Notes under the pieces: generated by a model
Seen by the model: the letters and a program-made list of their open reading frames with translations, nothing else
Told to the model about the DNA's origin: nothing
Databases searched by the model: none
Position numbers and translations under genes: made by a program
Source: Escherichia phage JES2013
DNA: 64,000 bases
Reading direction: 5' to 3' (one strand)
Sequence record: KC690136
Shown here: positions 1-64,000 of the stretch, in pieces
Layout of the letters: each line of letters opens with the position of its first letter
Position numbering within the stretch: position 1 is the stretch's first letter

Positions 1-775
1 AGCTAATGCAGTCCTTAATTATCTCGGTATTCCGGAAGATCGGTGCGTGGGGGTACTTGGAGGCACAGGTAATTTCAGACTAGATCTTCCCATGCCGGAA
101 AGATATAAAGCCAACCGTAACAATACTCTTCGACCACTGCTGCTTGGAGATGCAAGACAGTATCTCCAAAAGCAGTATAATGCTCAAGTGATCAACGGTA
201 TCGAGGCTGATGACTGGTTAGCTATCCAGCAATTTGAAGGTTGGAACCACTACCAAAAAACAGGTAAGTTCAACAAGTTTATTATCTCTATTGATAAGGA
301 CCAAAGAACACTACCGGGGCTTGTGTTCGATCCCATGCGAAACGATAAGGGAGATTTTGTAAGGGAAACCCCTATGCTGATCGATAACGGTATGGGTAAC
401 ATCTTCATGAAGCCTAATGGAGAGGTTGGTGGTTACGGAATGCTGTTCTTCGGATACCAAATGCTGTGTGGTGACTCTGCTGACAACATCAAGCCGTATC
501 AAGGACTTATCGGTAAGGGTAAGTTCGGGGATGCCTCAGCATTCTACCTGCTGTCTCAGTGCAGCACTCCAAAGGAGATGTGGGTGGCTATTATTGATCA
601 GTACAAGAAGTGGTTCCCGAAAGGTGTTGTTAAGTATACTGATTTCAATGGTATTGATCGTAGAATTTCCGTAGGTCAGTGGATGAGTATAATTTTTGAC
701 TGTTTGTATATGAAGCGAACATTCAATGATCAAACAAAACTTGTTAACGTTCTTAGAAATGTTGGAGCAATTTGA
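1..775 (+). CDS. 5'-3' exonuclease / flap endonuclease (FEN, RNase H-like), 5'-partial
   Basis: Frame is open from window start; YKANR motif and H3TH-like GDSADNIKPYQGLIGKGK; stop TGA 773-775. Confidence 0.6.
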   Translation, partial: ANAVLNYLGIPEDRCVGVLGGTGNFRLDLPMPERYKANRNNTLRPLLLGDARQYLQKQYNAQVINGIEADDWLAIQQFEGWNHYQKTGKFNKFIISIDKDQRTLPGLVFDPMRNDKGDFVRETPMLIDNGMGNIFMKPNGEVGGYGMLFFGYQMLCGDSADNIKPYQGLIGKGKFGDASAFYLLSQCSTPKEMWVAIIDQYKKWFPKGVVKYTDFNGIDRRISVGQWMSIIFDCLYMKRTFNDQTKLVNVLRNVGAI

Positions 776-1107
776 TGACTAAAAACTCTGTAGATAGTGC
801 AATTATGGAAGCTGTTTTTGAGGATGATCATACAACAGGGGCCCTTAAAACAAAAAATACATTCGTTGTTGCCACAGGTATGTGGCGGTTGTATGAAGAT
901 GACACCATTTCATACATCCTGTACACAGATGATTACGCAGATGACCGTGTATGGTCTGCTGTTTTAAAAGAGGATTGTGAGTTGATTGAGGGCGAGCGGT
1001 TATGCATGTTCACCAGTGTGGAAACAGATGTTAAGCTTTGCTCTCTCGTCTTGTTCAAAGATAAGGCTTATGCTCCTGATGAAGGAGAGGAGGATGAGGA
1101 AGCATGA
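775..1107 (+). CDS. hypothetical acidic protein
   Basis: ATG overlaps upstream stop (TGATG); GGAG RBS; acidic C-terminus. Confidence 0.45.
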   Translation: MTKNSVDSAIMEAVFEDDHTTGALKTKNTFVVATGMWRLYEDDTISYILYTDDYADDRVWSAVLKEDCELIEGERLCMFTSVETDVKLCSLVLFKDKAYAPDEGEEDEEA

Positions 1108-1733
1108 GAGAGCGTCTATTATCCATAGACCAGTCGTTGACACACACAGCTTGCGTTGTATGGGACGATGGAAAGCCTGTTCACAAGGTTGTGTTACGAA
1201 CTCAAAGCTCATCTGCAAAAGAGAAGAAACCAGGGACGGTTTCTTTTGCAACAGCTGCTGAGCGTATTGACTGGATCTGCAAACAGGTCAGATATTATAT
1301 CCACACGCACGGCGTTGACACCGTGGTTATGGAAGGGCTTTCCTTTGGATCACGCGGGGATGCCACACGTGAACTGGCTGGGTTGTTTTACGGTCTTGAA
1401 GTTATGCTTTGGGATGCTTTGGCTGATTGTGAAAATGACGGCCTGTTTAAGGTCCACACAGTGACACCAACAACTGCCAAAAAGTTTGCTCGTAGTCATC
1501 TTCCTGAGGAACTTGCTTTTGAGGAGAAGAAAAAGCTTGACAAAAAGACAGGTAAAGAGCATACTGTGAAGAAACCTGTTACGATGGATAAAAAGTTGAT
1601 GGTTAAGGCCTGCGAAGTATCTGAACCTGGGTTCCTAGACGGGATCAATTTGGTACAAGGTAAGGCCGATCTCGCAGATGCTTATTGGATAGGCAGGGCG
1701 CATCTGGAGGGATTATCGCAAAGCGTAAAATAA
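1104..1733 (+). CDS. putative RuvC-like (RNase H-fold) nuclease
   Basis: ATGA overlap with upstream stop; purine-rich RBS; weak resemblance to RuvC-type resolvases (SIDQSLTHTACVVWD ... VVMEGLSFG). Confidence 0.35.
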   Translation: MRERLLSIDQSLTHTACVVWDDGKPVHKVVLRTQSSSAKEKKPGTVSFATAAERIDWICKQVRYYIHTHGVDTVVMEGLSFGSRGDATRELAGLFYGLEVMLWDALADCENDGLFKVHTVTPTTAKKFARSHLPEELAFEEKKKLDKKTGKEHTVKKPVTMDKKLMVKACEVSEPGFLDGINLVQGKADLADAYWIGRAHLEGLSQSVK

Positions 1734-2290
1734 GAAAGAAAGCTGTCAAAGCACCCGTTCATAACGGGTGGCTAAAAGATTCTAAGGACATAGCCAACTT
1801 TCGAAAAGAATTGTCAGAGGAGCAGGATGGTCTTGATCCGATCTTGTGCGAGCCACTTCGTAAGCCTTGTTTAGATCATGATCATCTGACTGGTCGTTGC
1901 AGGGGTGTTTTGTCTCAGTGCACTAATACCTTTGAGGGGTATGTGCTTAAATACTGGATGAAATACTGTAACGAGTATACAGATTGCAGTTTATCAGAGG
2001 CGTTGCGCCGGATGGCTGACTATTTGGAGAAAGACTACAGCGACTTCCCGCTCCACAAAAACTACAGAGATGATATGACAAAGTTCTTGAGGAGATGCTC
2101 TAAAGCTACGATCATTGCACGAGCAGAATCAGATCTCAATCTTGTCATTAATCCAGAGTGCACCAAGCATGAGGCTATTGAGCTCTACATGCAGGAGTTT
2201 ATAAAGAAAACTGAGGAGAGAGATTTCTATGGGGATGAAAAAGGTATTCAATCCTTGCGACTCAGTCCTGATCAGGATGAAATACCGTAA
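1685..2290 (+). CDS. Endonuclease VII-like junction-resolving nuclease
   Basis: CLDHDHLTGRCRGVLSQCTN matches the T4 endo VII core (LDHDH...G..RG.LC..CN); exact start uncertain. Confidence 0.6.
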   Translation: MDRQGASGGIIAKRKIRKKAVKAPVHNGWLKDSKDIANFRKELSEEQDGLDPILCEPLRKPCLDHDHLTGRCRGVLSQCTNTFEGYVLKYWMKYCNEYTDCSLSEALRRMADYLEKDYSDFPLHKNYRDDMTKFLRRCSKATIIARAESDLNLVINPECTKHEAIELYMQEFIKKTEERDFYGDEKGIQSLRLSPDQDEIP

Positions 2291-2450
2291 CTGGAAAGGT
2301 GTTGTTGCAGATCGCTGCGTTACTGAGCCCAATTTATGGTTTGGCTCTACAGAGTATCATAAAGAAGAGCAGTGGTTGATGCGTGCCTTCGATGTAGACA
2401 AGGGCGAATATCGTGACTTCGCTTTAAAAGACATTCTTCAGTTTTACTAA
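2277..2450 (+). CDS. hypothetical small protein
   Basis: Internal ATG of track ORF 2229-2450 chosen to limit overlap with upstream gene. Confidence 0.3.
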   Translation: MKYRNWKGVVADRCVTEPNLWFGSTEYHKEEQWLMRAFDVDKGEYRDFALKDILQFY

Positions 2451-2462
2451 GGAATCTTAACG

Positions 2463-3446
2463 ATGATGACAAAGTTAACTCTTGAGCAAATTTTAACACT
2501 AAAGCAACAAGGATACACTAATAGACAAATTGCTCGTGAATTTTTAGGCCGTGAGTCACGTGAGAGCTGGATCCGACTACAGCTTAAACGTGCACAAGAG
2601 AATATGTCAGAGATTGTAGGAGAAGCAACGGAGCGCTTCCTTGAAGAGCACAAAGGTGCTAAAGTTTGGGTGTATGATACAGAGACATCCCCAACAAACG
2701 GCTGGTTCTTTGGGCACTATAAGACCAACATTCAAACCTGTGGTATTGAAGTTATGCCCTATATGCTAACTTTCGCAGGTAAGTGGTTAGACAGCCCTAG
2801 TGTGGTTGACTGCGCTCTTCCAGATTACAAAATGTGGGATGAGGATATTCACAATGATCTCGAATTGATTCAGGATTTGTGGTATTATCTGGATAAATGC
2901 GATGTCGCAGTAGCCCACAATTCAGGTTTTGACTGCGGGTGGGCCAACCAACGATTTGCATTTCACGGGTTGCCTCCAACAAGCCCCTACAAAGATGTTG
3001 ACACCCTTAAAATGATCAAAAAGGCATTCCGTTTGAATGCAAACACTTTGGAGTATGCATGCAAATACTTCCAACTGGCCCGACAGAAACTTATTGATCA
3101 CACATTTGAAATGTGGATCAAGTGTGTCCATGGTGATCTTGAGGCATTTAAACAGATGCGGGAGTATAATGTTGGTGATATCCTGTCTCTGGAAGGACTG
3201 TATTTGCTGGCTCGCCCGTTTGCTAAGCAGCACCCAAACATGTCATTGTACTACCAGGACGAGGAGCCAAAGGTTCGTTGCCCACGCTGTGGTGGAGAAC
3301 ACCTTCACGAGGAAGAAGCTTTGGCATATACTCAGCTGAGTGCATTTAAAACATACCGCTGTGAAGGTTGTGGATCTGTTGTTCGTGATCGTAACAACAT
3401 CCGTACCCGAGAAGAGATGAAAAACACCCTGATTCAGATAATCTAA
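2463..3446 (+). CDS. DEDD-family 3'-5' exonuclease with C-terminal zinc ribbon
   Basis: Exo motif I YDTETS, motif II AHNSGFDCGW; C-terminal CPRCGG...CEGCGS. Confidence 0.6.
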   Translation: MMTKLTLEQILTLKQQGYTNRQIAREFLGRESRESWIRLQLKRAQENMSEIVGEATERFLEEHKGAKVWVYDTETSPTNGWFFGHYKTNIQTCGIEVMPYMLTFAGKWLDSPSVVDCALPDYKMWDEDIHNDLELIQDLWYYLDKCDVAVAHNSGFDCGWANQRFAFHGLPPTSPYKDVDTLKMIKKAFRLNANTLEYACKYFQLARQKLIDHTFEMWIKCVHGDLEAFKQMREYNVGDILSLEGLYLLARPFAKQHPNMSLYYQDEEPKVRCPRCGGEHLHEEEALAYTQLSAFKTYRCEGCGSVVRDRNNIRTREEMKNTLIQII

Positions 3447-3454
3447 CAAGTATA

Positions 3455-3482
3455 GGGAGGCGCAAGCCTCCCTTTTCCTTTT
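3455..3482 (+). terminator. intrinsic terminator (GNRA-loop hairpin + T-run)
   Basis: GGGAGGC-GCAA-GCCTCCC followed by TTTTCCTTTT, directly after exonuclease stop. Confidence 0.7.
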
Positions 3483-3491
3483 GGAGGCACT

Positions 3492-4310
3492 TTGAGTAAG
3501 AAAGAGTCCAACGACAAATATTACACAAACCCTGAGTATGCAGAATATCTTGTTGGTAAAGTAAAAGATAAGTATGGGAATTGTGCATACGTTGAGCCTT
3601 CTGCTGGAAGAGGTTCTTTTTCAAAACTATTTTCAGAGATACTGTCGTACGATTTAGTACCAGATCCTGAATTTGAAGGACCAACACCGTGCATTCAGGC
3701 AAACTTCTTGGAGGTGCACCCCAAGGCAGATGTCTTCATAGGTAACCCACCGTTTGGTAAGAATTCATCTTTAGCTTGCAAATTCTTTAACCATTGTGCA
3801 TCATTGCTAGAGCTTGGCGGGGCTATAGCCTTCATCTTGCCACGGACATTTGAAAAAATATTTTTTTCAAACAAACTGGACATGTCTATGCACCTTGTCT
3901 ACAGCGAAAGGTGCCCTAAGAACTCGTTTTTACTTAATGGCAAACCTTATGACGTGCCATGTGTTTTCCAAATTTGGGAGAAAAAGGCGTGCAATAGGGA
4001 TCCTGTAGATATTGGAGAGAATAAGTTATTTTCTTTTAGCACACCGGATGACTACGACTTCTGTGTAAGACGTGTTGGGTATAACGCTGGAAAAGTATTG
4101 GGTGATGATGATCCAAAATCTGAAGAATCTACATATTTCATAAAATCTTTAGTTGACGGTGTTGACAGAGTGTTTGCTGAATGCTATTCTTCTTTTCAAG
4201 AAGAAGCAGGTAAGACTGCTGGAATGAAGAGTATAGGCAAGAAAGAACTACAATACATTTTGGAGACCCGGTATGATCAAAAGCATAGACTTGACCAAAG
4301 AACTTACTGA
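3492..4310 (+). CDS. DNA N6-adenine methyltransferase (gamma-class-like)
   Basis: TTG start; motif I EPSAGRGSF then motif IV NPPF. Confidence 0.55.
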   Translation: MSKKESNDKYYTNPEYAEYLVGKVKDKYGNCAYVEPSAGRGSFSKLFSEILSYDLVPDPEFEGPTPCIQANFLEVHPKADVFIGNPPFGKNSSLACKFFNHCASLLELGGAIAFILPRTFEKIFFSNKLDMSMHLVYSERCPKNSFLLNGKPYDVPCVFQIWEKKACNRDPVDIGENKLFSFSTPDDYDFCVRRVGYNAGKVLGDDDPKSEESTYFIKSLVDGVDRVFAECYSSFQEEAGKTAGMKSIGKKELQYILETRYDQKHRLDQRTY

Positions 4311-4731
4311 TGCAAAAGCTTTTGGTGAGACAGCGGTACAAAGAGGCCAGGCTATGGGACTGGCACTACCTTTCGTCTTAAAAGAGCACTTTACAGATTT
4401 TCAACTTATCAAGGGTGATAAGGGAATTCTTATCCTGGAGCATAAGTTGAGTAAGAAACGCTATAAAGTTGTTTTTAATTCTAAAGCTCCAACAAAACTG
4501 GGATTCAGAACTTACAATCTTAACCCATCCTACACTAAGGGTGTAGGAAGAGTAGAACAACAGCATTTCAGTGCTAGAGCTTCTTTAGCTCCCTTGATGC
4601 TAAATTTTTCAGGGGTGGCTTTAGGATACCTTGACAAGAAAAGAGTTCTTCATGTCCGTTTCACAGACTTTGTAACGCTTTTAGCTAACAATGAGGTAGA
4701 TGAAAAGGGACGTGTAAAAACAAACTTCTAA
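4273..4731 (+). CDS. hypothetical protein
   Basis: Track ORF on coding strand; start uncertain (overlaps MTase end). Confidence 0.4.
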   Translation: MIKSIDLTKELTDAKAFGETAVQRGQAMGLALPFVLKEHFTDFQLIKGDKGILILEHKLSKKRYKVVFNSKAPTKLGFRTYNLNPSYTKGVGRVEQQHFSARASLAPLMLNFSGVALGYLDKKRVLHVRFTDFVTLLANNEVDEKGRVKTNF

Positions 4732-4746
4732 TAACGCATAGTATGA

Positions 4747-4950
4747 TTGGAGACCGCAATGACACTAAAGTTAACAGTTCCAGACAGCTTTTCAGAAAAC
4801 TTTATCCCAGAAATGATGGATAAGATGCGATCATTGCTTGATCAGATTGAAGAGGCTGTTTGGGAAGACGATGCTGTAGTGGCTAACGAGCTGGTAGATA
4901 AGTGTAAAAGTATTATTGATGCAGTTGAAGAATACCACGGAGGTTTTTGA
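4747..4950 (+). CDS. hypothetical small acidic protein
   Basis: GGAG RBS upstream; ATGA overlap with next gene. Confidence 0.45.
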   Translation: METAMTLKLTVPDSFSENFIPEMMDKMRSLLDQIEEAVWEDDAVVANELVDKCKSIIDAVEEYHGGF

Positions 4951-5564
4951 TGGATATTATTGTTCTTAACGCCCCACCTAGTAGTGGTAAGGATCACATT
5001 GCAGATCTCTTGTTGGAAGCTATTCCTAACTCACACCATCGTGAGGTTAAGGAGATGCTCTTCAGCGTGGCAATTAAGGCAGCTGGTGTAACTCCTCAAC
5101 TCTGGAATGCACTTTATGACCGCCACTACAAAGAAGAGCCTTGCCCTTTCTTAATGATAGACGGTAAGCATGTTTCTCCGCGAGAGTGGATGATCCATTG
5201 TAGTGAAAATCTGATTAAACCTATCTTTGGTGAAGATGCTTTCGGTAAGGCCGCAGTCACATCCTTGAAGAAAGATTTCCCTAAAGGTAAAGGGGTTGTT
5301 GTTTACTCCGATGGTGGATTCAAAGAGGAGCTGGCATGCCTTAGTGAGTACGCATACAGCACAGGTGGAGATCTGTTGTTGTTCCGTATTCACCGTGTTG
5401 GATATGACTGGGGAAATGATTCCAGAACCTATCTAAGTCTGGAAAAGAACGGAATAAAAGGGATTGAGTTCGATGTTGTAAATCCTGAAGGTGCACCTTG
5501 GGAATGTGCATCGGAGATTGTGTGCAAGTATATTGATGCTAAAGAGGCCCAAGAAGAATGTTAA
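4947..5564 (+). CDS. deoxynucleoside monophosphate kinase (T4 gp1-like P-loop kinase)
   Basis: N-terminal P-loop NAPPSSGKDHIAD resembles T4 dNMP kinase SGKDT. Confidence 0.45.
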   Translation: MMDIIVLNAPPSSGKDHIADLLLEAIPNSHHREVKEMLFSVAIKAAGVTPQLWNALYDRHYKEEPCPFLMIDGKHVSPREWMIHCSENLIKPIFGEDAFGKAAVTSLKKDFPKGKGVVVYSDGGFKEELACLSEYAYSTGGDLLLFRIHRVGYDWGNDSRTYLSLEKNGIKGIEFDVVNPEGAPWECASEIVCKYIDAKEAQEEC

Positions 5565-6152
5565 TCGGAATTGATGTAGATTTGACACTGGTAGATTCAG
5601 GAACAGCATGGTGGGAGTGGTTGGAGCGTTTGTATGGTCCAGCCAGTAAGACAGTCGTTAAACCTTCTAATGGGCTGATGTATTACGATCTGTCAAAGTA
5701 TTGGCCTGATCGCCCCAAAGAAAACATCATAGGACCTTTTGATTTCTGGAGTGATCCGTTCCTCTACGACTTTCTTAAGCCTGAAGAGGGGGGCTATTGA
5801 GGTTATGAAAGATTTGGTGGCTCGCGGTCACAAGCTCGCATTTATCTCGGTATGCAAGAAAGGTCACCTTGCATCTAAATCAAGGTTCTTAAAGCGTTGG
5901 ACCAGTGATTTTATGGATCTGGATGATCACACCCAGGGTCACGGCTTCTACGCCACACATTTTAAAGGAAATGTGGCTGTAGATGTTATAATTGACGACA
6001 GGCATGAATACCTGAACCAATTCGCTTCACGACCTGAAGTTATTAAAATCCTAAAAGATACGCCTTATGAGCAATTTGAGGAGTTAAAGGTCAGTGTTGA
6101 CTATACCGCTGATAGCTGGTATAAAATAGGAAAGTTTTTAGAAGGTATTTGA
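5558..6152 (+). CDS. 5'(3')-deoxyribonucleotidase (NT5C/HAD family), reading frame broken at G6 homopolymer 5788-5793
   Basis: Track ORFs 5558-5800 and 5739-6152 in different frames; DVDLT motif I in the first, K...W and DVIIDD in the second; removing one G restores LKPEEGAIEVM. Confidence 0.5.
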
Positions 6153-6153
6153 A

Positions 6154-6354
6154 ATGGGCAGATGTTCTAAAGGTGGCGATCCTGTAGTCAGATACGGTGA
6201 CTGGCTAGAGGTGTATGATCTGGGAGGTAAGCTAGTGTATGCCTCCAGGATCACCCAAGATATGTGCTCTGACATGTTTAACAGATACCTTGCATTTAAG
6301 GCCAACATAAACCCAGACGAAATTTCCAAAATTAAAACAAGGAGAGCTAAATAA
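6154..6354 (+). CDS. hypothetical small protein
   Basis: Track ORF; stop overlaps thyX start (TAATG). Confidence 0.4.
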   Translation: MGRCSKGGDPVVRYGDWLEVYDLGGKLVYASRITQDMCSDMFNRYLAFKANINPDEISKIKTRRAK

Positions 6355-7337
6355 TGCTAAAACTGTGCACTGCAAAGATTATTGCTGACAGCATTTCCGA
6401 GAAAGGTAAGCGTATCACCACTTTTGAACTAGAGTATCCTCGAATTATTCACTCAGAGCTTATGACGCACCGAGTGTTCAGCCGAAACGCCATGTCTTCC
6501 CGTGCAGTGCCTGTCGGCAAGATGCTGCAACAGATTGTGGAGAATCCGGCAATGCCAGTTCGCTTCGGTGTAAATAAGCGAGGGATGGAAGATGGTGGGG
6601 AACACGATCAAAAGATCCGTGTAGAGTACACTGACATGGAGTTAACTCCTGAAGAGTTTTGGAAAGAAGCTGCAAAAAACGCCGCTTGGCATGCAGAGAA
6701 GTTCGCCCTTGCTGGTTACCATAAGCAAGTATGTAACCGTTTAGTGGAGCCGTTTCAGCGCATGAAAACAGTTGTAACAAGCACAGAGTGGAATAATTTC
6801 TTCCATCTCCGTTGCTGGCACGATGCTGACCCTACTATTCAGATGTTAGCGAATTGCATGTGGGAGGCTCTTATGAATAGCACTCCTGAAATCCTTAAAC
6901 CTGGTCAATGGCACACACCATATGTAGAGCACGTTTATTTGGACGGCGAGTTTAACTATGCTGTACGTGACACAGAAGGAAAGCTTTGCATTCTCGATAC
7001 TGGAGAAGCTCTGTCTATTAGTGCTAGTTGCTGTGCACAAGTATCTTATCGAAATATTGACAGCACGTTTGAAAAGGCAGACAGTGTGGCTAAAAAACTA
7101 ATTGGTGGGGATCGTATTCATGCAAGCCCTTACGAGCACCAGGCAACACCTATGGATCATGATAACGCAATGGAACGTTTAAACTACTACCTGTCTTCAT
7201 GTGAAATCACACAAGACATTAGTACTTGGCAGGAAGGTGTAACCCATCAAGACCGTGATGGTAAATTCTGGTCTGCCAACTTTTGTGGGTGGGTTCAGCA
7301 CAGACAGCTGCTTAATAACCACTTCGTGAAAGGTTAA
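6354..7337 (+). CDS. thyX: flavin-dependent thymidylate synthase ThyX
   Basis: ThyX-like signature HRVFSRNAMSSRAVP; AGGAGAG RBS. Confidence 0.6.
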   Translation: MLKLCTAKIIADSISEKGKRITTFELEYPRIIHSELMTHRVFSRNAMSSRAVPVGKMLQQIVENPAMPVRFGVNKRGMEDGGEHDQKIRVEYTDMELTPEEFWKEAAKNAAWHAEKFALAGYHKQVCNRLVEPFQRMKTVVTSTEWNNFFHLRCWHDADPTIQMLANCMWEALMNSTPEILKPGQWHTPYVEHVYLDGEFNYAVRDTEGKLCILDTGEALSISASCCAQVSYRNIDSTFEKADSVAKKLIGGDRIHASPYEHQATPMDHDNAMERLNYYLSSCEITQDISTWQEGVTHQDRDGKFWSANFCGWVQHRQLLNNHFVKG

Positions 7338-7367
7338 TCCTATCACAGCGATAGGTAACTTTTGTGT

Positions 7368-7396
7368 TGACTAATAGTATCAGATAATCTATAATA
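7368..7396 (+). promoter_or_regulatory. sigma70-type promoter
   Basis: TTGACT (7368-7373), 17-nt spacer, TATAAT (7391-7396). Confidence 0.6.
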
Positions 7397-7444
7397 ATGG
7401 CTCACTTTGTTAGTGAGCCAGAAATGGAGACAGATATGAGTAAT

Positions 7445-7897
7445 GTTATGATTCCTAAAAAGACATTTATTTCAGTTACTTTGGATTTCCTATCTACCGT
7501 TCCCGGGTTTAACGTTCGCACACGAAACGGTCTCCGAGCTGCACTCTTTGCCGTAGGGTTTGATTTAAAAAGTATTGATGTTCTTCGTGGAAAAAACGTT
7601 CGATGCAAAAATAAGCCAACACATTATCGAAAGGCAGATGTATTTGCTGGTGTCATGCGTGCAGACTTTAGATACCCGCAAATGTATAACGGTGTAGATA
7701 TTTTAGATGTAGATAAAGCACCCGGTGAGGCAATGCTTGTTCAAGATCTTCCGTATGATATCCCTGTGGAGGATCGTGTTAATGTAAGAAAGTATACAAA
7801 ACAATCTGAAAAGGCTGAAGATATTCATATTGTTGATGAACCTTTCAATTTTGAAGATCTGCATCGCCTGGAAAAATTATTCGGTATTGAAAGCTAA
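7445..7897 (+). CDS. hypothetical protein
   Basis: Start moved to ATG 7445 (GGAG RBS) because the track start 7397 abuts the -10 box. Confidence 0.45.
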   Translation, partial: VMIPKKTFISVTLDFLSTVPGFNVRTRNGLRAALFAVGFDLKSIDVLRGKNVRCKNKPTHYRKADVFAGVMRADFRYPQMYNGVDILDVDKAPGEAMLVQDLPYDIPVEDRVNVRKYTKQSEKAEDIHIVDEPFNFEDLHRLEKLFGIES

Positions 7898-7907
7898 GGT
7901 GGTGAAG

Positions 7908-8138
7908 ATGAGTCATAACTCCAAGTGGAAGGATCTTGGTTTTGCAAGTCGGGCAGAGTATGTTGGTTGGCTTTGGTTCAATGGCCTGACAAACGATATT
8001 AAAATGTATGATGATGTCTATTATGACGAGTATACAGGTAAAATTATAAATATCTCTGTAGAAGAGGATACTTTTATCCAGCAAGATACTGATACCTGCC
8101 TTGATAAATACGTTAGTGAAGTGGAGGAAGCAAATTGA
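7908..8138 (+). CDS. hypothetical small protein
   Basis: AAGGTGG RBS then ATG 7908; internal start of track ORF 7830-8138. Confidence 0.45.
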   Translation: MSHNSKWKDLGFASRAEYVGWLWFNGLTNDIKMYDDVYYDEYTGKIINISVEEDTFIQQDTDTCLDKYVSEVEEAN

Positions 8139-10450
8139 TCACCAAGGTAATTAAAAGCAACGGATGTGAAGTGGCATTCGATCCAGAACGTTTAAATAAG
8201 GCAGCTATTTTCGGTGACGACGGTAACGGCAATTGGTCACACATTGCACTGGATGCATACAAACGACTGTATGATGGATGTACAACCAAAGAAGTTAACC
8301 AAGCTATCATAGACTCCTGTGTTAGCCGTAAAGACGAAGCACATTCCCGTATGGCTGGTCGTGTTCTTATTGGTCAGATTTATAAAGAGGCTTTTGGAGG
8401 GTTTACAAAGATCCCTTCCTTACCATCATTTTACAATACCATGGTTGAGAAAGGGTATTGGGAGGATATGGGATATAGCTTTACCGAGCTAAACACTTTA
8501 GACGCTGTTATTGACCACAGTAAAGATCTCGGTTATGGCTATGCAGTCCTTAAACAGTTTCGCGACAAATACGGGATCAAGGATACTCTTAAAGACACCT
8601 TGTTTGAATCTCCCCAGATGATGTTTATGGGGATAGCAATGGCTGTCATGAAGAATATGCCGAAAGAACGTCGTATCAACGATGTTGTAAAATTATACAC
8701 TTATCTGTCCGACTTAAAGATCAATGCCCCAACACCGTACTTAAACGGGCTGCGCACAGGTAAGACAGGGTATGCATCTTGTTGTGTAATAAAAGCTGAC
8801 GATACAGCAAAATCTATTGGTGTGGCACGTGAAGTTGCGTACACAATGACGGTTAACCAAGCAGGTATCGGCTACTATTTATCATCAAGATCTGCAGGCG
8901 ATGGTGTTCGTGGTAACACTATTAAACACATGGGTAAGATTCCATATTATCGAGGTATTGATGCTGGGGTTAAGGAGAACAGACAACAATCACGTGGCGG
9001 TTCTGCAACAGTATCATTCCTTGCACTAGACCCACAGATTGATGAGCTAATCCGTTTGAGAAACCCTATGACTGTTGCTTCAAAAAGAATCAACACCATG
9101 GACTACTCTATAGGTATTAACAGGTCGTTTATCAACCGTGTGGCTAAGAATTTAGATTGGATGCTTGTTTCTTATAAGCACGCGCCTCAACTGCATGAAG
9201 GTATCTTCACCATGTCTATGGAGGAGTTTGATGCAGAGGTTGATCGTATCGCTAAAGATGACAGTATTCCTAAAACATGGATCCGAGCTAGAGATCTTGC
9301 TGTTGAGCTGATCACGCAGCGTACCGAAGTGGGAAGGCTGTACGTATACTGGACAGATGAGATGAATAGACATACACCTTTTAAAGATGTGATCTATTCA
9401 AGTAACCTGTGTGCAGAAATAGCCCTCCCGACAAAAGGCTATTCAGATATGCGTAATATCTTCAAGTACGATGTTGATGATGGTGAGGTTGCATTGTGCT
9501 TCCTGTCATCTCTTGTAGCTGGAAGGGTTACCCCAGAGGAGTATGAGGATGTTGCATACTATACGGTGCTTATGATTGACAATGTTATGGAAATCATGAC
9601 ATATCCATATGAAAATATGGAGAGCACTGTTAAAAAACGCAGATCCATCGGGGTTGGCCTTACCAATGTTGCACATTTTATTGCCAGCCACAAGGTTACT
9701 TACGGATCTCCTGAAAGTAAACAGCTTGTTCACGATCTTGCAGAACTTCACAGCTACAGCTTGCATAAGGCAAGTTTACGGTTGGCAAAAGAGCGTGGTG
9801 TCTGCGAGTGGATGCATAAAACAAAATATCCAGAAGGTTGGTTACCAATCGACACCTATAACAAAGAGGTAGATAGCGTGGTGAAAGATCCTTCTCTTAA
9901 ACAGGATTGGGAAGGGTTACGTAAAGAAATCATTGAAAATGGTGGGCTACGTAATAGCGTTCTTGAAGCATATATGCCTAATGAAAGCTCTTCGCTGGCA
10001 ACAAACACCACTAATGGGGTTTATCCTGTCCGTGAGCACATCATCTTTAAAAAATCGCCACAAGGGCAGGTGCTGTTTATCGTTCCTGACTATGATGAGT
10101 TGAAAGAGTATTACACCTCGGCTTGGGACGTTGATACTAACGACATGATCGATATGTATGCTGTGATTCAAAAATTCACAGGTCAGGCAATCAGCGCGGA
10201 TTTATACATAGACTACACCAAGTTGAAAGATGGTAAAATTTCAATGAAGGAGCAGCTAGGGTACCTTATCCGTGCCACTAAATTTGGGATGAAGACATGG
10301 TATTATTTAAACTCTAGGGTTGGTGCTGGTGACTCCTTGGCAGAGGAACTTCATGCCAAGAAACAGGCTGAAGATGAAACCAGAAAGAACTACCCTTTGA
10401 TTGCAGATAGTTCAGTTGAAGATCCGTATTGCGAAAGCTGTGCACTATAA
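8135..10450 (+). CDS. nrdA: ribonucleotide reductase class Ia large subunit NrdA
   Basis: TTG start with GGAGG RBS; N-terminal ATP-cone; active-site NLCAEI; 771 aa. Confidence 0.9.
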   Translation: MITKVIKSNGCEVAFDPERLNKAAIFGDDGNGNWSHIALDAYKRLYDGCTTKEVNQAIIDSCVSRKDEAHSRMAGRVLIGQIYKEAFGGFTKIPSLPSFYNTMVEKGYWEDMGYSFTELNTLDAVIDHSKDLGYGYAVLKQFRDKYGIKDTLKDTLFESPQMMFMGIAMAVMKNMPKERRINDVVKLYTYLSDLKINAPTPYLNGLRTGKTGYASCCVIKADDTAKSIGVAREVAYTMTVNQAGIGYYLSSRSAGDGVRGNTIKHMGKIPYYRGIDAGVKENRQQSRGGSATVSFLALDPQIDELIRLRNPMTVASKRINTMDYSIGINRSFINRVAKNLDWMLVSYKHAPQLHEGIFTMSMEEFDAEVDRIAKDDSIPKTWIRARDLAVELITQRTEVGRLYVYWTDEMNRHTPFKDVIYSSNLCAEIALPTKGYSDMRNIFKYDVDDGEVALCFLSSLVAGRVTPEEYEDVAYYTVLMIDNVMEIMTYPYENMESTVKKRRSIGVGLTNVAHFIASHKVTYGSPESKQLVHDLAELHSYSLHKASLRLAKERGVCEWMHKTKYPEGWLPIDTYNKEVDSVVKDPSLKQDWEGLRKEIIENGGLRNSVLEAYMPNESSSLATNTTNGVYPVREHIIFKKSPQGQVLFIVPDYDELKEYYTSAWDVDTNDMIDMYAVIQKFTGQAISADLYIDYTKLKDGKISMKEQLGYLIRATKFGMKTWYYLNSRVGAGDSLAEELHAKKQAEDETRKNYPLIADSSVEDPYCESCAL

Positions 10451-10457
10451 TTTTAAA

Positions 10458-10476
10458 GGGGCTTCGGCCCCATTTT
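10458..10476 (+). terminator. short hairpin (UUCG tetraloop) + T-run between nrdA and nrdB
   Basis: GGGGC-TTCG-GCCCC followed by ATTTT. Confidence 0.4.
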
Positions 10477-10488
10477 AGAGGTAGAATA

Positions 10489-11577
10489 ATGGCTGTATTT
10501 AATGCTGAGAACACCGCTCATAAAACTGGTGACTATCCGCTGTTTCTGGGACAGCAAATGGGTATGTACGACTCTATCAACAAAAAATATCCACAACTGT
10601 TCGAACTGTACAAAAAACAAAAAGAACAAGACTGGGCAGAGGATGAAGTGGATTTGTCGCAATCTATTTCAGATTTTGTAACATGCTCCAAGTCAACTTA
10701 TGATGTGATGGTGCAGACCTTGATGTGGCAATGGGAGGCTGATAGCGTTGCGGCAAGATCGATCATCTGCCTCTTTTCACCATTCATCACTAATAGTGAG
10801 CTTTTCACTCTATTGATGAAACAGTCAGAGATTGAAGTTCTTCACGCACTAACTTACTCAGAGATTGTTAGACAATGCCTCCCCAATGCCCGTGAGATTA
10901 TAGAAGAGATTCAGGAAAACCAAAACGTTCTGAGCAGATCTGGCGTTATTGTCAAATACATGCAAGAGCTTGAGGTTATTGGTGCAAAATACCGACTGGA
11001 TCCTTCTAGTGTTGAAGAAGATATTGTGCGGAAATGCATTCTTAGAGCGCTTTTTGCACTTTTAGCCCTGGAAAGTATTGAGTTTATTGCAAGTTTTGCA
11101 TGCACTTTCGCAGTAGCTGAACAGGGTATTTTTGTTCAGGTGGCGCAGCTTGTTCAAAAAATCATGCTTGACGAAATGCTACATTCGAAAGGTGATTTTG
11201 CCATCATTGATATCCTGCTTAATGATCCGGCATGGGAGAAAAGCTTCCTTGAGATAAAAGGGGAGTTAAAAGAGATTCTTGATGAAGTACGAACCAAAGA
11301 GTACGGTTGGAGTGACTATATTTTCAGCGAAGGAAGAGCGATTATAGGTCTTAACTCACCGTTGCTTAAAGAATGGGTTGACTATAACTGCTCACCGATT
11401 TATGATTACTACGGCATCGACAAAGACTTTGTGCCGCCAACAAAGGACCCTCTACCGTTTATGCAGGTGTGGATGAAACCTTCATTGCAACAGACGGCGA
11501 ACCAAGAAATGTCGAACACTGACTACCGCGTCAACACAACTGTTAATGACGCTGAAGAAGAAATTTGGGAGTTTTAA
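10489..11577 (+). CDS. nrdB: ribonucleotide reductase small subunit NrdB
   Basis: Operon position after nrdA; ATG 10489 after GAGG RBS; ferritin-like E/H-rich protein. Confidence 0.85.
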   Translation: MAVFNAENTAHKTGDYPLFLGQQMGMYDSINKKYPQLFELYKKQKEQDWAEDEVDLSQSISDFVTCSKSTYDVMVQTLMWQWEADSVAARSIICLFSPFITNSELFTLLMKQSEIEVLHALTYSEIVRQCLPNAREIIEEIQENQNVLSRSGVIVKYMQELEVIGAKYRLDPSSVEEDIVRKCILRALFALLALESIEFIASFACTFAVAEQGIFVQVAQLVQKIMLDEMLHSKGDFAIIDILLNDPAWEKSFLEIKGELKEILDEVRTKEYGWSDYIFSEGRAIIGLNSPLLKEWVDYNCSPIYDYYGIDKDFVPPTKDPLPFMQVWMKPSLQQTANQEMSNTDYRVNTTVNDAEEEIWEF

Positions 11578-11580
11578 TAC

Positions 11581-11859
11581 ATGAGCTGTGAAAAATCTTT
11601 TTTCTTTATTATTTACGGTAAAGATAACTGCCCACATTGTGTAAGAGCAAAAGAATTTGCAGTCAGTAAAGGTCTGCCTTTTGTATATAAGACACTTGGC
11701 GAGGGTTACACAAAAGAAGAGCTTATCGAGAAGTGCAGTCCAATCGTACCCAGAACGTTGCCGCAGATCTTCTTAGAAAGCAATCTTGAAAGTGTCCATA
11801 TAGGCGGTGCCGACGATTTCATCTCTTTTGTTAAGAATGGTTTTGGAGAGAAAAAGTGA
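11581..11859 (+). CDS. glutaredoxin-like protein (RNR reductant)
   Basis: CPHC active site; TLPQIF...GGADDF glutaredoxin signature. Confidence 0.7.
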   Translation: MSCEKSFFFIIYGKDNCPHCVRAKEFAVSKGLPFVYKTLGEGYTKEELIEKCSPIVPRTLPQIFLESNLESVHIGGADDFISFVKNGFGEKK

Positions 11860-13979
11860 AAGTTGTAAAACGGGACGGTAGAGAAGAGGTCTATAACGGA
11901 ATTAAGGTGATCAAGGCGGCAGAGTCCGCCTTACTTGAGTCTGGACATACTGAAGAAGAAGCTTACCGGATCGCCTGCGCGGTTAATGAAGTTGTTGCTA
12001 ACAATCTACCAACCGACCAGTGCACGATCTCTGTAAAAAATATCCATATCCTTGTTGAAGACGCTCTTATGGATATGGGTTTAAAATGTGCAGCCAGAGA
12101 ATACATCCAGTATAGGCAGACAAGAGATAATAACAGAGAGGCAGGTGGAAAACTGCTTGCAGATATTAGTGGCTTCTTGGATCGCACTTGTGATGAATTT
12201 ACAAAAGAAAACGCAAATAAGCCTACCAATCATGTACACACTCATCGTGACCTGCTTGCAGGCATCCTTAGCAAACACCTTGCATCAACACAGATCCTGC
12301 CAGACCGTGTCTCAGAAGAGCACAATAAAGGCTTCATCCATGTGCATGATCTTGACTACTTGATCAGTCCGTTAACAAACTGTTGTTTGGTAAATTATCC
12401 AGATATGTTGGAAAACGGATTCAACATTGGCAACGCCCATGTCAGTAAGCCGAAGTCAATAGGGGTTGCAACAACAATCCTTAGCCAAATCTCTAGTGCA
12501 GTAGCTAGTGCTCAATATGGAGGTCAGACTATGAGCCATATTGATCATTATCTGGCACAGTATGCTGAGGCGACCTATGAGAAGAATCTTAAATTTTGCC
12601 AGGAACACTGGTTGCCAGATGCTGAGACTGTTGCAATGCAAATGACAGATAAAGACGTATTTGACAGCATGCAGACTTTGCTCTATCAAATCAATACGTT
12701 AACCTCTGTCAACGGGCAAACTCCATTCATCACATTAAGTTTAGGACTGGATACCTCGGTCTTTGGTAGAATGATTACCAAAAACTACTTGAAAGTCCAC
12801 AAAATGGGTCTTGGTGAAGAACGTATCACACCTGTGTTCCCTAAAGTGCTGTTCTTCCTAGAAGAGGGTGTCAACATGAGCCCTGGAGATCCCAACTATG
12901 ATTTGAAACGATTAGCTCTGGAATGCTCTGCAGAGCGGATTTATCCTGACTTTGTTTCTGTTCCACTAAATCGTAAAGTGACAGGCTCGACAGATGGCAA
13001 AGTAACGAGCATGGGTTGCCGGAGTTTTCTTAGCAAATACAATGACTTGGAAACAGGCGAGGAGAAATACCTTGGTAGATTTAACTTAGGCGTTGTTAGC
13101 CTTAACCTGCCAATGATTGCGGCAAAAGCTAAAACGGAAGGTGTTGATTTCTTTGCAGTTCTTGACGAATACCTGGATCTTGCATACGAGGCTCACCTTG
13201 TAAGGGTTAACCGTCTAAAAGGAACAAAGGCAGGGCAGAACCCTATCATGTGGTGTGAAGGCGCTCTTGCTCGCCTGGATCCTGAAGAGAGTATTGATAA
13301 ACTCTTCTATGACGGGTACGCTTCCATCAGTATTGGGTATATTGGTGTGTATGAAACCTGTCAGATTTTGGGCAGGGAGGGTGACAAGGCTTTAGCTCTT
13401 GGAATACTCCAGCACATGAGAGATGCTTGTGAGCGATACAAGAAGGAAAGTAGACTAGCGTTTAGCTTGTACGGCACCCCTTCTGAGAGTCTATGCTATA
13501 AAGCTGCAACCTGTCTGGATCGTGAATATCCTGAAGTGTTGAAGCATGAGCATGAATACCTCACCAACAGTTTCCATCAGCCAGTATGGATAAATAGCTC
13601 TCCTTTTGATAAGTGGGAATACGAGGAAGGTTTTGCTATGATCTCCTCTGGTGGCAACATCGGATACGTAGAGACACCAAATCTGAAAAACAACTTAGAT
13701 GCTTTAGAGGCTCTTGTTGACTTCGGGTATAAACACATTATGTATTTTGGTATCAACCAGCCTGTGGATAAATGTCTTAAGTGTGGTTTCTCTGGTGAGT
13801 TCAGTGCAACAGCTAAGGGATTCGTATGCCCGGAGTGTGGAAACCATGAAGAGGGAACGATCAGTGTGATCAGACGTGTATCCGGGTACCTGTCTAGTCC
13901 AAACTCCCGTCCTTACAATAAAGGTAAGCAAGCGGAAGTTATAGAACGGGTTAAGCACTACGGAAGTTGTGGTTGCTGA
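11856..13979 (+). CDS. nrdD: anaerobic ribonucleoside-triphosphate reductase NrdD
   Basis: C-terminal glycyl-radical motif RVSGYL and CPECG zinc site; 707 aa. Confidence 0.85.
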   Translation: MKVVKRDGREEVYNGIKVIKAAESALLESGHTEEEAYRIACAVNEVVANNLPTDQCTISVKNIHILVEDALMDMGLKCAAREYIQYRQTRDNNREAGGKLLADISGFLDRTCDEFTKENANKPTNHVHTHRDLLAGILSKHLASTQILPDRVSEEHNKGFIHVHDLDYLISPLTNCCLVNYPDMLENGFNIGNAHVSKPKSIGVATTILSQISSAVASAQYGGQTMSHIDHYLAQYAEATYEKNLKFCQEHWLPDAETVAMQMTDKDVFDSMQTLLYQINTLTSVNGQTPFITLSLGLDTSVFGRMITKNYLKVHKMGLGEERITPVFPKVLFFLEEGVNMSPGDPNYDLKRLALECSAERIYPDFVSVPLNRKVTGSTDGKVTSMGCRSFLSKYNDLETGEEKYLGRFNLGVVSLNLPMIAAKAKTEGVDFFAVLDEYLDLAYEAHLVRVNRLKGTKAGQNPIMWCEGALARLDPEESIDKLFYDGYASISIGYIGVYETCQILGREGDKALALGILQHMRDACERYKKESRLAFSLYGTPSESLCYKAATCLDREYPEVLKHEHEYLTNSFHQPVWINSSPFDKWEYEEGFAMISSGGNIGYVETPNLKNNLDALEALVDFGYKHIMYFGINQPVDKCLKCGFSGEFSATAKGFVCPECGNHEEGTISVIRRVSGYLSSPNSRPYNKGKQAEVIERVKHYGSCGC

Positions 13980-14042
13980 TACTTGACAAAAGCCACAAGG
14001 ATGTGGCATATTATTGACACACAGTGAGCTAGGAGGTACAGT

Positions 14043-14159
14043 ATGTCTACAGGTATTTATAAAATTTGCAAGTGTGGTTGTCGTTGCAATCTTCGTTGGT
14101 GCAAGGCACTGGACGATTTTATTTGGCATTGCCCTAAATGTGATGCGGAGTATCTATGA
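14043..14159 (+). CDS. small Cys-rich zinc-ribbon protein (38 aa)
   Basis: AGGAGG RBS 6 nt before ATG; CKCGCRC...CPKC; stop overlaps nrdG ATG. Confidence 0.4.
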   Translation: MSTGIYKICKCGCRCNLRWCKALDDFIWHCPKCDAEYL

Positions 14160-14629
14160 ATATTGCCGGATACACAGAAATATCTTACACCGAAGGGCCA
14201 GGTATTAGAACTGCCTTATGGGTATCTGGGTGCCCACACGCTTGCCCTGGTTGCTTTAATCAGGCATTTTGGTCAAAAGATAAGGGGAGAGAGTTTACTG
14301 AAGAAGACTTGCAAAAAATCTTGTCAGATTTAGATAACCCGTCTGTGTGCGGTATCTCTCTGCTGGGTGGAGAACCCTTAGCATACTATAATGAGCCAGA
14401 TATTATTAGCCTGATGGAGAAAATTAAGGAAAAATTTGGTGACAAGAAAACTATTCTTGTATATACTGGGTTCACATTTGACCATATCTCTAGTGATGTT
14501 CTTAAACTGGCTGATATCATCATTGACGGTAAGTATGTAAAAGATTTACCAACCAAGAAACCGTTCCGAGGCAGTGATAACCAAAGAATGTTTAAAAAAG
14601 TATCAGGCGGTTGGGTCCAGGTAGACTAG
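14156..14629 (+). CDS. nrdG: anaerobic RNR activating enzyme NrdG (radical SAM)
   Basis: CxxxCxxC motif GCPHACPGC; directly downstream of nrdD. Confidence 0.85.
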   Translation: MNIAGYTEISYTEGPGIRTALWVSGCPHACPGCFNQAFWSKDKGREFTEEDLQKILSDLDNPSVCGISLLGGEPLAYYNEPDIISLMEKIKEKFGDKKTILVYTGFTFDHISSDVLKLADIIIDGKYVKDLPTKKPFRGSDNQRMFKKVSGGWVQVD

Positions 14630-14632
14630 CTG

Positions 14633-14662
14633 TTGACAAAGCTTTGTTTAGATAGGTATAAT
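14633..14662 (+). promoter_or_regulatory. sigma70-type promoter
   Basis: TTGACA (14633-14638), 18-nt spacer, TATAAT (14657-14662). Confidence 0.6.
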
Positions 14663-14694
14663 TATCGTAAAATGAAAGCAGAGGAGGTGCCAAA

Positions 14695-14805
14695 TGGCTA
14701 AAAAAGCCTTGAAGAAGGCGTACAAAAAAGAAATTGCGCTTGAGCTCAAGAAAAAACACAAGCGTGAAAAGAAACATCATGAGGATGAAGAGGGGGTGCA
14801 ACAGT
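14695..14805 (+). CDS. small lysine-rich peptide (36 aa)
   Basis: GAGGAGG RBS then ATG 14695; MAKKALKKAYKKEIALELKKKHKREKKHHEDEEGVQQ. Confidence 0.4.
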
Positions 14806-15154
14806 GACACAAGAACGTATCGATTTGGCTAATAAGTTTGTAGATCTCATTTTGCCACGGTTAGTTACTCAACATGCAGACGCTATTTCTACTAATCTTG
14901 ATGGCTTACGCCTAATGCTGAATCGCACAGATGACCCTCGTATTCGGGCTGATTTAGAAGCCTCTGCCAACAAACTGGAAAAGTTCTTGCAAGTAGACAC
15001 GCAAGAAGCCTTACACAAGATTATGGTGGAAGGTTTCTCTAAAGAATTTACCATTAAAGAGCTTAAGGAGCTGATCCACCAAGAAGAGATGAATATCCGA
15101 GTTCAGGCTGTTGCAAGCAGCATGGAAGCGGCTATTGAAAAACTGTTGCAGTAA
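14804..15154 (+). CDS. hypothetical protein
   Basis: GTG start overlapping upstream stop; GAGGGGG RBS. Confidence 0.45.
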   Translation: MTQERIDLANKFVDLILPRLVTQHADAISTNLDGLRLMLNRTDDPRIRADLEASANKLEKFLQVDTQEALHKIMVEGFSKEFTIKELKELIHQEEMNIRVQAVASSMEAAIEKLLQ

Positions 15155-15192
15155 AAGTACTTGGCACATCTCAATCTGAAAGGAGTCCCAAC

Positions 15193-15981
15193 ATGGGTCG
15201 AGCTAAAGAAACAAAACGCATGCGTGATGAAGCTAGAGAGGCTCGCAAATCTGATCGCCTGCGTAAGGCTGCTGAGAAATTTGCTGACGAAAGAGAGCAC
15301 ACCGCTCCAGCTCTCCGACCAATGAATAAGAAGCAGCAAAAGTATCTTGATTATCTAGGGTCACGTAAGATTATCATTGTAAACGGTGTGTTTGGATCTG
15401 GTAAGACATTCATGGCATCTGCCTATGCAGGTGATCTTCTGCGTAAGAACGAGATTGATAAGATCATTGTTGCACGTCCTTACGTTCAGACAGGAAAGAC
15501 TTCAGGATTTAAACCTGGAAATGCAATGCAGAAACTGTGGCCCTATCTTCGAAGCATGATGGACACGATTTGTCGTCGTGTTGGCAAAGGTGCTTTTGCC
15601 GCAATGCTGGGAGACGGTCAGAACAGCCGTATCGAGATTTGTGAGGTTGAAAGCATTCGTGGTCGTAGTTTCGATGAGCGATGCTTTGTCCTGATTGACG
15701 AGGCACAGCAAACTAACCCTGAAGAAATGTTGTCAATTATCACAAGGATCTCTGATCAGGCCACCCTTGTAATTATGGGCGATAATAGCCAACGTGACAT
15801 CCCTGGTAAATCTGGCCTTGCATGGGTGACGGATTTCTTTACTCGTCATCCAGATCCTGAGGTTGGAATGATCAGCTTTGATAGTCCAGACGATGTTGTT
15901 CGTTCCGGGTTGGGTCGTCAGATTGCACTCAATCTTATTGAGGATCGTGCAAATCATATTTGGACCCCTGTTTCCGAGTAA
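15193..15981 (+). CDS. phoH: PhoH-like ATPase
   Basis: Walker A GVFGSGKT in PhoH context; GGAG RBS. Confidence 0.75.
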   Translation: MGRAKETKRMRDEAREARKSDRLRKAAEKFADEREHTAPALRPMNKKQQKYLDYLGSRKIIIVNGVFGSGKTFMASAYAGDLLRKNEIDKIIVARPYVQTGKTSGFKPGNAMQKLWPYLRSMMDTICRRVGKGAFAAMLGDGQNSRIEICEVESIRGRSFDERCFVLIDEAQQTNPEEMLSIITRISDQATLVIMGDNSQRDIPGKSGLAWVTDFFTRHPDPEVGMISFDSPDDVVRSGLGRQIALNLIEDRANHIWTPVSE

Positions 15982-16025
15982 TACAGAAGGGTGGTTATTC
16001 CACCCTTAGATATCTAAAACAGTTG

Positions 16026-16054
16026 TTGACAAACAGGTAAGATTTAGATATTAT
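16026..16054 (+). promoter_or_regulatory. sigma70-type promoter
   Basis: TTGACA (16026-16031), 17-nt spacer, TATTAT (16049-16054). Confidence 0.6.
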
Positions 16055-16084
16055 TACCGGACAAGACAAGGAGAAGGAGATAGT

Positions 16085-16396
16085 ATGGCTACAATACAAG
16101 AGAGACTGAATAAAATATACTGCCTGTTTGTCTATAACGGCGAGACAATTTTGGCAAATAAAGGATCCAAGAATGTGTGGATCAAGGACAGGGGTGGTAA
16201 TATAATCAACTTAGCGTTGCTACGTGAGCGCCGACACAGATTCTTTATCGAGTCTCGGATTATTGAAAGCAGCACCTGCTACAGAACAGGCGATAAAGTA
16301 ATTGTTGACAATGATACGTGGTATGTGGTAGACTGGCAATCATTGAGCTGTGATGCTTCTGACAATCGTAAGTATTCCCTAGTGATTGCTAAATAA
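16085..16396 (+). CDS. hypothetical protein
   Basis: AAGGAGAAGGAGA RBS then ATG. Confidence 0.5.
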   Translation: MATIQERLNKIYCLFVYNGETILANKGSKNVWIKDRGGNIINLALLRERRHRFFIESRIIESSTCYRTGDKVIVDNDTWYVVDWQSLSCDASDNRKYSLVIAK

Positions 16397-16456
16397 AGGT
16401 AAATGTGAATCAGGTTTAAATAAATAGCTTTCAACTTCCAATATTAAGGATTTCTC

Positions 16457-17506
16457 ATGAATTTAACACCTCGCAGCACCATGGTACACGGCATGAAAGA
16501 AAAACAGAACGGTTTCGAACCTATGAGTAATAAAATGTTTGGTATGCCGGGTGGTATTATGGAAACATACAGCTACCCAACACCTGTTGTTGACCACGTT
16601 CTTTATATCGACGATTTGGAAGACTTACAAGATCATATGTCTCGTCTGCAGACGATCCGTATGGCTCAGCCGGAAGAAAGCATTCGGGTGATCATCAATA
16701 GCCCTGGGGGTTGCGTGCACATTGCAATGGCTTATCTGCAGGCATTCCGCGAGTCTCAGGCAAGCGTTGTTGCACATGCTGAAGGGATGTGCTGCTCTGC
16801 TGGAACAATCTTATGGCTTGGTTGTAAAGAACGTACTGTGGCTCCGGACACAGAGTTTATGTTCCACTACTATCAAGGTGGCACTTATGGTAACGGTGTG
16901 AACATGAATACTCAGGTCAGCTACTGGAAAAAACGTTTTGAACGCCTGATCGAAAAATACTACGGTGGGGTGCTGACAGAAGATGAGATCGCATCCATCA
17001 CAGCTGGTGGCGAAGTGTGGTTGGACGGAGAAGAGCTGGCAGCACGCACTGGAGCTATTATTCTGGATGAAGGCAACATACAACGCATCCAGAACGGACA
17101 AAAACCGAAAAAGCTTCTGGCAAAAGGTGATGAAGAAGGCGTGTTAGGTGAAGCAGGTCTTCCGGAGATTCACCAGTGCACATCTTTAGATGAGTTAGTT
17201 CATGCTGTTGAATCTGCAAAAGCGGGTGGTTCGAAAGGTGATGTTCACACTGTGTTCCTGAATCTGCAGATGGAAAGTGGCGAGACCGTCAGAATTGCCC
17301 TGGGTGAGATTACTTCAGAAGATCTGCAGAGATTCTCTGTCGTTGAACTTCAGGATATTCTGTCTCAATTGAAGACTACTCTGAACGGCGGTGAAGAGGT
17401 TAAGGTGAAAGATAAGACGCGCAAGCGTCTGGTGGACAATATTATTAAAACAGCAAAAGAGCTCAATGAAAAAATCCTGGGTGCAGGAATTGTCGAAGAA
17501 GCTTAA
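16457..17506 (+). CDS. ClpP-like serine protease (S14 family) with C-terminal extension
   Basis: INSPGG motif, Ser in CCSAGT, His in MFHYYQGG, aligning with ClpP catalytic residues. Confidence 0.6.
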   Translation: MNLTPRSTMVHGMKEKQNGFEPMSNKMFGMPGGIMETYSYPTPVVDHVLYIDDLEDLQDHMSRLQTIRMAQPEESIRVIINSPGGCVHIAMAYLQAFRESQASVVAHAEGMCCSAGTILWLGCKERTVAPDTEFMFHYYQGGTYGNGVNMNTQVSYWKKRFERLIEKYYGGVLTEDEIASITAGGEVWLDGEELAARTGAIILDEGNIQRIQNGQKPKKLLAKGDEEGVLGEAGLPEIHQCTSLDELVHAVESAKAGGSKGDVHTVFLNLQMESGETVRIALGEITSEDLQRFSVVELQDILSQLKTTLNGGEEVKVKDKTRKRLVDNIIKTAKELNEKILGAGIVEEA

Positions 17507-17517
17507 ACATTAATTCT

Positions 17518-17541
17518 AAAGCCCTCTTCGGAGGGCTTTTA
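17518..17541 (+). terminator. intrinsic terminator
   Basis: GCCCTC-TTCG-GAGGGC followed by TTTT. Confidence 0.65.
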
Positions 17542-17557
17542 TGATCTGGAGATTTGC

Positions 17558-18091
17558 ATGACTTGTGCTAGAAAACCTGATGAACAACGTAACGCCTACG
17601 ATGAGTATGTGACACCGGAGTGGTGTGCAGAAGGGCTGTATGACCTTATTCCGTTCCCAGAAGACTGGACCTACTTAGAGCCTTGCAGGAATAGTGCCTC
17701 AGGTGTGTTCTACTCCCGTATGCCGTTAGGATCTGCATGGGGAGAAATCCAAGAAGGTGTTGACTATCTGAATACAGAATACAACCATGTTGACTGTATT
17801 ATCACCAACCCGCCGTACAGCCTGGCTCGTGAGTTTGTGGACAAGGCGTTGAAAGATGCCGACGTAGTTATTATGCTTTTGCGTCTTAATTTTCTGGAAA
17901 GCAAGGCCAGATTTGAATGGTGGCTTGATAATGCACCTACCACTGTGATCACAATATCTAAGCGCCCGTCATTCCAATCCAATGGTAGAACGGATGGGCA
18001 GGCATATGCATATTTTGTATGGGACAAGAAAAACCGTCTAGACTTGCCGCCATTTATGTGGTTGGCACCACCAGAGGCAGATTTGAAATGA
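17558..18091 (+). CDS. small DNA N6-adenine methyltransferase-like protein
   Basis: Motif IV NPPY (CIITNPPYSLA); 177 aa. Confidence 0.45.
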   Translation: MTCARKPDEQRNAYDEYVTPEWCAEGLYDLIPFPEDWTYLEPCRNSASGVFYSRMPLGSAWGEIQEGVDYLNTEYNHVDCIITNPPYSLAREFVDKALKDADVVIMLLRLNFLESKARFEWWLDNAPTTVITISKRPSFQSNGRTDGQAYAYFVWDKKNRLDLPPFMWLAPPEADLK

Positions 18092-18372
18092 AAATGAGTG
18101 CTAAGGACAAGTTGCACCAGTTAGCGCTAAAACGTCCTGTAACGCTCCCTGACGAGCTTAACTCCATTTATGATGCGATTGTAGGGGAGATACAAAATAA
18201 AGCGTTAGCAGGCTTTCTGGGATGCGGATTTTCGATAAATCTACCCTCACATCTCTCAGATTACTTCCCGCATATTGTTGGGGATTTGAGGGCAGGAGGT
18301 CTGCAGGTAGATGTTGTTGGCATCTCTCCAGAGAAAAATAACACGGTTGCCTACTTGACAGTAACCTGGTAG
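18088..18372 (+). CDS. hypothetical protein
   Basis: ATGA overlap with MTase stop. Confidence 0.4.
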   Translation: MKMSAKDKLHQLALKRPVTLPDELNSIYDAIVGEIQNKALAGFLGCGFSINLPSHLSDYFPHIVGDLRAGGLQVDVVGISPEKNNTVAYLTVTW

Positions 18373-18407
18373 TTATGTATTGTTGTTCTCAACAAGGGGG
18401 GTCATTT

Positions 18408-18647
18408 ATGTACAAGTCATTTTCAATTTACTCAAGACAGGCGAAACACTACACAGAGATCCTGATTACTCAGAAAAAATCTGTAGAAGGTGAGTGGGAA
18501 TATCACCATAAAATGTTGCGTCCAGATTGGGTTTTTGATAGACTTATTGCTATGATCCCTCTTGGAGAAGTATACCCTCTGACAGGTCATAGGGATGCTT
18601 GGGATTTAATTGATTACATAGATTCATTTAAGGAGCCCAGTGTATGA
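18408..18647 (+). CDS. hypothetical protein
   Basis: AGGGGGG RBS then ATG 18408. Confidence 0.4.
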   Translation: MYKSFSIYSRQAKHYTEILITQKKSVEGEWEYHHKMLRPDWVFDRLIAMIPLGEVYPLTGHRDAWDLIDYIDSFKEPSV

Positions 18648-19042
18648 AGATTGAGATCACTAAAGAAGGTAAGAAAGTGTCTGGAGACTATGCAACAGTA
18701 ATTCGAGATTTAATGTTTGAAACCACCAAGTTCGGCACATCTAAAGTTGGTCAAACGGTGAGTGTGCAAGGTAATATCACCTCAGGAGAGAAGATAATCA
18801 TCGTGATCAAAGGACAAGATCCTGTGGAAGGAACAGTGGGCCGAGGAGGCTACCTGTGCATTTCTGAAGAACCGCGCATGCTGGTTGCTGATGACTCCAC
18901 AGGTAAAAAGCGGGTATGTAACACTGACGAGGTGATGATTATCTATCCAGTCAACCCAGATGATCCTGCAACATGGATTGTGGGGAATGAAATCTTCTCT
19001 TTAGAAGAGTTATCATTCCCAGCTCCGCGCTCTGTTCAGTAA
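18644..19042 (+). CDS. hypothetical protein
   Basis: Track ORF; ATGA overlap with upstream gene. Confidence 0.45.
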   Translation: MKIEITKEGKKVSGDYATVIRDLMFETTKFGTSKVGQTVSVQGNITSGEKIIIVIKGQDPVEGTVGRGGYLCISEEPRMLVADDSTGKKRVCNTDEVMIIYPVNPDDPATWIVGNEIFSLEELSFPAPRSVQ

Positions 19043-19081
19043 TAATTTATCTTACCAGGGACGGTAGAAGTAGGAGGTAGC

Positions 19082-19315
19082 ATGAAAGTTAAATTTCTTA
19101 CAGATTTAGGGTACCCTTCCTTGGTTGACTGCGTTGGTAAAATTGTGGAAGCAAAACGACTATCTGCAAACGATAATGTTGTCATGGTTAAGGGAAAAGA
19201 TTTACTATCTGCAGGTGCAGAGTCTGGCAGGATCTCTCCTGACTATACGTATTACCTGTCTTTAAGTAATCTACCAGAACGAGGCGGCAAAGGCCTTGAA
19301 GTTGTGGAGGAGTGA
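19082..19315 (+). CDS. small acidic protein, MKVK family paralog
   Basis: AGGAGG RBS; MKVKFL start; KGKDLLSAGA and C-terminal EVVEE shared with paralogs. Confidence 0.5.
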   Translation: MKVKFLTDLGYPSLVDCVGKIVEAKRLSANDNVVMVKGKDLLSAGAESGRISPDYTYYLSLSNLPERGGKGLEVVEE

Positions 19316-19839
19316 CAGGTATGCTACTGGTTGATTGGAAAGATTTTTATGGCGATAAAGACCCGAAAGCATTTATATATAAGCCTTGGAGATACTCAGA
19401 GAGTCAAATTGCTGCAATAAACCTTACAGCAAAGCGCCGAAAAATTATTGAAAGTAAATATAGATACGCCCAGCTAGTGGCTGGTGTTTCTCCACAGGTA
19501 GAGGGTTTTGTACTTAAACTGTACGAAAAGTTTATGAATTACGATTTGTCATTCGTGAAGGTGGGCGAGGATTTATCCCCTGGTAACAACGTAACTCGTT
19601 GGAAAGTTTCGTGTGACAAAAAACTCCCGATCAGTATTGAGGTGTGTCGATACTGGGGGTATCATGATTGTGGATTGTATGACTACCATGATGTGGAAAT
19701 AAAGCCACGCAATCATCTAAGCGACACAGAAAAAGATTACTTGAAGCATGTGATTCTTTCCATGTTTGGAGGGTATATCACAGAGAAAAATAGCGAAGAC
19801 AGAGTATCCTTTCTTAACAGTTTGAACCAGGAGATGTAA
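19312..19839 (+). CDS. hypothetical protein
   Basis: Track ORF, translationally coupled. Confidence 0.45.
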   Translation: MTGMLLVDWKDFYGDKDPKAFIYKPWRYSESQIAAINLTAKRRKIIESKYRYAQLVAGVSPQVEGFVLKLYEKFMNYDLSFVKVGEDLSPGNNVTRWKVSCDKKLPISIEVCRYWGYHDCGLYDYHDVEIKPRNHLSDTEKDYLKHVILSMFGGYITEKNSEDRVSFLNSLNQEM

Positions 19840-19840
19840 T

Positions 19841-20077
19841 ATGGCCATAGATACTGTGTTGGTTTGGTATTGCGCATTGACCTTTCTGACAATGGTTGTT
19901 TTAGCAACTCTTTGCATCATATCTTGTAGAAAAATTAAGTTTGACGACTTTATAACTATAATCACTGCCGCACCTTTTTGGCCTGTCGTTCTCTTCATTG
20001 TTGTTATGTGCTTGGTAGATCACTGTAAAACCGTCAGAAAAATGAAGGAGGCAGATAAGAATGGTAACAGTGACTGA
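19841..20077 (+). CDS. small membrane protein
   Basis: Two hydrophobic segments. Confidence 0.45.
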   Translation: MAIDTVLVWYCALTFLTMVVLATLCIISCRKIKFDDFITIITAAPFWPVVLFIVVMCLVDHCKTVRKMKEADKNGNSD

Positions 20078-20192
20078 AACTGTTTATACTGTTCTTAGGG
20101 AGATTGCATTCTATACAGACCTTAGTTCAGTATCTTCATGGGAAAAGAGTGTGTATTTAAAATGGTGCGTGAAATTAGAGGGGACCTTCTAA
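20061..20192 (+). CDS. hypothetical small protein (43 aa)
   Basis: AAGGAGG RBS 9 nt before ATG 20061. Confidence 0.3.
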   Translation: MVTVTETVYTVLREIAFYTDLSSVSSWEKSVYLKWCVKLEGTF

Positions 20193-20308
20193 TGTTTCAA
20201 GCCATGTTTATTGAAATGCTCTCCGGAGTATTACTGCTGGTAGCCATTTTGGGTGGTGCGGCACTAATGTATAATTATCTTGAAAAAGGAGACAGCAATG
20301 GTAAAAAA
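20192..20308 (+). CDS. small hydrophobic peptide (38 aa)
   Basis: GAGGGGA RBS then ATG 20192; one predicted TM helix. Confidence 0.3.
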
Positions 20309-20483
20309 TAAATCTTTAGAGCAGGCTGAAAACCTTCTCCACGAGCTGGTAAAGGAGTGGAAAGTTGAATACTCAGATTTTAATGCACGAGAGGGTGAAG
20401 ATTATTGGCCTACGGAGCGCTCAGAGGGTGAATGGTATCAAGATTTTATAGAGTGGTTATATCAGACGTGCGATGAGGGGTGA
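20298..20483 (+). CDS. hypothetical small acidic protein
   Basis: AAGGAG RBS then ATG 20298. Confidence 0.4.
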   Translation: MVKNKSLEQAENLLHELVKEWKVEYSDFNAREGEDYWPTERSEGEWYQDFIEWLYQTCDEG

Positions 20484-20941
20484 CGATGTTTGTTAAATAT
20501 GTAAAAACGTGCCTCAACAGCCTTGGCAGAGAGCATTGGTACACCTTGCTTGAAAAAGGAGAGATTTTAACAAAATCTGGAAAGATAACTTTGATACCTC
20601 TTGACAGTAAAGACCCGTCACTACTTGTTATAGATGATTACGTTACAGGTGTGACGTTCGAGGTCTCTGTGGAGAGGTTAATACGCAGAGCTGGCGGCCC
20701 TTGTGATCAAAGAGAGTATGTTTTCGATTCCGTTACAGAGAGGGATCATCCGTCTTTAATGTTCAGGATGGTAATCAGAGATATGAGGTCATCTATAGAT
20801 AGGATCGTAAAGGACATTAAGGAACCTTTTAGAGTAAAAGTTAAGAAGTTTTTTGATTCTAAGATTAACATACTTGCCGTTGTGCTAGGCGTAATTCAAC
20901 TTCTGTTAATTTTGCACTATTTTGAACTGTTGTCTAAGTAG
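20480..20941 (+). CDS. hypothetical protein with C-terminal TM helix
   Basis: Track ORF; hydrophobic C-terminus. Confidence 0.45.
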   Translation: MTMFVKYVKTCLNSLGREHWYTLLEKGEILTKSGKITLIPLDSKDPSLLVIDDYVTGVTFEVSVERLIRRAGGPCDQREYVFDSVTERDHPSLMFRMVIRDMRSSIDRIVKDIKEPFRVKVKKFFDSKINILAVVLGVIQLLLILHYFELLSK

Positions 20942-21001
20942 TGTGCAACAAGGCACAAAGGATGTGCCATAATTAAACAAATTAAGAAAGAGGTAGAGAG
21001 A

Positions 21002-21349
21002 ATGTCAAAGATTAAATCGATATTAATGTGGGTAGCTGTTGTGGCTTTTATAGGGTACTGGGTTTGGGAAACTGAATTAAAAGATATCGGATATACCAGT
21101 CTTGAGAGCAAGGCGTGCATTGGCATAACCGATGCGTTCAGGCAAAACGCTATGGATCACGAATGTGTTGATGCAGATATAGATGAGAAACTGTCTAAGG
21201 ACAAAGATTTTTACCATGGGCATGCTTTGCTTGATAGTGGTGACACTGTAGAGTTCTGGTCGTGGTTCCGTGAAGATGGAACAATAAAAACAGCAGTAAA
21301 GATCTCTAACAAAGAGTTAATGCTGTTGCAGCAGAAGGAGGCTCAATGA
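21002..21349 (+). CDS. membrane-anchored hypothetical protein
   Basis: AGAGGTAGAGAGA RBS; N-terminal TM helix. Confidence 0.5.
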   Translation: MSKIKSILMWVAVVAFIGYWVWETELKDIGYTSLESKACIGITDAFRQNAMDHECVDADIDEKLSKDKDFYHGHALLDSGDTVEFWSWFREDGTIKTAVKISNKELMLLQQKEAQ

Positions 21350-21633
21350 TCTGGATATCCTATACTGATGGCACCATGCTGTATACTGCAGGTACCCGAT
21401 ATGAGGTTCAGGAGGACGATAAAAAATTTATCGTAAAAACATTTGACAAGGACGACAACCTTTTGCTAGAATTGACTTACAAGGTTGGAGAGGTATCCGA
21501 TATCCAATTGGATTGTGGTCATAAAGATAATCCACTCAAAAAACCTGGAATAGGCAAGGCTTCAGAAGAACGTTTGTCTCGTATTGCAGAAAGCGTTTCT
21601 CCCCAAAAATCTAAGAAGAGGAGTAGAAAATGA
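21346..21633 (+). CDS. hypothetical protein
   Basis: ATGA overlap with upstream gene. Confidence 0.45.
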   Translation: MIWISYTDGTMLYTAGTRYEVQEDDKKFIVKTFDKDDNLLLELTYKVGEVSDIQLDCGHKDNPLKKPGIGKASEERLSRIAESVSPQKSKKRSRK

Positions 21634-21830
21634 GTGACAAAATTCTTAAATTTAATACCTACTATGAGAATGATTTGAACGATCTGTATTATATAGTGCG
21701 TAGCGAAAACCCGAATGTAGTACTGTTTTGCCGAGAACCTTTCAAAGGAGAGGAGATTGAATCTACCATGAATGTGGATCAGATTTCACACCTGCTGCTC
21801 CTTGGATCATTAAAAGAGGCTGTATTCTAA
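21630..21830 (+). CDS. hypothetical protein
   Basis: Translationally coupled. Confidence 0.45.
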   Translation: MSDKILKFNTYYENDLNDLYYIVRSENPNVVLFCREPFKGEEIESTMNVDQISHLLLLGSLKEAVF

Positions 21831-21849
21831 ACCAGGGTGGAGGGTTTTT

Positions 21850-22035
21850 ATGAAGCACTATTGTCTGTCTGGTAGAATGGGTGCAGATTGTGATTGGGTT
21901 TTCTTAAAACTTGTCAGTATTCGAGAGTTCATTCCAGAGGAAGAGCAAGAAAGTGAGCTGATGTCATGGATCAACCATTACGGTAACACTTTTCGGCATG
22001 TTAAGGTGGAAGAGTTGCCAAGCGAGGCTGATTGA
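21850..22035 (+). CDS. hypothetical protein
   Basis: Track ORF. Confidence 0.4.
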   Translation: MKHYCLSGRMGADCDWVFLKLVSIREFIPEEEQESELMSWINHYGNTFRHVKVEELPSEAD

Positions 22036-22130
22036 CTATGATTGCATCAATATTAACGTTTATGGGTGGCGTGGCATTCGGATTCATTGTTTGCCTGTTT
22101 ATAGTGATTATGTCTATGCGAGGCTGAATT

Positions 22131-22424
22131 ATGAAACTTTTTGAGTGGTTTAAAAAGTTTAAATATAAAGCTGTAGCCATCGTGCCGTGGTCCATTCAGT
22201 GGGTGGACGATGAGGGATTACCAATTCCAGGTGATAAAGACACGGGATACTGGATCATGCTTGAGAACGGGTTCGGTAAACGGAAATATTCCTGCACGGA
22301 TACCTCAGGAGCATCTTTTAGGAGAATTCCTGGGTATAAATGTATGATTGTGTGGAAGATGTCTGGTGTACCTCCGGCCAATGCACAATATCTTACTACC
22401 AATCCAACCACAGAAGAGGACTAA
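22131..22424 (+). CDS. hypothetical protein
   Basis: Track ORF. Confidence 0.45.
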   Translation: MKLFEWFKKFKYKAVAIVPWSIQWVDDEGLPIPGDKDTGYWIMLENGFGKRKYSCTDTSGASFRRIPGYKCMIVWKMSGVPPANAQYLTTNPTTEED

Positions 22425-22427
22425 GTA

Positions 22428-22709
22428 ATGAAAAAGATTTGCGATACAGATGTGGAGTTCAAGGTGTGTAGTAAGGAGACCTATTGGGAAGTGAGACAAA
22501 AGGTATATTTGTTTGGACTTATCCCATATTGGTCTAAATTCTACTGGGGAGCAGATGAATTAGGGAGATATGCCACCAAAGCTATGGCGCTTATAGGTAT
22601 AGCTGAATATATTGCTGCTAGGGACAGGGCTGGAAAAACCTGCTACTACACTGCTGACGAGATTCGTAACAGTGTTTACGTCCCCCAACCACCTGAAGGA
22701 GACCGTTGA
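22428..22709 (+). CDS. hypothetical protein
   Basis: Track ORF. Confidence 0.45.
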   Translation: MKKICDTDVEFKVCSKETYWEVRQKVYLFGLIPYWSKFYWGADELGRYATKAMALIGIAEYIAARDRAGKTCYYTADEIRNSVYVPQPPEGDR

Positions 22710-22933
22710 TGAAAGTTAAAGTTTTAGATTCAAGCTTCTATATTGGTCAGGAGCCTTTAGTGGGTAAAGTGTTTACCGCTGTCCCTAACGAAGATTATCC
22801 TGATCTTTTAAAAATAAAGGGCGCAGATCTTATTGCCGCTGGTGCATCTCAGGACTGCTTTGACAGCCAGTGGACCTACAACTTTGCCCTAGGTGAGGAT
22901 GTAGAGATAGTGGAGGATGATCATGAAGGTTAA
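22706..22933 (+). CDS. small acidic protein, MKVK family paralog
   Basis: MMKVKVLDSSFYIGQ...IKGADLIAAGA...EIVE; closest paralog is the next gene. Confidence 0.55.
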   Translation: MMKVKVLDSSFYIGQEPLVGKVFTAVPNEDYPDLLKIKGADLIAAGASQDCFDSQWTYNFALGEDVEIVEDDHEG

Positions 22934-23177
22934 AATTCTTGACTCTAACGTCTACTTGGGGCAATCCTTCCTGAAAGGAAAGGTCATCCCTGCGGTATAC
23001 TTTGAAGGGTTGCCGTGGGATGATCCTGTGCGGCAACATCACAGTTATGTAGGCCACAACGTGGTGTTTATCTTAGGATCAGACCTGATCACCGCTGGTG
23101 CACCTGAATATTATTTCGGGGAAGAGTCCTATTATGCCTTTGGGGTAGGGTCAGATGCAGATATTGTAGAGCTGTGA
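22917..23177 (+). CDS. small acidic protein, MKVK family paralog
   Basis: MIMKVKILDSNVYLGQ...LGSDLITAGA...DIVE. Confidence 0.55.
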   Translation: MIMKVKILDSNVYLGQSFLKGKVIPAVYFEGLPWDDPVRQHHSYVGHNVVFILGSDLITAGAPEYYFGEESYYAFGVGSDADIVEL

Positions 23178-23189
23178 TGGGTAACCGTT

Positions 23190-23588
23190 GTGAAAAATAA
23201 ACTGTTCAAAGTTACAATGAAAATTCGCGGAGCTTGGAGCGTAAAGCAAGGGCGTATCCCAGAATTTGAGAAAGATTTCTACGTAGTCTCCACCTCGGAG
23301 GAGGCTGCATGCTGGCAGGCTGGCTATGCCTATGCAAGAACCTGGTACGAAGGATACCAGACTGGGGGCTATGACGGAGAAATTATCAGCAAGGGTGTAG
23401 AAGAAATTAATGTGTTGACAAGTGAAAAAGTTTTTGTTATAGTGCATCCAGATTCCAGAGTGAAGCATTACTGGAATGCCAGAACAAAAACTTGGACACC
23501 GTTTGCAGATTCTGCTACGCCACTTTTAAACCAGAAAGCTCTTGACTCTGCCCCAAGTTATGGGGTTGTTGAAGAAAAGCTAAACTGA
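23190..23588 (+). CDS. hypothetical protein (paralog of 25399-25794)
   Basis: VIVHPDSRVKHYWNARTKTWTP vs VMRHPHSNIAYYWDVLNNEWTP. Confidence 0.5.
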   Translation: MKNKLFKVTMKIRGAWSVKQGRIPEFEKDFYVVSTSEEAACWQAGYAYARTWYEGYQTGGYDGEIISKGVEEINVLTSEKVFVIVHPDSRVKHYWNARTKTWTPFADSATPLLNQKALDSAPSYGVVEEKLN

Positions 23589-23605
23589 AACAGTGAGGTG
23601 TCACC

Positions 23606-23896
23606 ATGATGGATTTAATTCTAAATATTGATAACGCAGAAGAATTTAAAGACGATGGTGTAACAAGCATGGGCAAACCATGCTCTGCTAAGGTTGACTC
23701 AAAATGGACCTACAAGTTTGACGGAGAGATCTTCGCAAATGATGAGAAGGTTGTAGATGCTGCAGCCATTTTAAACGCTCTAGGGTACGACCCTGTGAAT
23801 TCTTTGATCAAGGATCCTGTTGAGTTTGCAGAGTATGTTCGAAAAATGGCAGATCTTGCTGTGGATATTTTAAAAACTATCGACAACAAGCTGTAA
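23606..23896 (+). CDS. hypothetical protein
   Basis: Track ORF. Confidence 0.45.
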   Translation: MMDLILNIDNAEEFKDDGVTSMGKPCSAKVDSKWTYKFDGEIFANDEKVVDAAAILNALGYDPVNSLIKDPVEFAEYVRKMADLAVDILKTIDNKL

Positions 23897-23902
23897 AAAC
23901 TG

Positions 23903-23931
23903 TTGACACAACGCTTCAGATTTAGTATCAT
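23903..23931 (+). promoter_or_regulatory. sigma70-type promoter
   Basis: TTGACA (23903-23908), 17-nt spacer, TATCAT (23926-23931). Confidence 0.45.
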
Positions 23932-23978
23932 TGTTTTCAAAGAGGGTTTGGTTCCCTCTTCTTTAAAAGGAACATGTT

Positions 23979-24296
23979 GTGCAAATTGAAATCACTGGCA
24001 ACGTAGAGATCACTGAAGGTATGGTGTCTTTCATTTCCCACAAAATGTCTAAGCTGGAGCGTTTGCACCCCTCTGCCAACTATGCACGTGTGAGTGTAAA
24101 AGTTGAAAATGATCACCAGGAAGTCATGGCGTTCATTTTTGACACTTCCGGAAAAGAAGTTATTGCCAAAGCTAAAGGCAGTAACGCTTACGAGGCAACT
24201 GACCGTATGGTAGATGTTGCAGCACGTCAGTTGGCTAAATGCGGTGGAAAGAAAGGTAAAGGGAAAGGCAAAGTAAAGATTGACTTTGGAGAATGA
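23979..24296 (+). CDS. hpf: ribosome hibernation promoting factor homolog (HPF/RaiA, S30AE family)
   Basis: GTG start; MQIEITGNVEITEG...KLE...VKVEN...ARQLAK aligns along its length with E. coli HPF MQLNITGNNVEITEA...KLE...LKVEK...ARQLTK; Lys/Gly-rich tail. Confidence 0.75.
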   Translation: MQIEITGNVEITEGMVSFISHKMSKLERLHPSANYARVSVKVENDHQEVMAFIFDTSGKEVIAKAKGSNAYEATDRMVDVAARQLAKCGGKKGKGKGKVKIDFGE

Positions 24297-24305
24297 GGTG
24301 CTACA

Positions 24306-24407
24306 ATGGGCGTGATTAAGAAATTAGTCCCAAATGTAGAGATTGCATGCTTTGAAATTATGTTTGCAATCGCAGTTGTAGTTAATGTGTTAGGTTACGG
24401 CTATTAA
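24306..24407 (+). CDS. small hydrophobic peptide (33 aa)
   Basis: GAGGTG RBS then ATG 24306; one TM helix. Confidence 0.3.
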   Translation: MGVIKKLVPNVEIACFEIMFAIAVVVNVLGYGY

Positions 24408-24433
24408 TATCAAATAATTGAGGAGACCTCTAA

Positions 24434-24703
24434 ATGAAAATTAAATTATTCAAAACTGAGCTGGCAGACAAAAACTGTGGACTGGTTGAAGGCATGATCG
24501 TTGAAGCACAACCAGTGGACTACATGAAGGTAGTTCGTGATGCCTTGGGTGAAGGCTTTGATCTGATGGAGCCAGCTCTGCGAGAAGATGTTATCGAGAT
24601 GGCTAAAAAGCACACACCTGAAGGCTTGGTGGTGTTTGTTGCACCGGGTAACGGAGAAGAGTTGATTGTAACTCCTGATGTGTATGAGATTGTAGAAGAG
24701 TAA
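24434..24703 (+). CDS. small acidic protein, MKVK family paralog
   Basis: MKIKLFK start, C-terminal YEIVEE; GAGGAG RBS. Confidence 0.5.
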   Translation: MKIKLFKTELADKNCGLVEGMIVEAQPVDYMKVVRDALGEGFDLMEPALREDVIEMAKKHTPEGLVVFVAPGNGEELIVTPDVYEIVEE

Positions 24704-24798
24704 TCCTGCTCGGATTAGCATACTTCTCTCAATAAAAAGAAAAGTTTGTAATTATTTGTGGGAAAGGAATCCCCATCTCTTGCCAGAGGTGATACTAT

Positions 24799-25062
24799 AT
24801 GATTGTTTATTTTAAAACTTCAGGTGGATACCCTGATTCTCAAAGCTTGATCGGAAAAACGTGCACAGCATACTCACCTCTTGATGAGGAGGTAAGCGAT
24901 ATTCTACGAGATATGTATCGGATTGATCCCCAAAAAGCTTTTGATCAAAACCTTGTATTTGTCAAGGGCTCAGACATGAAGTCTTTGGGAGCATTCCCTG
25001 AAGCAGATGATGATGCCGTTTATTCGTTCATGACTCCTTTTGAAGCTATGGTTGTTGGGTGA
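24799..25062 (+). CDS. small acidic protein, MKVK family paralog
   Basis: VFVKGSDMKSLGA motif shared with family. Confidence 0.5.
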   Translation: MIVYFKTSGGYPDSQSLIGKTCTAYSPLDEEVSDILRDMYRIDPQKAFDQNLVFVKGSDMKSLGAFPEADDDAVYSFMTPFEAMVVG

Positions 25063-25066
25063 GAAT

Positions 25067-25399
25067 ATGAAAGTACGATTTATTGGTGAAACAATTCCTG
25101 TGCATCTCCGGTCGCCTGAAGATTCTGCAGATCTTGCATCTCAGAAGGCGAGAGGTTATGATAAGAAAGTAATCTCAAACGCTGTAGAACTTGAGGCTAC
25201 TAGTTTACCTGACCCTGCCGCATTCTTTAATCATTATGGATACTATTTCAGCAATCTGATGAATATCGGTGAGCTTGTGTTTATTAGTGGTGGAGAAATT
25301 GTTAGCAAGCTTGGCGGCGATCCGGATGTCTTTCATGAAACCTGTCCTTTTGCATTTGTGGTAGGTTCAGATGTGGAAGTTATTGAGGAGGTGCGGTAA
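25067..25399 (+). CDS. small acidic protein, MKVK family paralog
   Basis: MKVRFIG start (internal ATG of track ORF 25040); C-terminal VEVIEEV. Confidence 0.5.
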   Translation: MKVRFIGETIPVHLRSPEDSADLASQKARGYDKKVISNAVELEATSLPDPAAFFNHYGYYFSNLMNIGELVFISGGEIVSKLGGDPDVFHETCPFAFVVGSDVEVIEEVR

Positions 25400-25794
25400 T
25401 GGTAAGACTATACCGTGTTGAGTATAGCTCAGATACTGTATACAACGTAAGAAGCAAAGATCGCAGCGACAGAGTGCAAGAAATGTATGTTCTTGCCGAC
25501 AGTCCGTTATCTGCAGCGTTCAAGGCAGGGTCTCTTGCATCTCGTTGGAAATTTGAAGGTGGATCTTTCTATGAAGAAACCCTTGAAGATTCTGTTGTTA
25601 TTTCTTCTGCAGAGGTTTCAGATGACTACGAAGGGAAAAAGTTCGTAATGCGGCACCCACACAGCAACATTGCGTACTACTGGGATGTTCTGAACAACGA
25701 GTGGACCCCAGATCTTCAGAAGGCCACTGTGCTAACACCGTTTTTGGCAGATAAGTTTCCACCAGAAGGTAATTTATCCGCACTGTTTCAGTAA
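25399..25794 (+). CDS. hypothetical protein (paralog of 23190-23588)
   Basis: Shared HP.S...YW...N.WTP core. Confidence 0.5.
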   Translation: MVRLYRVEYSSDTVYNVRSKDRSDRVQEMYVLADSPLSAAFKAGSLASRWKFEGGSFYEETLEDSVVISSAEVSDDYEGKKFVMRHPHSNIAYYWDVLNNEWTPDLQKATVLTPFLADKFPPEGNLSALFQ

Positions 25795-25812
25795 TTTTCT
25801 TGCACACAGGTG

Positions 25813-25841
25813 TTGACAACGCCAACCCTGTGTGAAATAAT
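25813..25841 (+). promoter_or_regulatory. promoter-like element flanked by an 8-bp inverted repeat
   Basis: TTGACA 25813-25818 with AATAAT about 17 nt downstream; CACACAGG (25803-25810) / CCTGTGTG (25827-25834) bracket the -35 box. Confidence 0.4.
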
Positions 25842-25870
25842 ACCTTCATCTTAACAAGACAGGAGACCGA

Positions 25871-26131
25871 TTGATGAAGATTAAATTGAAAAACCTTGAA
25901 ACGGCAGAGATTCAGGACGGTGTGGATTTCCGTTCTAAAGATGGTGACATCTTAGAGGTAAATATTCCAACCTACGAGCTGATCAAAGGTTTTGGCAACG
26001 TCCCCGAGGAAGGTATCGCAGACGTTCTTATAATGTTAATCGTTAGTGGGACAGTGTTCTTGGGGGAAGGTGAGAACGCTATTGCAATCCCAAGCCATTT
26101 TTATGAAGTAGTTGACGAAGAGGCGCTGTAA
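25871..26131 (+). CDS. small acidic protein, MKVK family paralog
   Basis: MMKIKLKNL start, C-terminal EVVDEEAL. Confidence 0.5.
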   Translation: MMKIKLKNLETAEIQDGVDFRSKDGDILEVNIPTYELIKGFGNVPEEGIADVLIMLIVSGTVFLGEGENAIAIPSHFYEVVDEEAL

Positions 26132-26482
26132 ATGAAAGTAGAAATTACTGGTTTTGATGTGAATGTGGTTCCGGAAGATATTTTAGCTAAACTCCCGGAA
26201 GGTTTTGGTAACGGTGTTGTGGTGGATGCTGTTCCTCCTACCAAAGACATTCTGCTGCAGTATGGTGTAGCAGAGGAAGATGTTGATAAAGTTCTTACAA
26301 TGATGGCAATCGATCGTGTTGTCGTTGTTAAAGGTCTCGATAATTTTGAGAGTGATCCTCTGATTATTCGTGGAGATGACTACAAAATCATCGATAATGA
26401 AGGCCAAGAGTTCTATGAGCCTTGTGCAGAAGATATTCTTAACTTATTACTGGAAGCAGGCACCGAAGAGGAGGACGAATAA
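26132..26482 (+). CDS. small acidic protein
   Basis: MKVEITG start, acidic C-terminus EEEDE. Confidence 0.5.
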   Translation: MKVEITGFDVNVVPEDILAKLPEGFGNGVVVDAVPPTKDILLQYGVAEEDVDKVLTMMAIDRVVVVKGLDNFESDPLIIRGDDYKIIDNEGQEFYEPCAEDILNLLLEAGTEEEDE

Positions 26483-26811
26483 TGAAGATTGACCCGTTAC
26501 TGAAGGCTCGTGCAGAAAAAGCGTACACCATTAAGCTGACCAACCTGGTTCCTACTTGTCATCCAGATGTAGGTTGGCCCGAAGGTTTGGTGGAGGGAAC
26601 TGTAACAGCTGCATACCTTCCTAACATCAAATACCTCATGGAGATCTTAGAGATGGATGAGGAAACTGCAGAACAGTTCCAGTTGGATATGAAACAGAGT
26701 GGGACTCTGGTTATTCACGGGTGGTATAATACTAAAGATGCAGAAGACCCTCTGGTAACTTCTAATCTGGCATATGAAATCTTAGGGCCTTTGAACCTGG
26801 AGGAAGACTAA
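26482..26811 (+). CDS. small acidic protein
   Basis: Track ORF, translationally coupled. Confidence 0.5.
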   Translation: MKIDPLLKARAEKAYTIKLTNLVPTCHPDVGWPEGLVEGTVTAAYLPNIKYLMEILEMDEETAEQFQLDMKQSGTLVIHGWYNTKDAEDPLVTSNLAYEILGPLNLEED

Positions 26812-27098
26812 TGAAAGATCTGGTTAAGATTAAGATTAAAGATACCAATGGGGAGCTCAGCCATTTTGGAATTAATGATGGTGACGAGCTGATCGCACAC
26901 CTGCCTACCAAGGAGGTTGTAAGCAAAGCAGTTGCCGGAGAAGAAGCTGCAATGCAGGCTGCAGGTGTGGATGAAAACTATGTAGCTATGTGCATGTGCC
27001 GAGATCAGGTTGTTCTGTATAAAGCGTATCGACCAAACGGAGCCACGGAGTGGCTTGTATTCCGACCCGAAGGATATGAAATCTTAGAGGCACTATGA
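26811..27098 (+). CDS. small acidic protein
   Basis: Track ORF, translationally coupled. Confidence 0.5.
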   Translation: MKDLVKIKIKDTNGELSHFGINDGDELIAHLPTKEVVSKAVAGEEAAMQAAGVDENYVAMCMCRDQVVLYKAYRPNGATEWLVFRPEGYEILEAL

Positions 27099-27187
27099 TA
27101 AATCTTGCCAAGGTTGCAACGGCACTGTTAATTATTTGCTGGTCAGTAACCTTAACACTGTGTCTTGTATTTCAGTGAGGTGCTTGT

Positions 27188-27451
27188 ATGAACATCCTGA
27201 TGTGGGTTATAGCAGTGGCGTTTGTTGCATGTTTTTGCTGCTGGGTTGCGGTGAGGATTTCTGTAGCTACCCTTCGGAAGTTGGGGTTCTCAGAATGGGA
27301 TATTAATATCCTTTCTTTTCGCAATGAGACAATATCAGCCGCCCTGCTTTGTAAGAAATTCAAGTGGGAACCTTGTGAGGTCATGAACTATCTAAGAACG
27401 GGAGATATCCCTGAAAGATTTAAAAAAGTTCTTGACGGTAAGGATAAATGA
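27188..27451 (+). CDS. small membrane protein
   Basis: GTGAGGTG RBS; N-terminal TM helix. Confidence 0.45.
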   Translation: MNILMWVIAVAFVACFCCWVAVRISVATLRKLGFSEWDINILSFRNETISAALLCKKFKWEPCEVMNYLRTGDIPERFKKVLDGKDK

Positions 27452-27479
27452 TAGTATAGTGACTAACAAGAGGTGAGGA

Positions 27480-27620
27480 ATGACAGATTTTACTGAAGCT
27501 TTAATGATGGCCTTGTCTGTTTTAGCGCTATCGGTGTGTTTTGGGGCGTTATTCACATCTCTGGTTAAAGTTTTACATACAGTATTATTACCCAAGGAGC
27601 GCAGTAATGACGAAGATTGA
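27480..27620 (+). CDS. small hydrophobic protein (46 aa)
   Basis: AGAGGTGAGGA RBS then ATG 27480; one TM helix. Confidence 0.3.
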   Translation: MTDFTEALMMALSVLALSVCFGALFTSLVKVLHTVLLPKERSNDED

Positions 27621-27858
27621 CTTGAATGCTGGCGACCATGTTGTTGTCAAATGCATCGGAGATTATCTTGGATTCACAATCGGCAATACTTACGAGGCGG
27701 TAGTGGCGAAGGTTTATCATGATAAAGTCCTCAGTCTTGTATTTGACTGCGATGATGATGGGGATGACCGATACGTCTGTGAGGTGCTGGCACGAGACGA
27801 TAGTGAAGACCAGAAATTCCTGGTTATTGAACTGAACGGTATTTTTGTAGAACGTTAA
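27607..27858 (+). CDS. small acidic protein
   Basis: ATG 27607 (internal start of track ORF 27541); AAGGAG RBS. Confidence 0.45.
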   Translation: MTKIDLNAGDHVVVKCIGDYLGFTIGNTYEAVVAKVYHDKVLSLVFDCDDDGDDRYVCEVLARDDSEDQKFLVIELNGIFVER

Positions 27859-27886
27859 TTTAAAACAACATAAGGAGACTCTTACT

Positions 27887-28192
27887 ATGGCTAAATCTAA
27901 AGTTGAACTGTTCACCTCTCTTCCTTCTGACACTGCAGAGCGTGATCGCCTTCGCAAAACAATCGAAGAACTGGTGGAACTCCAACTTCAGATTAAAGAT
28001 CTGAAAGATGCCATCAAGGATATCATTCTTGTTGAGAAGCAGGATCATCTGTATTCTCCTAAATTCATCAAATCTCTGGTGGCTACCGAGTTCGATATTC
28101 GATATGAGGCTGAAAAACGTCGAGCTAAAATCGAAGAAGAGGTTGAGCACATGTCCGAGGCAGACATTCTGTTCAAACGCTCTGTAGAATAA
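27887..28192 (+). CDS. hypothetical coiled-coil protein
   Basis: AAGGAG RBS; followed by terminator. Confidence 0.5.
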   Translation: MAKSKVELFTSLPSDTAERDRLRKTIEELVELQLQIKDLKDAIKDIILVEKQDHLYSPKFIKSLVATEFDIRYEAEKRRAKIEEEVEHMSEADILFKRSVE

Positions 28193-28200
28193 TGACAAAG

Positions 28201-28225
28201 AGAGGGGCTTGGGCCCCTCTTTTTA
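28201..28225 (+). terminator. intrinsic terminator
   Basis: AGAGGGGC-TTGG-GCCCCTCT followed by TTTTT. Confidence 0.7.
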
Positions 28226-28247
28226 CTATCTATGAAGGAGATTTGAG

Positions 28248-28574
28248 ATGGGTATACCGATCACTGTAAAAGAATTGAATGAACGTGATGCAGGTGGTCT
28301 ATGGCCTGCACGAAAAATACGCTGCGTCTACATGAAAGAGAACCTTGAACATCTTGATCAACAGATCAAGGTCGGTGATATTTTCGAGGTCTTCTATTCC
28401 AATCGTCGCAACTGGGAAACCATTCAGCCTTCTGGTTTTGTTCTTGCCAAACTTGACACTGGAGAAGTGATTATCCCAGGGTTGGATATTGTCTTCGAAA
28501 TTATCCAGGAGTGGGATCCGGATAAGATTAGATATGAAGAGTTATTCGGTGAAGGTATTATCAAACCTGTGTGA
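28248..28574 (+). CDS. hypothetical protein
   Basis: GAAGGAG RBS. Confidence 0.5.
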   Translation: MGIPITVKELNERDAGGLWPARKIRCVYMKENLEHLDQQIKVGDIFEVFYSNRRNWETIQPSGFVLAKLDTGEVIIPGLDIVFEIIQEWDPDKIRYEELFGEGIIKPV

Positions 28575-28582
28575 GGTGGATT

Positions 28583-28882
28583 ATGTCTACAAAGACGGCT
28601 AAATACTCCTACATGCCATCAACCTCTGCAGAGGTAGATTTTAGTTTCGATGTGTTTCCACTGTTTGAGGTGGTTCTGGCATACCCAACAATACTATCTA
28701 CTCCGGAATCACTTGTGCCTGTTAAGTTGCAGAACGCCATGCATTCTATGCACTACAACAATAAATGCAGGCACAGATGGTGTCAGGACGAGGAAAAAGA
28801 TCTGGATAGTTTGAGAGATTTTGACAGTCACCTTTTGACACCTTTCAGCTACTCCAACCTTGATAAGCCATCATGGGTATAG
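28583..28882 (+). CDS. hypothetical protein
   Basis: GAGGTGG RBS then ATG 28583 (internal start of track ORF 28571). Confidence 0.4.
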   Translation: MSTKTAKYSYMPSTSAEVDFSFDVFPLFEVVLAYPTILSTPESLVPVKLQNAMHSMHYNNKCRHRWCQDEEKDLDSLRDFDSHLLTPFSYSNLDKPSWV

Positions 28883-28906
28883 CAAAATATCAAATTTAAG
28901 ACACCT

Positions 28907-28933
28907 AGGACGCTCTGTGGCGTCCTTTTCTTT
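28907..28933 (+). terminator. intrinsic terminator
   Basis: AGGACGC-TCTGTG-GCGTCCT followed by TTTTCTTT. Confidence 0.65.
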
Positions 28934-29095
28934 ATCTGGTGCACGATTGCATACCTTGGACAGATAATCTCCTTACAGAGCGTTTAAGAGCTTCCTACAA
29001 ACAACTCTCTTTTTCGAGCGTAGCGAGAACGCACGTCCGTTTTGACCAAAATCACCATACGCTCGGATTTTAACCAAACCCTCGCGGCGTTTCTG

Positions 29096-29124
29096 TTGAC
29101 ACATTGCCGCTCCAGTGATAATAT
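29096..29124 (+). promoter_or_regulatory. sigma70-type promoter
   Basis: TTGACA (29096-29101), 16-17-nt spacer, GATAAT/TAATAT. Confidence 0.5.
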
Positions 29125-29144
29125 CCACACATCATTTGGAGAAT

Positions 29145-29246
29145 ATGGAATACACAATGAAAACATTGTCCGAAGTTTTAGTGGTGATCCTGATGATCAT
29201 TACGTCCATAGCGGCTGTTGCCGGAATACTCACGGGTGGAACATGA
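29145..29246 (+). CDS. small hydrophobic peptide (33 aa)
   Basis: GGAG RBS then ATG 29145; MEYTMKTLSEVLVVILMIITSIAAVAGILTGGT. Confidence 0.35.
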   Translation: MEYTMKTLSEVLVVILMIITSIAAVAGILTGGT

Positions 29247-29455
29247 TCAACACACATGCATCTGAAGAGACATCAAAAGGAGTGACTATATGTCCCTTGG
29301 CTGAGCCAGTGAAAGAGGAAAACTTCGATTCTGAAGATTCTCCATCTTCGCTCCAGGTAGACCCTGAGGCTGATGACCTAACGTGGGAAGACATCGTAGA
29401 TATCTGGTTCTCTGTTATGCCTGAGCACGAAGAGTTCAGGGGTGGTAGACTATGA
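29243..29455 (+). CDS. small acidic protein (70 aa)
   Basis: Internal ATG of track ORF 29042-29455; the upstream part overlaps a promoter and the small peptide gene. Confidence 0.3.
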   Translation: MINTHASEETSKGVTICPLAEPVKEENFDSEDSPSSLQVDPEADDLTWEDIVDIWFSVMPEHEEFRGGRL

Positions 29456-29495
29456 AGCACCGAGCCCACACAAGTTCCTCATGCTAAAGCATGGC

Positions 29496-30682
29496 CTGAA
29501 GAGGCAAACGTGCATAATTCCTGTGCATCGGAACGTATGAAACCTTGTTCACACTCTCATTTCCAGAGGAGATTTTATGAAGATAGAAATATTTGGTGGA
29601 GCTGACAACACTCGTGGCCTGATTTACCTTGAATTCGATGAATCATACCTACCAGAGGTGTTAAATATAGACTCTGTTGCGGAGGCTTTGGGAGTAAACC
29701 CTAAAGAACTCCACTCTTGTGCTGAGATCGATGGTTGGGAAGAGACCATGAACATTGATTTCAGTGAAGTAGAGGATGAACCGCTGGACTGACACACAAT
29801 TAGCTGCCCGGCTAAAGTGCTGGAAGCACCTATAACACATCTTTCAACTAAATTTCCCACCACAACAATCACTTACCTCCCATACATGACTGTTTGCTTG
29901 TTTAGTGAGCAGTCATGCCTTGACATTCTTGCCTATCCTGATAAAATTAAGTTCTTCTCTTTTCTTTTACCGAGTAATTCGGGTTTTCTGTTCTCTTCGG
30001 TTTGAAGGGGTATGGAGATACACCTGAGTGAACAGGGTGAACAACCGAACATTTGGCTATGGCATTAGCATGGCGAAGCGGACGGGTGACGAAAGAGGGG
30101 CCGGAGGACACCAGTCACTGCCATATGGTATATGGGTGATAACCTGAAGAGTCTGAATAAGTGTTTAAGTACCAGTCAGAGGAAAAGGTGAATGGTAGCC
30201 GAAGGGGGAGGGGGGTTTCTTGTATCTTTAATTTGTATATTATGTATACACTTGTAAACCAATCTCATTTGAATTTGTTTACCACACAAAGTGGATAGAG
30301 ACAAATATTACCTATTAAACTTGAATTATTTATAGAAAATACCACAACACTACTTAAGTCTTTGATTTTACACACAAATCCTGCAGATATTCACCCTCCA
30401 TATTTAACATACTTGTAACATATTCCATACTCTACCTGCCCGATCAATTCACCCAACTACATCCCCATATTTTCCCTGTCTGTACTACCCCTGCCCCGCC
30501 GGGAGTCCCGTCATATCTGGCTTTCCAGCAAATATCACACCCACAAATATCATTGCCTGAAGAGGGTTTCGTCCCATAATACATGCCTTACCTGAAGAGC
30601 GCTTCATATACCCCGTAAATTTTTTAATTGACCCCCTCCCCGCCGCCGGAGGGGTCGGCTTTTCCCACACAGACCTGAAGAG
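29496..30682. repeat. five dispersed copies of 9-mer CCTGAAGAG
   Basis: Exact copies at 29496, 30143, 30556, 30591, 30674. Confidence 0.5.
29577..29792 (+). CDS. small acidic protein
   Basis: GAGGAG RBS; MKIEIFGG start; last gene of the + block. Confidence 0.5.
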   Translation: MKIEIFGGADNTRGLIYLEFDESYLPEVLNIDSVAEALGVNPKELHSCAEIDGWEETMNIDFSEVEDEPLD

Positions 30683-31210
30683 TCAGCCAGAAATATCTGA
30701 ATGGACCCAATTCTGCCCTGTTATGAGCCGTAGCGACTGGAGTGCTGCCAGGCGGACGAAATGGGAATACTTCTCATTCTTATAACAATTCTCAAATATC
30801 GAGGCAGTGAGGCAAATTAATAGGTAAGGCCGTTCACATAGTGGCACAACATTTGCAGTCTATCTGATGTGGTTGAATGAGAATACCTATCATTGTGAGA
30901 ATAGTTATCATTACGGGCAATTTAACATAATACCCATTATGCGCACCACTGGCGATACATACAGGGATTGATAACATGAGTTACTGTTTACGCATATAAC
31001 AATTATATTTCTTATCATTTGTGTGGGATATAGTTAGCAGCCGATAGATTAGATATTGACCTGCGGACTTCTGACCGTCTAGACGTCTAAACGCCCACAC
31101 AACAAGGCTTATACATACATCGCTGAATGTAAACATGGCCGCAAAAATGCTACCATACAAGATTGTAAATTTTTCATGCAGCACTTGACAAAGAGGAGAA
31201 AAACTTGTCT

Positions 31211-31440
31211 GACACTTTAGACATACTGGTGACACAATATGACACTTTAGACTTAATTGACATGCCTGACTGTTTACGCTGTCACTATTCGCGCTATTAC
31301 TATTCACTCCCTTTACTGTTCACGCTCTTACTGTTTACATGCTTAATGGTTTACATGCTTAATAGACTGCATGTCTAATAGTTTACATAGCTAACTGTTC
31401 ACATACTTATCATTTACATGATTGACTGTTTACACAGAGA
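31211..31440. repeat. iteron-like array: GACACTTTAGAC x2, about 8 copies of TGTT(T/C)ACA, 16-bp tandem GTTTACATGCTTAAT
   Basis: Direct repeats read in sequence (31211-31222, 31241-31252; 31273-31435). Confidence 0.55.
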
Positions 31441-31447
31441 TGATAAG

Positions 31448-31731
31448 CCATGACATTCGTTTGCATGACAATAATTAACAAGATAACAATTGACAAGCTA
31501 ACAGCCAACAAGCTGACAATTAACTTGTTTACAATAGATGACATAATATAAAAGCAGGGCAACTATTAGAAGATCTATAGTTGCCTTGCTTGTTATGTCA
31601 TGATTAACTAAATACAAGGCAACTATGATCTGATTAATAGTTTGCAAACAAACTATCACGGGGGTGATGGTTACTGCTTTTATATTATGTCGCGACTCCG
31701 TCGCGCCATGCCATTCGTTTGCATAGTTGCC
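31448..31731. repeat. GGCAACTAT inverted/direct repeats and duplicated GCCATG(A/C)CATTCGTTTGCAT
   Basis: Palindrome GGCAACTAT-N10-ATAGTTGCC (31558-31586); further copies at 31618, 31723; 19-bp repeat at 31448-31466 and 31706-31724. Confidence 0.5.
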
Positions 31732-32340
31732 TTATTGTTACAGATAAAATAATTGTATTGTTAATTATTTCTTATCTTTCTATTAGTCATCTAATGATTC
31801 CAGTCAATATAGTAATGTACAGTAAACATTAGACGACTAAAGATTTATCTGCTTATAATAACTTACCGTGACAATTTCGGACTGTTTACGAAAAATGTTG
31901 GCACCTAAGCTGATTTATGTTATGCAGTTTACACGAATAATTATTTTATGCAGGTATTGACTATTCCATTATTCTATGGTTGGAATAAATACTTAGCAGA
32001 CTATAGAATGGTGAGCGTACGTAAATTCTGAGATCTGGCGGCTATAGTTATACTCGATTTTTCACGTAGAGCACGCTTTTGTGGTTATGTAAGTGTATGA
32101 CTTATAAAGATTTTTAGTTGTTGACAAGACACTGAAGATATGCATCAGGTTAAATTTTGTGCAATAGCTGCATTACGTGCAATTTTGGAAGGAAAAACGG
32201 GTAAAAATAGCCCTGCTACCACACAATGAAAAGTTATGCAATAGTTATTTTACATGTATATTTGTACAGTGTGTGGGGTTGATGGCTCGTCAATTATTCC
32301 ACTTGCCAGGTAGGGCCGTTTATGGTAGGGGGAAGATCAG

Positions 32341-32367
32341 ACAAAAAGAAAGGGGCCTAAGCCCCTT
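32341..32367 (-). terminator. intrinsic terminator ending the - strand block
   Basis: Minus strand: AAGGGGC-TTAG-GCCCCTT followed by TCTTTTTGT, just after stop of 32386-32805. Confidence 0.65.
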
Positions 32368-32385
32368 GATAATTCAGTTAAAAAA

Positions 32386-32805
32386 TTATAATGATTCGTA
32401 TATTTCAAAAATCCGATTTGCCAGGTCGTTACGGTACCGGAATTTTTCATCACGTTTGATCATAAGATCTTTATAGCCGTACTCTTTAAGCACTTCATTA
32501 ACTTTATGGCGGCACACCTTCATATTATCCTGAGCGTCACCAATAAACCTGTTGCTATGGTGCATGGCTTTAATTTCTTCTTCCAGGACCAGGGCAACTA
32601 TGCGGACCGGATCAAGCTGATAGGCGGTAACATCAATGCGGCATTGTAAACGGCTTTTTACGTCTGCCACCGGATATACTGCAACCTCTTCCCCGTCAAC
32701 ATTGACAATAATTAGTTTACCATCGATTTCGAATCCTTTCGCCGCCGGACCGTGACAAAAAGCGTTATCAAAGCTATATGCCGGATTATTAGATTTAATG
32801 TTCAT
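32386..32805 (-). CDS. hypothetical protein
   Basis: Track ORF; AGAGGTAAAAACACC RBS; last gene of - block. Confidence 0.5.
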   Translation of the reverse strand: MNIKSNNPAYSFDNAFCHGPAAKGFEIDGKLIIVNVDGEEVAVYPVADVKSRLQCRIDVTAYQLDPVRIVALVLEEEIKAMHHSNRFIGDAQDNMKVCRHKVNEVLKEYGYKDLMIKRDEKFRYRNDLANRIFEIYESL

Positions 32806-32854
32806 GGTGTTTTTACCTCTTAGTTAATTTTCTTACAACTTCCCTTTAAAAAAG

Positions 32855-32883
32855 AATATAGCAAAACTGCCGATCCTTGTCAA
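32855..32883 (-). promoter_or_regulatory. sigma70-type promoter (minus strand)
   Basis: Minus strand TTGACA (32883-32878), 17-nt spacer, TATATT (32860-32855). Confidence 0.5.
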
Positions 32884-32950
32884 TAAGGATAGCATAATTT
32901 TTATGTGATCAAGGGGCTTTATTGCCCCCCTGACCATGTAACTTGTTGTA

Positions 32951-33214
32951 TTATTTGTTATTCATCCAGTTTTCCCAAGCTGCCTGATAATCTGCTTCAC
33001 TGCGGCGGATCTCTTCTTGCTCTTCAAGTCGGATCTCTTCTTCCAGGTACCCCAGGATATCGGCTTTTTTGGTCTGGCGTAACATCCAATCATCTTTTTT
33101 ACGGGTAAAGATCTTATATGCTTTCTCGCAAACCTCTTTTTTGCTACCTTTTTGGACTTCAAGAACTTTGTAGGCCATGTACTGAACTAGTTTGAGCTGA
33201 TCAAGACGTTTCAT
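32951..33214 (-). CDS. hypothetical Lys/Glu-rich protein
   Basis: Track ORF. Confidence 0.45.
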   Translation of the reverse strand: MKRLDQLKLVQYMAYKVLEVQKGSKKEVCEKAYKIFTRKKDDWMLRQTKKADILGYLEEEIRLEEQEEIRRSEADYQAAWENWMNNK

Positions 33215-33274
33215 GATGTTTACCTCTTTATGCGGTTCTGATTAGTGGGCCTTTTGGCCCGTGTCATTATCTTA

Positions 33275-33547
33275 TTACTTATGGCGGCAGAATTCAAGCG
33301 TTTTTAATTGATAATCTTCCTCAGCCTGGAGTACGACCGCCTCGATCATTTCGTTGGCATTGTTAAAGCCATAACCTTTAGCGAAATCATCCGCGCCACC
33401 TTCGTGATCATGTTCTGCGTTCATCGCTTCCACAAAATGGAATTCCAAATTGTTGAGGTAGGGGCTTGATGTTCCGTCCTCTTTTTCGATGAGATCCCAA
33501 ATAGCATTAAAACGTGATTCTACTTCTTGATTAATCCAGCTTGACAC
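33275..33547 (-). CDS. hypothetical acidic protein
   Basis: Track ORF. Confidence 0.45.
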   Translation of the reverse strand: MSSWINQEVESRFNAIWDLIEKEDGTSSPYLNNLEFHFVEAMNAEHDHEGGADDFAKGYGFNNANEMIEAVVLQAEEDYQLKTLEFCRHK

Positions 33548-33758
33548 AGTGTTTTCCTCTCTTCTGGTTGTTGTGTGGGCACTTTTGCCCCTTCAAGATA
33601 AATGTTACCCCACCCCATGGCAGATGTCAACGGTTTTTATAGTTCTTATATGACAGGCAGGCCCGGTGATTGTCTCCCCCCGTCGCCAGGTGCCTGCCGT
33701 GAAACAAGTATAACAAAAAACAGGACCATTGCAAGCCCTGTTTTGTAGTTTATAAATA

Positions 33759-33950
33759 TTATATTTTTTCGCCTATGTAGTCCGGTCGGTTTTTCTCTGT
33801 CATGCGCTTTAGCAATTCTTGCATGTTGCTTATGGCTTGTAGTGTATCCCCTTCCAGGCTTGAATCGACATAATCAGGATCGTCTATGACCTTTCTATGA
33901 TTATGATAACGCAGTACCGCCAATACCTTTCTGACTTGTTCGATATTCAT
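33759..33950 (-). CDS. hypothetical small protein
   Basis: Track ORF. Confidence 0.4.
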   Translation of the reverse strand: MNIEQVRKVLAVLRYHNHRKVIDDPDYVDSSLEGDTLQAISNMQELLKRMTEKNRPDYIGEKI

Positions 33951-34099
33951 TTTTACCGCTCTTTAAAACAAGGTGCCAACCGTTTCCAATAGATCACTGA
34001 CTGCCAGGACAATACCGATCAGCACATATCTAACCATAAGGGGAAAGAGCGCCAATATTGCCACCACAATCCCCAAGGTGATAATTATCTTTCTCATGG

Positions 34100-34393
34100 T
34101 TAACGGTTCACGTAAGTTTTCCCGTTCACGGTTATGGGCAGATCCTCCAGGTCTGGATCTTCCTTAAGGTCGCGAGCAAGCTCACCGCACCGGATACCCT
34201 CGAATCCGTAGTACTCTGTTGTGCCGTCCTTAAAAGTTTTAGCGGCAAGGCATAAGCGATAAGTAACCCCGATTTGATTGACGGCATGAATATCCGTTAG
34301 ATTAACCTCTTTTGCCAGCTCTTTAGCCATTACAGGCGCATTAAGTCCAACAACCAGGGCAACCACTGCGATCATCTTTTTCATTGTGTCCAT
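34100..34393 (-). CDS. secreted/periplasmic small protein
   Basis: N-terminal signal peptide MKKMIAVVALVVGLNAPVMA. Confidence 0.5.
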   Translation of the reverse strand: MDTMKKMIAVVALVVGLNAPVMAKELAKEVNLTDIHAVNQIGVTYRLCLAAKTFKDGTTEYYGFEGIRCGELARDLKEDPDLEDLPITVNGKTYVNR

Positions 34394-34475
34394 CCTCTTT
34401 CTGCTACGTTTAAGGCGGCGGTAACCGCCTGTTTATGCTTTGTTGGTTAATTTTCGGGTATAGGTATAAATTAAA

Positions 34476-34691
34476 CTATGCTGTACGCTCAACTATAACA
34501 ACGGCTTGAGGGATCTCACCTTCAACCACTATCAAGGCTTTTTTCTGCGTGATAGATATCTTTACCCGCTTCAGCGTGGCGGTAAAATCTTTCATTTCGT
34601 CACGTGGTGTTTTAGTGCAATACCAGATCTCAGGCTTGCCGATCTGTAAGTTGCGTAAAAATTCTGTTTTGCCTGTTTTGTTAGTGATCAT
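34476..34691 (-). CDS. hypothetical small protein
   Basis: Track ORF. Confidence 0.4.
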   Translation of the reverse strand: MITNKTGKTEFLRNLQIGKPEIWYCTKTPRDEMKDFTATLKRVKISITQKKALIVVEGEIPQAVVIVERTA

Positions 34692-34700
34692 TTGGCAACC

Positions 34701-34805
34701 TCACCCGATACCGTTGGAAGACAAGATCGCATTAGCCATGGTTGCAATCAGGCCAATACCCAGGGCAATAACCAAGATCACTGCATCGATTAATTTCTGT
34801 TTCAT
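34701..34805 (-). CDS. small hydrophobic peptide (34 aa)
   Basis: ATG at 34805; single TM helix; weak RBS. Confidence 0.25.
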   Translation of the reverse strand: MKQKLIDAVILVIALGIGLIATMANAILSSNGIG

Positions 34806-34882
34806 GGTGTTTATTCTCTTCTGTTAGTAACCTTATTCATGGGGCCGCTACCACAGCCCCAAGGTAAGGCAGCTATGTGCTT

Positions 34883-35128
34883 TTAGTGTTTCATTCCAAC
34901 CATCGCGGCACGGATCGCCGTAGTGCTGTACTTGAAGCCGTCCGGGGTCTTATCTTGTCCGGTTAGCTCCAGAAAAAGCATCATATCCCGCGCCGCATCA
35001 TTACGATTAGCATTGGCGTTAATAAAGCCTTGGGCCAACCGGTACAATGACTCATCGTTATTAATCCAAAGGCTTACATTCCAATGAGTTTTGTTTTTGT
35101 AACCGTTATAACCTTTATTGCTTTTCAT
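34883..35128 (-). CDS. hypothetical protein
   Basis: Track ORF; AGAGGTAAACACC RBS. Confidence 0.45.
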   Translation of the reverse strand: MKSNKGYNGYKNKTHWNVSLWINNDESLYRLAQGFINANANRNDAARDMMLFLELTGQDKTPDGFKYSTTAIRAAMVGMKH

Positions 35129-35219
35129 GGTGTTTACCTCTTCTTTGTTCCAGGTGGCGGATCATTCTACCACCTTATGTATTATGCTTTGTTAGATGGT
35201 TGTTTGTTGTCAAACTATT

Positions 35220-35399
35220 TTACCGATAATCATCATATGCTTTATTTACCTGGCGAATATAACATTCAAAAGCCAAATCAATAGATTTATATTCACGGAT
35301 ATACTCACCATAGGAAACCACATACATTTCTATAGCTTCCTCATATGCGAGGAGAATAGAATCTAAGCCTACGATCTCAGTCTTTGCAATAATAGCCAT
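35220..35399 (-). CDS. hypothetical small protein (59 aa)
   Basis: AGAGGA RBS then ATG 35399; just under the track's 60-aa cutoff. Confidence 0.4.
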   Translation of the reverse strand: MAIIAKTEIVGLDSILLAYEEAIEMYVVSYGEYIREYKSIDLAFECYIRQVNKAYDDYR

Positions 35400-35475
35400 G
35401 ATTTTTTATCCTCTTTGTGGTTGGTGGGGTTCGTTGCCCCCTTTGATTTATATATTACAGTCTTATATGGTCATG

Positions 35476-35709
35476 TCAACTATTTTCAAAAAATTTTTCT
35501 GCTGTGATATTCTTCCCGGTAGGGTTCGCTACTTTCAAAATTTTATCATGCACTGGACGCCCAAAAGAATAAGCGCCGTACACAGTAAACCAATAATCGC
35601 CGTCAGGTTGTACTATTACTGCCGCATATGGTACGCCTTTTTCGTTTTTGCTGACAAAATAGATCACGTTGCCATTAATAGCCTCGGCGCGTTTAATTTG
35701 TTCCATCAT
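35476..35709 (-). CDS. hypothetical protein
   Basis: Track ORF. Confidence 0.45.
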   Translation of the reverse strand: MMEQIKRAEAINGNVIYFVSKNEKGVPYAAVIVQPDGDYWFTVYGAYSFGRPVHDKILKVANPTGKNITAEKFFENS

Positions 35710-35765
35710 GATGATTTGCCTCTCTTTATTTTCATAATTGGGGGGCCTTTTCGGCCCCGCCAGGT

Positions 35766-36116
35766 TTATTTATTGATAGCGTGCAGCGGGAAAGGTACGC
35801 CAGGTTGATAGATAACCTTTACAACCTCATCAGGACAAAAGAAGTTGCAGAACTCACCGCAATAGGCCTCATCCTCTTTCAACTCTTCATCAACATACTC
35901 AAAAAAGTAGTCGATGCTTGGATAATCTTGACCAGGGTTATAATCAACCATAGTGAGGACCAGTTCAAGATCATTGCGGATGATATGCATACCAGCTTTT
36001 AAATACTTCGCTTCCATTTTTACTACATCGCCAGCGGTAACAATAGCCATGGTTTTAACTCCTGTTTCTGTTAATGATTGGAGGCATAACCCCCCTCGAC
36101 AACTCTTATTATCCAT
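35766..36116 (-). CDS. hypothetical protein
   Basis: Track ORF. Confidence 0.45.
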   Translation of the reverse strand: MDNKSCRGGLCLQSLTETGVKTMAIVTAGDVVKMEAKYLKAGMHIIRNDLELVLTMVDYNPGQDYPSIDYFFEYVDEELKEDEAYCGEFCNFFCPDEVVKVIYQPGVPFPLHAINK

Positions 36117-36275
36117 ATTGTAGGGCTTGATGCAAGTACTTCTTTAAAAAATTTTTAAGTGCCTTGGAGGCCGCTGTAACGCCAAAATAATAAAGGCCAT
36201 GCAACCGCATAGCCTTTATGTGATTATATCGCTGCAGGCCCTGCTAGGGGCCTTATTTTGCATCATTTGCCGGAA

Positions 36276-36584
36276 CTATACAGAGAAAACATCGTTCACA
36301 ATAGCGATCACAATGCCGCCCACCTTGTCACGGTCAACAATGCACAAATCACCATAGATCATGTGGTAGTCTGGATGATCTTTCACGGAATAGTCAATGA
36401 GCGTTTTCTTGTCGTCCAGCTTTGTAACTTCCATTCTCATAACGATATGAGAATCATCAAAGGCATTATTCCGAAAAGTCATAGCCTGACCACCAGGGCA
36501 CCCAGTGATCTCCACTTCCACACCGTCTACGATCTGACCATCAAAGAAATAAAGATTATTAGCCAGGATAAACATGTTTATCAC
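36276..36584 (-). CDS. hypothetical protein
   Basis: AAGGAG RBS before ATG 36584. Confidence 0.5.
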   Translation of the reverse strand: MINMFILANNLYFFDGQIVDGVEVEITGCPGGQAMTFRNNAFDDSHIVMRMEVTKLDDKKTLIDYSVKDHPDYHMIYGDLCIVDRDKVGGIVIAIVNDVFSV

Positions 36585-36623
36585 TCCTTGTTAACTGCGT
36601 GTTATTTTACCACGATTAAAATT

Positions 36624-36668
36624 TACTTTACTGATGGCCCTGGCGTCAAGGCCATCTAAAAATAAATT
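36624..36668 (-). repeat. 45-47-bp repeat with hairpin GATGGCC...GGCCATC, copy A
   Basis: TTTACTTTACTGATGGCCCTGGCGTCAAGGCCATCTAAAAATAAA; directly after stop of 36668-36868. Confidence 0.6.
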
Positions 36669-36868
36669 TACAGGCCTACAATCTCTTTGATTCGTTTAAC
36701 TGCTGCCTCAGCGCCTTGGGGGTAGAAATTATGGTAACCGATCACGCGAGTGATACTAATCGCAGTTTGATGATCTTCATAATAGCCCTTGAAGATTTCT
36801 TGACCGTCAATCAGCACGGCAATTTTTTCTTCTTTTTTGAAGTTAATAACGCGGATATTGTTGCTCAT
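36668..36868 (-). CDS. hypothetical small protein
   Basis: Track ORF. Confidence 0.45.
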   Translation of the reverse strand: MSNNIRVINFKKEEKIAVLIDGQEIFKGYYEDHQTAISITRVIGYHNFYPQGAEAAVKRIKEIVGL

Positions 36869-37009
36869 TTTGTTTCTCCTTTCTGGTTTTTGTGTTGGTG
36901 GGGATTAGCTCCCCGTTGATTATTATTATCCATATTTCGGACCGGATTGCAACACCCCGGAAGAAAAATTTTTTGAAAAAGTTAGGCCCCCAGGGATCGG
37001 GGGCCGTTA

Positions 37010-37129
37010 TCAGTTACTTACAGCGATAAAATACATCCCTACGCCTAACAATATTTCAAGGGCGATGATCTCAAGCCATACCATAACCCGGCGCACCTTA
37101 TCGGTGCGGGGCTTATCCTTGGTTGTCAT
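37010..37129 (-). CDS. small membrane peptide (39 aa)
   Basis: GGGGGAG RBS then ATG 37129; C-terminal TM helix. Confidence 0.3.
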   Translation of the reverse strand: MTTKDKPRTDKVRRVMVWLEIIALEILLGVGMYFIAVSN

Positions 37130-37371
37130 CGTCTCCCCCTTTCATCCTGGTAGTAGTGACGTGGTTTACAATGGCCCCCAGGAGTACCATCACCACGCAC
37201 ATCACAAGAAAAATTATCTCTGTCGTTGTTCGATCCATTGTTATAAAATTCCTTAAGATCAGGCCTGAAAATAAAGCGTTCGTTATTGAATCCATCACGC
37301 CAGGCGGCTGGCTTCAAATCTTCATCAAAGGGATTAATTAACGTGGTATTATTTAAACGGCTGGCCCACAT
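37126..37371 (-). CDS. hypothetical Asn/Asp-rich protein
   Basis: ATG 37371 (internal to track ORF 37126-37389). Confidence 0.35.
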   Translation of the reverse strand: MWASRLNNTTLINPFDEDLKPAAWRDGFNNERFIFRPDLKEFYNNGSNNDRDNFSCDVRGDGTPGGHCKPRHYYQDERGRR

Positions 37372-37720
37372 ATTTTCTATTCCTCTCAAATAGGCGATCC
37401 GCCTCAGTTAAACAAATCTCATGGGCGTGATCTCTGGTTTTAGCTTCATCGAAAACCTGTTGTGCAAGGCTGCAGCGTAGGGAGACTGGAAGATCACTAT
37501 AATAGGCGTTGACAAATGTTTGCGCGTCATACAGGTCGGAAAATACTTTACCCTTTCTATTATCGCCTTTGTCAACAATTGCAAGGATAACAAGTACAAT
37601 AGTTGCAACCACCCCCAGGAAAATAGATATAATAAACCATAAAAAGGCGGATCTACCCATCTTGCCAGCGATCCAGGCGTTAAACAAGGCAACTAATACG
37701 GCCAAAATAATAAATTCCAT
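37349..37720 (-). CDS. membrane protein (two TM helices)
   Basis: AAGAGGT RBS then ATG 37720 (MEFIILAVLVALF). Confidence 0.5.
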   Translation of the reverse strand: MEFIILAVLVALFNAWIAGKMGRSAFLWFIISIFLGVVATIVLVILAIVDKGDNRKGKVFSDLYDAQTFVNAYYSDLPVSLRCSLAQQVFDEAKTRDHAHEICLTEADRLFERNRKYVGQPFK

Positions 37721-37784
37721 TCTATGTACCTCTTTTGCAGTTCTGTTTAACAATAAGGCGGCAAATATGCCGCCTGTTACCTGA

Positions 37785-38165
37785 TTAAAAATTATCGCCG
37801 TAAATCTTTCCGCTTTCTGCCCACACCACCACGCGGGGCATACTATCCCACACGTCTTGTTTTAGATTGAGCGCGTGCAATTCTTCGGTGGTGCCCATAC
37901 CAGGCACGGGCTGATTGTATACTGCAAAACGACCACCTGCATAATCATAGGCCAGGGTTAAATCACACTGAATCATCTTTTTGATCATGGCGTTGAGCAT
38001 AGCGTTAGCCGCATACTGGTCACGTTTTAAAGGCAACTCTTTGATTAGTTTGCGATAGTTTTCAATGTGATCGCACACTGTTTCACGTGGAAGATCTTTC
38101 ATATCCTCGCGAAAGGTAACCAGGTTAAACATAACGGTGTCAATAGCTTTAGTAGTGTTTTTCAT
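37785..38165 (-). CDS. hypothetical protein
   Basis: AAGAGGAAAA RBS; 5' hairpin upstream. Confidence 0.5.
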   Translation of the reverse strand: MKNTTKAIDTVMFNLVTFREDMKDLPRETVCDHIENYRKLIKELPLKRDQYAANAMLNAMIKKMIQCDLTLAYDYAGGRFAVYNQPVPGMGTTEELHALNLKQDVWDSMPRVVVWAESGKIYGDNF

Positions 38166-38256
38166 AATGTTTTCCTCTTTGTTTTGTGTGGGGCAAACGT
38201 CTTGCCCCCCCTTGAGTTTTAATATAGCAAGTTTTTAGATTATTGCAACACTTTAT

Positions 38257-38880
38257 TTATGAAAAACTCATCTCTCCATATTCATCCACATCAAACCGCC
38301 AATCATTGGCCTCAATAAGGCCGATCAGGTTTTCGGTAGTGAACTGTTCTAGATAGGCCTCCTCCAGGTCTACGTAAACCTTGCGGGATAGCTCCCGTAC
38401 CGTCTCGGTGATCAGCTCTTCCAGGTCTTCCACTTTGTTTTCTTGTTTGGCGGTCAGATCTAGCCAGGTGGTATCAATGTATCCGCTTACAGTGTTTTCA
38501 TGGCTGTAATGGCTGTACTTGTCGCGTTCAATACTGGCTGATAACTCGCCATCGTGCATTGTGCCAAACAAGTGACGAATTGATCGGAACTTGGTCAGGG
38601 CCTTTACTTTACGCAAGAATTTTTCTAAATCCACGTTTTCAGCACTGATTGACGCGCCGTCACCCTGGCACCAAAAGCCGGACCAATGTACATCGGTATC
38701 TTCAAGGCCGTACTCTGGAAAAACTTGCTCTTTATAATATTCAATTACACTTTCTGCGAAAAAATCCTCTCCGCTGTGTTCTTCTCTTTCGCGGACCATT
38801 TCAATAGCTTTTTCTTTTTGTTCGTCGGTCAGCACGTCGAAAGATAAATTGCAACCTGTGGTAATGTTAACGGTGGTCAT
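38257..38880 (-). CDS. hypothetical acidic protein
   Basis: Track ORF; promoter and 5' hairpin upstream. Confidence 0.5.
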   Translation of the reverse strand: MTTVNITTGCNLSFDVLTDEQKEKAIEMVREREEHSGEDFFAESVIEYYKEQVFPEYGLEDTDVHWSGFWCQGDGASISAENVDLEKFLRKVKALTKFRSIRHLFGTMHDGELSASIERDKYSHYSHENTVSGYIDTTWLDLTAKQENKVEDLEELITETVRELSRKVYVDLEEAYLEQFTTENLIGLIEANDWRFDVDEYGEMSFS

Positions 38881-38937
38881 GATATTTTCTCCTGTTTTCT
38901 TTGTTAGTGGCGGGAAGTTTTCCCGCCTGTGTTTTTA

Positions 38938-38965
38938 ATTATACTTATTGAGATTTACTTGTCAA
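38938..38965 (-). promoter_or_regulatory. sigma70-type promoter (minus strand)
   Basis: Minus strand TTGACA (38965-38960), 16-nt spacer, TATAAT (38943-38938); 5' hairpin 38909-38927 follows. Confidence 0.55.
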
Positions 38966-39215
38966 CACTATTTTTTAAATTATTGTGGCGCAAAATGTTT
39001 AAAATCTCTTCAACGTCATCAACACGGCGGCAATTTTTAAACGCTACCAATTGCCCCATGATTTTAATCACTGGGCGGCCTTGCCAGTGCCCCTGGAGAA
39101 AGCGCGCCTTGACTTTATCAGTGGAACTATCACGCCACCAAACGGCCTTGTTATTGCAGTAGTAAAAATTATTCAGGACAATATCAACTTTATCAAAATT
39201 TTTTAATTTACGCAT
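38955..39215 (-). CDS. hypothetical protein
   Basis: Track ORF. Confidence 0.45.
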   Translation of the reverse strand: MRKLKNFDKVDIVLNNFYYCNNKAVWWRDSSTDKVKARFLQGHWQGRPVIKIMGQLVAFKNCRRVDDVEEILNILRHNNLKNSVDK

Positions 39216-39250
39216 AGTGTTTACTCCTTCCTTCTTGCTTTGATGTGGTT

Positions 39251-39279
39251 AGTATATCCGGACTATTCCAAGGTGTCAA
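39251..39279 (-). promoter_or_regulatory. sigma70-type promoter (minus strand)
   Basis: Minus strand TTGACA (39279-39274), 17-nt spacer, TATACT (39256-39251). Confidence 0.45.
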
Positions 39280-39460
39280 GCTTTAAATAAAATCACTGTC
39301 AATGATATTTTTAACACCATAAAACGGCCCTGGGTGATGTTTTCAGGCTAAGAAAGGGGATTGCATAGGTAGGGGCTTTTGTGGCGTTTGTGGGGCCAAC
39401 CAGGGGCGCTATTCGTAGGATAGAAATAAAAAGCCCCGCACAATGGCGGGGCGTTGGTTG

Positions 39461-39658
39461 TTATTTGTCTTTATGGCGGTATCGTTCCGCTTGTCGTTCA
39501 CGTTCCAAAAGTAGGCCCGGCAATTTACGATCATAATGATTCCGCCAGATCTTCCCAAATCTTTTTGGCTTATTCAGTTTATTGTTGCGCTGGCGGCGTT
39601 CCGGCAACTCTTCGGAATCATGAGATCGCTTTACAATTTTCTCAAAATTAATCTTCAT
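39461..39658 (-). CDS. small basic protein
   Basis: Track ORF; Arg/Lys-rich. Confidence 0.4.
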   Translation of the reverse strand: MKINFEKIVKRSHDSEELPERRQRNNKLNKPKRFGKIWRNHYDRKLPGLLLERERQAERYRHKDK

Positions 39659-40020
39659 ATATTCCCACCCTTGCTAACTTCAATATTGGCCTGAATCGCC
39701 CGGATACGGCGTTTTATAACCTCCTGATCCGTGCAATCGTATCCCCAAAAGTCTACAATTTTCGCGCCGCCAGCTTTTAAGCGGTATAATGTTTCTTGCA
39801 TTTTGTAAGCTGGGATCGGTCGCGGTGTTACCTGGTCGCCTTTTTCATCCTTGTACTTGATTATGTAGTCCTCGTTGTCGTTGAATACCCAAAAAGGGTA
39901 CTCTGTAAGGGCGTTGCTTTCTTTTTCGTTTTTAGATTGGATCTTGTTTACAATTAAAGCCGTAGCAATAGCGCCAATAATAAAACTAGCCCCGCTGATC
40001 ATGTTACTTTCTCCTTTCAT
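39655..40020 (-). CDS. membrane-anchored protein
   Basis: N-terminal TM helix. Confidence 0.45.
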   Translation of the reverse strand: MKGESNMISGASFIIGAIATALIVNKIQSKNEKESNALTEYPFWVFNDNEDYIIKYKDEKGDQVTPRPIPAYKMQETLYRLKAGGAKIVDFWGYDCTDQEVIKRRIRAIQANIEVSKGGNI

Positions 40021-40077
40021 TGTGTTGATAAACTATCTTTATAGATGGCCCTGTTACCAGGACCACCGAAAAAATAA

Positions 40078-40323
40078 CTATTTCACAATGCCTACAAAAC
40101 AGATCCCGCCTTCACCTATATAGGCAATATCGGTAATTTTATAATTTGTCAAGATCCGCGTGTTCAGATCATTAATAAAATCGGTCATCGCGTTGGTGTA
40201 GTTGTCTTCCGTGTCTAAGGCATAATCCCAGGTGTAAACCTTTTTACGTCCGAAGCCTTTTACCATGATACGGGCGCTTTTGGTGTTGGTAGGGGCATAA
40301 TATTTGGTGATTAGTGCTGCCAT
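40078..40323 (-). CDS. hypothetical protein
   Basis: Track ORF; GAGGAG RBS. Confidence 0.45.
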   Translation of the reverse strand: MAALITKYYAPTNTKSARIMVKGFGRKKVYTWDYALDTEDNYTNAMTDFINDLNTRILTNYKITDIAYIGEGGICFVGIVK

Positions 40324-40366
40324 GGTTTTAACTCCTCTGAATTAGTTCAGTGTTAACAGTATAAAG

Positions 40367-40413
40367 TTTACTTTATTGATGGCCCTGAAGTCAAGGCCAT
40401 CTAAAAATAAACT
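40367..40413 (-). repeat. 47-bp repeat with hairpin GATGGCC...GGCCATC, copy B
   Basis: TTTACTTTATTGATGGCCCTGAAGTCAAGGCCATCTAAAAATAAACT; directly after stop of 40413-40754. Confidence 0.6.
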
Positions 40414-40754
40414 TACTCGTTTTCTTCCAGCTCCGCAAGCTCTTCTTTTGCTTCTTCTAACTCTGTCTGTAGTTCCTGGTATTCTTCATCGTCCTCAATA
40501 TCCAGGCTGTCGATGTAGTCGCTAAATCCGCAGCGGTAAGCGATAGGATCTAGCTCCTTGAGGATACGCGACGGAAGAAAAGAAATGTTTCCGATCATAA
40601 TTTCGCCGTAGATCTCGTCTAACCATTCATCATAGTTTTCGTCGTACTTGTCCTCGTCGATTTCAAAGTTATCGATCTTGTTCTCAAGGTCTGCGATCTG
40701 TTTTTTCAGCGCGGCGATCTGCATAGCTTTTTCTGCGGCGGTCATAGTAGTCAT
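40413..40754 (-). CDS. highly acidic coiled-coil protein
   Basis: Track ORF; Asp/Glu-rich. Confidence 0.5.
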   Translation of the reverse strand: MTTMTAAEKAMQIAALKKQIADLENKIDNFEIDEDKYDENYDEWLDEIYGEIMIGNISFLPSRILKELDPIAYRCGFSDYIDSLDIEDDEEYQELQTELEEAKEELAELEENE

Positions 40755-40805
40755 GGTGTTTTCTCCTTTTGTGTGCTCTGGGAAGTTTTCCCGTTTACGT
40801 GTTTA

Positions 40806-40833
40806 AGTATAGCGATCTAAGTTAGTTTGTCAA
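40806..40833 (-). promoter_or_regulatory. sigma70-type promoter (minus strand)
   Basis: Minus strand TTGACA (40833-40828), 16-nt spacer, TATACT (40811-40806); hairpin 40780-40792 in 5' UTR. Confidence 0.45.
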
Positions 40834-40953
40834 TTAAAAATTTAAGAAAAATTTTGCAAAACTGTTAGCGCTACTCATTAACATTTGCGCCAGGATGTAA
40901 CCAATGATGCAAACGATAATAGTTACCTTTGTGTGCTGGCGTGTAGTACTCAT
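40834..40953 (-). CDS. small membrane peptide (39 aa)
   Basis: ATG 40953; MSTTRQHTKVTIIVCIIGYILAQMLMSSANSFAKFFLNF. Confidence 0.3.
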   Translation of the reverse strand: MSTTRQHTKVTIIVCIIGYILAQMLMSSANSFAKFFLNF

Positions 40954-40987
40954 CTTTAAGCCCCCCTTTCCGCTCAACTGTGGTTAG

Positions 40988-41034
40988 TTTACTTTATTGA
41001 TGGCCCTGGAGTCAAGGCCATCTAAAAATAAACT
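40988..41034 (-). repeat. 47-bp repeat with hairpin GATGGCC...GGCCATC, copy C
   Basis: Near-identical to copy B (one mismatch in loop); directly after stop of 41034-41429. Confidence 0.6.
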
Positions 41035-41429
41035 CAGTACGTTTTCAGTACTTTCCCGTCCAACCTGTCTAACTGAATCTCAATAGCTGCAGAAAACCTA
41101 TTGTAAACCACATCGCCCAAGGAGTCCAGCCAATCTATAACGTTATACACCTGCTCTTTATTCTTGCAAGTCCGGATCCGTTTCATTACGTAAGACGGAT
41201 CAATATTAGTACTCCCGTTGTTGTGGTCATGCGCCTGGCCTGCTGCACTGGTTATAGATTTTACAACCACCTGAAAGGGCTTTAAGGTGCCTTTTGCGTT
41301 CATCTCACGCGCTTTTGCGGCGCGGTTGTTATATGTTACACAACGGCGGCAAATGTTGAATAAATGCATGTCAATAATTTTTTCATCGTTTGCCAGTTCG
41401 TTCATGATGCGGCGTACGTTCTTATTCAT
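41034..41429 (-). CDS. hypothetical protein
   Basis: Track ORF; 5' hairpin 41447-41464 upstream. Confidence 0.5.
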   Translation of the reverse strand: MNKNVRRIMNELANDEKIIDMHLFNICRRCVTYNNRAAKAREMNAKGTLKPFQVVVKSITSAAGQAHDHNNGSTNIDPSYVMKRIRTCKNKEQVYNVIDWLDSLGDVVYNRFSAAIEIQLDRLDGKVLKTY

Positions 41430-41512
41430 AGCTTTTCCTCTGTGTTGGCGGGATGTTTCCCGCCTTTTGTGTCTAGTTTACTTGAATTTTGCAGCGTGTC
41501 AATAATTTTTTT

Positions 41513-41911
41513 TTATTCGTGGGCACATGTTACAATGTGCTTTTTATAGCCCAGGTGGGCAGCAAGTGCCGCCAAAAACTCATCTTCATAGATCCAGCCG
41601 TTGGCAGTGATCCCCATAGCATTTAATGCGCTCTCAAGTGCTGCGTTAGCTTTATCATAACCGTGACCGCTCGCCTTGCCGCCAGTATAACCGTACTTAT
41701 TGTTCTTGTTGTCGTGTATCCAAAAAACGCAGTAGTTAGTGTTACCGCTGGCGGCGGCATAGTACCGGATCTCCGCTACTTCGTGCAAATTATTATCATC
41801 GTCCAGGCCAACCAGATTATAAGCCTTGTAAAATCCACGATCACGGCGGCAGTTCTTGACATCAGAAAAAGAGAAGTCGGCATTGTCAAAATTAAAGGTT
41901 GTGGTTTTCAT
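41513..41911 (-). CDS. hypothetical protein
   Basis: Track ORF. Confidence 0.5.
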   Translation of the reverse strand: MKTTTFNFDNADFSFSDVKNCRRDRGFYKAYNLVGLDDDNNLHEVAEIRYYAAASGNTNYCVFWIHDNKNNKYGYTGGKASGHGYDKANAALESALNAMGITANGWIYEDEFLAALAAHLGYKKHIVTCAHE

Positions 41912-41975
41912 GATTTTATCCTCTTAGTGTCTTTTGTGATTTCAGTATATTTTGTGTCGGGGCGTATGTCAATAC

Positions 41976-42173
41976 TTATTTTTTATTAAACCAGTGATTG
42001 ATCTGACCTTTTGTCAGGGCGCAACGATTAAGCTGTTGCAGGGTATAGCTATGACCGCGACGAAATTTATAAAGGCCTTGCCCGTTGTTGATGGTTACAT
42101 CCACCAGGCAAACCACTTGATCGGTGACCACCTGGCGAGTGTTGCGACGTACTTTGATTCCGTATGCGTTCAT
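41976..42173 (-). CDS. hypothetical small protein
   Basis: Track ORF. Confidence 0.4.
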   Translation of the reverse strand: MNAYGIKVRRNTRQVVTDQVVCLVDVTINNGQGLYKFRRGHSYTLQQLNRCALTKGQINHWFNKK

Positions 42174-42251
42174 GATTTTTTATCCTCTCTGTTAATTAGT
42201 GTGGTGTTGTTCACCTTGCGAGGATAAGAATAACAAGAACTGTCCGAGCTG

Positions 42252-42413
42252 TCAACCATTAGTTAAAATTATTTTTGCCCCTGCCAGGTTAACCATCATT
42301 TTTTCGTACTCTTCTTTATGTTCCAACGCTCCCGCCATAGCCTTTTCAACCAGGGCGATAGCCTCAGCGTCATTAATAGCTACATTTTCCAGGGGGATCA
42401 TATTACCTTTCAT
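42252..42413 (-). CDS. hypothetical small protein (53 aa)
   Basis: GGAGGTAC RBS then ATG 42413. Confidence 0.4.
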   Translation of the reverse strand: MKGNMIPLENVAINDAEAIALVEKAMAGALEHKEEYEKMMVNLAGAKIILTNG

Positions 42414-42945
42414 TTTTGTACCTCCCCTTCAATTGTTACCTATCCTATAGCATAGGCCCACCAGGTTTACAAGCCTTCATTCTCTCCTGCCTGGTCAGTT
42501 AGGTCCTGCCAGGCTGGCCCCGCCAGGTTGCAGCGGTTAGCGCATCAGGTTAGAAAAATTTTTTGAAAAGTGTTGACAGCGGCCCCGCCAGGTGGCACAA
42601 TATACCTATCGAAAGGACGGCAGGCACCGGTGACGGGGGAGGCAACCACCGGGGATGGACGCTGCATAAAATGAGAACGGTTATCATTATCATTTAAAAA
42701 TTTATGCAAAAAATCCTTGCTTTCTTTGTCCTGTGTGATACTATAATAACAAGCCGGGGCAACAGGGGCCGGGAGACAATCACCGGGCCTGCCCGTTATT
42801 CTGCAAACGAGAATGATTATCATTCAAAATTCTAAATGAGAACTCCTCGCATTTAATAAATTTAATTAGCATGCTAATTACCCTCCGTAACAATTTCCTA
42901 TAAAACAGTATCCCATAAAATATTTCCATATAGAAATTTTAAAAA

Positions 42946-43387
42946 TCCATTTCTGAAAACGAAAAATCGATTTCGTCCCCAAAAATTTCAGGTCGAGATC
43001 CGGAACGATTTCCAGAAAATCCGATTTAGAAAACGAAAAACAGATCGAGTACTGAGAAATTTATCGAGAAAAATTTTCAGAAAATTCAATCTTTGAAACG
43101 AAAAACAGATCGAGTACCTGGAAAGCTGCACTGCAACTTCAAGATAGTGGTTAGATTATTACCATAAAAGGTCAAGGGTAAGTGGAGGAAGTTCTAGTAG
43201 AAGGATGTGAGCATGTGTGGGAAATCTATAATGGTGGCCTGGAATATGGTGCAAACGATAGGATGAGTTATTCAGCTTGTCGCGCCTACTCTGAAAAATC
43301 CATTTTAGTTTTCGATCCATTTTCTGATTTTCTAAGAATTTTAAAATATCCAGCCCGGTGAAATATCAAAAGGAGGAAATCCATTTT
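42946..43387. repeat. iteron-like repeats: ATCCATTT(T/C) x4 and 23-bp direct repeat GAAA(A)CGAAAAACAGATCGAGTAC x2 plus a partial copy
   Basis: Copies at 42946, 43298, 43316, 43379; 43029-43052 and 43095-43117; partial 42955-42971. Confidence 0.55.
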
Positions 43388-43429
43388 AGAAATCCCCCTT
43401 ATACTTGATATGCCAGGAATTTTCAAGTA

Positions 43430-43759
43430 TCAGTTGTCTTTGTTTTTAGGTTTGTACATGCGCAGAGGTATGGTCTTTGTAACATTCCATTTCCTCAACC
43501 CTTCCCAGCTCCAGTTGTGGGCGTGGTATCCGGTTATGCATGCACTACTGGAGTGATCGTAAGCATAAGAGAACGCTAAGCGCACCAGGTGGGGCCAGTC
43601 CTTCCATGGTTGTGGACCGTAAGCTTTTCTCCAACACCGACACAAACTAAATGTCTCAAGGATAGGAAGGATAACAAACCCATACACTGTCACCAAAATA
43701 GTCAGTGCAATGATTGTCAGGAACACATACCCTGCAGTTGAAATGATGATCTCTGTCAT
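43430..43759 (-). CDS. membrane protein
   Basis: N-terminal TM helix. Confidence 0.45.
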   Translation of the reverse strand: MTEIIISTAGYVFLTIIALTILVTVYGFVILPILETFSLCRCWRKAYGPQPWKDWPHLVRLAFSYAYDHSSSACITGYHAHNWSWEGLRKWNVTKTIPLRMYKPKNKDN

Positions 43760-43959
43760 TTGTCGTCCCCTTTCTTACGGATATAGATGTGAGAACCTGC
43801 CTGTATATAAATTTCTCGACCATCTTCTGCGAAGATGTGGAATACACGGTCACCTTCGTACTCAATACGAGATATCTTCATAATGGTCTTTCCACCTGGG
43901 ATACGGATCTCGTCCCCCACAGCGATGTTCCATGCAGATTTAAGCTTAAACATCTGCAC
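43756..43959 (-). CDS. hypothetical small protein
   Basis: Track ORF. Confidence 0.45.
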   Translation of the reverse strand: MQMFKLKSAWNIAVGDEIRIPGGKTIMKISRIEYEGDRVFHIFAEDGREIYIQAGSHIYIRKKGDDK

Positions 43960-44191
43960 CCTCCTTTGGGAACTTGAACTCTGGCATAGCCATATACGCT
44001 ACAACAGGGTTGTGATCAAAGTAGAACTGACCGTTAATTATCCCGGTTTTACTCACATAGTTACCAGATCCTGCAAGAACAACCTCGCAAGCTCCGAAAT
44101 CTACATTGCCATCCTCATCAGCCATGGCTACGATATACTTTCCTAGAGGCATGTTTTTAACGCCGTCTACAAATGTCCACCCTTTGTTCAT
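43946..44191 (-). CDS. hypothetical protein
   Basis: Track ORF. Confidence 0.45.
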   Translation of the reverse strand: MNKGWTFVDGVKNMPLGKYIVAMADEDGNVDFGACEVVLAGSGNYVSKTGIINGQFYFDHNPVVAYMAMPEFKFPKEGADV

Positions 44192-44211
44192 ACTTTATCT
44201 CCTGCACTTTC

Positions 44212-44544
44212 TTAAGGTAACCAGTAAACAATCTCGCCTTTCAGCTTCATGTCGTTTCCAACATAAATTTCCCAGCCATCCATCTTAGCAACTGTAGGCC
44301 CAAAGTCATCCGCACCCCTTACCTCTTTCCAGGCTCCGTAGTCAGGTTGCCAGATATAGAATCCACCTTCTTTGTCCCATGCTCCGTACACTACGTTTAA
44401 CAGGTTTCCCATTGCAACAATGGTGGGCCGTGGGAATAATACATCTACAGATGCGCCACAATTTCGGGTATCTTTTAAGTTGCAATCCCAAAAGATGTCT
44501 GCCAGTGTGGCGGCGATAGCTTTACGTCTTTCCAATGTTACCAT
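44212..44544 (-). CDS. hypothetical protein
   Basis: Track ORF. Confidence 0.45.
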   Translation of the reverse strand: MVTLERRKAIAATLADIFWDCNLKDTRNCGASVDVLFPRPTIVAMGNLLNVVYGAWDKEGGFYIWQPDYGAWKEVRGADDFGPTVAKMDGWEIYVGNDMKLKGEIVYWLP

Positions 44545-44554
44545 GGCACGATAC

Positions 44555-44746
44555 TCACTTGTTGTTAATAAGTTCTAAAACTTTCTGTCTTACTTTGTCA
44601 AGGTCTGTTGATTCAAAAACTGTGCGATATCCCCAACTTTGCCCATAGGAGTGACTGCAATCTCCGTAGCACCATTGCTCAATTTGATAGTATTCAAGGA
44701 AGGGGTGCTGTCTAACTATGATGCCATCCCGGTTAAAAATTACCAT
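44555..44746 (-). CDS. hypothetical small protein
   Basis: Track ORF. Confidence 0.4.
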   Translation of the reverse strand: MVIFNRDGIIVRQHPFLEYYQIEQWCYGDCSHSYGQSWGYRTVFESTDLDKVRQKVLELINNK

Positions 44747-44809
44747 AATACGTCGCTCTCTGTTAGTCTGTGCGTATATTATACACTGTAGTTTTCAGAT
44801 GTCAATCTT

Positions 44810-45061
44810 TTACAGGTTACTCCAGTATACTCGGCATTTACATTTCGGGCAATGAGGCTCTTTTATGTAATAACCATCAGTCTTTGGAACACTTTTTGGT
44901 GCAGTTTTAAGATTGTACCGAGTAAAACACCGGAAGCAGGTTACCTCTCCAACCTGTTGATCGTTTATCCACTCGCCAGAGTAAAGCTCTCTCTTGTTTC
45001 TCATAATTCTCTCCCAAATCCTCTGCAATCTTATACCAAAATCTCCAGCCAGAAAGCACAC
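44810..45061 (-). CDS. small zinc-ribbon protein
   Basis: CFRC...CPKCKC; start may be internal. Confidence 0.4.
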   Translation of the reverse strand: MCFLAGDFGIRLQRIWERIMRNKRELYSGEWINDQQVGEVTCFRCFTRYNLKTAPKSVPKTDGYYIKEPHCPKCKCRVYWSNL

Positions 45062-45254
45062 GGGAACACTTTGATGATTGAATCTTTACCTGGTTCAGCA
45101 GTTCTTTTTCCGTAGGGTAGGTAGAAATACCCTCCTGCAGATTCGAACACAGCCCCTTCGGTTGTATCTATCACAGCCAGAATTAAGATTTTAGTCTCCA
45201 TAGTGCTCCCTCTCTCAATCGTTGTGGTGACTATACCATCTCAAAAACCCGCTG

Positions 45255-45752
45255 TCAACACTTTTTGTACTCCACCACGATAATATTCATATCAAAAGTG
45301 GCAAGGTTAATAACGTCCTCTACGTGCTCCCACTTCAAACCGCCTATGCCGCACCCGATCTTAGGGATGTAGAATGGTAAAGTCGATCCACTGAATACCT
45401 CATTGACTAGCTCAAAGCCTTTCAGGATTGAGAAATATTCAGCATTAGGTCCTGGGTAGAACTGAGTATACAGATTGATTCCGTAGACAATACCTCTCGG
45501 AGATAAGTGCTCCCATCGGGAGAACGCACCCAGTTTACTTAGGCAACCGTGTCTGGTCTCTTTGTCAGCTGCCAATGCTTGAGGGAACTCACGGGCAATC
45601 TGTTTTGCTATCCCCTTGCCCATTGTGTGGAAGCAGTTACAACCGTGGATCAGGTGACCAGCACCGCTCTTAAAAAGGGAGATTAAATCTCCCTCTACAG
45701 TATCAATAATCACGGTATGCCAGCTCCTCTTCCGCAATTTCAAAAAACTCAT
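45255..45752 (-). CDS. macrodomain-like protein (TARG1/DarG-type ADP-ribose hydrolase candidate)
   Basis: HGCNCFHTMGKGIAKQIAREFP resembles the NC..MG.GIA...F motif of TARG1/DarG macrodomains; start chosen at internal ATG 45752. Confidence 0.4.
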   Translation of the reverse strand: MSFLKLRKRSWHTVIIDTVEGDLISLFKSGAGHLIHGCNCFHTMGKGIAKQIAREFPQALAADKETRHGCLSKLGAFSRWEHLSPRGIVYGINLYTQFYPGPNAEYFSILKGFELVNEVFSGSTLPFYIPKIGCGIGGLKWEHVEDVINLATFDMNIIVVEYKKC

Positions 45753-46128
45753 CCCAACCTTGTGGCATATTTGAGTTGCCGAAGTGGCTTTCATAGTAAA
45801 GGTTCTCACCACTTGGGAGATAGAAATCTGTTACCTCGTAGAATCCACAATCGTCGCACTCGCCTTCTTCAAACTTGGCCTCAACCTTAATACCGAGGAA
45901 GGTGAAAAGTTTATGAATATCTTCAGTTTCGAACTCCCAGTGAATGTTGTTTTCCGCATCGGTGTAGAACTGGATCAGCAGACCATTGTCCAGTTTACCA
46001 AAATACTCTGTGAAGTAACTTCCTTCCCAGAAATCTCTATGACAAATAATATCCATGCGTTTGCCCATAATAATGGTGTGAGCGTTTTGGGCATCGTCGC
46101 GAATCAGTTTTGGCATTTCATAGATCAT
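45703..46128 (-). CDS. hypothetical protein
   Basis: Track ORF. Confidence 0.45.
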   Translation of the reverse strand: MIYEMPKLIRDDAQNAHTIIMGKRMDIICHRDFWEGSYFTEYFGKLDNGLLIQFYTDAENNIHWEFETEDIHKLFTFLGIKVEAKFEEGECDDCGFYEVTDFYLPSGENLYYESHFGNSNMPQGWDEFFEIAEEELAYRDY

Positions 46129-46196
46129 CTTAGTTCTCCGGGTTCAACAGGTGGTGGTGCTACAGGAAGATCATAAAACATAGCTATCACAGTCTC

Positions 46197-46394
46197 TTAC
46201 ACAGGAATTGCTTCAAACAGGCCGTTATCTATACCGTCCTTCAGATAGAGATTATATTCTATATCGGTATCTGTATAAAGGGCAGCATCCAGCATTCTAT
46301 CTGTGAGTCCATCCATTGGGTGGAGAAACCACCACCCACGCCAGTCAAAGTAACAGCCTGGTGCATCTTCTCTTACACGGATTCGATAAATCAT
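46197..46394 (-). CDS. hypothetical small protein
   Basis: Track ORF. Confidence 0.4.
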   Translation of the reverse strand: MIYRIRVREDAPGCYFDWRGWWFLHPMDGLTDRMLDAALYTDTDIEYNLYLKDGIDNGLFEAIPV

Positions 46395-46490
46395 GGGCAG
46401 TGGCCTCCTGTTAGTTATACATCCCAGTTTTCTTCGTTCATCGCGTCCTCCCGTTATATGAAGTTATAATTGCACACCTTTCAACCTGTG

Positions 46491-46907
46491 TCAACAGAAA
46501 ACTTCAACAAATTCTTCCACAGTTTTAATGTCGTGGGAAAAAGGTTTACGGCTATAACGGGCAATAGCACTATCAACCACCGCCCGGTACTCCAAATCTT
46601 CAGAATATTTCATGAAGCATTGCAGCGTCTCTGGGCAGATAGCTAAATAGCTCCACCACCCCTCTTCAGATTGGTAGTCGAATCCCATACTCTCCAACCA
46701 TGAAGCATATACTCCTGCACCCTCTAGCCAGTGGGTATTTTCATCAAGAAATTTATTCACCGACATGTGTGCTTCCAGGCACTCGTCAAGCTCTTTTCCG
46801 TTAACCAGCCATGCACTGACTGTGGCGCATCCGAGGTCTACAGATTGAGTTGACAGGTTGTATTGGTCATAGTTCTCAGGTTTAACAATGATATCTTCTA
46901 ATGTCAT
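46491..46907 (-). CDS. hypothetical protein
   Basis: Track ORF. Confidence 0.45.
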   Translation of the reverse strand: MTLEDIIVKPENYDQYNLSTQSVDLGCATVSAWLVNGKELDECLEAHMSVNKFLDENTHWLEGAGVYASWLESMGFDYQSEEGWWSYLAICPETLQCFMKYSEDLEYRAVVDSAIARYSRKPFSHDIKTVEEFVEVFC

Positions 46908-46969
46908 TTTTCAGATCTCCTTATACAAAAATGCCCCACCCTTTCGGGCAGGGCTATGTCAGTTAGGTG

Positions 46970-47593
46970 CTAAAAGTATTCATAGAGGTATCCATCGGGA
47001 GCTGGAATTTTTTCATGAATGTAGTAATCAACACATATTCCGGTTTCTCTTCTACAAGAATTGTGGGATACCCATTCTTTAAGAACGTTGCCATTCATGT
47101 CCAGCCTCCTTACATTTTTACACCGTCTACCGCTGGTGCTTCTATGCAACAGAATATCCTCCGTCTGCTTGTCTTTATTTTCTCCCCAGGTCGTTAAACG
47201 GATATTATCAAAAGAGTACCCTTTGAAATCATCTATCCTGTCACAAGAAGGCTTTTTCCTTTTGTCGTATCCGCTGGCTACCCACTGGTCATACAACTCT
47301 TTGTAACCGTTCAGGTATAGCCACTCCTTAAACTCTTTTTTGGTGTAAGTCGGAGGAGGGTGACCTCTTTGCTTGCTGTTGCACTTTTGAGCCTTGTACA
47401 ACACGCGTATTACACCTTTTTCTGAAGAGTCGTGGGAAAACTGGTCAGCCTCCCTACTGGCCTTCTTACAACACTCTTTGCACTTATTAAGATGACCGTC
47501 AGACATCTTTGGGTGTTTGTAGAACTCGGAGAGGTTTTTCACCTCTCCGCACTTGATGCATCTCTTACAATGCGTAGATTCTACTTTTGCCAT
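46970..47593 (-). CDS. HNH-like endonuclease with N-terminal zinc finger (degenerate DRID motif)
   Basis: CKRCIKCG...KCKEC; [23 protein letters not shown] resembles HNH_3 DHID...N.RL.T..EN. Confidence 0.4.
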
Positions 47594-48836
47594 ATTGCAG
47601 ACCTACCGGAGCGAAAGGAATGTCATCACAGAAGTCATACTGTGCTGGATTCTGATCCATCGGGTCATCTTCCTCATCATTTACAGGAGGAGCGTCTACA
47701 GTGTTTTGCTGTGGAGCTGTTTCCTGTTTGGCAGCCTGAGGTTCTTGATGGTCAGTTGACCCAGCACCGTTCTTGATCCAATCGTACAACGGCTCAGCCA
47801 GATTAGTCAAGACATCTTTTGCTTCTGCAGTAATTGCCGCTGCAAAATCATCAACTTTCGTTTTCTTGTCAATACGGCGACAAGCGTTCAACACCGCATT
47901 ACCGACACTGGCACCTACTTCATCTTCAGTTCGGTTGGTGGCTTGAGCATACTCTTTCTTAAGCTCAATGGTGACTACGTGCAGTGTTTTAGCCACGCCC
48001 AGTGGGTCGTCTACCTTAAACCCGCGATCCAGGATGATCTGCAACGCATTGATGCTATGCCCCGTTTCCACACCGATAGGGTCGTAAGAGGATTTACGCT
48101 TGCCACCAGAGCCTTGAGTGCCGTTCTCTGCCTTAGGAGGATAGGCCTTGAAACCACTGATAATGTTTCCGGTGTCTTTGTCAACAATGGCTGCAACACG
48201 ACCACCTACCACCAGGTCTTTAAGCTGCTCATCAGTTACAACCATAGCACCTTCGCCAATCTTGTGGTCATTAACAGTAACCACGTTGCCAACAATCTGA
48301 GTCACATCACCATAGATGCGTAAAACGTCCTGATTGGCATTCTGCTGAGGTTTCTGCTTCTGGCCTTGTGATTGTGCACCTTGTTGCTGTTTTTGCTGCT
48401 GAGTCGCTGCTGGAGCCTCTCCTGCACCCAGCTTAACCATCTTAGCCAGTGAGCCCTTGTAATAGGTCTTACCGTTATGCTCGTTTGCCTTCAAAGGGAT
48501 ATTTACGATCCATCCTGGCGTTACGGTTTCCCACTTGTCATCAATCTTAACAGAGACAGAGTCTTGATGACCTGGTTTAAGCAGCTTATCACCCATGCTG
48601 ATCCAGACTTCTTCACCACCTTGAAGCAGGTTATCAGAGGAATCCAGTTCAGAAATCAGTAAAGAGATGGTGTGGCTGGATTCAATTTTCTTACCTTGCC
48701 ACACAGTGGTTTTAATACCTGTTGTAGGATCAGCACCTTTGATAGGCTTGATGCTAACACGTTTAATCATGCCGTGAGCCAGTAAAACAGTTTCACGCGG
48801 ATTCATTGGGTTAGCGAATTGTTGAATAACGCTCAT
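47565..48836 (-). CDS. putative ssDNA-binding protein (SSB-like DDIPF motif, Gln-rich linker)
   Basis: YDFCDDIPF near C-terminus resembles SSB acidic tail; long Q-rich segment. Confidence 0.3.
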
Positions 48837-49201
48837 TATTTGTCTCCTTGTTCTTCGTTAGTGCTTGCCGTGTGTGCGAACCCTGCTTGAATTAATTTGT
48901 CCTGAACTTGAGCCAACAGGCCCATTGCAAAACTTGTGGTCCCAGAGAGGGCCATCAGCATATCCCGTTGTTGAGCTACCCAACCTAAGGCATAGTCCAA
49001 ACGACGATATTTTTCTTCTTCACGCAAAGCTTGGAATAATTGTTCAGCCTCTGGCTGTTGTGTGAGCTCCTGAAGTCTTCCCATGAAAGAAGAAAGCACT
49101 AGCAAAAGAGACACTTGATCTTTACTTAACCCTAAGAAAAATTCTTGAGGTTGTTCTTGCTCGTTCATCGCAACCGACTCTTGATCGTTCATTTGTTCCA
49201 T
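48836..49201 (-). CDS. hypothetical protein
   Basis: Track ORF, coupled to upstream gene. Confidence 0.45.
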   Translation of the reverse strand: MEQMNDQESVAMNEQEQPQEFFLGLSKDQVSLLLVLSSFMGRLQELTQQPEAEQLFQALREEEKYRRLDYALGWVAQQRDMLMALSGTTSFAMGLLAQVQDKLIQAGFAHTASTNEEQGDK

Positions 49202-49284
49202 TATGGAATCTCCGATTTTATTTGAACAACATAGAAGGAGACACTATTTTAGCATCCCCTTCTGTAAATTACAATAGGTATTTG

Positions 49285-49530
49285 TTAGCCAATCACTTCG
49301 AAAGTTCCCCAATTCCCGTCCAGCAGGCAGGTGATCGGATCCCCATCGTCGTCAAAGATTTCAAAGTTTTCAGCATCCAGGATGTGGCCCTCGAACACAA
49401 TACTTTCGTCGCCACCACCAGAGATAACAGCGTATTCCTTACCTTGAGTCAAGTTTTGACACCCTTTGCCACCAAAACCTACTTCAACACAACGTACTTT
49501 CTGTCCTGCGCGAGCAACTACTTCAGTCAT
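49285..49530 (-). CDS. hypothetical small protein
   Basis: Track ORF. Confidence 0.45.
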   Translation of the reverse strand: MTEVVARAGQKVRCVEVGFGGKGCQNLTQGKEYAVISGGGDESIVFEGHILDAENFEIFDDDGDPITCLLDGNWGTFEVIG

Positions 49531-49547
49531 CTTAAGGTCTCCTGATA

Positions 49548-49868
49548 TTAATCGTCAAGTTCAAAATAGATTTTAACAGCTTCATCGAAGATTGGAATCC
49601 CGATGTTGTTGATAAGCTGCCAAACTACCATATCTTTACCTGGATCTGGGAGAATGTCAACCTTTCTCCATGCGCTGTATACCCAGTTCGGACCGCCTTC
49701 TGCACTAACTGGCAGATTTTCACCAGCCTCCTGTAGATACTTATACAGCAAAAGATATTCTGGATACTCCAGAACACTGTCCTCTGTAGTATATAGCAGT
49801 TCACGGTATACTTTTAAGAACCCTGCTGGGGTGATGTTTTCAGTCTTCATTTGCTGCTTCTCCTGCAT
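49548..49868 (-). CDS. hypothetical protein
   Basis: Track ORF. Confidence 0.45.
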   Translation of the reverse strand: MQEKQQMKTENITPAGFLKVYRELLYTTEDSVLEYPEYLLLYKYLQEAGENLPVSAEGGPNWVYSAWRKVDILPDPGKDMVVWQLINNIGIPIFDEAVKIYFELDD

Positions 49869-50229
49869 TCATCAGATCTGCCATAGCGTCACCCACGAAG
49901 AGAACAACCACATCGTTTACCGCGTCAGCATCATCTTTGTTGACGTTGCTGAATTTAGGACACACAGCAATAATCATATAGACACCGTTACCCACCTGAA
50001 CTGTCCGTGTGGTGCACATCATGGCGGTATTTGTGCCTTCTTTGAAGGCGAAGCCTTGAAGACGCTCCTCTAGAGTGTTACCGGTAGACTTCAGAAGCGC
50101 CAGCTCGTCCAAGGCATAGATGATATCTCCGGAAGTTAGTGTTGCCTTGCCATCAGACACCATAATCACTTCATCAGCACCGTCAAGCTTAGAGGCTTCA
50201 AAGATATCAATATCCCAAATATTTTTCAT
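49840..50229 (-). CDS. hypothetical protein
   Basis: Track ORF. Confidence 0.45.
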   Translation of the reverse strand: MKNIWDIDIFEASKLDGADEVIMVSDGKATLTSGDIIYALDELALLKSTGNTLEERLQGFAFKEGTNTAMMCTTRTVQVGNGVYMIIAVCPKFSNVNKDDADAVNDVVVLFVGDAMADLMNAGEAANED

Positions 50230-50561
50230 TACGCTTCCTCGTCGTCTAAGTAATCATCAAGAGAGGTGAAGATTTCACCGAAGTATTCTAAGATTTCTAG
50301 CTCACGTGTGGTGCAGCAAACATAATCGCCTTGGTCGTCCTTAATAGTGGCCTCTTTACCCAGAATATCTACTTCAAGTTCATCGTTCAACAGGACGGCC
50401 CCTGTGTAAACTTTGTCAGCTGTGCAGTCCCGAAAAGCAGAGTCCTTCTCCAGATAGTCTGGCTTAACCTTGGCTTTAATTCGTTGGTATTGTTTGGTCA
50501 TTGTTGTGGTCCCCTTTCGTTTTGATAGGACCATTGTATTAGGTCCTATCGCTGTTGTCAA
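50229..50561 (-). CDS. hypothetical protein (paralog of 50565-50819)
   Basis: KPDYLEKDSAFRDCTADKVY / IKDDQGDYVCCT vs KPECVANDRAFKDCTVGAIY / FKDDEGDSVWCT. Confidence 0.5.
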   Translation of the reverse strand: MTTAIGPNTMVLSKRKGTTTMTKQYQRIKAKVKPDYLEKDSAFRDCTADKVYTGAVLLNDELEVDILGKEATIKDDQGDYVCCTTRELEILEYFGEIFTSLDDYLDDEEA

Positions 50562-50564
50562 GTA

Positions 50565-50819
50565 TTAATGTTCAGGTTTTACAAAAACGACTTCATTAAC
50601 AGTGCACCAGACAGAGTCTCCTTCATCATCTTTAAAGGTAAGGCACTGTGCTGAGTTTTCCAGCTCATCGATCTCTTCTTGTGATAAAGGGGCCCCTTCT
50701 TCCAGAAGGGCTTTTACCAGAGGGTTCTCACAAAACTCTGCTTCATAAATTGCACCGACTGTGCAATCTTTAAAAGCTCGGTCATTTGCAACGCATTCTG
50801 GCTTCAAAGTAATTTTCAT
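50565..50819 (-). CDS. hypothetical protein (paralog of 50229-50561)
   Basis: See paralog. Confidence 0.5.
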   Translation of the reverse strand: MKITLKPECVANDRAFKDCTVGAIYEAEFCENPLVKALLEEGAPLSQEEIDELENSAQCLTFKDDEGDSVWCTVNEVVFVKPEH

Positions 50820-50895
50820 CTTGGCAGTCTCCTTAGTTATTTAAAAATCACCGATCTGTTTGTGTGAAGCATCTTATATCTAATCTTACTTCTTG

Positions 50896-51294
50896 TCAAT
50901 GGCTATTTTCAATCAGCCACACAGGGTCGAGGTAAATTTGTTGGCGTGTTGCCCAATGACAAACTTCATTGTACATCTGAATCTCTTTGTCCGTCAGTTC
51001 ACGAATAGGCTCATCTATACCCTCATTTTTGTGGTAATCCCAGTCGGCATCGATTTCCCACAGCCATGACTTGTTGTCACCACGCTTACGCACACAGAAG
51101 TCACCGGGACGGCCTGCCAATGCATTTAAGAACTCGTTCTCCGCTCGCTCTTGGAGAATACTAAGGAGCAAAACGTTAGAACATGACCGTAGAATATGCT
51201 TCAGCTCACAATCATCAATCTCAACTTCAATACGTTGTTTGACTGTGTGGGTACCTTTTACTAACATCCTACCTCCTCTAAACGAACTCTGCAA
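50896..51294 (-). CDS. hypothetical protein
   Basis: Track ORF. Confidence 0.45.
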   Translation of the reverse strand: MQSSFRGGRMLVKGTHTVKQRIEVEIDDCELKHILRSCSNVLLLSILQERAENEFLNALAGRPGDFCVRKRGDNKSWLWEIDADWDYHKNEGIDEPIRELTDKEIQMYNEVCHWATRQQIYLDPVWLIENSH

Positions 51295-51472
51295 GGGTTG
51301 TGTTGTTCACTGCACCGCAGTAAATGGAGTATCCCAGCCCATTAGAGTGCAGAAACCACGGCGTGCCGAAATTATCTTTCACGTAGACATCACCGTTGCT
51401 TGTAAAGGGCCAATATTCTTCACCAAGGGTGAAATACCTACTCATACCCTCAGCCAGATACTTTACTTTCAT
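51278..51472 (-). CDS. small protein, KDxxG..WF family
   Basis: KDNFGTPWFLHSNGLGYSIYCG...LAEFV; paralogous to next two genes. Confidence 0.45.
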   Translation of the reverse strand: MKVKYLAEGMSRYFTLGEEYWPFTSNGDVYVKDNFGTPWFLHSNGLGYSIYCGAVNNTTLAEFV

Positions 51473-51696
51473 AGGCCCTCTTCAACAGCTACAAACTTGG
51501 CAAGCAGGGTGGTTCCGTAGATATGATACTCACCGTTTGCCAGATGGGAGATAAACCAGGCAATCCCTTCCTCGTCTTTAATCATCTTGTTTGCACGATT
51601 TTTATCGTAATAAACCTCGTAGGTCTTTCCTTCTTTAAAGAATGACAGGTCTGTCATCTTTTCTTCTACAAAAGTAGCTTTAACCAAAGTTGTCAT
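51469..51696 (-). CDS. small protein, KDxxG..WF family
   Basis: KDEEGIAWFISHLANGEYHIYG...LAKFV. Confidence 0.45.
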   Translation of the reverse strand: MTTLVKATFVEEKMTDLSFFKEGKTYEVYYDKNRANKMIKDEEGIAWFISHLANGEYHIYGTTLLAKFVAVEEGL

Positions 51697-52067
51697 TGAT
51701 CGGTCTCCTTCTTGTTAAGTCTGAATACTGCAATAATAGCATTCCCAAGGTGCAGTGTCAAATCATTTCCAAGATACCACAACATTCCACGGTCATCTTT
51801 AATGAAAGGGTAACAATCTGGTGCCTTCCAGACATTGTACACTTTCCCAACCTGAAAGAAATCAGGCCCTGTTGGGATTTTGGTGCCAGGCCACACTTGG
51901 GATACCTGAACACACTCCACCTGCATAATAACAGGAATAGTCATGGATGTAAATGTTTTTGTTGGTTCTACTACCATAAAAGTCTCCTCTTTGCTTAACA
52001 GCACCTCCCTGTGCTGATAGTTTACATTAGTGACAATCACCCCAGTTACGACCACACAAGTATTCAC
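51693..52067 (-). CDS. small protein, KDxxG..WF family
   Basis: KDDRGMLWYLGNDLTLHLG. Confidence 0.4.
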   Translation of the reverse strand: MNTCVVVTGVIVTNVNYQHREVLLSKEETFMVVEPTKTFTSMTIPVIMQVECVQVSQVWPGTKIPTGPDFFQVGKVYNVWKAPDCYPFIKDDRGMLWYLGNDLTLHLGNAIIAVFRLNKKETDQ

Positions 52068-54804
52068 CTGTGATCTGGAACGGGACTCCCATCATTTTAG
52101 AAGCTTGCCAGAAGCAATGTACCACCATCTCGCCCACAGGGCTCCAGATAAGTTCAAGCTTTCCGTCATCGTTCAGGATAGGATCGTACACCGTGTTTCC
52201 GTCTCTGTCAACCACTTCGTTTCCGTTTTCATCCTTGCGTGCCTTTTTGTACTTATGACCGTCGAACACATGAAGTTTGGCCTCCTGCTCTGCCTTAAAT
52301 GCTTCCAATTCTTCAATTGTGTCGAAGGTGTACACAGTCTTATACTTCGGTGTGTCAGGTACTTGAAGCTGATATTCGTCATGGTAATAGATAATACGAC
52401 GAACACCTTCATCGTACCACCCACGCTTCACCATTTGGTGGTGCATAAGTATCCCAACTAAGTCACACAGCGATGCACCACCATTCTGTTGGTATGCATT
52501 AAGTAAAGAGTGTTTAGATCGGGTCCAGATGGCATGACCATCAAAAGAGTAGATAAACTTCTTACCCGTTGCTTCCCAGAATTTCTCCAGATCCTCTTTA
52601 CGCCCCTTAAGACCAGGGTTGGCATCCCAAAGTGCATCGATCACCCTTTGTCCCAACTCTGGAGAGATGTCCAGCATATCTGCAACTTTATCTTTTTGTG
52701 CCCCGTACATAACCCCATACGTGATAGGTTTACCGTCGTTACGAGACACCTCTCTGCCTGCTACTTTTGTATATGCCTCAGCATTGTTTTGGTGTGCGTC
52801 CCCGTTACTTACAACATCATAATACAAGCCGTTGTCGAACTCAAAGGCACCCCAAGCCCCGATAAGCTGCTCTAAGTTGGACCCGTCAATACCGATCTCA
52901 AAGTATCCTGGAGGAACACCCCACAAGCTACGCATCTCTTTACCCATAACCACTTTAGGAGAGGGTTTAGGCATGTTTGCACAAATACTGTGTTTCTGTC
53001 TGGAAGTGTTTGTTAATCCAGAGCTTTTAGCAGGAAGCTTATGGTCAATCTTCAAACGTGGGTGATTAAGAAGACCAGTGTCAACCTTATCCTCCTTGAT
53101 TGGATCAAGTACCGATCTGCGGTTTCGCAATGATAACCATAAGACGATATCTTTAGCCATCTCTCCGTTCAATTTTTCAAGATTCGGACACAGGTGTCCA
53201 AACGTATCTTTCAGTTGCGGAGAAGTAATAAGTGCCCTAGCTTTTCTACGTATTTTCCCGAATACTTCCTTTTTAATCCTTTCGGAGTTAGGAAAGCTTC
53301 GGAACTTGTGCACGGTTGTCTGGAACTTAGCATCAGTTTTGTTCCAGAAGTTGATAATTAGGTCACAATACTCTGACTCTAAAAGCTCGTCCATATATGC
53401 ATATACTCGTGCATCAACATCTGCATCAGGTAGAGCTTTCTTCTTGCTGTCTTTAGTTACATCCTTAGTTCTCCACATTGTCGGAAGCCAACCAGCACTG
53501 ATCAGGTATCGCTTAATGTCGTCCTGATTGCTGATTTTCATAGGTATCTTGCAGTCCGGCATTCGCTTCTGCTGTAGATCACTTATTGCCTGATCCATTA
53601 GCTCTTTAGGTAAAGGTTGTGGTGTGGAGGTGCCCTTAATATAACCTCTCAAGAAATCAGCCATCTTGTCGGGGTCTTTGCAGCCCATCTCTTCGCACCA
53701 TTTTATCCCCATCTTGCTGACATCTCCTGTGGAGGTAAATGCTCGCTTAGGCGGGGCTTTGAACTCTAAAGCGCTCATGTCTACAGGATAGCCAAGCTTA
53801 TCTTTTAACCATTTCCAACCATTATTGGAGATTGTCCCATCTTGGTTAAACGGCTTTTCAGGGAACTTGGGCCGCTGAGACATTGACAGCTCTTTTAAAG
53901 GTAGTTGTGGTTCAACACGATCAGCTATTTCTTTCATCCACGCATCACAACGGTCACGTAAAGCAATAGCTCCATCTATGTCAAAATACACACCCTGACG
54001 GGCCTGCAGCTCCATCAGGAAGTGCTGCAGCATGCCTCGGCGTAGTGCGTTCTTCCAGGTGATCTTCTTGAACCCTTTCGGCTTCTCTTTGGCAGGATCG
54101 TACATAAAGTTCTGCATGTCAGATTTGCCGTAGAATACACCTTTTGATTCCGCTACCAGCTCTTTCCAGAGCAGCTCCTGGATGATAACGTCCTCGAATA
54201 CACGATCCACATACTTCCACAATGGAAGATCGCGCCAGTCATCAATTTGAACTTTCTGGTTACCAAGGGCGTAGCCCCATGCCATAAGGCCGTGAGGACC
54301 AACAGGCTGCATTTTCTTAGTAACCGGGTTGAATACAGAGTCCGGACAACCTTTTGGTAAAGGGCGATCAGGCCACAAGATTCGGCTCATCGCCAACGTA
54401 TCAAACAGATTAACCTGGTGGTCGTTGATAGTCCCCATGCATTTAGGATCACGGAACATATCAAAATGAATACCGGATAATCTTTCCATCAGCATAAAGT
54501 CATAACTGTAGCAGTTATGGCAGTTCAAAGCTGTTGGTGACCAGTCGGAATTTCCTGTAAGCCAACCTTCCAACTCCGAAAAATCTGCTATGCGAACTTC
54601 AAAATCTTTATAAAGAGTTTTCTTTGCCAGAATAAAGTTCTTAGCCTTCTCTATATCCTCCTCGGAGTAGTGTGTGCGGTCATTTAGAGGAAGGAACAGC
54701 ATAAAACGGTTCTTATTCAGCTCTTTAAACAGGCCGCAATGATAATAAAGATCTGGGTCTTCCAAGAGCCCGGAGGCCTCCAGATCGAAGCACCAATTAC
54801 TCAT
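52027..54804 (-). CDS. DNA polymerase, family A, with 3'-5' exonuclease domain
   Basis: N-terminal FDLEASG (Exo I); motif B R..GK...YG..YG (RNDGKPITYGVMYG); motif C YYHDE; 925 aa. Confidence 0.85.
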   Translation of the reverse strand: MSNWCFDLEASGLLEDPDLYYHCGLFKELNKNRFMLFLPLNDRTHYSEEDIEKAKNFILAKKTLYKDFEVRIADFSELEGWLTGNSDWSPTALNCHNCYSYDFMLMERLSGIHFDMFRDPKCMGTINDHQVNLFDTLAMSRILWPDRPLPKGCPDSVFNPVTKKMQPVGPHGLMAWGYALGNQKVQIDDWRDLPLWKYVDRVFEDVIIQELLWKELVAESKGVFYGKSDMQNFMYDPAKEKPKGFKKITWKNALRRGMLQHFLMELQARQGVYFDIDGAIALRDRCDAWMKEIADRVEPQLPLKELSMSQRPKFPEKPFNQDGTISNNGWKWLKDKLGYPVDMSALEFKAPPKRAFTSTGDVSKMGIKWCEEMGCKDPDKMADFLRGYIKGTSTPQPLPKELMDQAISDLQQKRMPDCKIPMKISNQDDIKRYLISAGWLPTMWRTKDVTKDSKKKALPDADVDARVYAYMDELLESEYCDLIINFWNKTDAKFQTTVHKFRSFPNSERIKKEVFGKIRRKARALITSPQLKDTFGHLCPNLEKLNGEMAKDIVLWLSLRNRRSVLDPIKEDKVDTGLLNHPRLKIDHKLPAKSSGLTNTSRQKHSICANMPKPSPKVVMGKEMRSLWGVPPGYFEIGIDGSNLEQLIGAWGAFEFDNGLYYDVVSNGDAHQNNAEAYTKVAGREVSRNDGKPITYGVMYGAQKDKVADMLDISPELGQRVIDALWDANPGLKGRKEDLEKFWEATGKKFIYSFDGHAIWTRSKHSLLNAYQQNGGASLCDLVGILMHHQMVKRGWYDEGVRRIIYYHDEYQLQVPDTPKYKTVYTFDTIEELEAFKAEQEAKLHVFDGHKYKKARKDENGNEVVDRDGNTVYDPILNDDGKLELIWSPVGEMVVHCFWQASKMMGVPFQITGEYLCGRNWGDCH

Positions 54805-55535
54805 ACTGTCTCCTCCTGTGTCTTCTCAGCATTCTTTCTTGCAGCTATTGCATCGTCCCTGTTCTTGAAATACCCAAGGCATTTCCTTTTACCATCTACA
54901 TAAATTCTGGCTACCCATCTTTCATGGGTTTTATCCCAATTCACCCCTGAGCAACCGCTGGTGTTATTATACTGCACGGCTCTTCCACTCTTGTGCGAAA
55001 AACCATTATCTTCGAAGAACTTTCTTGCCCACTCTGCCTCTTCAAAAGTTCTGTACTGGCCTAGCCAGACCCTTTCACCTACAGAGTCTGTGCCTTGAGC
55101 TACCCACGCCTCTCTTTCTTCAGAATAGTGCACCCCGACCCTGCCAGATTTGTTGTTGCTACGAGGTATCTTGCAACTTTTCTTTTTGTTATCTGTAGGT
55201 TCGAGTAGTTGCAAATTTTGAATACTGTTGTCAGCCACACCACCTGTTTCCCTTATCTCCTTGATGTGGTCAACCTCATACCCTTCTGGTACAGGACCGT
55301 TAAACATTTCCCAGATTATAACGTGGGCACCTTTAGTGCAATGCTTTCCTAGACTAACCACAGGCCTGCCATCAGCATCTTGCCCCTTGTCAGCTCTGGA
55401 GCCTGCTGAAGTTTTAACATATCCTACACCGCTGCCTGCCAGAATGTCTATCTTCCAAAAAAGATTTTGACCGTCATACTCCAATATTTCTGACCACAAG
55501 TGATTGGCTACACAGTGATCTCTGAACTCGTTCAT
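54801..55535 (-). CDS. HNH homing endonuclease with AP2-type DNA-binding repeats
   Basis: HNH core EVDHIKEIRETGG...NLQLL; two AP2-like repeats (GVHYSEEREAWVAQ..., GVNWDKTHERWVARI...); sits between polymerase and primase-helicase. Confidence 0.6.
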   Translation of the reverse strand: MNEFRDHCVANHLWSEILEYDGQNLFWKIDILAGSGVGYVKTSAGSRADKGQDADGRPVVSLGKHCTKGAHVIIWEMFNGPVPEGYEVDHIKEIRETGGVADNSIQNLQLLEPTDNKKKSCKIPRSNNKSGRVGVHYSEEREAWVAQGTDSVGERVWLGQYRTFEEAEWARKFFEDNGFSHKSGRAVQYNNTSGCSGVNWDKTHERWVARIYVDGKRKCLGYFKNRDDAIAARKNAEKTQEETV

Positions 55536-55593
55536 AAAGTGTTCTCCTTAAAGGGGAGGCGGTTGTACTACCCCTCCCACTCTTTGTTAAACA

Positions 55594-57672
55594 TTAAAAA
55601 GGTGTTTCATCATCCTCAAAACCAGGAACATGGTCAGAGGACGGATCATCGTACTGGAGGTCTTCCTGCGTGTCAACAGGCTTAACAGTAGGAGTTACAA
55701 CCTTATCAGCCACAACCTTACCCATAGGTGTTTCTACAACTGCATGCTCCTGATCCTCAAACATAGCCTGAGGTCTCCAAACAACCTCCCCACCTTCTCC
55801 ATCTGTAAACATTTGCATTTCTTTGTCCCAGTACCAATTACTGGCATCATGGAACTTACCTGTATGTGGGTCCATAACCAAAGTGTCTGCAATACCTAAA
55901 GTTTTTGCTGGACGGTTTTTAAGACCTACCAGTCGGACACGCCCACGAGAACGATCCACCATTTCTTCGGCCTCGACACCTATGACTACCCAACTCAACT
56001 GTTCAAGCCCAGCCGATCCTCGCAAATTCTCTTTTCGCACAGGATACCAGAAAGGTAACGGGTTACCATCCTTGTCCTTAGGAGGCACAATCTCTGTACG
56101 TTTGAGGTGAGCGATCACCAAGATAAACACATTGAACTGCTTACAAAACGCAGCCAGCTGGGTCATAGCCATGTCCAGTTCTTTTCGCTCATCCTTAACA
56201 TTAAGCCCCGAAATTACCATGGACAGGTGATCCAGCACAATATAACGGCAATGGTACAGGCAAACCATTTGCTTAAGCTTGGTAATCAACTCGTCCACCG
56301 GAATAGACCCGAAATGTTTGAACACTTTGATTTTTCCAGCTTTTGCCCATGATTGGTGAATCTCTGCGTGTTCTTGATCAGTTAAAAACTGGCTAGGATC
56401 TTCAACAAACTCTTTAACATCAAACCCTAGCTGGTTTGCATACAAGGAGTTAATTGCTTCCTCTGGGTCCTCCTCAAGATGGATCATGCATAGACGATCA
56501 TCCTCTTCATAGTCATCGGCCTTCGGGCATGTCGGGTCCATCAAGTATCTTGCAATACAATGTTCCAGTTTTTTAGCTACAGTTGTTTTACCGCCCCCTG
56601 ATGGCCCTGTAAGCATTACGAGTGTCCCTTTGTGCAAGCCTTTTAGCATTTTTTGCAGTTTTGGAAACTCTGCGCTGATATCTACCCCGTTGGAAGTCTT
56701 TTTCCGCAAAGATTCGATAGAGAAGTCTTCTAAATCCGACACAGCATCAGGCACATACTTAACAGGATGCCGGAACATGTTTACAATATCTTCCAGCTTT
56801 TTAGCCTTTAGCATGTCACGGATATCTTTTACACCGTCAGGATCGTTTACCTCACCGGGGTATTCTACGTGGTAAACGTTATCAGCCATCAAAAATGCTG
56901 CGATATTGTGCGTGGCCTCAACACCTTTAATGACGTGTTTTTGCTTCTCTACCTCGTTAGCTGCATCGTTATCCATTGCCAGCACAACTGTTCCATAGCT
57001 ACGGATAAACTTCTCATTGTTTGCAAAAGTATCTACTGCGTTTGCACATCCACAGTTAATTCCAACAAAAGGCAGGCATGGTTTTCCTGCCAGATCGCCA
57101 CCGTTGATAACTGCATCGATCCCGTCCTGGACCTCTTTAGCCCACTGTTTCACCTTTGCCGGGGCTTTAGCGTTGGTGAGAATCCCTTTTACTTGTATCT
57201 GATATGCAGCCTGCCATGCTGCAATAACATCACCTTCTCCCTCACAAACGTTAATCTGCTTACGGTTGTTGGAAGATGCACACAGCTTTTGACCAAACAT
57301 CTGAGAGTTAGCCTTTACTATGCCAACAACGGAGAAATGGCCTCTTTGCTCTTTAGGAATCGTCCAGTCACGCTTTTTGAAACCGGACAGATTTCCGTAG
57401 CGGTCGTAATATGGGAAATATGTTGCAGTGACTGTCACACCATCTTCTTGGGATAATGCTGATCGCACACCAAAATATTGTGCAGCCATCAGACCGATAT
57501 TTTGTTGTGGGACAGGGACAATTTTAGTATTTTCTAAAACAGTCTCTACAGTTTCAACTTCTTTTTCATCACGATAGTCTCGTTTCACACTTCCCCCACT
57601 TTTATACTTAGTTGCTTTCGGGTTTGGCTCACCGAAACGGTTGTATGCAGATGCCATAAATTTACTTCCCAT
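55594..57672 (-). CDS. bifunctional primase-helicase (Toprim + DnaB-like helicase)
   Basis: Toprim-like EGEGD; Walker A GPSGGGKTT in C-terminal half; 692 aa. Confidence 0.7.
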   Translation of the reverse strand: MGSKFMASAYNRFGEPNPKATKYKSGGSVKRDYRDEKEVETVETVLENTKIVPVPQQNIGLMAAQYFGVRSALSQEDGVTVTATYFPYYDRYGNLSGFKKRDWTIPKEQRGHFSVVGIVKANSQMFGQKLCASSNNRKQINVCEGEGDVIAAWQAAYQIQVKGILTNAKAPAKVKQWAKEVQDGIDAVINGGDLAGKPCLPFVGINCGCANAVDTFANNEKFIRSYGTVVLAMDNDAANEVEKQKHVIKGVEATHNIAAFLMADNVYHVEYPGEVNDPDGVKDIRDMLKAKKLEDIVNMFRHPVKYVPDAVSDLEDFSIESLRKKTSNGVDISAEFPKLQKMLKGLHKGTLVMLTGPSGGGKTTVAKKLEHCIARYLMDPTCPKADDYEEDDRLCMIHLEEDPEEAINSLYANQLGFDVKEFVEDPSQFLTDQEHAEIHQSWAKAGKIKVFKHFGSIPVDELITKLKQMVCLYHCRYIVLDHLSMVISGLNVKDERKELDMAMTQLAAFCKQFNVFILVIAHLKRTEIVPPKDKDGNPLPFWYPVRKENLRGSAGLEQLSWVVIGVEAEEMVDRSRGRVRLVGLKNRPAKTLGIADTLVMDPHTGKFHDASNWYWDKEMQMFTDGEGGEVVWRPQAMFEDQEHAVVETPMGKVVADKVVTPTVKPVDTQEDLQYDDPSSDHVPGFEDDETPF

Positions 57673-58456
57673 TAATTCTGCTCCTTACTACAGGCTCGTT
57701 TGCTAAGAATACGGCTTTTGCCCAGCCACGTGGTGTGAGGCTTCGAATCATCTTCGTTCTTGCACTCTTTCCACCCAGCTTGGCGTGTTGCATGGAATAC
57801 CCGCTAACCACGTCAACTATTTGCGGGACAGGTTTTGTGGCCGGGATTATAAATCCATTACCTATCCAGCCGCAAGTTATTTTTGGATAGGCATCACGTG
57901 GAGCTATAAATTCAGGAAACCATGGGTTTACATCATCTTCCGGTAAATACCCGCCATAGTCAGAAGGATGAAAACGGTAATCAGGTTTGCGCCACAGTGT
58001 GGACATAACACCTACAGGATTCTCTACATGCCACGGGCAATCGTAAATCTCTCCCAGCTCTTCCGCAACCCGAGCATCCCTTACAGCATTAATTTGGATC
58101 ATGGGGTCCTTAGCCAGCTTTTTCTTAAAATGTGCAGCACCTGATACCGCTAAATGCGTGCACGGAGGAAATGCAAGAATAAAGTCTGGAGCTGGGTACA
58201 TGCAAAAAGTTTCCTGAGGGAACCATGGGTCAATCCAATAATCCACATAGTGAATGTTGGGATGATCGGTTATCACCTCTGCATAACTGCCGTGATCAGC
58301 ACCTTCTGCATTAAAGCACAGGCACAGATACCCAGCTTTTGCCCAGTCAATGACTGCACCACCAGATCCGTCAAATAGGCTCCACACAACACCTTTGTGG
58401 TAGTGTTCTTTGTAGATAAATTTCAATTTGCTGTCTCCTAATGCAAAAAGCCCCAC
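57662..58456 (-). CDS. DNA cytosine-C5 methyltransferase-like protein
   Basis: Motif I FDGSGG, motif IV PPCTHLAVSG (catalytic Cys), motif VI HVENPVG, in canonical order. Confidence 0.45.
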   Translation of the reverse strand: MGLFALGDSKLKFIYKEHYHKGVVWSLFDGSGGAVIDWAKAGYLCLCFNAEGADHGSYAEVITDHPNIHYVDYWIDPWFPQETFCMYPAPDFILAFPPCTHLAVSGAAHFKKKLAKDPMIQINAVRDARVAEELGEIYDCPWHVENPVGVMSTLWRKPDYRFHPSDYGGYLPEDDVNPWFPEFIAPRDAYPKITCGWIGNGFIIPATKPVPQIVDVVSGYSMQHAKLGGKSARTKMIRSLTPRGWAKAVFLANEPVVRSRINGK

Positions 58457-58477
58457 CCTTTCGGGCAGGGCCTAGTG

Positions 58478-58960
58478 TTAAACCCGGATACCTATTGTAT
58501 ACTCGGTGGATACCAATGTCAAATCTAAATTTAAAATTTCTTGCATCTCATAATATGCGTCCAGGGTGAGATACATTTCCCCATCCTTTTCTACATACTT
58601 GTCCAAGTGCTTGAGGCATTTCGGATAACTATCGAGTGCAGCTTTCAGACACTCAAACTCTGTGCTGTTGATGAGTCCTTCCATCTTGGCTACCCGTTCT
58701 GGGGTAACGATAGCACTGTAGTGAGATTTAGCTTCCTGAATGCAATGGGTCCAAGCATCAACTTTCTCTTCGAAAAGCCCGAAGAATTTCTTTTTGGTGA
58801 GCTTCAGATTCTTTAAGTGCTTAAGCACTCGGTTGCCGATCACAGCCACATCACGAAACTTAAGGATCACTTTGTCGATATCCTCGCGGCCTATTTTCAC
58901 AAAGCAAGCCTCACACATTTCAGGAGCTGCGTAACCTACTTTCCACATAAAATCTGACAT
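58478..58960 (-). CDS. hypothetical protein
   Basis: Track ORF. Confidence 0.45.
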   Translation of the reverse strand: MSDFMWKVGYAAPEMCEACFVKIGREDIDKVILKFRDVAVIGNRVLKHLKNLKLTKKKFFGLFEEKVDAWTHCIQEAKSHYSAIVTPERVAKMEGLINSTEFECLKAALDSYPKCLKHLDKYVEKDGEMYLTLDAYYEMQEILNLDLTLVSTEYTIGIRV

Positions 58961-58972
58961 AACACTATCTCC

Positions 58973-59371
58973 TTATTCTTCCTGAAAAGCAACGATATCA
59001 TATGAACTTGCAGACGATCCTGGTGAAGAATGACTCCAGTCTAGGTCATCAGAGTAGTCAGCGTACTGTGCACCACTACGTAGTTTATATTTTACCCACT
59101 TACCTGGTGCAGGGTTTTCACCACCTTCCCATACTTCCCAGCCTTCTGGCAGGCCGTCCTGGGAATAGTCATCCACCTCACTAATAATCTTAGGGTTTGG
59201 CACCAAGATCCCTGCAGGCTCTTCCTTCCGGATAAGTGTCCACACAACGTAGGTGTCTGAGCAGGCGCATGATAGCAAAGTATATCCACTATTCAGAACT
59301 TCTGCAAGCTCTTTTTCAGCATCTTCCAATTTGGTTAAGTGGTATTGGAGAATCTTCACACCTGTAATCAT
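58973..59371 (-). CDS. hypothetical protein
   Basis: Track ORF. Confidence 0.45.
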   Translation of the reverse strand: MITGVKILQYHLTKLEDAEKELAEVLNSGYTLLSCACSDTYVVWTLIRKEEPAGILVPNPKIISEVDDYSQDGLPEGWEVWEGGENPAPGKWVKYKLRSGAQYADYSDDLDWSHSSPGSSASSYDIVAFQEE

Positions 59372-59715
59372 CAGAAACCTCCCACTTCTTCGGCAAATGC
59401 AGCTGCTGTCGTCGCTGCATCCAGATAGGACTCTAGTTCACGGGCTGCACGTTTGTAAATTGAGTGGCGAATATCGTTTGGCAGTTGGTGGAAGTCCACC
59501 TCTTCACCGTTGTGGTAAACATGCACATCAGTGATCTGTCTAAATCCGTAATAGTCAACATCAGAATCACGGCACTCCGGGTCTGGCAACTGGACAACTG
59601 CCTGAGCTTCTACAGTGAACATATCGTCAAGTTCGAAATCGATTTCAAAAGTGTATGGTTTATAACGTTTCATCATTTGATTGTACTCTTTATTGATCAG
59701 ACTTATCTTTCGCAA
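59371..59715 (-). CDS. hypothetical protein
   Basis: Track ORF. Confidence 0.45.
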   Translation of the reverse strand: MRKISLINKEYNQMMKRYKPYTFEIDFELDDMFTVEAQAVVQLPDPECRDSDVDYYGFRQITDVHVYHNGEEVDFHQLPNDIRHSIYKRAARELESYLDAATTAAAFAEEVGGF

Positions 59716-61015
59716 TTAAGGTCGGGGCAAGTTTGTAATAACGGAAGCCACCACCACCTTGCCAGTTTACAGACTTAGAAATACCACCTTGATCTTCCCC
59801 ATCGATCACTTTTTCCAAGCGCGGAATAATATGGGTATGGCAATGATCACCAATCTCGATGGAGATCCAACGTCTTTTCATCTTGTGAGCTACAGCGGCA
59901 GTAGTTCCCGAACCACCGAATGAATCCAATACCAAATCACCTTCTCGCGTACACATTTCGAAAATCCGCTTCAAAAGCGCTTCTGGTTTTTTCCCATTTT
60001 TGAAACTAACGCCGCCTTCATTTGCTATTCCATTCCAACTAATGTCTGTCCAAACATCAGTTATTAGTTCCGCAGGTTGCATATCACCGTCAATTTCCAA
60101 AAGCCTGTTGGAGTAAAAGACCATTTGCCTACCATTTGCGATATAAAATCCTTCAACATCCTCATTTGGATGTACATAAACCTTATCCCTATCTTTCTTT
60201 GACTTCTCTATAGTTTCTTTTCTCTTTATTTTAGCACCACCACCAATTGCAACAGATTGAAATACACGTTCTGCATTATCAATTGCAAATTGTGCTAATT
60301 CATCATCGAATGTGTCAGGCAGTTTTTTCTTGGCTTCTTTTGCATCTTTATAGCCATTGGCCTTTGCAAACGCATCGGCAATACCGCACCACGTCCAATT
60401 TTTATAATGATCATCCGGGTTTAATAGGTATTTGTTATATCCGGTATCATACCCTTTAGGTATATAGATTTTGTTAAGCGGTTTCTGGGTGCGATCTTTT
60501 GCATATACAAGCAAAAAGTTTGCTGTGGAGAAAACTGTGGCTCCTGTTGCCTTAAATCCCGAAGGGGAATTTGTGGTCATCGATATGGTATTTAACTGAT
60601 TTGCACGACCAAAAATCTCGTCCATCAAAACTTTTAAATACGCCATTTCGCAATCATCTAAGTGAACGAATATTACCCCGTCATCACTTAGAAGATTACG
60701 AATTATTTCTAACCTATCCCTCATTAAGCCCAACCAAATGGAATGCTCCAGACTATCATCGTAGTGCTCAAAAGCCCTCCCGGTGTTGAATGGTGGGTCT
60801 ATGTAAACACACTTCACTTTGCCTGCGTACTCTTGCTCTAGCGCCTTCAATGCTAATAAGTTATCTCCAAAAATCAGCTTATTATCAAAAATATCGTTTT
60901 CGGTAACTCTCTGGCTGTGGTAAGACTTACTCGAATCTTCTAACAAAATGTGCGGCTCTAATTTTTTGCGCTCGTTTTTACCTATCCAGGTAAGTTCTAA
61001 TTTGGTTTTGCTCAT
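59690..61015 (-). CDS. DNA methyltransferase, beta-class (N6-adenine or N4-cytosine)
   Basis: Motif IV DPPF (VYIDPPFNTG) precedes motif I FGGSGTT. Confidence 0.7.
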   Translation of the reverse strand: MSKTKLELTWIGKNERKKLEPHILLEDSSKSYHSQRVTENDIFDNKLIFGDNLLALKALEQEYAGKVKCVYIDPPFNTGRAFEHYDDSLEHSIWLGLMRDRLEIIRNLLSDDGVIFVHLDDCEMAYLKVLMDEIFGRANQLNTISMTTNSPSGFKATGATVFSTANFLLVYAKDRTQKPLNKIYIPKGYDTGYNKYLLNPDDHYKNWTWCGIADAFAKANGYKDAKEAKKKLPDTFDDELAQFAIDNAERVFQSVAIGGGAKIKRKETIEKSKKDRDKVYVHPNEDVEGFYIANGRQMVFYSNRLLEIDGDMQPAELITDVWTDISWNGIANEGGVSFKNGKKPEALLKRIFEMCTREGDLVLDSFGGSGTTAAVAHKMKRRWISIEIGDHCHTHIIPRLEKVIDGEDQGGISKSVNWQGGGGFRYYKLAPTLIAKDKSDQ

Positions 61016-61076
61016 CGTTTGGTGCTCTCCTTAGTTTTTTGTGGGGAGGAGGCCTCCCCTTTATACTCACATCTTA

Positions 61077-61418
61077 CTACTCAAGGTCTTCAGAGTCAAG
61101 CTCAAAAAGAATCAAACTGTGCATGCCTGCAGAGAGATCAACACACCCTGCAACAATAAGGGTCTGATAGTAAGGTTCAGCACCCTCGATGTCTTCGTTA
61201 AAATCCACAACAAGGTAGTCACCTTTGTTAAAGGTGTATTTGTCCGATGTGAATGCAAAACCTGCCCAGTCCCCTACTGCAGGATCTTTATCAGTCACCT
61301 TTGTTAGCAGTAGATCTTTTTCACGAGATCTTTTAGTAAAATCGTGAATCACAACATCCTTCTCTTCAGGAGTTGGATTGCCACACACGTAGTTAACGAT
61401 ATTTCTCCACAAACTCAT
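61077..61418 (-). CDS. hypothetical protein
   Basis: Track ORF. Confidence 0.45.
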   Translation of the reverse strand: MSLWRNIVNYVCGNPTPEEKDVVIHDFTKRSREKDLLLTKVTDKDPAVGDWAGFAFTSDKYTFNKGDYLVVDFNEDIEGAEPYYQTLIVAGCVDLSAGMHSLILFELDSEDLE

Positions 61419-62785
61419 ACGTCCCCCTCTTCGGCTCTGGTTTCAAAATCTTTCCTGACAATTTTGTCTAAGTCAGGGAATGTTGTATTGTAAAACTCTA
61501 CGACTCGCGGGTCAACAATAATGTCAACTTCTCTTAGTGGACGCAACAAGTTTATTCCTTGTATTGTCTTAACTCTGCTCAAAGCGACATACGTCATCCC
61601 AGGAGAGAAAGCTCCGTTCTTTCCAAGGTCTAGGTTGTAACAATCTAGCGTAAGTCCTTGACTTTTATGAGATGTTACGGCGTACCCAGATTTCAGAGGA
61701 AGTTGCTTGTATGACCCAATCACTACCCTCTCTATAAACTTCTCCATCTTCCTTTCTGCAATGTTGTATCTCTGAGATGGCTTATACTCGTTATTCTCCC
61801 ACAACCTCTGCTCTATGTCAACCTGTGTTCCATCTTCAAGCTCTACCACCACCGCCTTGTTCTTAAATTTAACAATTGTGGCACGTGTTCCGTTAACATA
61901 ATAAGGTACTTTGTGCGTCGGGTCAACATCGTTGGCGGTTATCATAACTTTCATGCCAATTTTCAACTTCATCTCCTGCTCAACTGGCAGGGTGGAGGGA
62001 AACTTACCCTTCATTTCCCCAGTGTATACCTTCTCCGGGGCGTTGATGGCATCATAGAACCTTCTGTTCACTTCCTCTGCTTGTTTGTTGGTGGCGCAAA
62101 TTGTGAGAGCGTCTGTTGGTACACCGCCTTTGTAACAGCGAGCATTAAGTTCTGCTACAACCTCTTTTATGCGACGACCCTCACGAACACAGTTGAGCAT
62201 TGTGGCAAATCGAATAGACTCCTGTCGGAACTGATCTATTAGGGCTATGTTGTGGAGGTCAAGCTCTTTCCAAGATTCGGTATAGCAACACAGGTCTGTA
62301 TGGTAGAAGTTGAAGTAGGCTTCCTTCTCCATAGAAGAGACAACAGGAGGTGCCTGGTAAAAATCGCCAAACAATATGACCTGTATGCCTCCGAAAGGTT
62401 TGTCATTTTTTCGAAGGAAGCGAAGTTTCCTATCCATCTCTATAAACTTATCAGCACGGATCATAGAGATTTCATCGATAATCAGGATGGTAAATGCCTT
62501 GCTTTTCAAAGGCTTTGCTGTTTTTGCCCTTATTGCGGTCCAGTCTGACTCCATGCTCACACCTGCTGCAAGATCGAAGGTTCGGTGTGCTGTTGCTCCA
62601 TTAACGTTTAAAGCGGCTACCCCTGTCGGGGCAACCGTTATGCAAGAGTCTCCATACATTGACTGGATCATGTTGATGAGGTACGTCTTCCCACAACCTG
62701 CGGGTCCTGAAACGAAGACATTCTCACCGCTCATGATTGCAACGAGGGCAGCATCTGTGCCTACATCATACTGCCCTTTTTCCAT
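61415..62785 (-). CDS. SF1 DNA helicase (Pif1/RecD/Dda-like)
   Basis: Walker A GPAGCGKTY; Walker B IIDEISM; C-terminal SQGLTLD. Confidence 0.7.
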   Translation of the reverse strand: MEKGQYDVGTDAALVAIMSGENVFVSGPAGCGKTYLINMIQSMYGDSCITVAPTGVAALNVNGATAHRTFDLAAGVSMESDWTAIRAKTAKPLKSKAFTILIIDEISMIRADKFIEMDRKLRFLRKNDKPFGGIQVILFGDFYQAPPVVSSMEKEAYFNFYHTDLCCYTESWKELDLHNIALIDQFRQESIRFATMLNCVREGRRIKEVVAELNARCYKGGVPTDALTICATNKQAEEVNRRFYDAINAPEKVYTGEMKGKFPSTLPVEQEMKLKIGMKVMITANDVDPTHKVPYYVNGTRATIVKFKNKAVVVELEDGTQVDIEQRLWENNEYKPSQRYNIAERKMEKFIERVVIGSYKQLPLKSGYAVTSHKSQGLTLDCYNLDLGKNGAFSPGMTYVALSRVKTIQGINLLRPLREVDIIVDPRVVEFYNTTFPDLDKIVRKDFETRAEEGDV

Positions 62786-63990
62786 TACGCCTCCTCGTAA
62801 AGAATGTCGATAGTGTTACCGTCTCGGTCAACCACGTATTCAATCGGGTCTCCGTCCTTGCGTGCTTCCGGAGCTACCACAATCTCATAGCGGCATGCAC
62901 GGCACTTAGCGCTATTGTGTTGGTATGGCACACTAACCACATCTGCAGGGTCAACCATGACAGTCATTACAGTGCCGTAGCTCTTCGCATACTCTTTGCT
63001 GGCGCAGTGTAAGCCATAGGAGCACGCAGCTTCAGGATCATCCTCTACAAAGTTACGAGGCATGGATACAAAAGCACCTTGGTATTGTGGGACTTTACCA
63101 CTGTGCCAATCCACCCACTTGCTACCGTTAAACTGAACCCCTTTGTAGCAAATGATTCGACCATCTTCTGCAATCTGAATATCATTGGCCTGCATAAAAT
63201 CGTAGAGCATGTTTACAGATTTTGCAGAAGGATTGCGTAGCAGGCGAACGAGGAATTTCACATAGCGGTCATCCAGCGTTCCGTCTGCATAATCTTTCTC
63301 AATTTTCTTTGCAATGGTGGATCGCATCTCTACACCGTAGTAGTAGAGCTTACCATCTTTCATGATCAGGTTGTCTGCAAGTGTGGTGAACTCATTCTTG
63401 CGTTCCAGCCAGACAAGGATTTCACCAATTGCCTCGTCATATTCCTGAACAGAGATATGGTCGAAGACTTTCTGGTAAACTTCCTCACTTTCGCTGCGGC
63501 GAATTTCAAAAATGCCTTCGTTGCAGGTGATCTGGAGGAGTTCACCACAAATAACTACCAAAGGCTCGATGCTTCGAGTCTGTTGCTGAGACACACTGCT
63601 CACCACCTCCAGCACCGGATCTTTGACTTCTACTAAAGGTTCTTCTGACTTGATTGCTACCCCAGTGAACCCCACACCGTGAACAACACACAGTGGGTAT
63701 ACCACGCCCCAACGTTTAACGGAACCTTCGCCTAAATCTAAGATCATAGCGTACTTACCGTTATCTTCCAGACCGTATCGAAATAAACGGGCCTCTTCGC
63801 GGGTTTCAAAATCCTCACGGGTGTAGCAGACGCTGTCACGGTCAGGATCGAACAACTCTGGGGCACCAACTGCCAGTGTCCAGGTTGTGTCGCCTTTCTC
63901 AATGGCACATGTGAAACCCTTCTTCTCAAGTTCTGCACGGCGGTCTCGTGCTTCTTTACGGGTTTTGAAATGTTCGTAGATGAAAATCAT
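62785..63990 (-). CDS. hypothetical protein (401 aa), first gene of replication block in window
   Basis: GGAG RBS 6 nt before ATG 63990; no motif recognised with confidence. Confidence 0.5.
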   Translation of the reverse strand: MIFIYEHFKTRKEARDRRAELEKKGFTCAIEKGDTTWTLAVGAPELFDPDRDSVCYTREDFETREEARLFRYGLEDNGKYAMILDLGEGSVKRWGVVYPLCVVHGVGFTGVAIKSEEPLVEVKDPVLEVVSSVSQQQTRSIEPLVVICGELLQITCNEGIFEIRRSESEEVYQKVFDHISVQEYDEAIGEILVWLERKNEFTTLADNLIMKDGKLYYYGVEMRSTIAKKIEKDYADGTLDDRYVKFLVRLLRNPSAKSVNMLYDFMQANDIQIAEDGRIICYKGVQFNGSKWVDWHSGKVPQYQGAFVSMPRNFVEDDPEAACSYGLHCASKEYAKSYGTVMTVMVDPADVVSVPYQHNSAKCRACRYEIVVAPEARKDGDPIEYVVDRDGNTIDILYEEA

Positions 63991-64000
63991 CTTGGTCTCC

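What the first reader, a model, noticed from the sequence alone, without database searches (positions are those of the whole stretch)
36624..41034. Three copies of a 47-bp hairpin repeat placed directly after stop codons
TTTACTTTA(T/C)TGATGGCCCTG(G/A)(A/C)GTCAAGGCCATCTAAAAATAAA occurs at 36624, 40367 and 40988, each abutting the stop codon of a minus-strand gene. Copies B and C differ by a single loop position. Each contains a 7-bp stem GATGGCC/GGCCATC with TTGAC in the loop but no downstream U-run on the coding strand, so it is not a classical terminator. Candidates are RNA processing sites, phage-specific promoters or a small selfish element.
Basis: seen in the sequence. Interest (0 to 1): 0.55.

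Follow-up and report, generated by a model that had tools for sequence, protein, structure and literature searches.

The report
Repeated early-mRNA hairpin in rV5-like phage
Four copies of a ~50-base two-storey RNA hairpin sit just after the stop codons of small early genes in an rV5-like E. coli phage; they most likely punctuate the early messages (cut or protect them, and perhaps restart transcription), and the phage recombines between copies to lose gene cassettes, which makes this a new example of a known kind of element rather than a new principle.

Summary
Three near-identical 45-nt copies occur (0 expected by chance), and there is a fourth, diverged copy at 40028-40082. The window is the early-gene region of a Vequintavirus (rV5-like). 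The family occurs only in that genus, four copies per genome, always at the same four intercistronic sites.

On the sense (minus) strand each unit folds into a two-tier hairpin: a 7-10-bp AU-rich lower stem, a UA/AAU internal loop, a 10-bp upper stem and a tetraloop (-23 to -28 kcal/mol). Compensatory changes and G-U-only substitutions show that the structure is selected in the sense-strand RNA.

The layout matches my fold predictions for the intergenic hairpins of the T7 early operon, which I take to be its RNase III sites. Copies A-C carry UA and UG pairs beneath the tetraloop, as in the published RNase III distal box. Copies A-C also read as a moderate sigma-70 promoter (TTGACN-18-TAAAYT), like the PeSL promoter/stem-loop cassettes of T4-type phages.

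Natural variants carry hybrid copies that lack the intervening cassettes, which shows recombination between copies.

The element is not an intrinsic terminator, not a phage-polymerase promoter and not a mobile element. Verdict: a new member of a known kind, of moderate-to-low interest.

The parts
36620..36668 (-). Copy A: two-tier hairpin between the 66-aa ORF (36668-36868) and the 99-aa ORF (ATG at 36575). Upper stem 36633-36656. Promoter-like hexamers are TTGACG at 36644-36649 and TAAATT at 36620-36625.
   Evidence: -23.1 kcal/mol, z -4.3; 76.1 bits on the minus strand, 43.4 on the plus strand.
40365..40413 (-). Copy B: two-tier hairpin between the 113-aa ORF (40413-40754) and the 81-aa ORF (40078-40323). 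Upper stem 40378-40401. Promoter-like hexamers are TTGACT at 40389-40394 and TAAACT at 40365-40370.
   Evidence: -27.8 kcal/mol, z -6.4; 82 bits.
40986..41034 (-). Copy C: two-tier hairpin between the 131-aa ORF (41034-41429) and a 39-aa membrane-like ORF (40858-40977). Upper stem 40999-41022. Promoter-like hexamers are TTGACT at 41010-41015 and TAAACT at 40986-40991.
   Evidence: -26.4 kcal/mol, z -6.3; 78.2 bits.
40031..40079 (-). Upper stem GGUGGUCCUG/CAGGGCCAUC with two G-U pairs, loop GUAA. It has no TTGAC.
   Evidence: -22.6 kcal/mol, z -4.75; 64.3 bits.
40412..40985 (-). Cassette between copies C and B: the 39-aa ORF, a strong promoter at 40806-40833, a 5' hairpin and the 113-aa ORF. 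It is absent, leaving a single C/B hybrid copy, in phiWec189, ECP32, ime and one IMG/VR contig.
   Evidence: hybrids with a C-type left flank and a B-type right flank.
40083..40364 (-). Cassette between copies B and D: the 81-aa ORF 40078-40323. It is absent, leaving a B/D hybrid copy, in phage 241Ecol014PP.
39433..39452 (-). Canonical intrinsic terminator (GC hairpin followed by TTTTTATTT) that ends the operon containing copies B and D. It shows what a real terminator looks like in this phage.
40806..40833 (-). Near-consensus early promoter (TTGACA-16-TATACT, 11 of 12) that starts the operon containing copies B and D. It is a reference for bona fide promoters in this region.
   Evidence: the orthologous site is annotated P192 in the rV5 record.

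Best explanation
Each repeat is the DNA image of a ~50-nt two-tier hairpin in the sense strand of early polycistronic mRNA. It starts 0-2 nt after a stop codon, inside operons that have their own strong promoters and true terminators. I infer that it works as an mRNA punctuation signal of the kind used in the T7 early operon. Host RNase III would recognise the ~20-bp quasi-continuous helix, whose internal loop lies 10-11 bp below the tetraloop and which has U-A and U-G pairs under the loop. It would cut on the 3' side of the internal loop, or the hairpin would at least block 3' exonucleases. The upstream cistron would then end in a protective hairpin, and neighbouring small early genes would acquire separate stabilities. 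In copies A-C the same 45 nt also spell a moderate sigma-70 promoter (T-rich upstream block, TTGACN, 18 nt, TAAAYT). That promoter may restart transcription just downstream of the hairpin, as PeSL cassettes of T4-type phages do. What is shown here: the copies, the fold, its sense-strand-specific conservation, the intercistronic placement, and recombination between copies that removes the intervening cassettes. What is inferred: RNase III cleavage or stabilisation, and promoter activity.
For: Structure. The sense-strand folds give -22.6 to -27.8 kcal/mol (z -4.3 to -6.4); the antisense strand gives -11.6 to -20.6. They are among the most stable 56-nt folds in 16 kb.

Conservation. Over 35 distinct copies, 98.6% of pair cells are paired, against 35-56% when the partners are slid. 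Four lower-stem pairs change on both sides, and four upper-stem pairs change only to G-U. There are 88 G-U cells that pair only on the sense strand, against 5 A-C cells. A stepwise path A-U, G-U, G-C is seen at pair 8-48. Variation is concentrated in tetraloop positions 3-4 and in the internal loop. The covariance model scores 64-82 bits on the sense strand and 29-44 on the antisense strand.

Context. All four copies lie between cistrons of operons bounded by near-consensus promoters and U-tract terminators.

RNase III likeness. My predicted folds of the T7 early intergenic hairpins show the same plan, and the one I take to be R1 has the same UA / AAU 2x3 internal loop. The model's best hit in the T7 early region is that same hairpin, although the score is not significant. 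[quoted passage not shown] Copies A-C have U24-A31 and U23-G32 in that position.

Promoter and PeSL likeness. TTGACN-18-TAAAYT scores 9 of 12. The T of the wobble pair and loop nucleotides A and C never vary, while loop positions 3-4 do. Copies A and B carry PhagePromoter predictions in the Gotham record. The PeSL description matches: stop codon in an AT-rich block, then -35 and -10, with a stem-loop that may overlap the -35.

Recombination. Hybrid C/B and B/D copies are found with the cassette missing.
Against: There are no transcript-end or cleavage data for any Vequintavirus in the searchable literature. The proximal-box preferences of RNase III are only partly met: position 2 is A-U, but positions 1 and 3 are not the preferred pairs. 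My mapping of those positions is an inference from the paper's text and the T7 sequence. The identification of the folded T7 stretches as RNase III sites R0.3, R0.5, R1, R1.1 and R1.3 rests on coordinates I recalled from memory; the RefSeq record fetched does not annotate them. Copy D lacks the UA/UG distal box. The model hit on the T7 hairpin has E about 1. The evolutionary depth is shallow (at least 90% identity between genomes), and most double changes separate D from A-C, so independent events are few. The promoter match is weaker than that of the neighbouring real promoters, and 9-of-12 matches are common in this AT-rich DNA (51 found, 32 expected). One diverged C copy changes the -35 to -10 spacing, and the Gotham C copy has lost 5 nt of the 3' arm, so copy C at least is dispensable.
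Confidence: 0.55

Rival explanations
1. The element is primarily a PeSL-type cassette. Copies A-C are active sigma-70 early promoters, and the hairpin acts as a transcription attenuator or terminator for upstream transcripts, isolating each small gene transcriptionally. RNase III plays no role.
For: TTGACN-18-TAAAYT lies under a T-rich upstream block, 35-45 nt before the next start codon. TTGAC is invariant, including the wobble T and loop AC. PhagePromoter predictions exist in the Gotham record. The PeSL paper reports stem-loops overlapping the -35 box, and reports both promoter and terminator activity. Hairpins embedded in promoters are also seen in the early region of Klebsiella phage KP13-26.
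Against: The match is only 9 of 12 with an 18-nt spacer, while the neighbouring promoters score 11-12 of 12. Copy D keeps the full hairpin but has no -35. The '-10' and the 'UP' block pair with each other and co-vary (TAAACT becomes GATAGT or GATAAT, with compensating changes in the 5' arm), which base pairing explains without any promoter. The spacing is not kept in the diverged C copy of L019 (15 or 20 nt). There is no U-tract for intrinsic termination.
Confidence: 0.25
2. The element is a palindromic double-stranded DNA operator bound by a dimeric phage or host regulator that controls early transcription.
For: It is an inverted repeat (GATGGCC ... GGCCATC) centred on a promoter-like sequence.
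Against: Substitutions keep pairing only through G-U on the sense strand (88 G-U cells against 5 A-C cells). That breaks the DNA symmetry and would have no benefit for a double-stranded DNA site. The two half-sites of copy D differ from each other. The AU-rich lower stem also co-varies.
Confidence: 0.05
3. The element is a small selfish or mobile palindromic element (REP- or MITE-like) that inserts after stop codons.
For: It is a short palindromic repeat placed after stop codons, as REP elements are (my own knowledge). Paralogous copies are nearly identical.
Against: The covariance-model and pattern searches find only four copies per genome, all within 4.4 kb. The same four orthologous sites are occupied in 14 isolates and 6 metagenomic contigs, and no copy lies at a new site. 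There are no target-site duplications. The element is absent outside Vequintavirus.
Confidence: 0.04
4. The element is a rho-independent terminator, or a promoter for a phage-encoded polymerase (T7-like, or N4-like hairpin type).
For: It is a stable GC-rich hairpin in an intergenic position.
Against: There is no U-run after the hairpin on either strand, and true terminators nearby do have one. No RNA polymerase gene is annotated in the complete navn genome. The strand that folds better is the non-template (sense) strand, and the stem is far longer than the short hairpins of N4 promoters (my own knowledge).
Confidence: 0.06

Closest known systems
RNase III processing signals of the phage T7 early operon (R0.3, R0.5, R1, R1.1, R1.3)
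   Same: Both are a family of related hairpins repeated in the intercistronic spaces of an early polycistronic transcript made by the host polymerase. Both have a lower stem, an asymmetric internal loop, a 9-10-bp upper stem and a tetraloop. My predicted fold of the T7 hairpin I take to be R1 has the same UA / AAU internal loop. In A-C, UA and UG pairs sit beneath the loop-closing pair, as in the R1.1 distal box (PMC1540722). T7 promoters are annotated in the same intergenic spaces as these hairpins.
   Different: There is no significant sequence homology (covariance-model hit 11.9 bits, E about 1). The lower stem here is almost pure A-U. The proximal-box positions fit only partly. Copy D lacks the UA/UG box. 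Cleavage is untested. The assignment of the folded T7 stretches to named RNase III sites is from my memory of the coordinates, because the record does not annotate them.
PeSL (promoter-early stem-loop) cassettes of T4-type phages (PMC2839356, PMC4122927)
   Same: Both are short repeated intergenic motifs in a region of small ORFans. Both have the upstream stop codon in an AT-rich block, sigma-70-like -35 and -10 boxes, and a stem-loop that may overlap the -35. In both, recombination between neighbouring copies deletes or inserts gene cassettes (compared).
   Different: The host phage is a Vequintavirus, not a T4-like phage. The promoter match is only moderate. The hairpin is a long two-tier structure that encloses the whole promoter-like sequence, not a simple GGGG/CCCC stem. 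There are only four copies per genome. Mini-circles and promoter or terminator activity were not tested.
REP / BIME intercistronic palindromes of E. coli (my own knowledge)
   Same: Both are imperfect palindromes placed after stop codons within operons. REP elements stabilise the upstream mRNA against 3' exonucleases and show a G-U strand asymmetry.
   Different: There are no signs of mobility or of a RAYT-type transposase. The copy number is four, and the family is confined to one phage genus.

Membership tests
E. coli RNase III processing signal (T7 early type) | About two helical turns (~20 bp) of quasi-continuous double-stranded RNA | tested here: met
   A 10-bp upper stem plus a 7-10-bp lower stem on the sense strand in all four copies. 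The criterion comes from PMC1540722.
E. coli RNase III processing signal (T7 early type) | An internal loop or bulge that limits cleavage to one strand and leaves a 3' hairpin, about 11 bp from the tetraloop | tested here: met
   A 2x3 internal loop (UA/AAU; UC/UAU in copy D) lies 10 bp below the tetraloop, or 11 counting the A.A mismatch. My predicted fold of the T7 hairpin taken to be R1 has the same topology and the same loop letters.
E. coli RNase III processing signal (T7 early type) | Distal box (UA and UG pairs) and proximal-box base-pair preferences | tested here: inconclusive
   Copies A-C have U24-A31 and U23-G32 beneath the closing pair, which matches the distal box; copy D has C-G there. 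In the proximal box, position 2 is A-U (allowed), but positions 1 and 3 are U-A and G-C instead of G-C and A-U. The position mapping is my inference.
E. coli RNase III processing signal (T7 early type) | Actual cleavage by RNase III in vivo or in vitro | not testable with these tools
   This needs RNA end mapping in rnc+ and rnc- hosts, or an in vitro assay.
PeSL (T4-type promoter-early stem-loop cassette) | A strong sigma-70-type promoter consensus inside the motif | tested here: inconclusive
   TTGACN-18-TAAAYT scores 9 of 12 in copies A-C and is absent from copy D. Neighbouring real promoters score 11-12 of 12, and 9-of-12 matches are common here.
PeSL (T4-type promoter-early stem-loop cassette) | A stem-loop within or overlapping the promoter, with the upstream stop codon in an AT-rich block, between small ORFan genes | tested here: met
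   The flanking genes all match PHROG families of unknown function.
PeSL (T4-type promoter-early stem-loop cassette) | Recombination between copies produces cassette insertions and deletions between related phages | tested here: met
   C/B hybrid copies occur in phiWec189, ECP32, ime and IMG/VR contig L006; a B/D hybrid occurs in 241Ecol014PP.
PeSL (T4-type promoter-early stem-loop cassette) | Demonstrated promoter and terminator activity; mini-circles | not testable with these tools
   This needs reporter fusions and inverse PCR.
Rho-independent terminator | A GC-rich hairpin immediately followed by a U-tract | tested here: not met
   The hairpin is followed by AAUAAAGUAAA on the sense strand and by UAAAAAUAAA on the antisense strand. 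The terminator scan does not report it, although it finds nearby true terminators.
REP/MITE-like mobile palindromic element | Copies at non-orthologous sites, many copies, target duplications or a cognate transposase | tested here: not met
   There are four copies per genome at fixed orthologous sites in about 20 genomes and contigs.
Phage-polymerase promoter (T7-like or N4-like hairpin promoter) | A phage-encoded RNA polymerase; for the N4 type, a short hairpin on the template strand | tested here: not met
   No RNA polymerase gene is annotated among the 217 CDS of the complete navn genome. The favoured fold is on the non-template strand.
Any Rfam RNA family | A match to a curated covariance model | tested here: not met
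   A cmscan of 35500-42500 at E up to 10 gave no match on copies A-C. The only hit touching an element is a far sub-threshold SurC match that overlaps copy D (24.5 bits against a gathering score of 80, E 0.2), which I read as chance.

The most novel reading that the evidence does not exclude
The same 45 nt may work at two levels. As DNA it would be a complete sigma-70 promoter (UP-like T-run, -35, -10). As RNA, in read-through transcripts, those same promoter parts pair with each other to form an RNase III 'cut here' hairpin. Each small early gene would then be released from the upstream message and re-primed at one compact, portable linker, and that linker would also serve as the homology patch for swapping gene cassettes between phages.
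Probability: 0.2. Interest if true: 0.55.

Novelty: new member of a known kind. Interest (0 to 1): 0.35.

Why it matters
rV5-like phages are widely used as therapy and biocontrol candidates, yet their early transcription is known only from consensus scans. The rV5 genome paper lists 33 promoters and 20 terminators, and this element is not among them. If the hairpins are RNase III or stability signals, they define how the early operons are split into messages. They would also extend the T7-style punctuation logic and the PeSL-style cassette shuffling to a third, unrelated group of large coliphages. In practice, the hybrid copies show where natural deletions arise, which helps in engineering or minimising these genomes. 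The principle itself is not new.

Tried and rejected
- Rfam scan of the region: no match on copies A-C; only a far sub-threshold SurC hit overlapping copy D.
- Pattern, HMM and covariance-model searches of the whole window and of a complete relative (navn) for further copies: only the four known copies.
- IMG/VR and metagenome scans: only a handful of additional Vequintavirus contigs.
- More distant relatives: phage TH18 (Vequintavirinae, 61% identity for a neighbouring protein) and Klebsiella phage KP13-26 have no homologous element.
- The 'repeat_region' annotated in phage isim turned out to be a coding low-complexity repeat, not this element.
- I tested whether mosaic breakpoints between genomes cluster at the elements. 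The whole region is a fine-scale mosaic, so no specific enrichment can be claimed.
- The deletion in rV5_ev146 goes through a roughly 10-nt microhomology, not through the repeats.
- Literature searches for Vequintavirus transcriptomes, or for PeSL-like elements outside T4-like phages, found nothing.
- A TATACT just downstream of copy B was considered as an alternative -10. I rejected it because it is not conserved among phages and has no suitable -35.

Full report
**Observation.** One search finds the 45-nt pattern exactly three times, at 36622-36666, 40367-40411 and 40988-41032, with none in 100 shuffles. Copies B and C differ at one position. One nucleotide separates each copy from the stop codon of a minus-strand ORF. 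The repeat finder, an nhmmer profile and a covariance model all add a fourth, diverged copy D at 40028-40082, directly after the stop codon of ORF 40078-40323. No further copy exists in the 64-kb window (filters off).

**Where we are.** The window is about 93-96% identical to Escherichia phages of the genus Vequintavirus (rV5-like). The 71-nt stretch around copy B is 100% identical to O157 typing phage 4. The finding lies in the leftward early region: a run of small genes on the minus strand, all in PHROG families of unknown function. One of them is a T7 gp1.1 homologue. The region has near-consensus sigma-70 promoters (11-12 of 12) and classical U-tract terminators. All four copies lie between cistrons, inside operons bounded by such promoters and terminators.

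**Distribution.**
- A short BLAST query hits 119 records, all Vequintavirus (several are labelled Campylobacter phage but classified in that genus), with about three places per record.
- In the complete navn genome only the four orthologous copies exist.
- IMG/VR and metagenome scans add only six Vequintavirus contigs.
- A more distant Vequintavirinae phage (TH18) and a Stephanstirmvirinae phage (KP13-26) lack the element.
- The rV5 genome paper lists 33 promoters and 20 terminators, and neither its Table S4 nor the rV5 GenBank record marks these sites.
- The Gotham record carries automatic PhagePromoter predictions over copies A and B.
- Rfam has no match on copies A-C. Its only hit touching an element is a far sub-threshold SurC match over copy D (24.5 bits against a gathering score of 80), which I read as chance.

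**Anatomy.** Folded as sense-strand RNA, the whole unit is a two-tier hairpin:
- a lower stem UUUAUUUUU/AAAGUAAA of 7-10 bp, containing one U-G pair;
- an asymmetric internal loop, UA on the 5' side and AAU on the 3' side;
- an upper stem GAUGGCCUUG/CAGGGCCAUC of 10 bp, containing one U-G pair;
- a tetraloop ACNN.

The minimum free energies are -22.6 to -27.8 kcal/mol (z -4.3 to -6.4). The antisense strand gives -11.6 to -20.6. These are among the most stable 56-nt folds in 16 kb of the early region, and the only ones with this design.

**Is the structure selected?** I collected the copies from 14 isolates and 6 metagenomic contigs. I aligned 35 of the distinct sequences, leaving out those with insertions or deletions.
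- For the 20-pair structure, 98.6% of cells pair, against 35-56% when the partners are slid by 1-3 columns.
- Four lower-stem pairs change on both sides: G-C/A-U/G-U, U-A/C-G/U-G, U-A/A-U/G-U/G-C and A-U/U-A.
- The four variable upper-stem pairs vary on one side only and stay paired; three of them do so by changing to G-U, and the fourth (pair 23-32) is U-G in A-C and C-G in D.
- Pair 8-48 shows a stepwise path: A-U, then G-U, then G-C in phiWec189.
- There are 88 G-U cells, which pair only on the sense strand, against 5 A-C cells. The antisense strand would therefore be only 86.7% paired.
- The covariance model scores 64-82 bits on the sense strand and 29-44 on the antisense strand.
- Free variation sits in tetraloop positions 3-4 (UC, UU, AC, GC, CC) and in the internal loop.

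Copy D keeps both stems while differing at many positions. The selected object is therefore a sense-strand RNA hairpin, not a symmetric double-stranded DNA site. Two caveats apply: the genomes are at least 90% identical, and most double changes separate D from A-C, so independent events are few.

**What does it do?** It is not an intrinsic terminator, because no U-tract follows it on either strand, whereas real terminators nearby have one. It is not a promoter for a phage polymerase, because none is annotated in a complete relative.

The two-tier design, with a lower stem conserved by covariation, calls for a reader of about 20 bp of double-stranded RNA. PMC1540722 states the following:
- E. 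coli substrates typically span two helical turns.
- Internal loops can restrict cleavage to one bond, leaving a 3' hairpin that protects against exonucleases.
- 11 bp separate the cleavage site from the tetraloop.
- The distal box consists of a UA and a UG pair.

Copies A-C have exactly U-A and U-G below the loop-closing pair, and an A.A mismatch at the eleventh position. The proximal-box preferences are met only in part, and copy D lacks the UG pair. This position mapping is my own inference.

I also folded five intergenic stretches of the T7 early region. I take these to hold the RNase III sites R0.3, R0.5, R1, R1.1 and R1.3, but that assignment rests on coordinates recalled from memory, because the RefSeq record does not annotate the sites. 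Most of these folds show the same plan; the minimum-energy fold of the stretch I take to be R1.1 showed no lower stem in the window folded. The one I take to be R1 has the same 2x3 UA/AAU internal loop. The Vequintavirus model's best hit in 6.2 kb of T7 is that same hairpin, aligned over the full model length. The score of 11.9 bits (E about 1) is not significant on its own. I therefore commit to a T7-style punctuation role, meaning RNase III processing and/or 3'-end protection of the upstream cistron. This step is inferred, not shown.

**Promoter reading.** Copies A-C also read TTGACN-18-TAAAYT under a T-rich block, 35-45 nt before the next start codon (9 of 12).

In favour:
- The wobble T and loop nucleotides A and C are invariant, while the next two loop positions vary.
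- The arrangement fits the PeSL cassettes of T4-type phages. Those have the stop codon in an AT-rich block and a sigma-70 promoter, with a stem-loop that may overlap the -35 box. They have shown both promoter and terminator activity.

Against:
- The match is weak compared with neighbouring promoters, and matches of this quality are common here (51 found, 32 expected).
- Copy D has no -35.
- The '-10' and 'UP' segments pair with each other and co-vary.
- A diverged C copy changes the spacing.
- The Gotham C copy has lost 5 nt.
- The UUG of TTGAC is equally well explained by the UA/UG distal box.

I rate promoter activity of A-C at roughly even odds.

**Recombination (shown).** In phiWec189, ECP32, ime and one IMG/VR contig, the 621-bp unit between C and B is missing. 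That unit holds the 39-aa ORF, a strong promoter and the 113-aa ORF. A single copy remains, with a C-type left flank and a B-type right flank. In 241Ecol014PP the 81-aa gene between B and D is missing, and the remaining copy is B-type on the left and D-type on the right. The crossover lies in CAGGGCCATC.ATAAAG. The D flanks occur in three of the four possible allele combinations. This is the behaviour described for PeSLs. The whole region is a fine-scale mosaic, so I do not claim that breakpoints are concentrated at the elements. One laboratory-evolved phage lost copy C through an unrelated microhomology.

**Comparison and verdict.** In function the element most resembles the T7 early RNase III signals. 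In genomic behaviour it most resembles the PeSL cassettes. I cannot file it as a proven member of either, because cleavage and promoter activity are untestable here. No defining feature that I could test contradicts either family, apart from the partial proximal-box fit and the moderate promoter score. The terminator, mobile-element, DNA-operator and phage-polymerase-promoter readings each fail a defining feature. The element is undescribed for Vequintavirus, but the principle is known. It is a new member of a known kind, with interest about 0.35.

Noticed in passing
window 38909-38965, 40780-40833, 41447-41502 (minus strand): A second repeated regulatory family: near-consensus promoters (TTGACA, 16-17 nt, TATAAT/TATACT/TAAACT) followed directly by a GGCGGGAA..TTCCCGCC hairpin at the start of the transcript. 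This is another PeSL-like subclass, with the stem-loop downstream of the -10.
   Followed up: partly
window 39461-39658 (minus strand): The 65-aa ORF matches Pfam Phage_1_1 (T7 gene 1.1 protein, E 2e-11). It lies in the same operon as copies B and D.
   Followed up: no
window 42924-43124; L027 3453-3665: A non-coding stretch holds three 62-74-nt direct repeats (GAAAACGAAAAA.. / ..GATCGAG..). A comparable three-repeat array sits at the equivalent place in the distant Vequintavirinae phage TH18. It may be an iteron- or origin-like region, and may be the 'non-coding' box of the rV5 paper.
   Followed up: no
window 46928-46954 and 58445-58471: Two 96%-identical copies of a GC hairpin (GCCCTGCCCGAAAGGGTGGGGC followed by a T-run on the minus strand). 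This looks like a duplicated intrinsic terminator 11.5 kb apart.
   Followed up: no
L017 (Klebsiella phage KP13-26) 259-313, 1206-1267, 1548-1609, 5929-5983: Repeated early promoters with a hairpin embedded in the spacer or around the -10, for example TTGACAAGCGCCCAAGAGGGGCGCATAAT. Promoter-plus-stem-loop cassettes therefore also occur in Stephanstirmvirinae.
   Followed up: no
L026 (T7) 2300-2352 and 5060-5087: The covariance model built from the Vequintavirus element ranks two T7 intergenic hairpins first and second in the T7 early region. I take them to be RNase III sites R1 and R1.1, an assignment from memory. The scores are non-significant (11.9 and 10.3 bits).
   Followed up: partly
window 35900-42400 against 13 related genomes: The early region is a fine-scale mosaic: identity in 100-nt bins jumps between 61% and 100% within single genome pairs. 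Many relatives also carry an extra 351-nt gene downstream of the 99-aa ORF that the window lacks.
   Followed up: partly
L007 (rV5_ev146) 4270-4300 against window 41441/40941: This laboratory-evolved rV5 derivative has lost the 131-aa gene and copy C through a CGCCA.CACA microhomology, and it has a further large deletion after window position 39513.
   Followed up: partly
window 36590-36612 (minus strand, downstream of copy A): TGGTAAAATA lies just after copy A in the window and in navn. It matches both the 'TggTAaAAtA' motif that the rV5 paper proposed as late-promoter-like and an extended -10. Most other relatives have a different sequence there.
   Followed up: no

What the first reader, a model, noticed from the sequence alone, without database searches (positions are those of the whole stretch)
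42450..43430. Second ORF-free repeat region inside the minus-strand block
About 1 kb without credible ORFs. It contains GGCCCCGCCAGGT (42526, 42581; a third copy at 35753), a + strand TTGACA (42573) pointing antisense into the region, ATCCATTT(T/C) at 42946, 43298, 43316 and 43379, and a 23-bp direct repeat GAAA(A)CGAAAAACAGATCGAGTAC (43029, 43095). It may be a regulatory hub, a secondary origin or an antisense RNA locus.
Basis: partly seen in the sequence, partly recalled or inferred. Interest (0 to 1): 0.6.

Follow-up and report, generated by a model that had tools for sequence, protein, structure and literature searches.

The report
Conserved non-coding Fur-box RNA locus
This gene-free kilobase of an rV5-like E. 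coli phage is a conserved non-coding control locus, with two host-type promoters facing against the neighbouring genes, each followed by a copy of a new ~50-base conserved element and by palindromes that look like binding sites for the host iron sensor Fur, then iteron-like repeats; nobody appears to have described it.

Summary
The window is an rV5-like Vequintavirus. Within that group most of the locus is at least as conserved as the flanking genes.

Its core, about 42756-42860, is the only part that still aligns in other genera and in a second subfamily, where it is unannotated.

Anatomy on the + strand, inside a minus-strand gene block:
- A ~50-nt element, then a Fur-box-type palindrome.
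- Promoter P2, a second copy of the element, then two more palindromes.
- An 18-bp palindrome.
- Three 62-nt direct repeats with a GATCGAGTAC core.
- A variable spacer.
- ATCCATTTY and AAATATC boxes.

A third copy of the element, with its own promoter, lies at 33647-33702 (-).

The palindromes are the window's best matches to the Fur consensus. A matrix built from them picks out the Fur-regulated ent/fep promoters of E. coli.

No Rfam family, paper or E. coli homolog matches. Function is inferred. The likeliest reading is an early, host-transcribed non-coding unit gated by Fur. An origin of replication, a Fur decoy and a pure RNA role remain open.

The parts
42457..42595 (.). The copy at 42581 is the spacer of P1.
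   Evidence: the densest CCWGG stretch of the window (190-nt scan) is 42341-42530, which overlaps the left part of this cluster. 42450-42500 is the least conserved part of the locus in rV5-like phages, at 64-71%.
42553..42601 (+). Promoter P1: UP-like GAAAAATTTTTTGAAAA, -35 TTGACA (42573-42578), 17-nt GC-rich spacer, TG-extended -10 CACAAT (42596-42601). Predicted start is near 42608.
   Evidence: 10/12 match, TG present. 99% conserved in rV5-like phages. A promoter with a GC-rich spacer occupies the same slot in other genera. The start site is inferred.
42616..42663 (+). Element copy A, a diverged paralog with core GAGGCAACCACC.
   Evidence: Profile R1 scores it 30 bits, E = 3e-8. Self-BLAST matches it to the copy at 33.7 kb.
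42667..42697 (.). Fur-box-type palindromes A: two overlapping sites around TGAGAACGGTTATCA / ATCATTATCATT.
   Evidence: Best match in the window to GATAATGATAATCATTATC, at 16/19 and 15/19. PWM score 26.9.
42696..42747 (+). Promoter P2: A/T-rich UP-like stretch, -35 TTGCTT (42717-42722), TG-extended -10 TACTAT (42739-42744) overlapping TATAAT (42742-42747). Predicted start is near 42751.
   Evidence: Read from the sequence. It falls below the threshold of the simple scan. 97-99% conserved in rV5-like phages. A CTTGCW...TATWMT promoter sits at the same position in every genus examined.
42753..42803 (+). Element copy B, with core GAGACAATCACC at 42773-42784. This is the most widely conserved piece of the locus.
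   Evidence: 72-88% identity in other genera, where it is unannotated; 48.5 bits; the outer stem is 84% paired with 2 compensatory pairs, while the inner stem is unsupported in a fixed register.
42803..42854 (.). Fur-box-type palindromes B (42803-42829) and B' (42834-42854).
   Evidence: 15/19 to the consensus; PWM scores 27.8 and 22.5. The spacing from the element core is fixed in all related loci.
42863..42880 (.). Perfect 18-bp palindrome TAATTAGCATGCTAATTA.
   Evidence: Self-BLAST and the sequence itself. It is specific to the rV5 group.
42924..43124 (+). Three direct repeats of about 62 nt (42924, 42998, 43063), 32% GC, with core GATCGAGTAC at 43043 and 43108 and a degenerate first copy. 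They are iteron-like.
   Evidence: The core occurs nowhere else in the window. Three same-orientation copies spaced 63-67 and 74-78 bp are found in Seunavirus, Mydovirus and Certrevirus loci.
43125..43290 (.). Variable purine-rich spacer.
   Evidence: 73-83% identity among rV5-like phages, the lowest of the right half. Its small ORFs are broken in relatives.
43291..43432 (.). Box cluster: ATCCATTTT at 43298, 43315 and 43379; AAATATC at 43344 and 43361; an 8-bp inverted repeat ATACTTGA...TCAAGTAT at 43401-43432.
   Evidence: 43300-43350 is 100% identical in 10 rV5-like phages. CCATTTY and AAATATCA boxes recur at the same end of the locus in other genera.
33647..33734 (-). Third copy of the module, outside the finding's coordinates: promoter TTGCAA (33734-33729) with TG-extended TATACT (33712-33707), then element copy C (33702-33647).
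   Evidence: 49 bits. It is conserved in other genera, where a Fur-type box follows it.

Best explanation
This is a conserved non-coding early control locus of rV5-like phages and their relatives.

Proposed mechanism. Host sigma-70 RNA polymerase starts at two tandem promoters, P1 and P2. Both point rightward, against the surrounding minus-strand genes. Each transcript begins with a copy of a ~50-nt conserved element whose core is GAGACAAWCACC. A palindrome of the Fur-box type follows each element. These palindromes lie about +55 to +80 from the upstream start site, and their centres lie about -62 to -72 from the start of the next promoter.

I propose that iron-loaded host Fur binds these palindromes. 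Bound Fur would gate how far transcription from one promoter runs, and how active the next promoter is. That would couple early non-coding transcription into the AT-rich, iteron-like repeat array to the host's iron state.

What is shown and what is inferred:
- Shown: conservation, promoter consensus, paralogy of the element, the Fur-box character of the palindromes, and absence of coding potential.
- Inferred: that the RNAs are made, that Fur binds, and what the output is.
For: Conservation:
- Among 10 rV5-like phages, 42550-43075 is 92-100% identical, against 87-97% for the flanking CDS.
- Only about 42756-42860 still aligns in Seunavirus, Mydovirus, Certrevirus, Serratia, Erwinia and Pantoea phages and in Stephanstirmvirinae, and it is unannotated there.
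- The order promoter, element, palindromes, repeats, boxes is the same in all of them.

The element:
- It has exactly three copies in the window, each 5-10 nt downstream of a good -10.
- The third locus is also conserved across genera, and there too a Fur-type box follows it.

The palindromes as Fur boxes:
- The only three positions in 128,000 that match the Fur consensus at 15/19 or better lie at 42673 and 42809.
- A matrix built only from phage palindromes places its top 7 hits in 26 kb of E. coli K-12 inside the three Fur-regulated promoter regions fepA-fes, fepD-entS and fepB-entC.
- The two half-sites vary independently. At position 7 the G:T ratio is 30:11, and 11 of 21 boxes are non-complementary there. 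That fits a protein site rather than an RNA stem.

Coding potential: there is no coding signal.
Against: - No transcript, 5' end or Fur-binding data exist for any of these phages.
- No intrinsic terminator follows either element on the + strand.
- P2 has a weak -35 and was missed by the simple promoter scan.
- Structural support for the element is modest. The covariation score is 0.163 against 0.119 for shuffles (5/500 as high), the inner helix is 60% paired in a fixed register, and single-sequence z-scores range from -0.2 to -3.2.
- The phage palindromes resemble each other (27-32 bits) far more than they resemble native E. coli Fur sites (12 bits or less). They also prefer G where Fur's consensus has T. 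A phage-encoded binder is therefore possible.
- Classical Fur operators overlap the -35/-10 region. These do not.
Confidence: 0.4

Rival explanations
1. Origin of replication, possibly secondary. Transcription from P1 and P2 would open or prime the AT-rich region. There, three iteron-like repeats and the short box arrays would bind a phage initiator, as at the T7 primary origin or at the lambda and T4 transcription-activated origins.
For: - Two tandem promoters point into a 32%-GC stretch.
- That stretch holds three same-orientation repeats whose core is unique to the locus and whose spacing (63-67 and 74-78 bp) is conserved across genera.
- Further conserved box arrays (CCATTTY, AAATATCA) follow.
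- In Stephanstirmvirinae the repeats differ in sequence while the architecture is kept, as expected if iterons co-evolve with an initiator.
- The rV5 authors could not locate an origin (PMC3606486).
Against: - No DnaA or IHF consensus occurs in the locus.
- GATC is not enriched: 4 per kb here against 5.6 per kb in the window.
- GC skew does not change here.
- A repeat spacing of about 70 bp is unusual for iterons.
- No initiator gene is adjacent.
- The 2.6-kb non-coding region at 29.8-32.4 kb sits at the strand switch and carries many CTGTTYAC repeats, so it looks the better origin candidate.
- This reading does not explain the third element copy at 33.7 kb.
Confidence: 0.2
2. Fur decoy. The palindrome arrays, multiplied by phage genome replication, would titrate host Fur. 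That would derepress iron uptake and other Fur-repressed genes to the phage's benefit. On this view the promoters and elements are secondary.
For: - The boxes are of Fur type.
- They occur in clusters of 1-5 per non-coding island.
- Several islands per genome carry them, including 30759, 30875 and 30893 in this window and separate clusters in Mydovirus loci.
- From general knowledge, multicopy Fur boxes derepress the Fur regulon. That is the basis of the Fur titration assay.
Against: - The first box sits at a fixed distance from the element core in every genus, and it sits between promoters. Both point to local cis regulation rather than mere copy number.
- PVP-SE1 has a single box at this locus.
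- No expression data exist.
Confidence: 0.15
3. The elements are the functional product. They could be promoter-proximal RNAs that act on RNA polymerase in cis, as put- or nut-like antitermination signals. Or they could act in trans as small regulatory RNAs, with the conserved core as a seed. The palindromes would then serve another protein or only define the RNA's end.
For: - Three paralogous copies each start within 10 nt of a predicted start site.
- A 12-nt invariant core is flanked by GC-rich arms of differing sequence.
- The outer stem has 2 compensatory pairs.
- More G-U pairs than A-C mismatches are seen by eye on the + strand, which favours that strand as the RNA.
- In other genera P1 drives a different, well-supported pseudoknotted RNA at the same slot: 96.5% paired, with a covariation score of 0.215 against 0.067 for shuffles (0/500 as high).
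Against: - There is no terminator.
- Structure statistics for the element are weak.
- No complementary target is found in the window above chance.
- No genes lie downstream of P1 or P2 for an antiterminator to serve.
- There is no Rfam match.
Confidence: 0.15
4. A decaying remnant of lost genes, with chance repeats and no function.
For: The left edge (42450-42500) and the spacer (43125-43290) are poorly conserved. Other genera carry a small + strand CDS upstream of P1 that rV5-like phages lack.
Against: Most of the locus is as conserved as, or more conserved than, the neighbouring genes. Its core survives across two subfamilies where everything around it has diverged.
Confidence: 0.03

Closest known systems
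Fur boxes, the operators of the enterobacterial ferric uptake regulator (19-bp consensus GATAATGATAATCATTATC, or 7-1-7 TGATAATnATTATCA)
   Same: - AT-rich palindrome with the same half-site, AATGA(G/T)AAT.
- 15-16 of 19 matches to the consensus.
- A matrix built from the phage sites recovers the E. coli ent/fep Fur operators.
- The sites come in tandem or overlapping arrays.
   Different: - They lie in a virulent phage, in non-coding DNA.
- They sit between tandem promoters rather than over a -35/-10.
- They prefer G at a position where the Fur consensus has T.
- They are far more uniform than native sites.
- Binding is untested.
Transcription-activated phage origins (T7 primary origin with tandem promoters and an AT-rich region; lambda ori iterons; T4 oriF/oriG)
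   Same: Tandem promoters point into an AT-rich stretch that carries direct repeats, inside the early region.
   Different: - The promoters are host-type.
- Repeat spacing is about 70 bp.
- There are no host initiator sites and no skew signal.
- No linked initiator gene is present.
- Replication initiation has never been mapped in this phage group.
Promoter-proximal antitermination RNAs (HK022 putL/putR; lambda and P22 nut boxB)
   Same: A short conserved element lies at the very 5' end of early transcripts, in several copies per genome. Its core contains GACAA, the loop sequence of P22 boxB as I recall it.
   Different: - The core is 9-13 nt, not a pentaloop.
- The closing helix is not in a fixed register.
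- No N-like protein or downstream operon is evident for copies A and B.
- The resemblance comes from memory and was not tested.
Pseudo-ToxI ncRNA of the related Pectobacterium phage phiTE (PMC3475682)
   Same: It is a non-coding RNA locus in a Vequintavirinae phage, built from direct repeats and expressed during infection.
   Different: - It lies at a different genomic place, between the tRNAs and the terminase.
- Its repeats are 36 nt.
- No ToxI-like sequence was found in the phiTE copy of this locus.

Membership tests
Fur box (Fur operator) | Match to the 19-bp consensus / 7-1-7 inverted repeat | tested here: met
   Matches of 16/19, 15/19 and 15/19 at 42673 and 42809 are the only three positions at 15 or better in the window. 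The half-site consensus is AAATGA(G/T)AAT.
Fur box (Fur operator) | Same sequence class as experimentally known Fur operators of the host | tested here: met
   The phage-derived matrix places its top 7 hits in 26 kb of E. coli K-12 inside the fepA-fes, fepD-entS and fepB-entC promoter regions. That these regions are Fur-regulated is established knowledge.
Fur box (Fur operator) | Overlaps the -35/-10 of the repressed promoter | tested here: not met
   The boxes lie about +55 to +80 from the P1/P2 start sites, and their centres lie about -62 to -72 from the next promoter's start.
Fur box (Fur operator) | Bound by Fur-Fe2+ | not testable with these tools
   Needs EMSA or footprinting, ChIP, or a Fur titration assay.
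Iteron-type / transcription-activated replication origin | Several direct repeats in one orientation next to an AT-rich stretch | tested here: met
   Three 62-nt repeats with a conserved core, at 32% GC.
Iteron-type / transcription-activated replication origin | Host factor sites (DnaA, IHF) or a Dam-site cluster | tested here: not met
   No DnaA or IHF consensus. GATC density is below the window average.
Iteron-type / transcription-activated replication origin | Strand-composition switch at the site | tested here: not met
   Cumulative GC skew turns at about 29 kb, not here.
Iteron-type / transcription-activated replication origin | Replication initiates there | not testable with these tools
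   Needs marker-frequency analysis or 2D gels.
Trans-acting bacterial or phage small RNA gene | Own promoter | tested here: met
   P1, P2 and the copy-C promoter are conserved across genera.
Trans-acting bacterial or phage small RNA gene | Rho-independent terminator at the 3' end | tested here: not met
   No + strand terminator-like site in 41500-44500.
Trans-acting bacterial or phage small RNA gene | Conserved secondary structure supported by covariation | tested here: inconclusive
   The outer stem is 84% paired with 2 compensatory pairs. The inner stem is 60% paired. The overall score is 0.163 against 0.119 for shuffles, 5/500 as high.
Any Rfam 15 family | Covariance-model match | tested here: not met
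   No hit at gathering score in the window. Nothing credible at E up to 10 in the locus or E up to 1 in five related loci.
Protein-coding gene (rV5 ORF198/ORF199 as annotated in some records) | Conserved reading frame with codon-position bias | tested here: not met
   Variable sites fall 8:11:11 by codon position. Relatives carry frameshifts and stops. The ORF is absent in other genera.

The most novel reading that the evidence does not exclude
A whole lineage of virulent enterobacterial phages (Vequintavirinae and Stephanstirmvirinae) has wired the host iron sensor Fur into conserved non-coding early loci. The recurring module is a host promoter, a new ~50-nt 5' RNA element and a Fur box, present in two or three copies per genome. 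It would act as an iron-dependent switch on early non-coding transcription, on replication start, or as a Fur sponge. Infection would then be tuned to host iron status.
Probability: 0.25. Interest if true: 0.8.

Novelty: new variant of a known kind. Interest (0 to 1): 0.6.

Why it matters
rV5-like, PVP-SE1-like and phi92-like phages are widely used as therapy and biocontrol candidates, yet how they control early events, and where they start replication, is unknown.

This locus is one of the most conserved non-coding stretches in the group. Some GenBank records wrongly annotate it as small hypothetical proteins.

If Fur really binds here, it would be a clear case of a strictly lytic phage reading a host metal sensor through its own non-coding DNA. 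That would give a testable link between iron limitation, which is typical of infection sites, and phage performance.

The ~50-nt element, and the pseudoknotted RNA that occupies the P1 slot in other genera, are candidates for new RNA families.

Tried and rejected
- **Rfam.** Gathering and permissive searches on the window, the locus and five related loci found nothing usable. There are no tRNA or tmRNA genes.
- **Pseudo-ToxI.** The phiTE ncRNA lies elsewhere in that genome, and no ToxI-like sequence occurs in the phiTE copy of this locus.
- **Coding potential of ORF198, ORF199 and the + strand ORFs.** Rejected.
- **A Fur-controlled minus-strand promoter across box B** (TTGAAT, N18, CAGAAT). 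Considered by eye and dropped. The -11 A is not kept in Mydovirus, L012 or phiTE, and the copy-C loci of CR3 and SSBI34 have no such promoter.
- **Palindromes as RNA hairpins or terminators.** Rejected because half-site changes are not compensatory and no U-tract follows.
- **A fixed inner helix for the element.** Not supported. RNAalifold on MAFFT alignments was uninformative.
- **Targets of the conserved core in the window.** Matches are at chance level. The E. coli genome could not be searched for a 12-mer with these tools.
- **A host origin for the element.** No match in 5,426 E. coli genomes. The only plasmid hit is a mislabelled rV5-like phage.
- **The left part, 42440-42560.** It folds no better than shuffles on either strand.
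- **Small proteins next to the locus in this window and in other genera.** They have no known function.
- **Literature.** The searches found no description of the locus. The PVP-SE1 genome paper is not held.
- **Metagenome scan.** It added only two new variants and four false positives.

Full report
**What the window is.** The region 42200-43500 is 100% identical to Escherichia coli O157 typing phage 4 (KP869102, Vequintavirus). It is 88-98% identical to about 110 other rV5-like phages. All flanking genes are small, of unknown function, and on the minus strand. GC skew turns at about 29 kb, not here.

**Check of the observation.**
- GGCCCCGCCAGGT occurs three times, at 42516, 42581 and 35753, against none in shuffles.
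- TTGACA at 42573 is the -35 of a 10/12 sigma-70 match with a TG-extended -10.
- All four ATCCATTTY copies in the window lie within 440 bp of this locus.
- The 23-bp repeat is part of a 3 x 62-nt family.

The region is non-coding. KP869102 annotates nothing there. The 92-aa minus ORF that rV5 and some other records annotate shows no codon-position bias (8:11:11 variable sites), changes frame at its end in relatives, and does not exist in other genera. The remaining small ORFs are broken in relatives.

**Conservation.** Among ten rV5-like sequences, 42550-43075 is 92-100% identical and 43300-43350 is 100% identical. The flanking coding sequence is 87-97% identical. Only 42450-42500 (64-71%) and 43125-43300 (73-83%) are relaxed.

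Sensitive BLAST against 50,697 phage records shows that only about 42756-42860 still aligns outside the genus, at 72-88% identity. The hits are Seunavirus (PVP-SE1), Mydovirus, Certrevirus, phages of Serratia, Erwinia, Pantoea, Pectobacterium and Enterobacter, and Stephanstirmvirinae (Phapecoctavirus, Justusliebigvirus). The stretch is almost always unannotated there.

**Anatomy.** I read the homologous gene-free regions of these phages side by side. They share one architecture, always on the strand opposite to the neighbouring genes:

1. Promoter P1, with an A/T-rich UP-like stretch and a GC-rich spacer.
2. A structured RNA slot.
3. Promoter P2.
4. A ~50-nt element with the invariant core GAGACAAWCACC.
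5. One to five AT-rich palindromes. The first lies at a fixed distance from the element, and the fixed-spacing pattern recovered every locus.
6. In several genera a third promoter, followed by three direct repeats of 65-90 bp.
7. A variable stretch.
8. CCATTTY and AAATATCA boxes.

In the window these parts are:
- P1 at 42553-42601, element copy A at 42616-42663, palindromes at 42667-42697.
- P2 at 42696-47, element copy B at 42753-42803, palindromes at 42803-42829 and 42834-42854.
- An 18-bp perfect palindrome at 42863-42880.
- Repeats at 42924-43124, a spacer, and boxes at 43291-43432.

**A paralogous element.** Self-comparison revealed a third copy on the minus strand at 33647-33702. It has its own TG-extended promoter, and the element begins at the predicted start site. 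A sequence profile built from 19 members finds exactly these three copies in 64 kb, at 49, 48.5 and 30 bits; these three were among the 19 sequences the profile was built from, so the informative part is that nothing else scores.

Copy A is closer to the 33.7-kb copy than to copy B. In rV5-like phages the slot after P1 therefore holds a duplicate of this element. In the other genera that slot holds a different RNA, described below. The 33.7-kb locus is itself conserved across genera. In Salmonella phage SSBI34 and Cronobacter phage CR3 it too is followed by a palindrome of the same type. So the module promoter, element, palindrome is recurrent.

**Is the element a structured RNA?** The evidence is modest.
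- An outer stem of 6-8 bp is 84% paired, with two pairs showing compensatory changes.
- The inner helix that would close the conserved core has different sequences in different genera (CCGG/CCGG, UCG/CGA, GCG/CGC, GGGG/CCCC) but no common register, and is only 60% paired when fixed.
- The overall covariation score is 0.163 against 0.119 for shuffles, with 5 of 500 shuffles as high.
- Single-sequence folding z-scores range from -0.2 to -3.2.
- G-U pairs outnumber A-C mismatches on the + strand by eye, which favours that strand.
- No intrinsic terminator follows.

**The palindromes are of the Fur-box type.** I scanned both strands of the window with the E. coli Fur consensus GATAATGATAATCATTATC, taken from established knowledge. 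The only three positions matching at 15/19 or better lie at 42673 (16 and 15) and 42809 (15), which is right after copies A and B.

I then built a matrix from 17 phage palindromes alone (consensus AAATGAGAATcATTCTCATTT) and scanned 26 kb of E. coli K-12 around the enterobactin genes. Its top seven hits all fall in the three divergent promoter regions known to be Fur-repressed: fepA-fes, fepD-entS and fepB-entC.

The two halves of the palindromes vary independently. At half-site position 7 the G:T ratio is 30:11, and 11 of 21 boxes are non-complementary there. They therefore behave as protein sites rather than RNA stems.

Three caveats apply:
- The phage boxes resemble each other much more (27-32 bits) than they resemble native Fur sites (12 bits or less).
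- They prefer G where the Fur consensus has T, although the aerobactin operator, as I recall it, also has G there.
- They do not overlap a -35/-10. They lie about +55 to +80 from the upstream start, with centres about -62 to -72 from the next promoter's start.

Further boxes of this type lie in the other non-coding region of the window, at 30759, 30875 and 30893. Separate clusters occur in Mydovirus loci.

**The right half.**
- The repeat core GATCGAG(A/T)(A/C)C occurs only twice in the window, both here. It occurs three times in one orientation, spaced 63-67 and 74-78 bp, in Seunavirus, Mydovirus and Certrevirus loci.
- Phapecoctavirus has different repeats at the same place.
- The stretch is 32% GC.
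- There are no DnaA or IHF consensus sites.
- GATC is not enriched.

**What is known.** I found nothing that describes this locus.
- Rfam 15 has no match.
- The rV5 genome paper reports that skew analysis did not locate an origin. It mentions only a different ORF-free region, rV5 104013-106618, which corresponds to window coordinates of about 29.8-32.4 kb.
- The one published ncRNA of this phage group, pseudo-ToxI of phiTE, lies elsewhere.
- There is no homolog in 5,426 E. coli genomes.

**Interpretation.** The firm part is that this is a conserved, non-coding, multi-part control locus built from host-type promoters, a new paralogous 5' element, Fur-box-type sites and iteron-like repeats.

The mechanism I think most likely is an early, host-transcribed non-coding unit whose extent or promoter use is gated by Fur bound between the tandem promoters. 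I give it a confidence of about 0.4. It rests on the constant coupling of element and box in two paralogous loci across two subfamilies.

The rivals are a transcription-activated origin (0.2), a Fur decoy (0.15), and an RNA-only function such as antitermination or a trans-acting RNA (0.15). These are not mutually exclusive, and none can be decided without experiments.

Noticed in passing
L005:1340-1450, L007:1330-1440, L008:1320-1430, L003:2390-2480 (other genera; absent from the window): In Seunavirus, Mydovirus, Certrevirus and Phapecoctavirus, P1 drives a different ~95-nt RNA: GACGCCACCCCACGGCGAAAAGGCGGGGCUAAC, a variable hairpin, then GGAAGGUGGAUCGCCGGUAG. A hairpin, a loop-to-downstream pseudoknot and a covarying second hairpin are well supported: 96.5% paired, with a covariation score of 0.215 against 0.067 for shuffles (0/500 as high) and slid controls at 47% or less. 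There is no Rfam match. Raoultella phage Ro1 (L020) has two copies. It is a candidate new RNA family.
   Followed up: partly
window 29775-32380: This is the large ORF-free region noted in the rV5 paper, lying at the strand and GC-skew switch. It carries Fur-type palindromes (30759, 30875, 30893), two AAATATCA boxes (30530, 30545), and 7 of the window's 10 + strand CTGTTYAC repeats between 30984 and 31882. It shares motif types with the locus studied here and looks the better candidate for the main origin.
   Followed up: partly
window 33629-33600 (minus strand): Directly after element copy C lies a second promoter (TTGACA, N17, TAACAT), followed by a GC-rich hairpin (GGGGCAAAAGUGCCC) ahead of the 90-aa gene 33547..33275. 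This is another tandem-promoter arrangement.
   Followed up: no
window 42444-42472 (minus strand): A possible weak promoter for the 53-aa gene 42413..42252: TTGTAA, N17, TATAGG. GC-rich CCWGG-containing spacers recur in several promoters of these phages. One example is TTGCAT-CCTGGCGGGGATCGTG-TACTAT in PVP-SE1.
   Followed up: no
L005:1097-1279, L003:2075-2341, L006:1028-1294: Other genera carry a small + strand gene with its own promoter just upstream of P1. It is either a DUF7170 protein of 60 aa or an 88-aa phrog_19316 protein, both of unknown function. rV5-like phages lack it and have the CCWGG-rich stretch there instead.
   Followed up: partly
whole window against KP869102.1: The window is not collinear with the identical GenBank record. 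Window 42414 maps to record position 134069, but window 33560-33790 maps to record 21070-21300. The window would also run past the record's end, and the record is labelled a partial genome. This probably reflects a permuted or differently ordered assembly.
   Followed up: no
search results: Seventeen records named 'Campylobacter phage' (MG0656xx) are 95-97% identical to this E. coli phage locus and carry no annotation. Their host labels look doubtful. One 137.6-kb 'E. coli plasmid' (CP057073) is an rV5-like phage genome.
   Followed up: no
L005-L008, 20-45 nt upstream of the P2 -35: A direct repeat, TGTAAAGAnnTGTAAAGA, precedes P2 in all non-rV5 genera. In rV5-like phages a Fur-type palindrome occupies the corresponding place. 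It may be another protein site, or an UP-like element.
   Followed up: no

What the first reader, a model, noticed from the sequence alone, without database searches (positions are those of the whole stretch)
45255..45752. Macrodomain-like protein among early genes: candidate ADP-ribosylation eraser
HGCNCFHTMGKGIAKQIAREFP resembles the catalytic loop region of TARG1/DarG-type macrodomains that remove ADP-ribose from DNA or protein. A phage copy could counter ADP-ribosylating host toxins or defence systems such as DarT. This rests on a single motif match and is a hypothesis.
Basis: inference. Interest (0 to 1): 0.7.

Follow-up and report, generated by a model that had tools for sequence, protein, structure and literature searches.

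The report
Phage macrodomain: T4 AdfM (Tk.4) orthologue

The parts
45255..45713 (-). Macrodomain gene (152 aa, GTG start): Vequintavirus orthologue of T4 tk.4/adfM
45714..45752 (-).
   Evidence: It lies inside the upstream gene in another frame and has only a weak SD. No homologue carries the extension. One record (PQ014731) annotates it.
45724..45728 (-). AGGAG Shine-Dalgarno sequence, 10 nt before the GTG start
   Evidence: Read directly from the sequence.
45582..45647 (-).
   Evidence: Coordinates. Alignments. Residue roles from PMC13309987 and PMC9411070.
45462..45476 (-). N80-L-Y-T-Q84 motif. Gln84 occupies the position of the catalytic Lys of DarG (K80) and TARG1 (K84) and equals the essential Gln85 of SCO6735
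   Evidence: N80 and Q84 are invariant, and Y82/T83 at least 90% conserved, in 54 homologues. HMMER and MAFFT alignments. SCO6735 mutagenesis. Q84 is the last residue of strand 74-84 in the model.
45339..45365 (-). Loop 2, P117-K-I-G-C-G-I-G-G125 (diphosphate/distal-ribose loop). Gly124 replaces TARG1 D125 and Poa1p F152
   Evidence: Alignments.
45703..46128 (-). Upstream 141-aa gene of unknown function (PHROG 8157). Its stop overlaps the macro start by 11 nt, which suggests likely translational coupling
   Evidence: No Pfam hit.
46466..46494 (-). Sigma-70-like promoter (TTGACA-17-AATTAT with TG), the nearest candidate promoter for the three-gene unit 46394..45255
   Evidence: Consensus scan only; function not shown.
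45230..45258 (-). Sigma-70-like promoter (TTGACA-17-TATAGT, 11/12, TG) overlapping the macro stop codon, placed to serve the next small gene (45031-45201)
   Evidence: Consensus scan only.

Best explanation
The gene encodes a small, single-domain, catalytically competent macrodomain of the ALC1-like (TARG1/DarG/SCO6735/Poa1p) class. It is the Vequintavirus member of the T4 Tk.4 = AdfM family. Most likely it is made early in infection from host-type promoters and acts as an orphan 'antitoxin-like' eraser. When a DarTG2-carrying E. coli host releases DarT2, which ADP-ribosylates thymidines in single-stranded phage DNA and blocks replication, the enzyme binds the ADP-ribose through loop 1 (MGKGIA) and loop 2 (GCGIGG). 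It then hydrolyses the ribose-thymine N-glycosidic bond, releasing ADP-ribose and restoring replicable DNA. Catalysis is probably of the SCO6735 type: Gln84 positions the substrate or transition state, and an activated water held near the His23-Gly24-Cys25-Asn26 strand does the chemistry, rather than the Lys of DarG/TARG1. What is shown here: the ORF, the fold, the residue pattern, the family membership and the synteny bridge. What is shown by others for homologues: T4 tk.4 is required on DarTG2 hosts, and SCO6735 and PhiKZ AdfM remove dT-ADPr. What is inferred: enzymatic activity, the DNA-thymidine substrate and the anti-DarTG2 role of this particular protein, and its early timing.
Against: There is no experiment on this protein or on any Vequintavirus. 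The library holds no report of Vequintavirinae challenged with DarTG2. Identity to T4 AdfM is only 39%. The T4 evidence is genetic and from a preprint, and hydrolase activity of a Gln-type phage macrodomain has not been shown biochemically. The catalytic Lys of DarG/TARG1/PhiKZ-AdfM is absent. SCO6735's K89 and its longer mobile loop are absent too. Macrodomains are promiscuous across protein, RNA and small-molecule ADP-ribose substrates, and a large survey argued that most phage macrodomains target soluble ADPr derivatives. Bacterial relatives with the same motif are standalone genes, not DarT partners, so a DarG-derived origin is not supported.
Confidence: 0.7

Rival explanations
1. It is a small-molecule ADP-ribose-derivative hydrolase, as the database labels say ('phosphatase', 'A1pp', 'O-acetyl-ADP-ribose deacetylase', 'Poa1p-like'). 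It would dephosphorylate ADP-ribose-1''-phosphate from RNA repair, deacetylate OAADPr, or destroy ADPr-based immune signals or toxins.
For: PHROG 335 and T4 Tk.4 are labelled phosphatase/A1pp. Poa1p is a top structural and sequence hit. Poa1p's H23 and S30 align with H23 and T30 here (mutant names). The Aravind-lab survey argues that phage macrodomains mainly process low-molecular-weight ADPr derivatives.
Against: The labels come from domain-name transfer and no assay supports them. Poa1p F152 is Gly here. No KptA/Tpt1, 2H phosphoesterase or RNA ligase was seen next to the gene, though only the neighbourhood was checked. The only phenotype known for the family is DarTG2-specific. This activity could coexist with DNA de-ADP-ribosylation.
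Confidence: 0.13
2. It is a protein or RNA de-ADP-ribosylase. It would reverse mono-ADP-ribosylation of phage or host proteins (Glu/Asp-linked, as TARG1 and SCO6735 do) or of RNA (for example CmdT-type mRNA modification), either as a counter-defence or to tune a phage-encoded ADP-ribosyltransferase.
For: TARG1 and SCO6735, both close structural relatives, act on protein Glu/Asp-ADPr, and SCO6735 Q85A loses that activity too. RNA-ADP-ribosylating defences exist, as noted in the discussion of PMC11825919.
Against: The TARG1 Lys84/Asp125 dyad used for protein substrates is absent. No ADP-ribosyltransferase is annotated in the about 46 kb inspected around the gene. There is no phenotype linking the family to such systems. 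It is not exclusive of the main explanation.
Confidence: 0.1
3. It is a non-catalytic ADP-ribose binder (a reader or sponge), or a stoichiometric DarT inhibitor that works by binding rather than by hydrolysis.
For: Some macrodomains only bind. The canonical Lys is missing. Catalytically dead SCO6735 Q85A still inhibits DarT by interaction.
Against: N26, Q84 and both Gly-rich loops are invariant across homologues as low as 33% identical, which matches an enzyme active site. The protein lacks the C-terminal DarT-binding domain of DarG2: it is 152 aa, all macro fold.
Confidence: 0.05

Closest known systems
T4 Tk.4 = AdfM (anti-DarT factor macrodomain), T4 gene tk.4, NP_049723; preprint 10.1101/2025.11.20.689424
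   Same: It is a single-domain protein of about 152-155 aa that aligns end to end (39% identity, E 4e-40). It has the same HGCNCFHTMG, NLYTQ and P-x-I-G-x-G-I-G motifs and the same best PHROG. A 69%-identical protein occupies the tk.4 slot of the T4-like phage GEC-3S.
   Different: The genomic neighbourhood differs: here it lies among small unknown genes downstream of the replication module, not between vs and tk. Residue 33 is Lys (Ser in T4, Ala in most homologues). It has not been tested experimentally.
SCO6735 (Streptomyces coelicolor macrodomain hydrolase, PDB 5E3B; PMC9411070)
   Same: It is an ALC1-like macrodomain with Gln at the DarG-K80/TARG1-K84 position, plus the equivalents of H24, N27 and K34. 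It is standalone and not encoded beside a DarT. SCO6735 efficiently removes DarT-made thymidine-ADPr.
   Different: Identity is only about 27%. The local motif is NLYTQ versus NMIGQ. The phage protein lacks K89 and the longer mobile loop after the Gln. The organism and the biological role differ.
DarG2 antitoxin macrodomain (T. aquaticus 5M31/5M3E, M. tuberculosis 5M3I) and PhiKZ gp104 AdfM (PMC13309987)
   Different: The catalytic Lys (DarG K80, PhiKZ K78; motif FPTK) is Gln here. There is no C-terminal DarT-binding domain and no adjacent darT. The NCBIfam DarG equivalog scores 47 bits against a cut-off of 250. Identity to PhiKZ gp104 is only 23%.
Human TARG1/OARD1 (PDB 4J5R/4J5S)
   Same: It is the best Foldseek hit (E 5.9e-10, TM 0.76-0.82), of the same size and topology.
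   Different: The Lys84/Asp125 catalytic dyad is replaced by Gln84/Gly124.
Yeast Poa1p ADP-ribose-1''-phosphate phosphatase (PDB 6LFQ-6LFU)
   Different: Poa1p F152 is Gly here, and Poa1p has about 25 extra residues. Identity is only 24%.

Membership tests
Macrodomain superfamily (Pfam PF01661) | Sequence match above the curated threshold | tested here: met
   28 bits against a gathering score of 22, E 2.3e-6. Most homologues carry precomputed PF01661.
Macrodomain superfamily (Pfam PF01661) | Three-layer alpha/beta macro fold with two Gly-rich ADP-ribose-binding loops | tested here: met
T4 Tk.4 / AdfM family (Gln-type phage macrodomains) | Full-length homology to T4 Tk.4 and shared family model | tested here: met
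   39% identity over 150/152 residues, E 4e-40. Both best-hit phrog_335. The orthologue is annotated 'T4 GC 1557'.
T4 Tk.4 / AdfM family (Gln-type phage macrodomains) | Signature motifs HGCNCFHTMG and N-x-Y-T-Q | tested here: met
   Both are present in the window protein, T4, GEC-3S and the homologue alignments.
T4 Tk.4 / AdfM family (Gln-type phage macrodomains) | Positional orthology (tk.4 slot between vs and tk) | tested here: not met
   The Vequintavirus neighbourhood differs. The link is indirect, through the 69%-identical GEC-3S protein that does sit in the tk.4 slot.
T4 Tk.4 / AdfM family (Gln-type phage macrodomains) | Protects the phage against DarTG2 | not testable with these tools
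   Shown genetically for T4 only. No Vequintavirinae x DarTG2 data were found.
DarG2 antitoxin (type II/IV TA antitoxin) | Meets the NCBIfam equivalog NF048014 | tested here: not met
   47 bits against a cut-off of 250; only the macro part (positions 3-139 of 338) matches.
DarG2 antitoxin (type II/IV TA antitoxin) | Catalytic Lys (T. aquaticus K80) in the FPTK motif | tested here: not met
   The aligned residue is Gln84 in HMMER and MAFFT alignments.
DarG2 antitoxin (type II/IV TA antitoxin) | C-terminal DarT-binding domain and an adjacent darT gene | tested here: not met
   The protein is 152 aa, all macro fold. The flanking genes have no Pfam hit. Bacterial relatives with the same motif also lack a recurrent DarT neighbour.
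SCO6735-type (Gln-type) ALC1-like hydrolases | Essential Gln at the K80/K84 position, plus His, Asn and the loop-1 Lys | tested here: met
   Q84, H23, N26 and K33 align with Q85, H24, N27 and K34. Their roles come from PMC9411070.
SCO6735-type (Gln-type) ALC1-like hydrolases | K89 and the extended mobile loop after the Gln | tested here: not met
   The phage has QFYPGPN where SCO6735 has QHGMKTGSKGAP.
TARG1/OARD1 | Lys84/Asp125 catalytic dyad | tested here: not met
   The aligned residues are Gln84 and Gly124.
Poa1p-like ADP-ribose-1''-phosphatase | Residues probed in the deposited Poa1p structures (H23, S30, F152) | tested here: inconclusive
   H23 is conserved, S30 is Thr and F152 is Gly (alignment; mutant names). 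The Poa1p paper was not available, so the residues' roles are unknown to me.
Any ADP-ribosyl hydrolase | ADP-ribose binding and hydrolysis in vitro | not testable with these tools
   No biochemical data exist for this protein.

The most novel reading that the evidence does not exclude
The Tk.4/rV5-type 'AdfM' proteins may not be captured DarG2 antitoxins. They could instead be a separate Gln-type lineage (invariant N-x-Y-T-Q) related to standalone bacterial hydrolases, using a lysine-independent, water-mediated mechanism like SCO6735. In that case the two proteins independently named AdfM (T4 Tk.4 and PhiKZ gp104) would be convergent solutions. The Gln-type enzyme, present in about 5% of sequenced phages, could be a broad-spectrum eraser that also removes protein- or RNA-linked ADP-ribose and so disarms several ADP-ribosylating defences at once.
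Probability: 0.25. Interest if true: 0.5.

Novelty: already known. Interest (0 to 1): 0.22.

Why it matters
If the protein works as predicted, rV5-like coliphages, which are widely used as O157 typing, biocontrol and therapy candidates, carry a built-in counter to DarTG2, a defence found in pathogenic E. coli. That bears on predicting host range. The wider point is modest. The family is common, with hits in 2,781 of 50,697 phage records. It uses Gln where DarG and TARG1 use Lys, so it would be a natural system for testing the lysine-independent mechanism proposed for SCO6735. None of this is a new concept: the domain annotation, the T4 orthologue's anti-DarTG2 role and a biochemically validated phage macrodomain (PhiKZ AdfM) are all on record.

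Tried and rejected
(1) DarG antitoxin membership was rejected. The NCBIfam equivalog is far below its cut-off, there is no Lys, no C-terminal domain and no DarT neighbour.

(2) I searched for a DarT partner next to bacterial relatives. The search for related loci failed with the 54-sequence alignment and worked with a 14-sequence one. The 30 loci (Rhodobacterales, Hyphomicrobiaceae, Nitrospirales and others) mostly carry NAYTQ. Neighbour clustering and Pfam found no DUF4433/DarT, only housekeeping genes such as a class-I aminoacyl-tRNA synthetase and an MCP. The scan used the single pattern CNCFHTM, so it samples only part of the bacterial family.

(3) I looked for literature on macrodomains in Vequintavirus/rV5 and on Vequintavirinae challenged with DarTG and found nothing specific. 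The Bas54 transposon library was not reported on DarTG2.

(4) I looked for linked RNA features. There is no tRNA and no Rfam family in the window, which gives no support for an RNA-repair context.

(5) I considered the ATG at 45752 and the GTG at 45812 as starts and rejected both in favour of GTG 45713.

(6) I could not obtain residue-level structural superpositions or model coordinates, so active-site equivalences rest on sequence alignments plus the published SCO6735 equivalence.

(7) I did not scan the whole phage genome for ADP-ribosyltransferases or NADAR genes. PMC11825919 reports NADAR only in Bas32/33 and Bas60-62 among non-T-even BASEL phages, which implies none in the rV5-like Bas phages.

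Full report
**Observation**

The quoted peptide HGCNCFHTMGKGIAKQIAREFP is encoded on the minus strand at 45582-45647. It lies in an ORF that is open from 45812 down to the stop at 45255.

The better-supported start is GTG at 45713, giving 152 aa (MIIDTVEGDL...), for four reasons:
- An AGGAG Shine-Dalgarno sequence lies 10 nt upstream.
- This start overlaps the stop of the upstream gene (45703-46128) by only 11 nt, against 50 nt for the ATG.
- All aligned homologues, including T4 Tk.4, begin at this residue.
- Three of four inspected public annotations use the 459-nt model; one uses the 498-nt model.

**What the window is**

Region 44000-47000 is 95-99% identical to more than 100 Vequintavirus (rV5-like) coliphage genomes, such as ECML-10, O157 typing phage 4 and BASEL Bas58. 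In those records the same gene is variously annotated:
- "macro domain protein"
- "O-acetyl-ADP-ribose deacetylase"
- "phosphatase"
- [quoted passage not shown]
- or just "hypothetical protein"

The domain call is therefore already public.

**Is it a macrodomain, and of which class?**

Sequence evidence:
- Pfam Macro is above the gathering score (28 against 22 bits).
- PHROG 335 gives E 1.5e-58.
- The PADLOC DarG model gives 1.6e-13.
- The NCBIfam DarG equivalog gives only 47 bits against a cut-off of 250.

Structural evidence:
- An AlphaFold2 model built on 54 homologues has pLDDT 96.9 and pTM 0.91.
- Foldseek ranks TARG1, Poa1p and DarG first.
- A family profile hits the same PDB sequences at E 1e-16 to 1e-13.

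**Active site**

Across 54 homologues down to 33% identity, the invariant residues are G24, N26, M31, G34, A36, N80, Q84, P117 and G120. H23, C27, Y82, T83, G122 and G125 are at least 90% conserved.
- N26 aligns with the catalytic-site Asn of DarG (N22) and PhiKZ AdfM (N23).
- The catalytic Lys of DarG (K80), TARG1 (K84) and PhiKZ AdfM (K78) aligns with Gln84 (motif NLYTQ against FPTK or LITK). This holds in pairwise HMMER, profile HMMER and MAFFT alignments.
- TARG1's Asp125 aligns with Gly124.

BT1257 and SCO6735 share the Gln (NMIGQ). For SCO6735, the published work states that Gln85 is at the position of K80/K84. It also shows that Q85A and Q85E abolish activity, and that the enzyme removes DarT-made thymidine-ADP-ribose from DNA more efficiently than DarG or TARG1 and protects cells from DarT (PMC9411070). 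The phage protein also matches SCO6735's H24, N27 and K34 (H23, N26 and K33 here), but it lacks K89 and the longer loop after the Gln. Losing the Lys therefore does not argue for an inactive protein. It points to the Gln-type mechanism.

**Link to an experimentally implicated protein**

tblastn finds relatives in 2,781 of 50,697 phage records. These include T4-like phages, where the gene is tk.4, next to vs.
- T4 Tk.4 (NP_049723, "phosphatase; A1pp motif") is 39% identical over the full length (E 4e-40). It carries the same HGCNCFHTMG and NLYTQ motifs.
- The T4-like Krischvirus GEC-3S encodes a protein 69% identical to the window protein, exactly in the regB-vs.1-vs-[macro]-...-tk-rI slot.
- The GEC-3S protein is only 44% identical to T4 Tk.4. 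So the Vequintavirus protein nests within the Tk.4 group, and the gene has evidently moved between myovirus lineages.

The HIDEN-SEQ preprint (10.1101/2025.11.20.689424) reports that tk.4 was the single significant conditionally essential T4 gene on a DarTG2-expressing host. A clean knockout sensitised T4, and the authors renamed the gene adfM. Independently, a Cell Reports 2026 paper (PMC13309987) named the PhiKZ macrodomain gp104 AdfM. It showed that gp104 removes DarT2-made ADP-ribose from DNA and protects chimalliviruses. PhiKZ gp104 is only 23% identical to the window protein and is Lys-type. All three proteins fall in PHROG 335.

**Context**

The gene lies in a long minus-strand run: rIIA/rIIB, helicases, primase, DNA polymerase, then many small unknown genes. 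Strong sigma-70 consensus promoters sit in the intergenic gaps on the coding strand, at 46494-46466, 45258-45230 and 44805-44778 (the last a 12/12 match). A terminator-like hairpin lies at 46954-46933. The scan found 17 promoter-like sites against 9.9 +/- 3.1 expected. This fits early, host-polymerase transcription, but it is only a consensus scan.

The neighbours have no Pfam hits. There is no tRNA and no Rfam family in the window. DarTG2 occurs naturally in E. coli (EPEC E2348/69), so the proposed target is relevant to this phage's hosts. PMC11825919 found NADAR (anti-DarT1) genes among non-T-even BASEL phages only in Bas32/33 and Bas60-62, that is, not in the rV5-like Bas phages.

**Origin**

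A genome scan with the pattern CNCFHTM returned 30 bacterial loci, from Rhodobacterales, Hyphomicrobiaceae, Nitrospirales and others. In 24 of the 28 loci with a callable macro ORF the proteins carry NAYTQ. Neighbour clustering and Pfam found no recurrent DarT. The neighbours are housekeeping genes such as a class-I aminoacyl-tRNA synthetase and a chemoreceptor, and one protein is an N-terminal fusion. In this limited sample the Gln-type lineage therefore looks like a standalone hydrolase family and does not resemble a DarT-linked antitoxin.

**Mechanism proposed**

The protein is expressed early. When DarT2 ADP-ribosylates thymidines in single-stranded phage DNA, the enzyme binds the ADP-ribose through its two Gly-rich loops. 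It cleaves the ribose-thymine bond by a Gln84-assisted, water-mediated reaction, which restores replication. What is shown here is the ORF, fold, residues, family and synteny bridge. What others have shown for homologues is the T4 genetics and the SCO6735 and PhiKZ biochemistry. Activity, substrate and role for this protein are inferred. Confidence is about 0.7.

The rivals, which are not mutually exclusive, are:
- soluble ADPr-derivative processing (Poa1p-like phosphatase or OAADPr deacetylase, or destruction of ADPr signals), about 0.13
- protein or RNA de-ADP-ribosylation, about 0.1
- a non-catalytic binder or stoichiometric DarT inhibitor, about 0.05

**Verdict**

Novelty is low. The domain annotation is public, the T4 orthologue's anti-DarTG2 role has been reported, and a phage macrodomain has been shown biochemically to erase DarT2 marks.

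What remains open is direct proof for Vequintaviruses and for any Gln-type phage macrodomain. It is also open whether the two "AdfM" lineages are convergent. Interest is 0.22.

Noticed in passing
window 44000-47000 (comparison with GenBank MG0656xx records): Sixteen unannotated GenBank records named 'Campylobacter phage' (host C. jejuni) are 95-98% identical to this rV5-like coliphage region. The host assignment of those records looks doubtful, for example through contaminating coliphages.
   Followed up: no
window 46970-47593 (-): This 207-aa gene is annotated 'endonuclease VII' or 'putative homing endonuclease' in relatives. It is missing from the same slot in rV5_ev147. That makes it a presence/absence polymorphism typical of a mobile endonuclease, three genes upstream of the macrodomain gene.
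   Followed up: partly
window 44778-44805 (-), 45230-45258 (-), 46466-46494 (-), 46933-46954 (-): There is a perfect sigma-70 consensus promoter (TTGACA-16-TATAAT) and two near-perfect ones in intergenic gaps on the coding strand, plus a GC-rich terminator-like hairpin. This suggests several short host-RNAP transcription units in the small-gene cluster.
   Followed up: partly
L037 3001-3456 (Krischvirus GEC-3S) compared with window 45255-45713: The Tk.4-slot protein of the T4-like phage GEC-3S is 69% identical to the Vequintavirus protein but only 44% identical to T4 Tk.4. This indicates horizontal exchange of the gene between unrelated myovirus lineages.
   Followed up: partly
L036 3263-4522 (+), Cellvibrionaceae MAG: A 419-aa bacterial protein fuses an unidentified N-terminal domain of about 240 aa (no Pfam hit) to a NAYTQ-type macrodomain. 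It could be a SLOG/DprA-like partner of the kind noted in the Aravind survey, but this was not tested.
   Followed up: partly
model mcec493759dfa compared with BFVD A0A481YV05: The best viral structural match is a 302-aa Marseillevirus 'SNF2 subfamily protein' (39% identity, TM 0.93). So a close relative of this phage macrodomain occurs in a giant virus.
   Followed up: no
window about 31300-32400: This is an ORF-poor region where plus-strand and minus-strand gene blocks diverge. The HIDEN-SEQ preprint notes that a roughly 2-kb intergenic switch region in the related phage Bas54 tolerates no transposon insertions, so it may be an origin or regulatory region.
   Followed up: no
window 1-64000: There is no tRNA gene (ARAGORN) and no Rfam family at gathering threshold anywhere in the 64-kb window.
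   Followed up: yes
window 45703-46128 (-): A 141-aa acidic protein of unknown function (PHROG 8157, no Pfam hit) has a stop codon that overlaps the macrodomain start by 11 nt. Possible translational coupling or a functional partnership was not explored.
   Followed up: no
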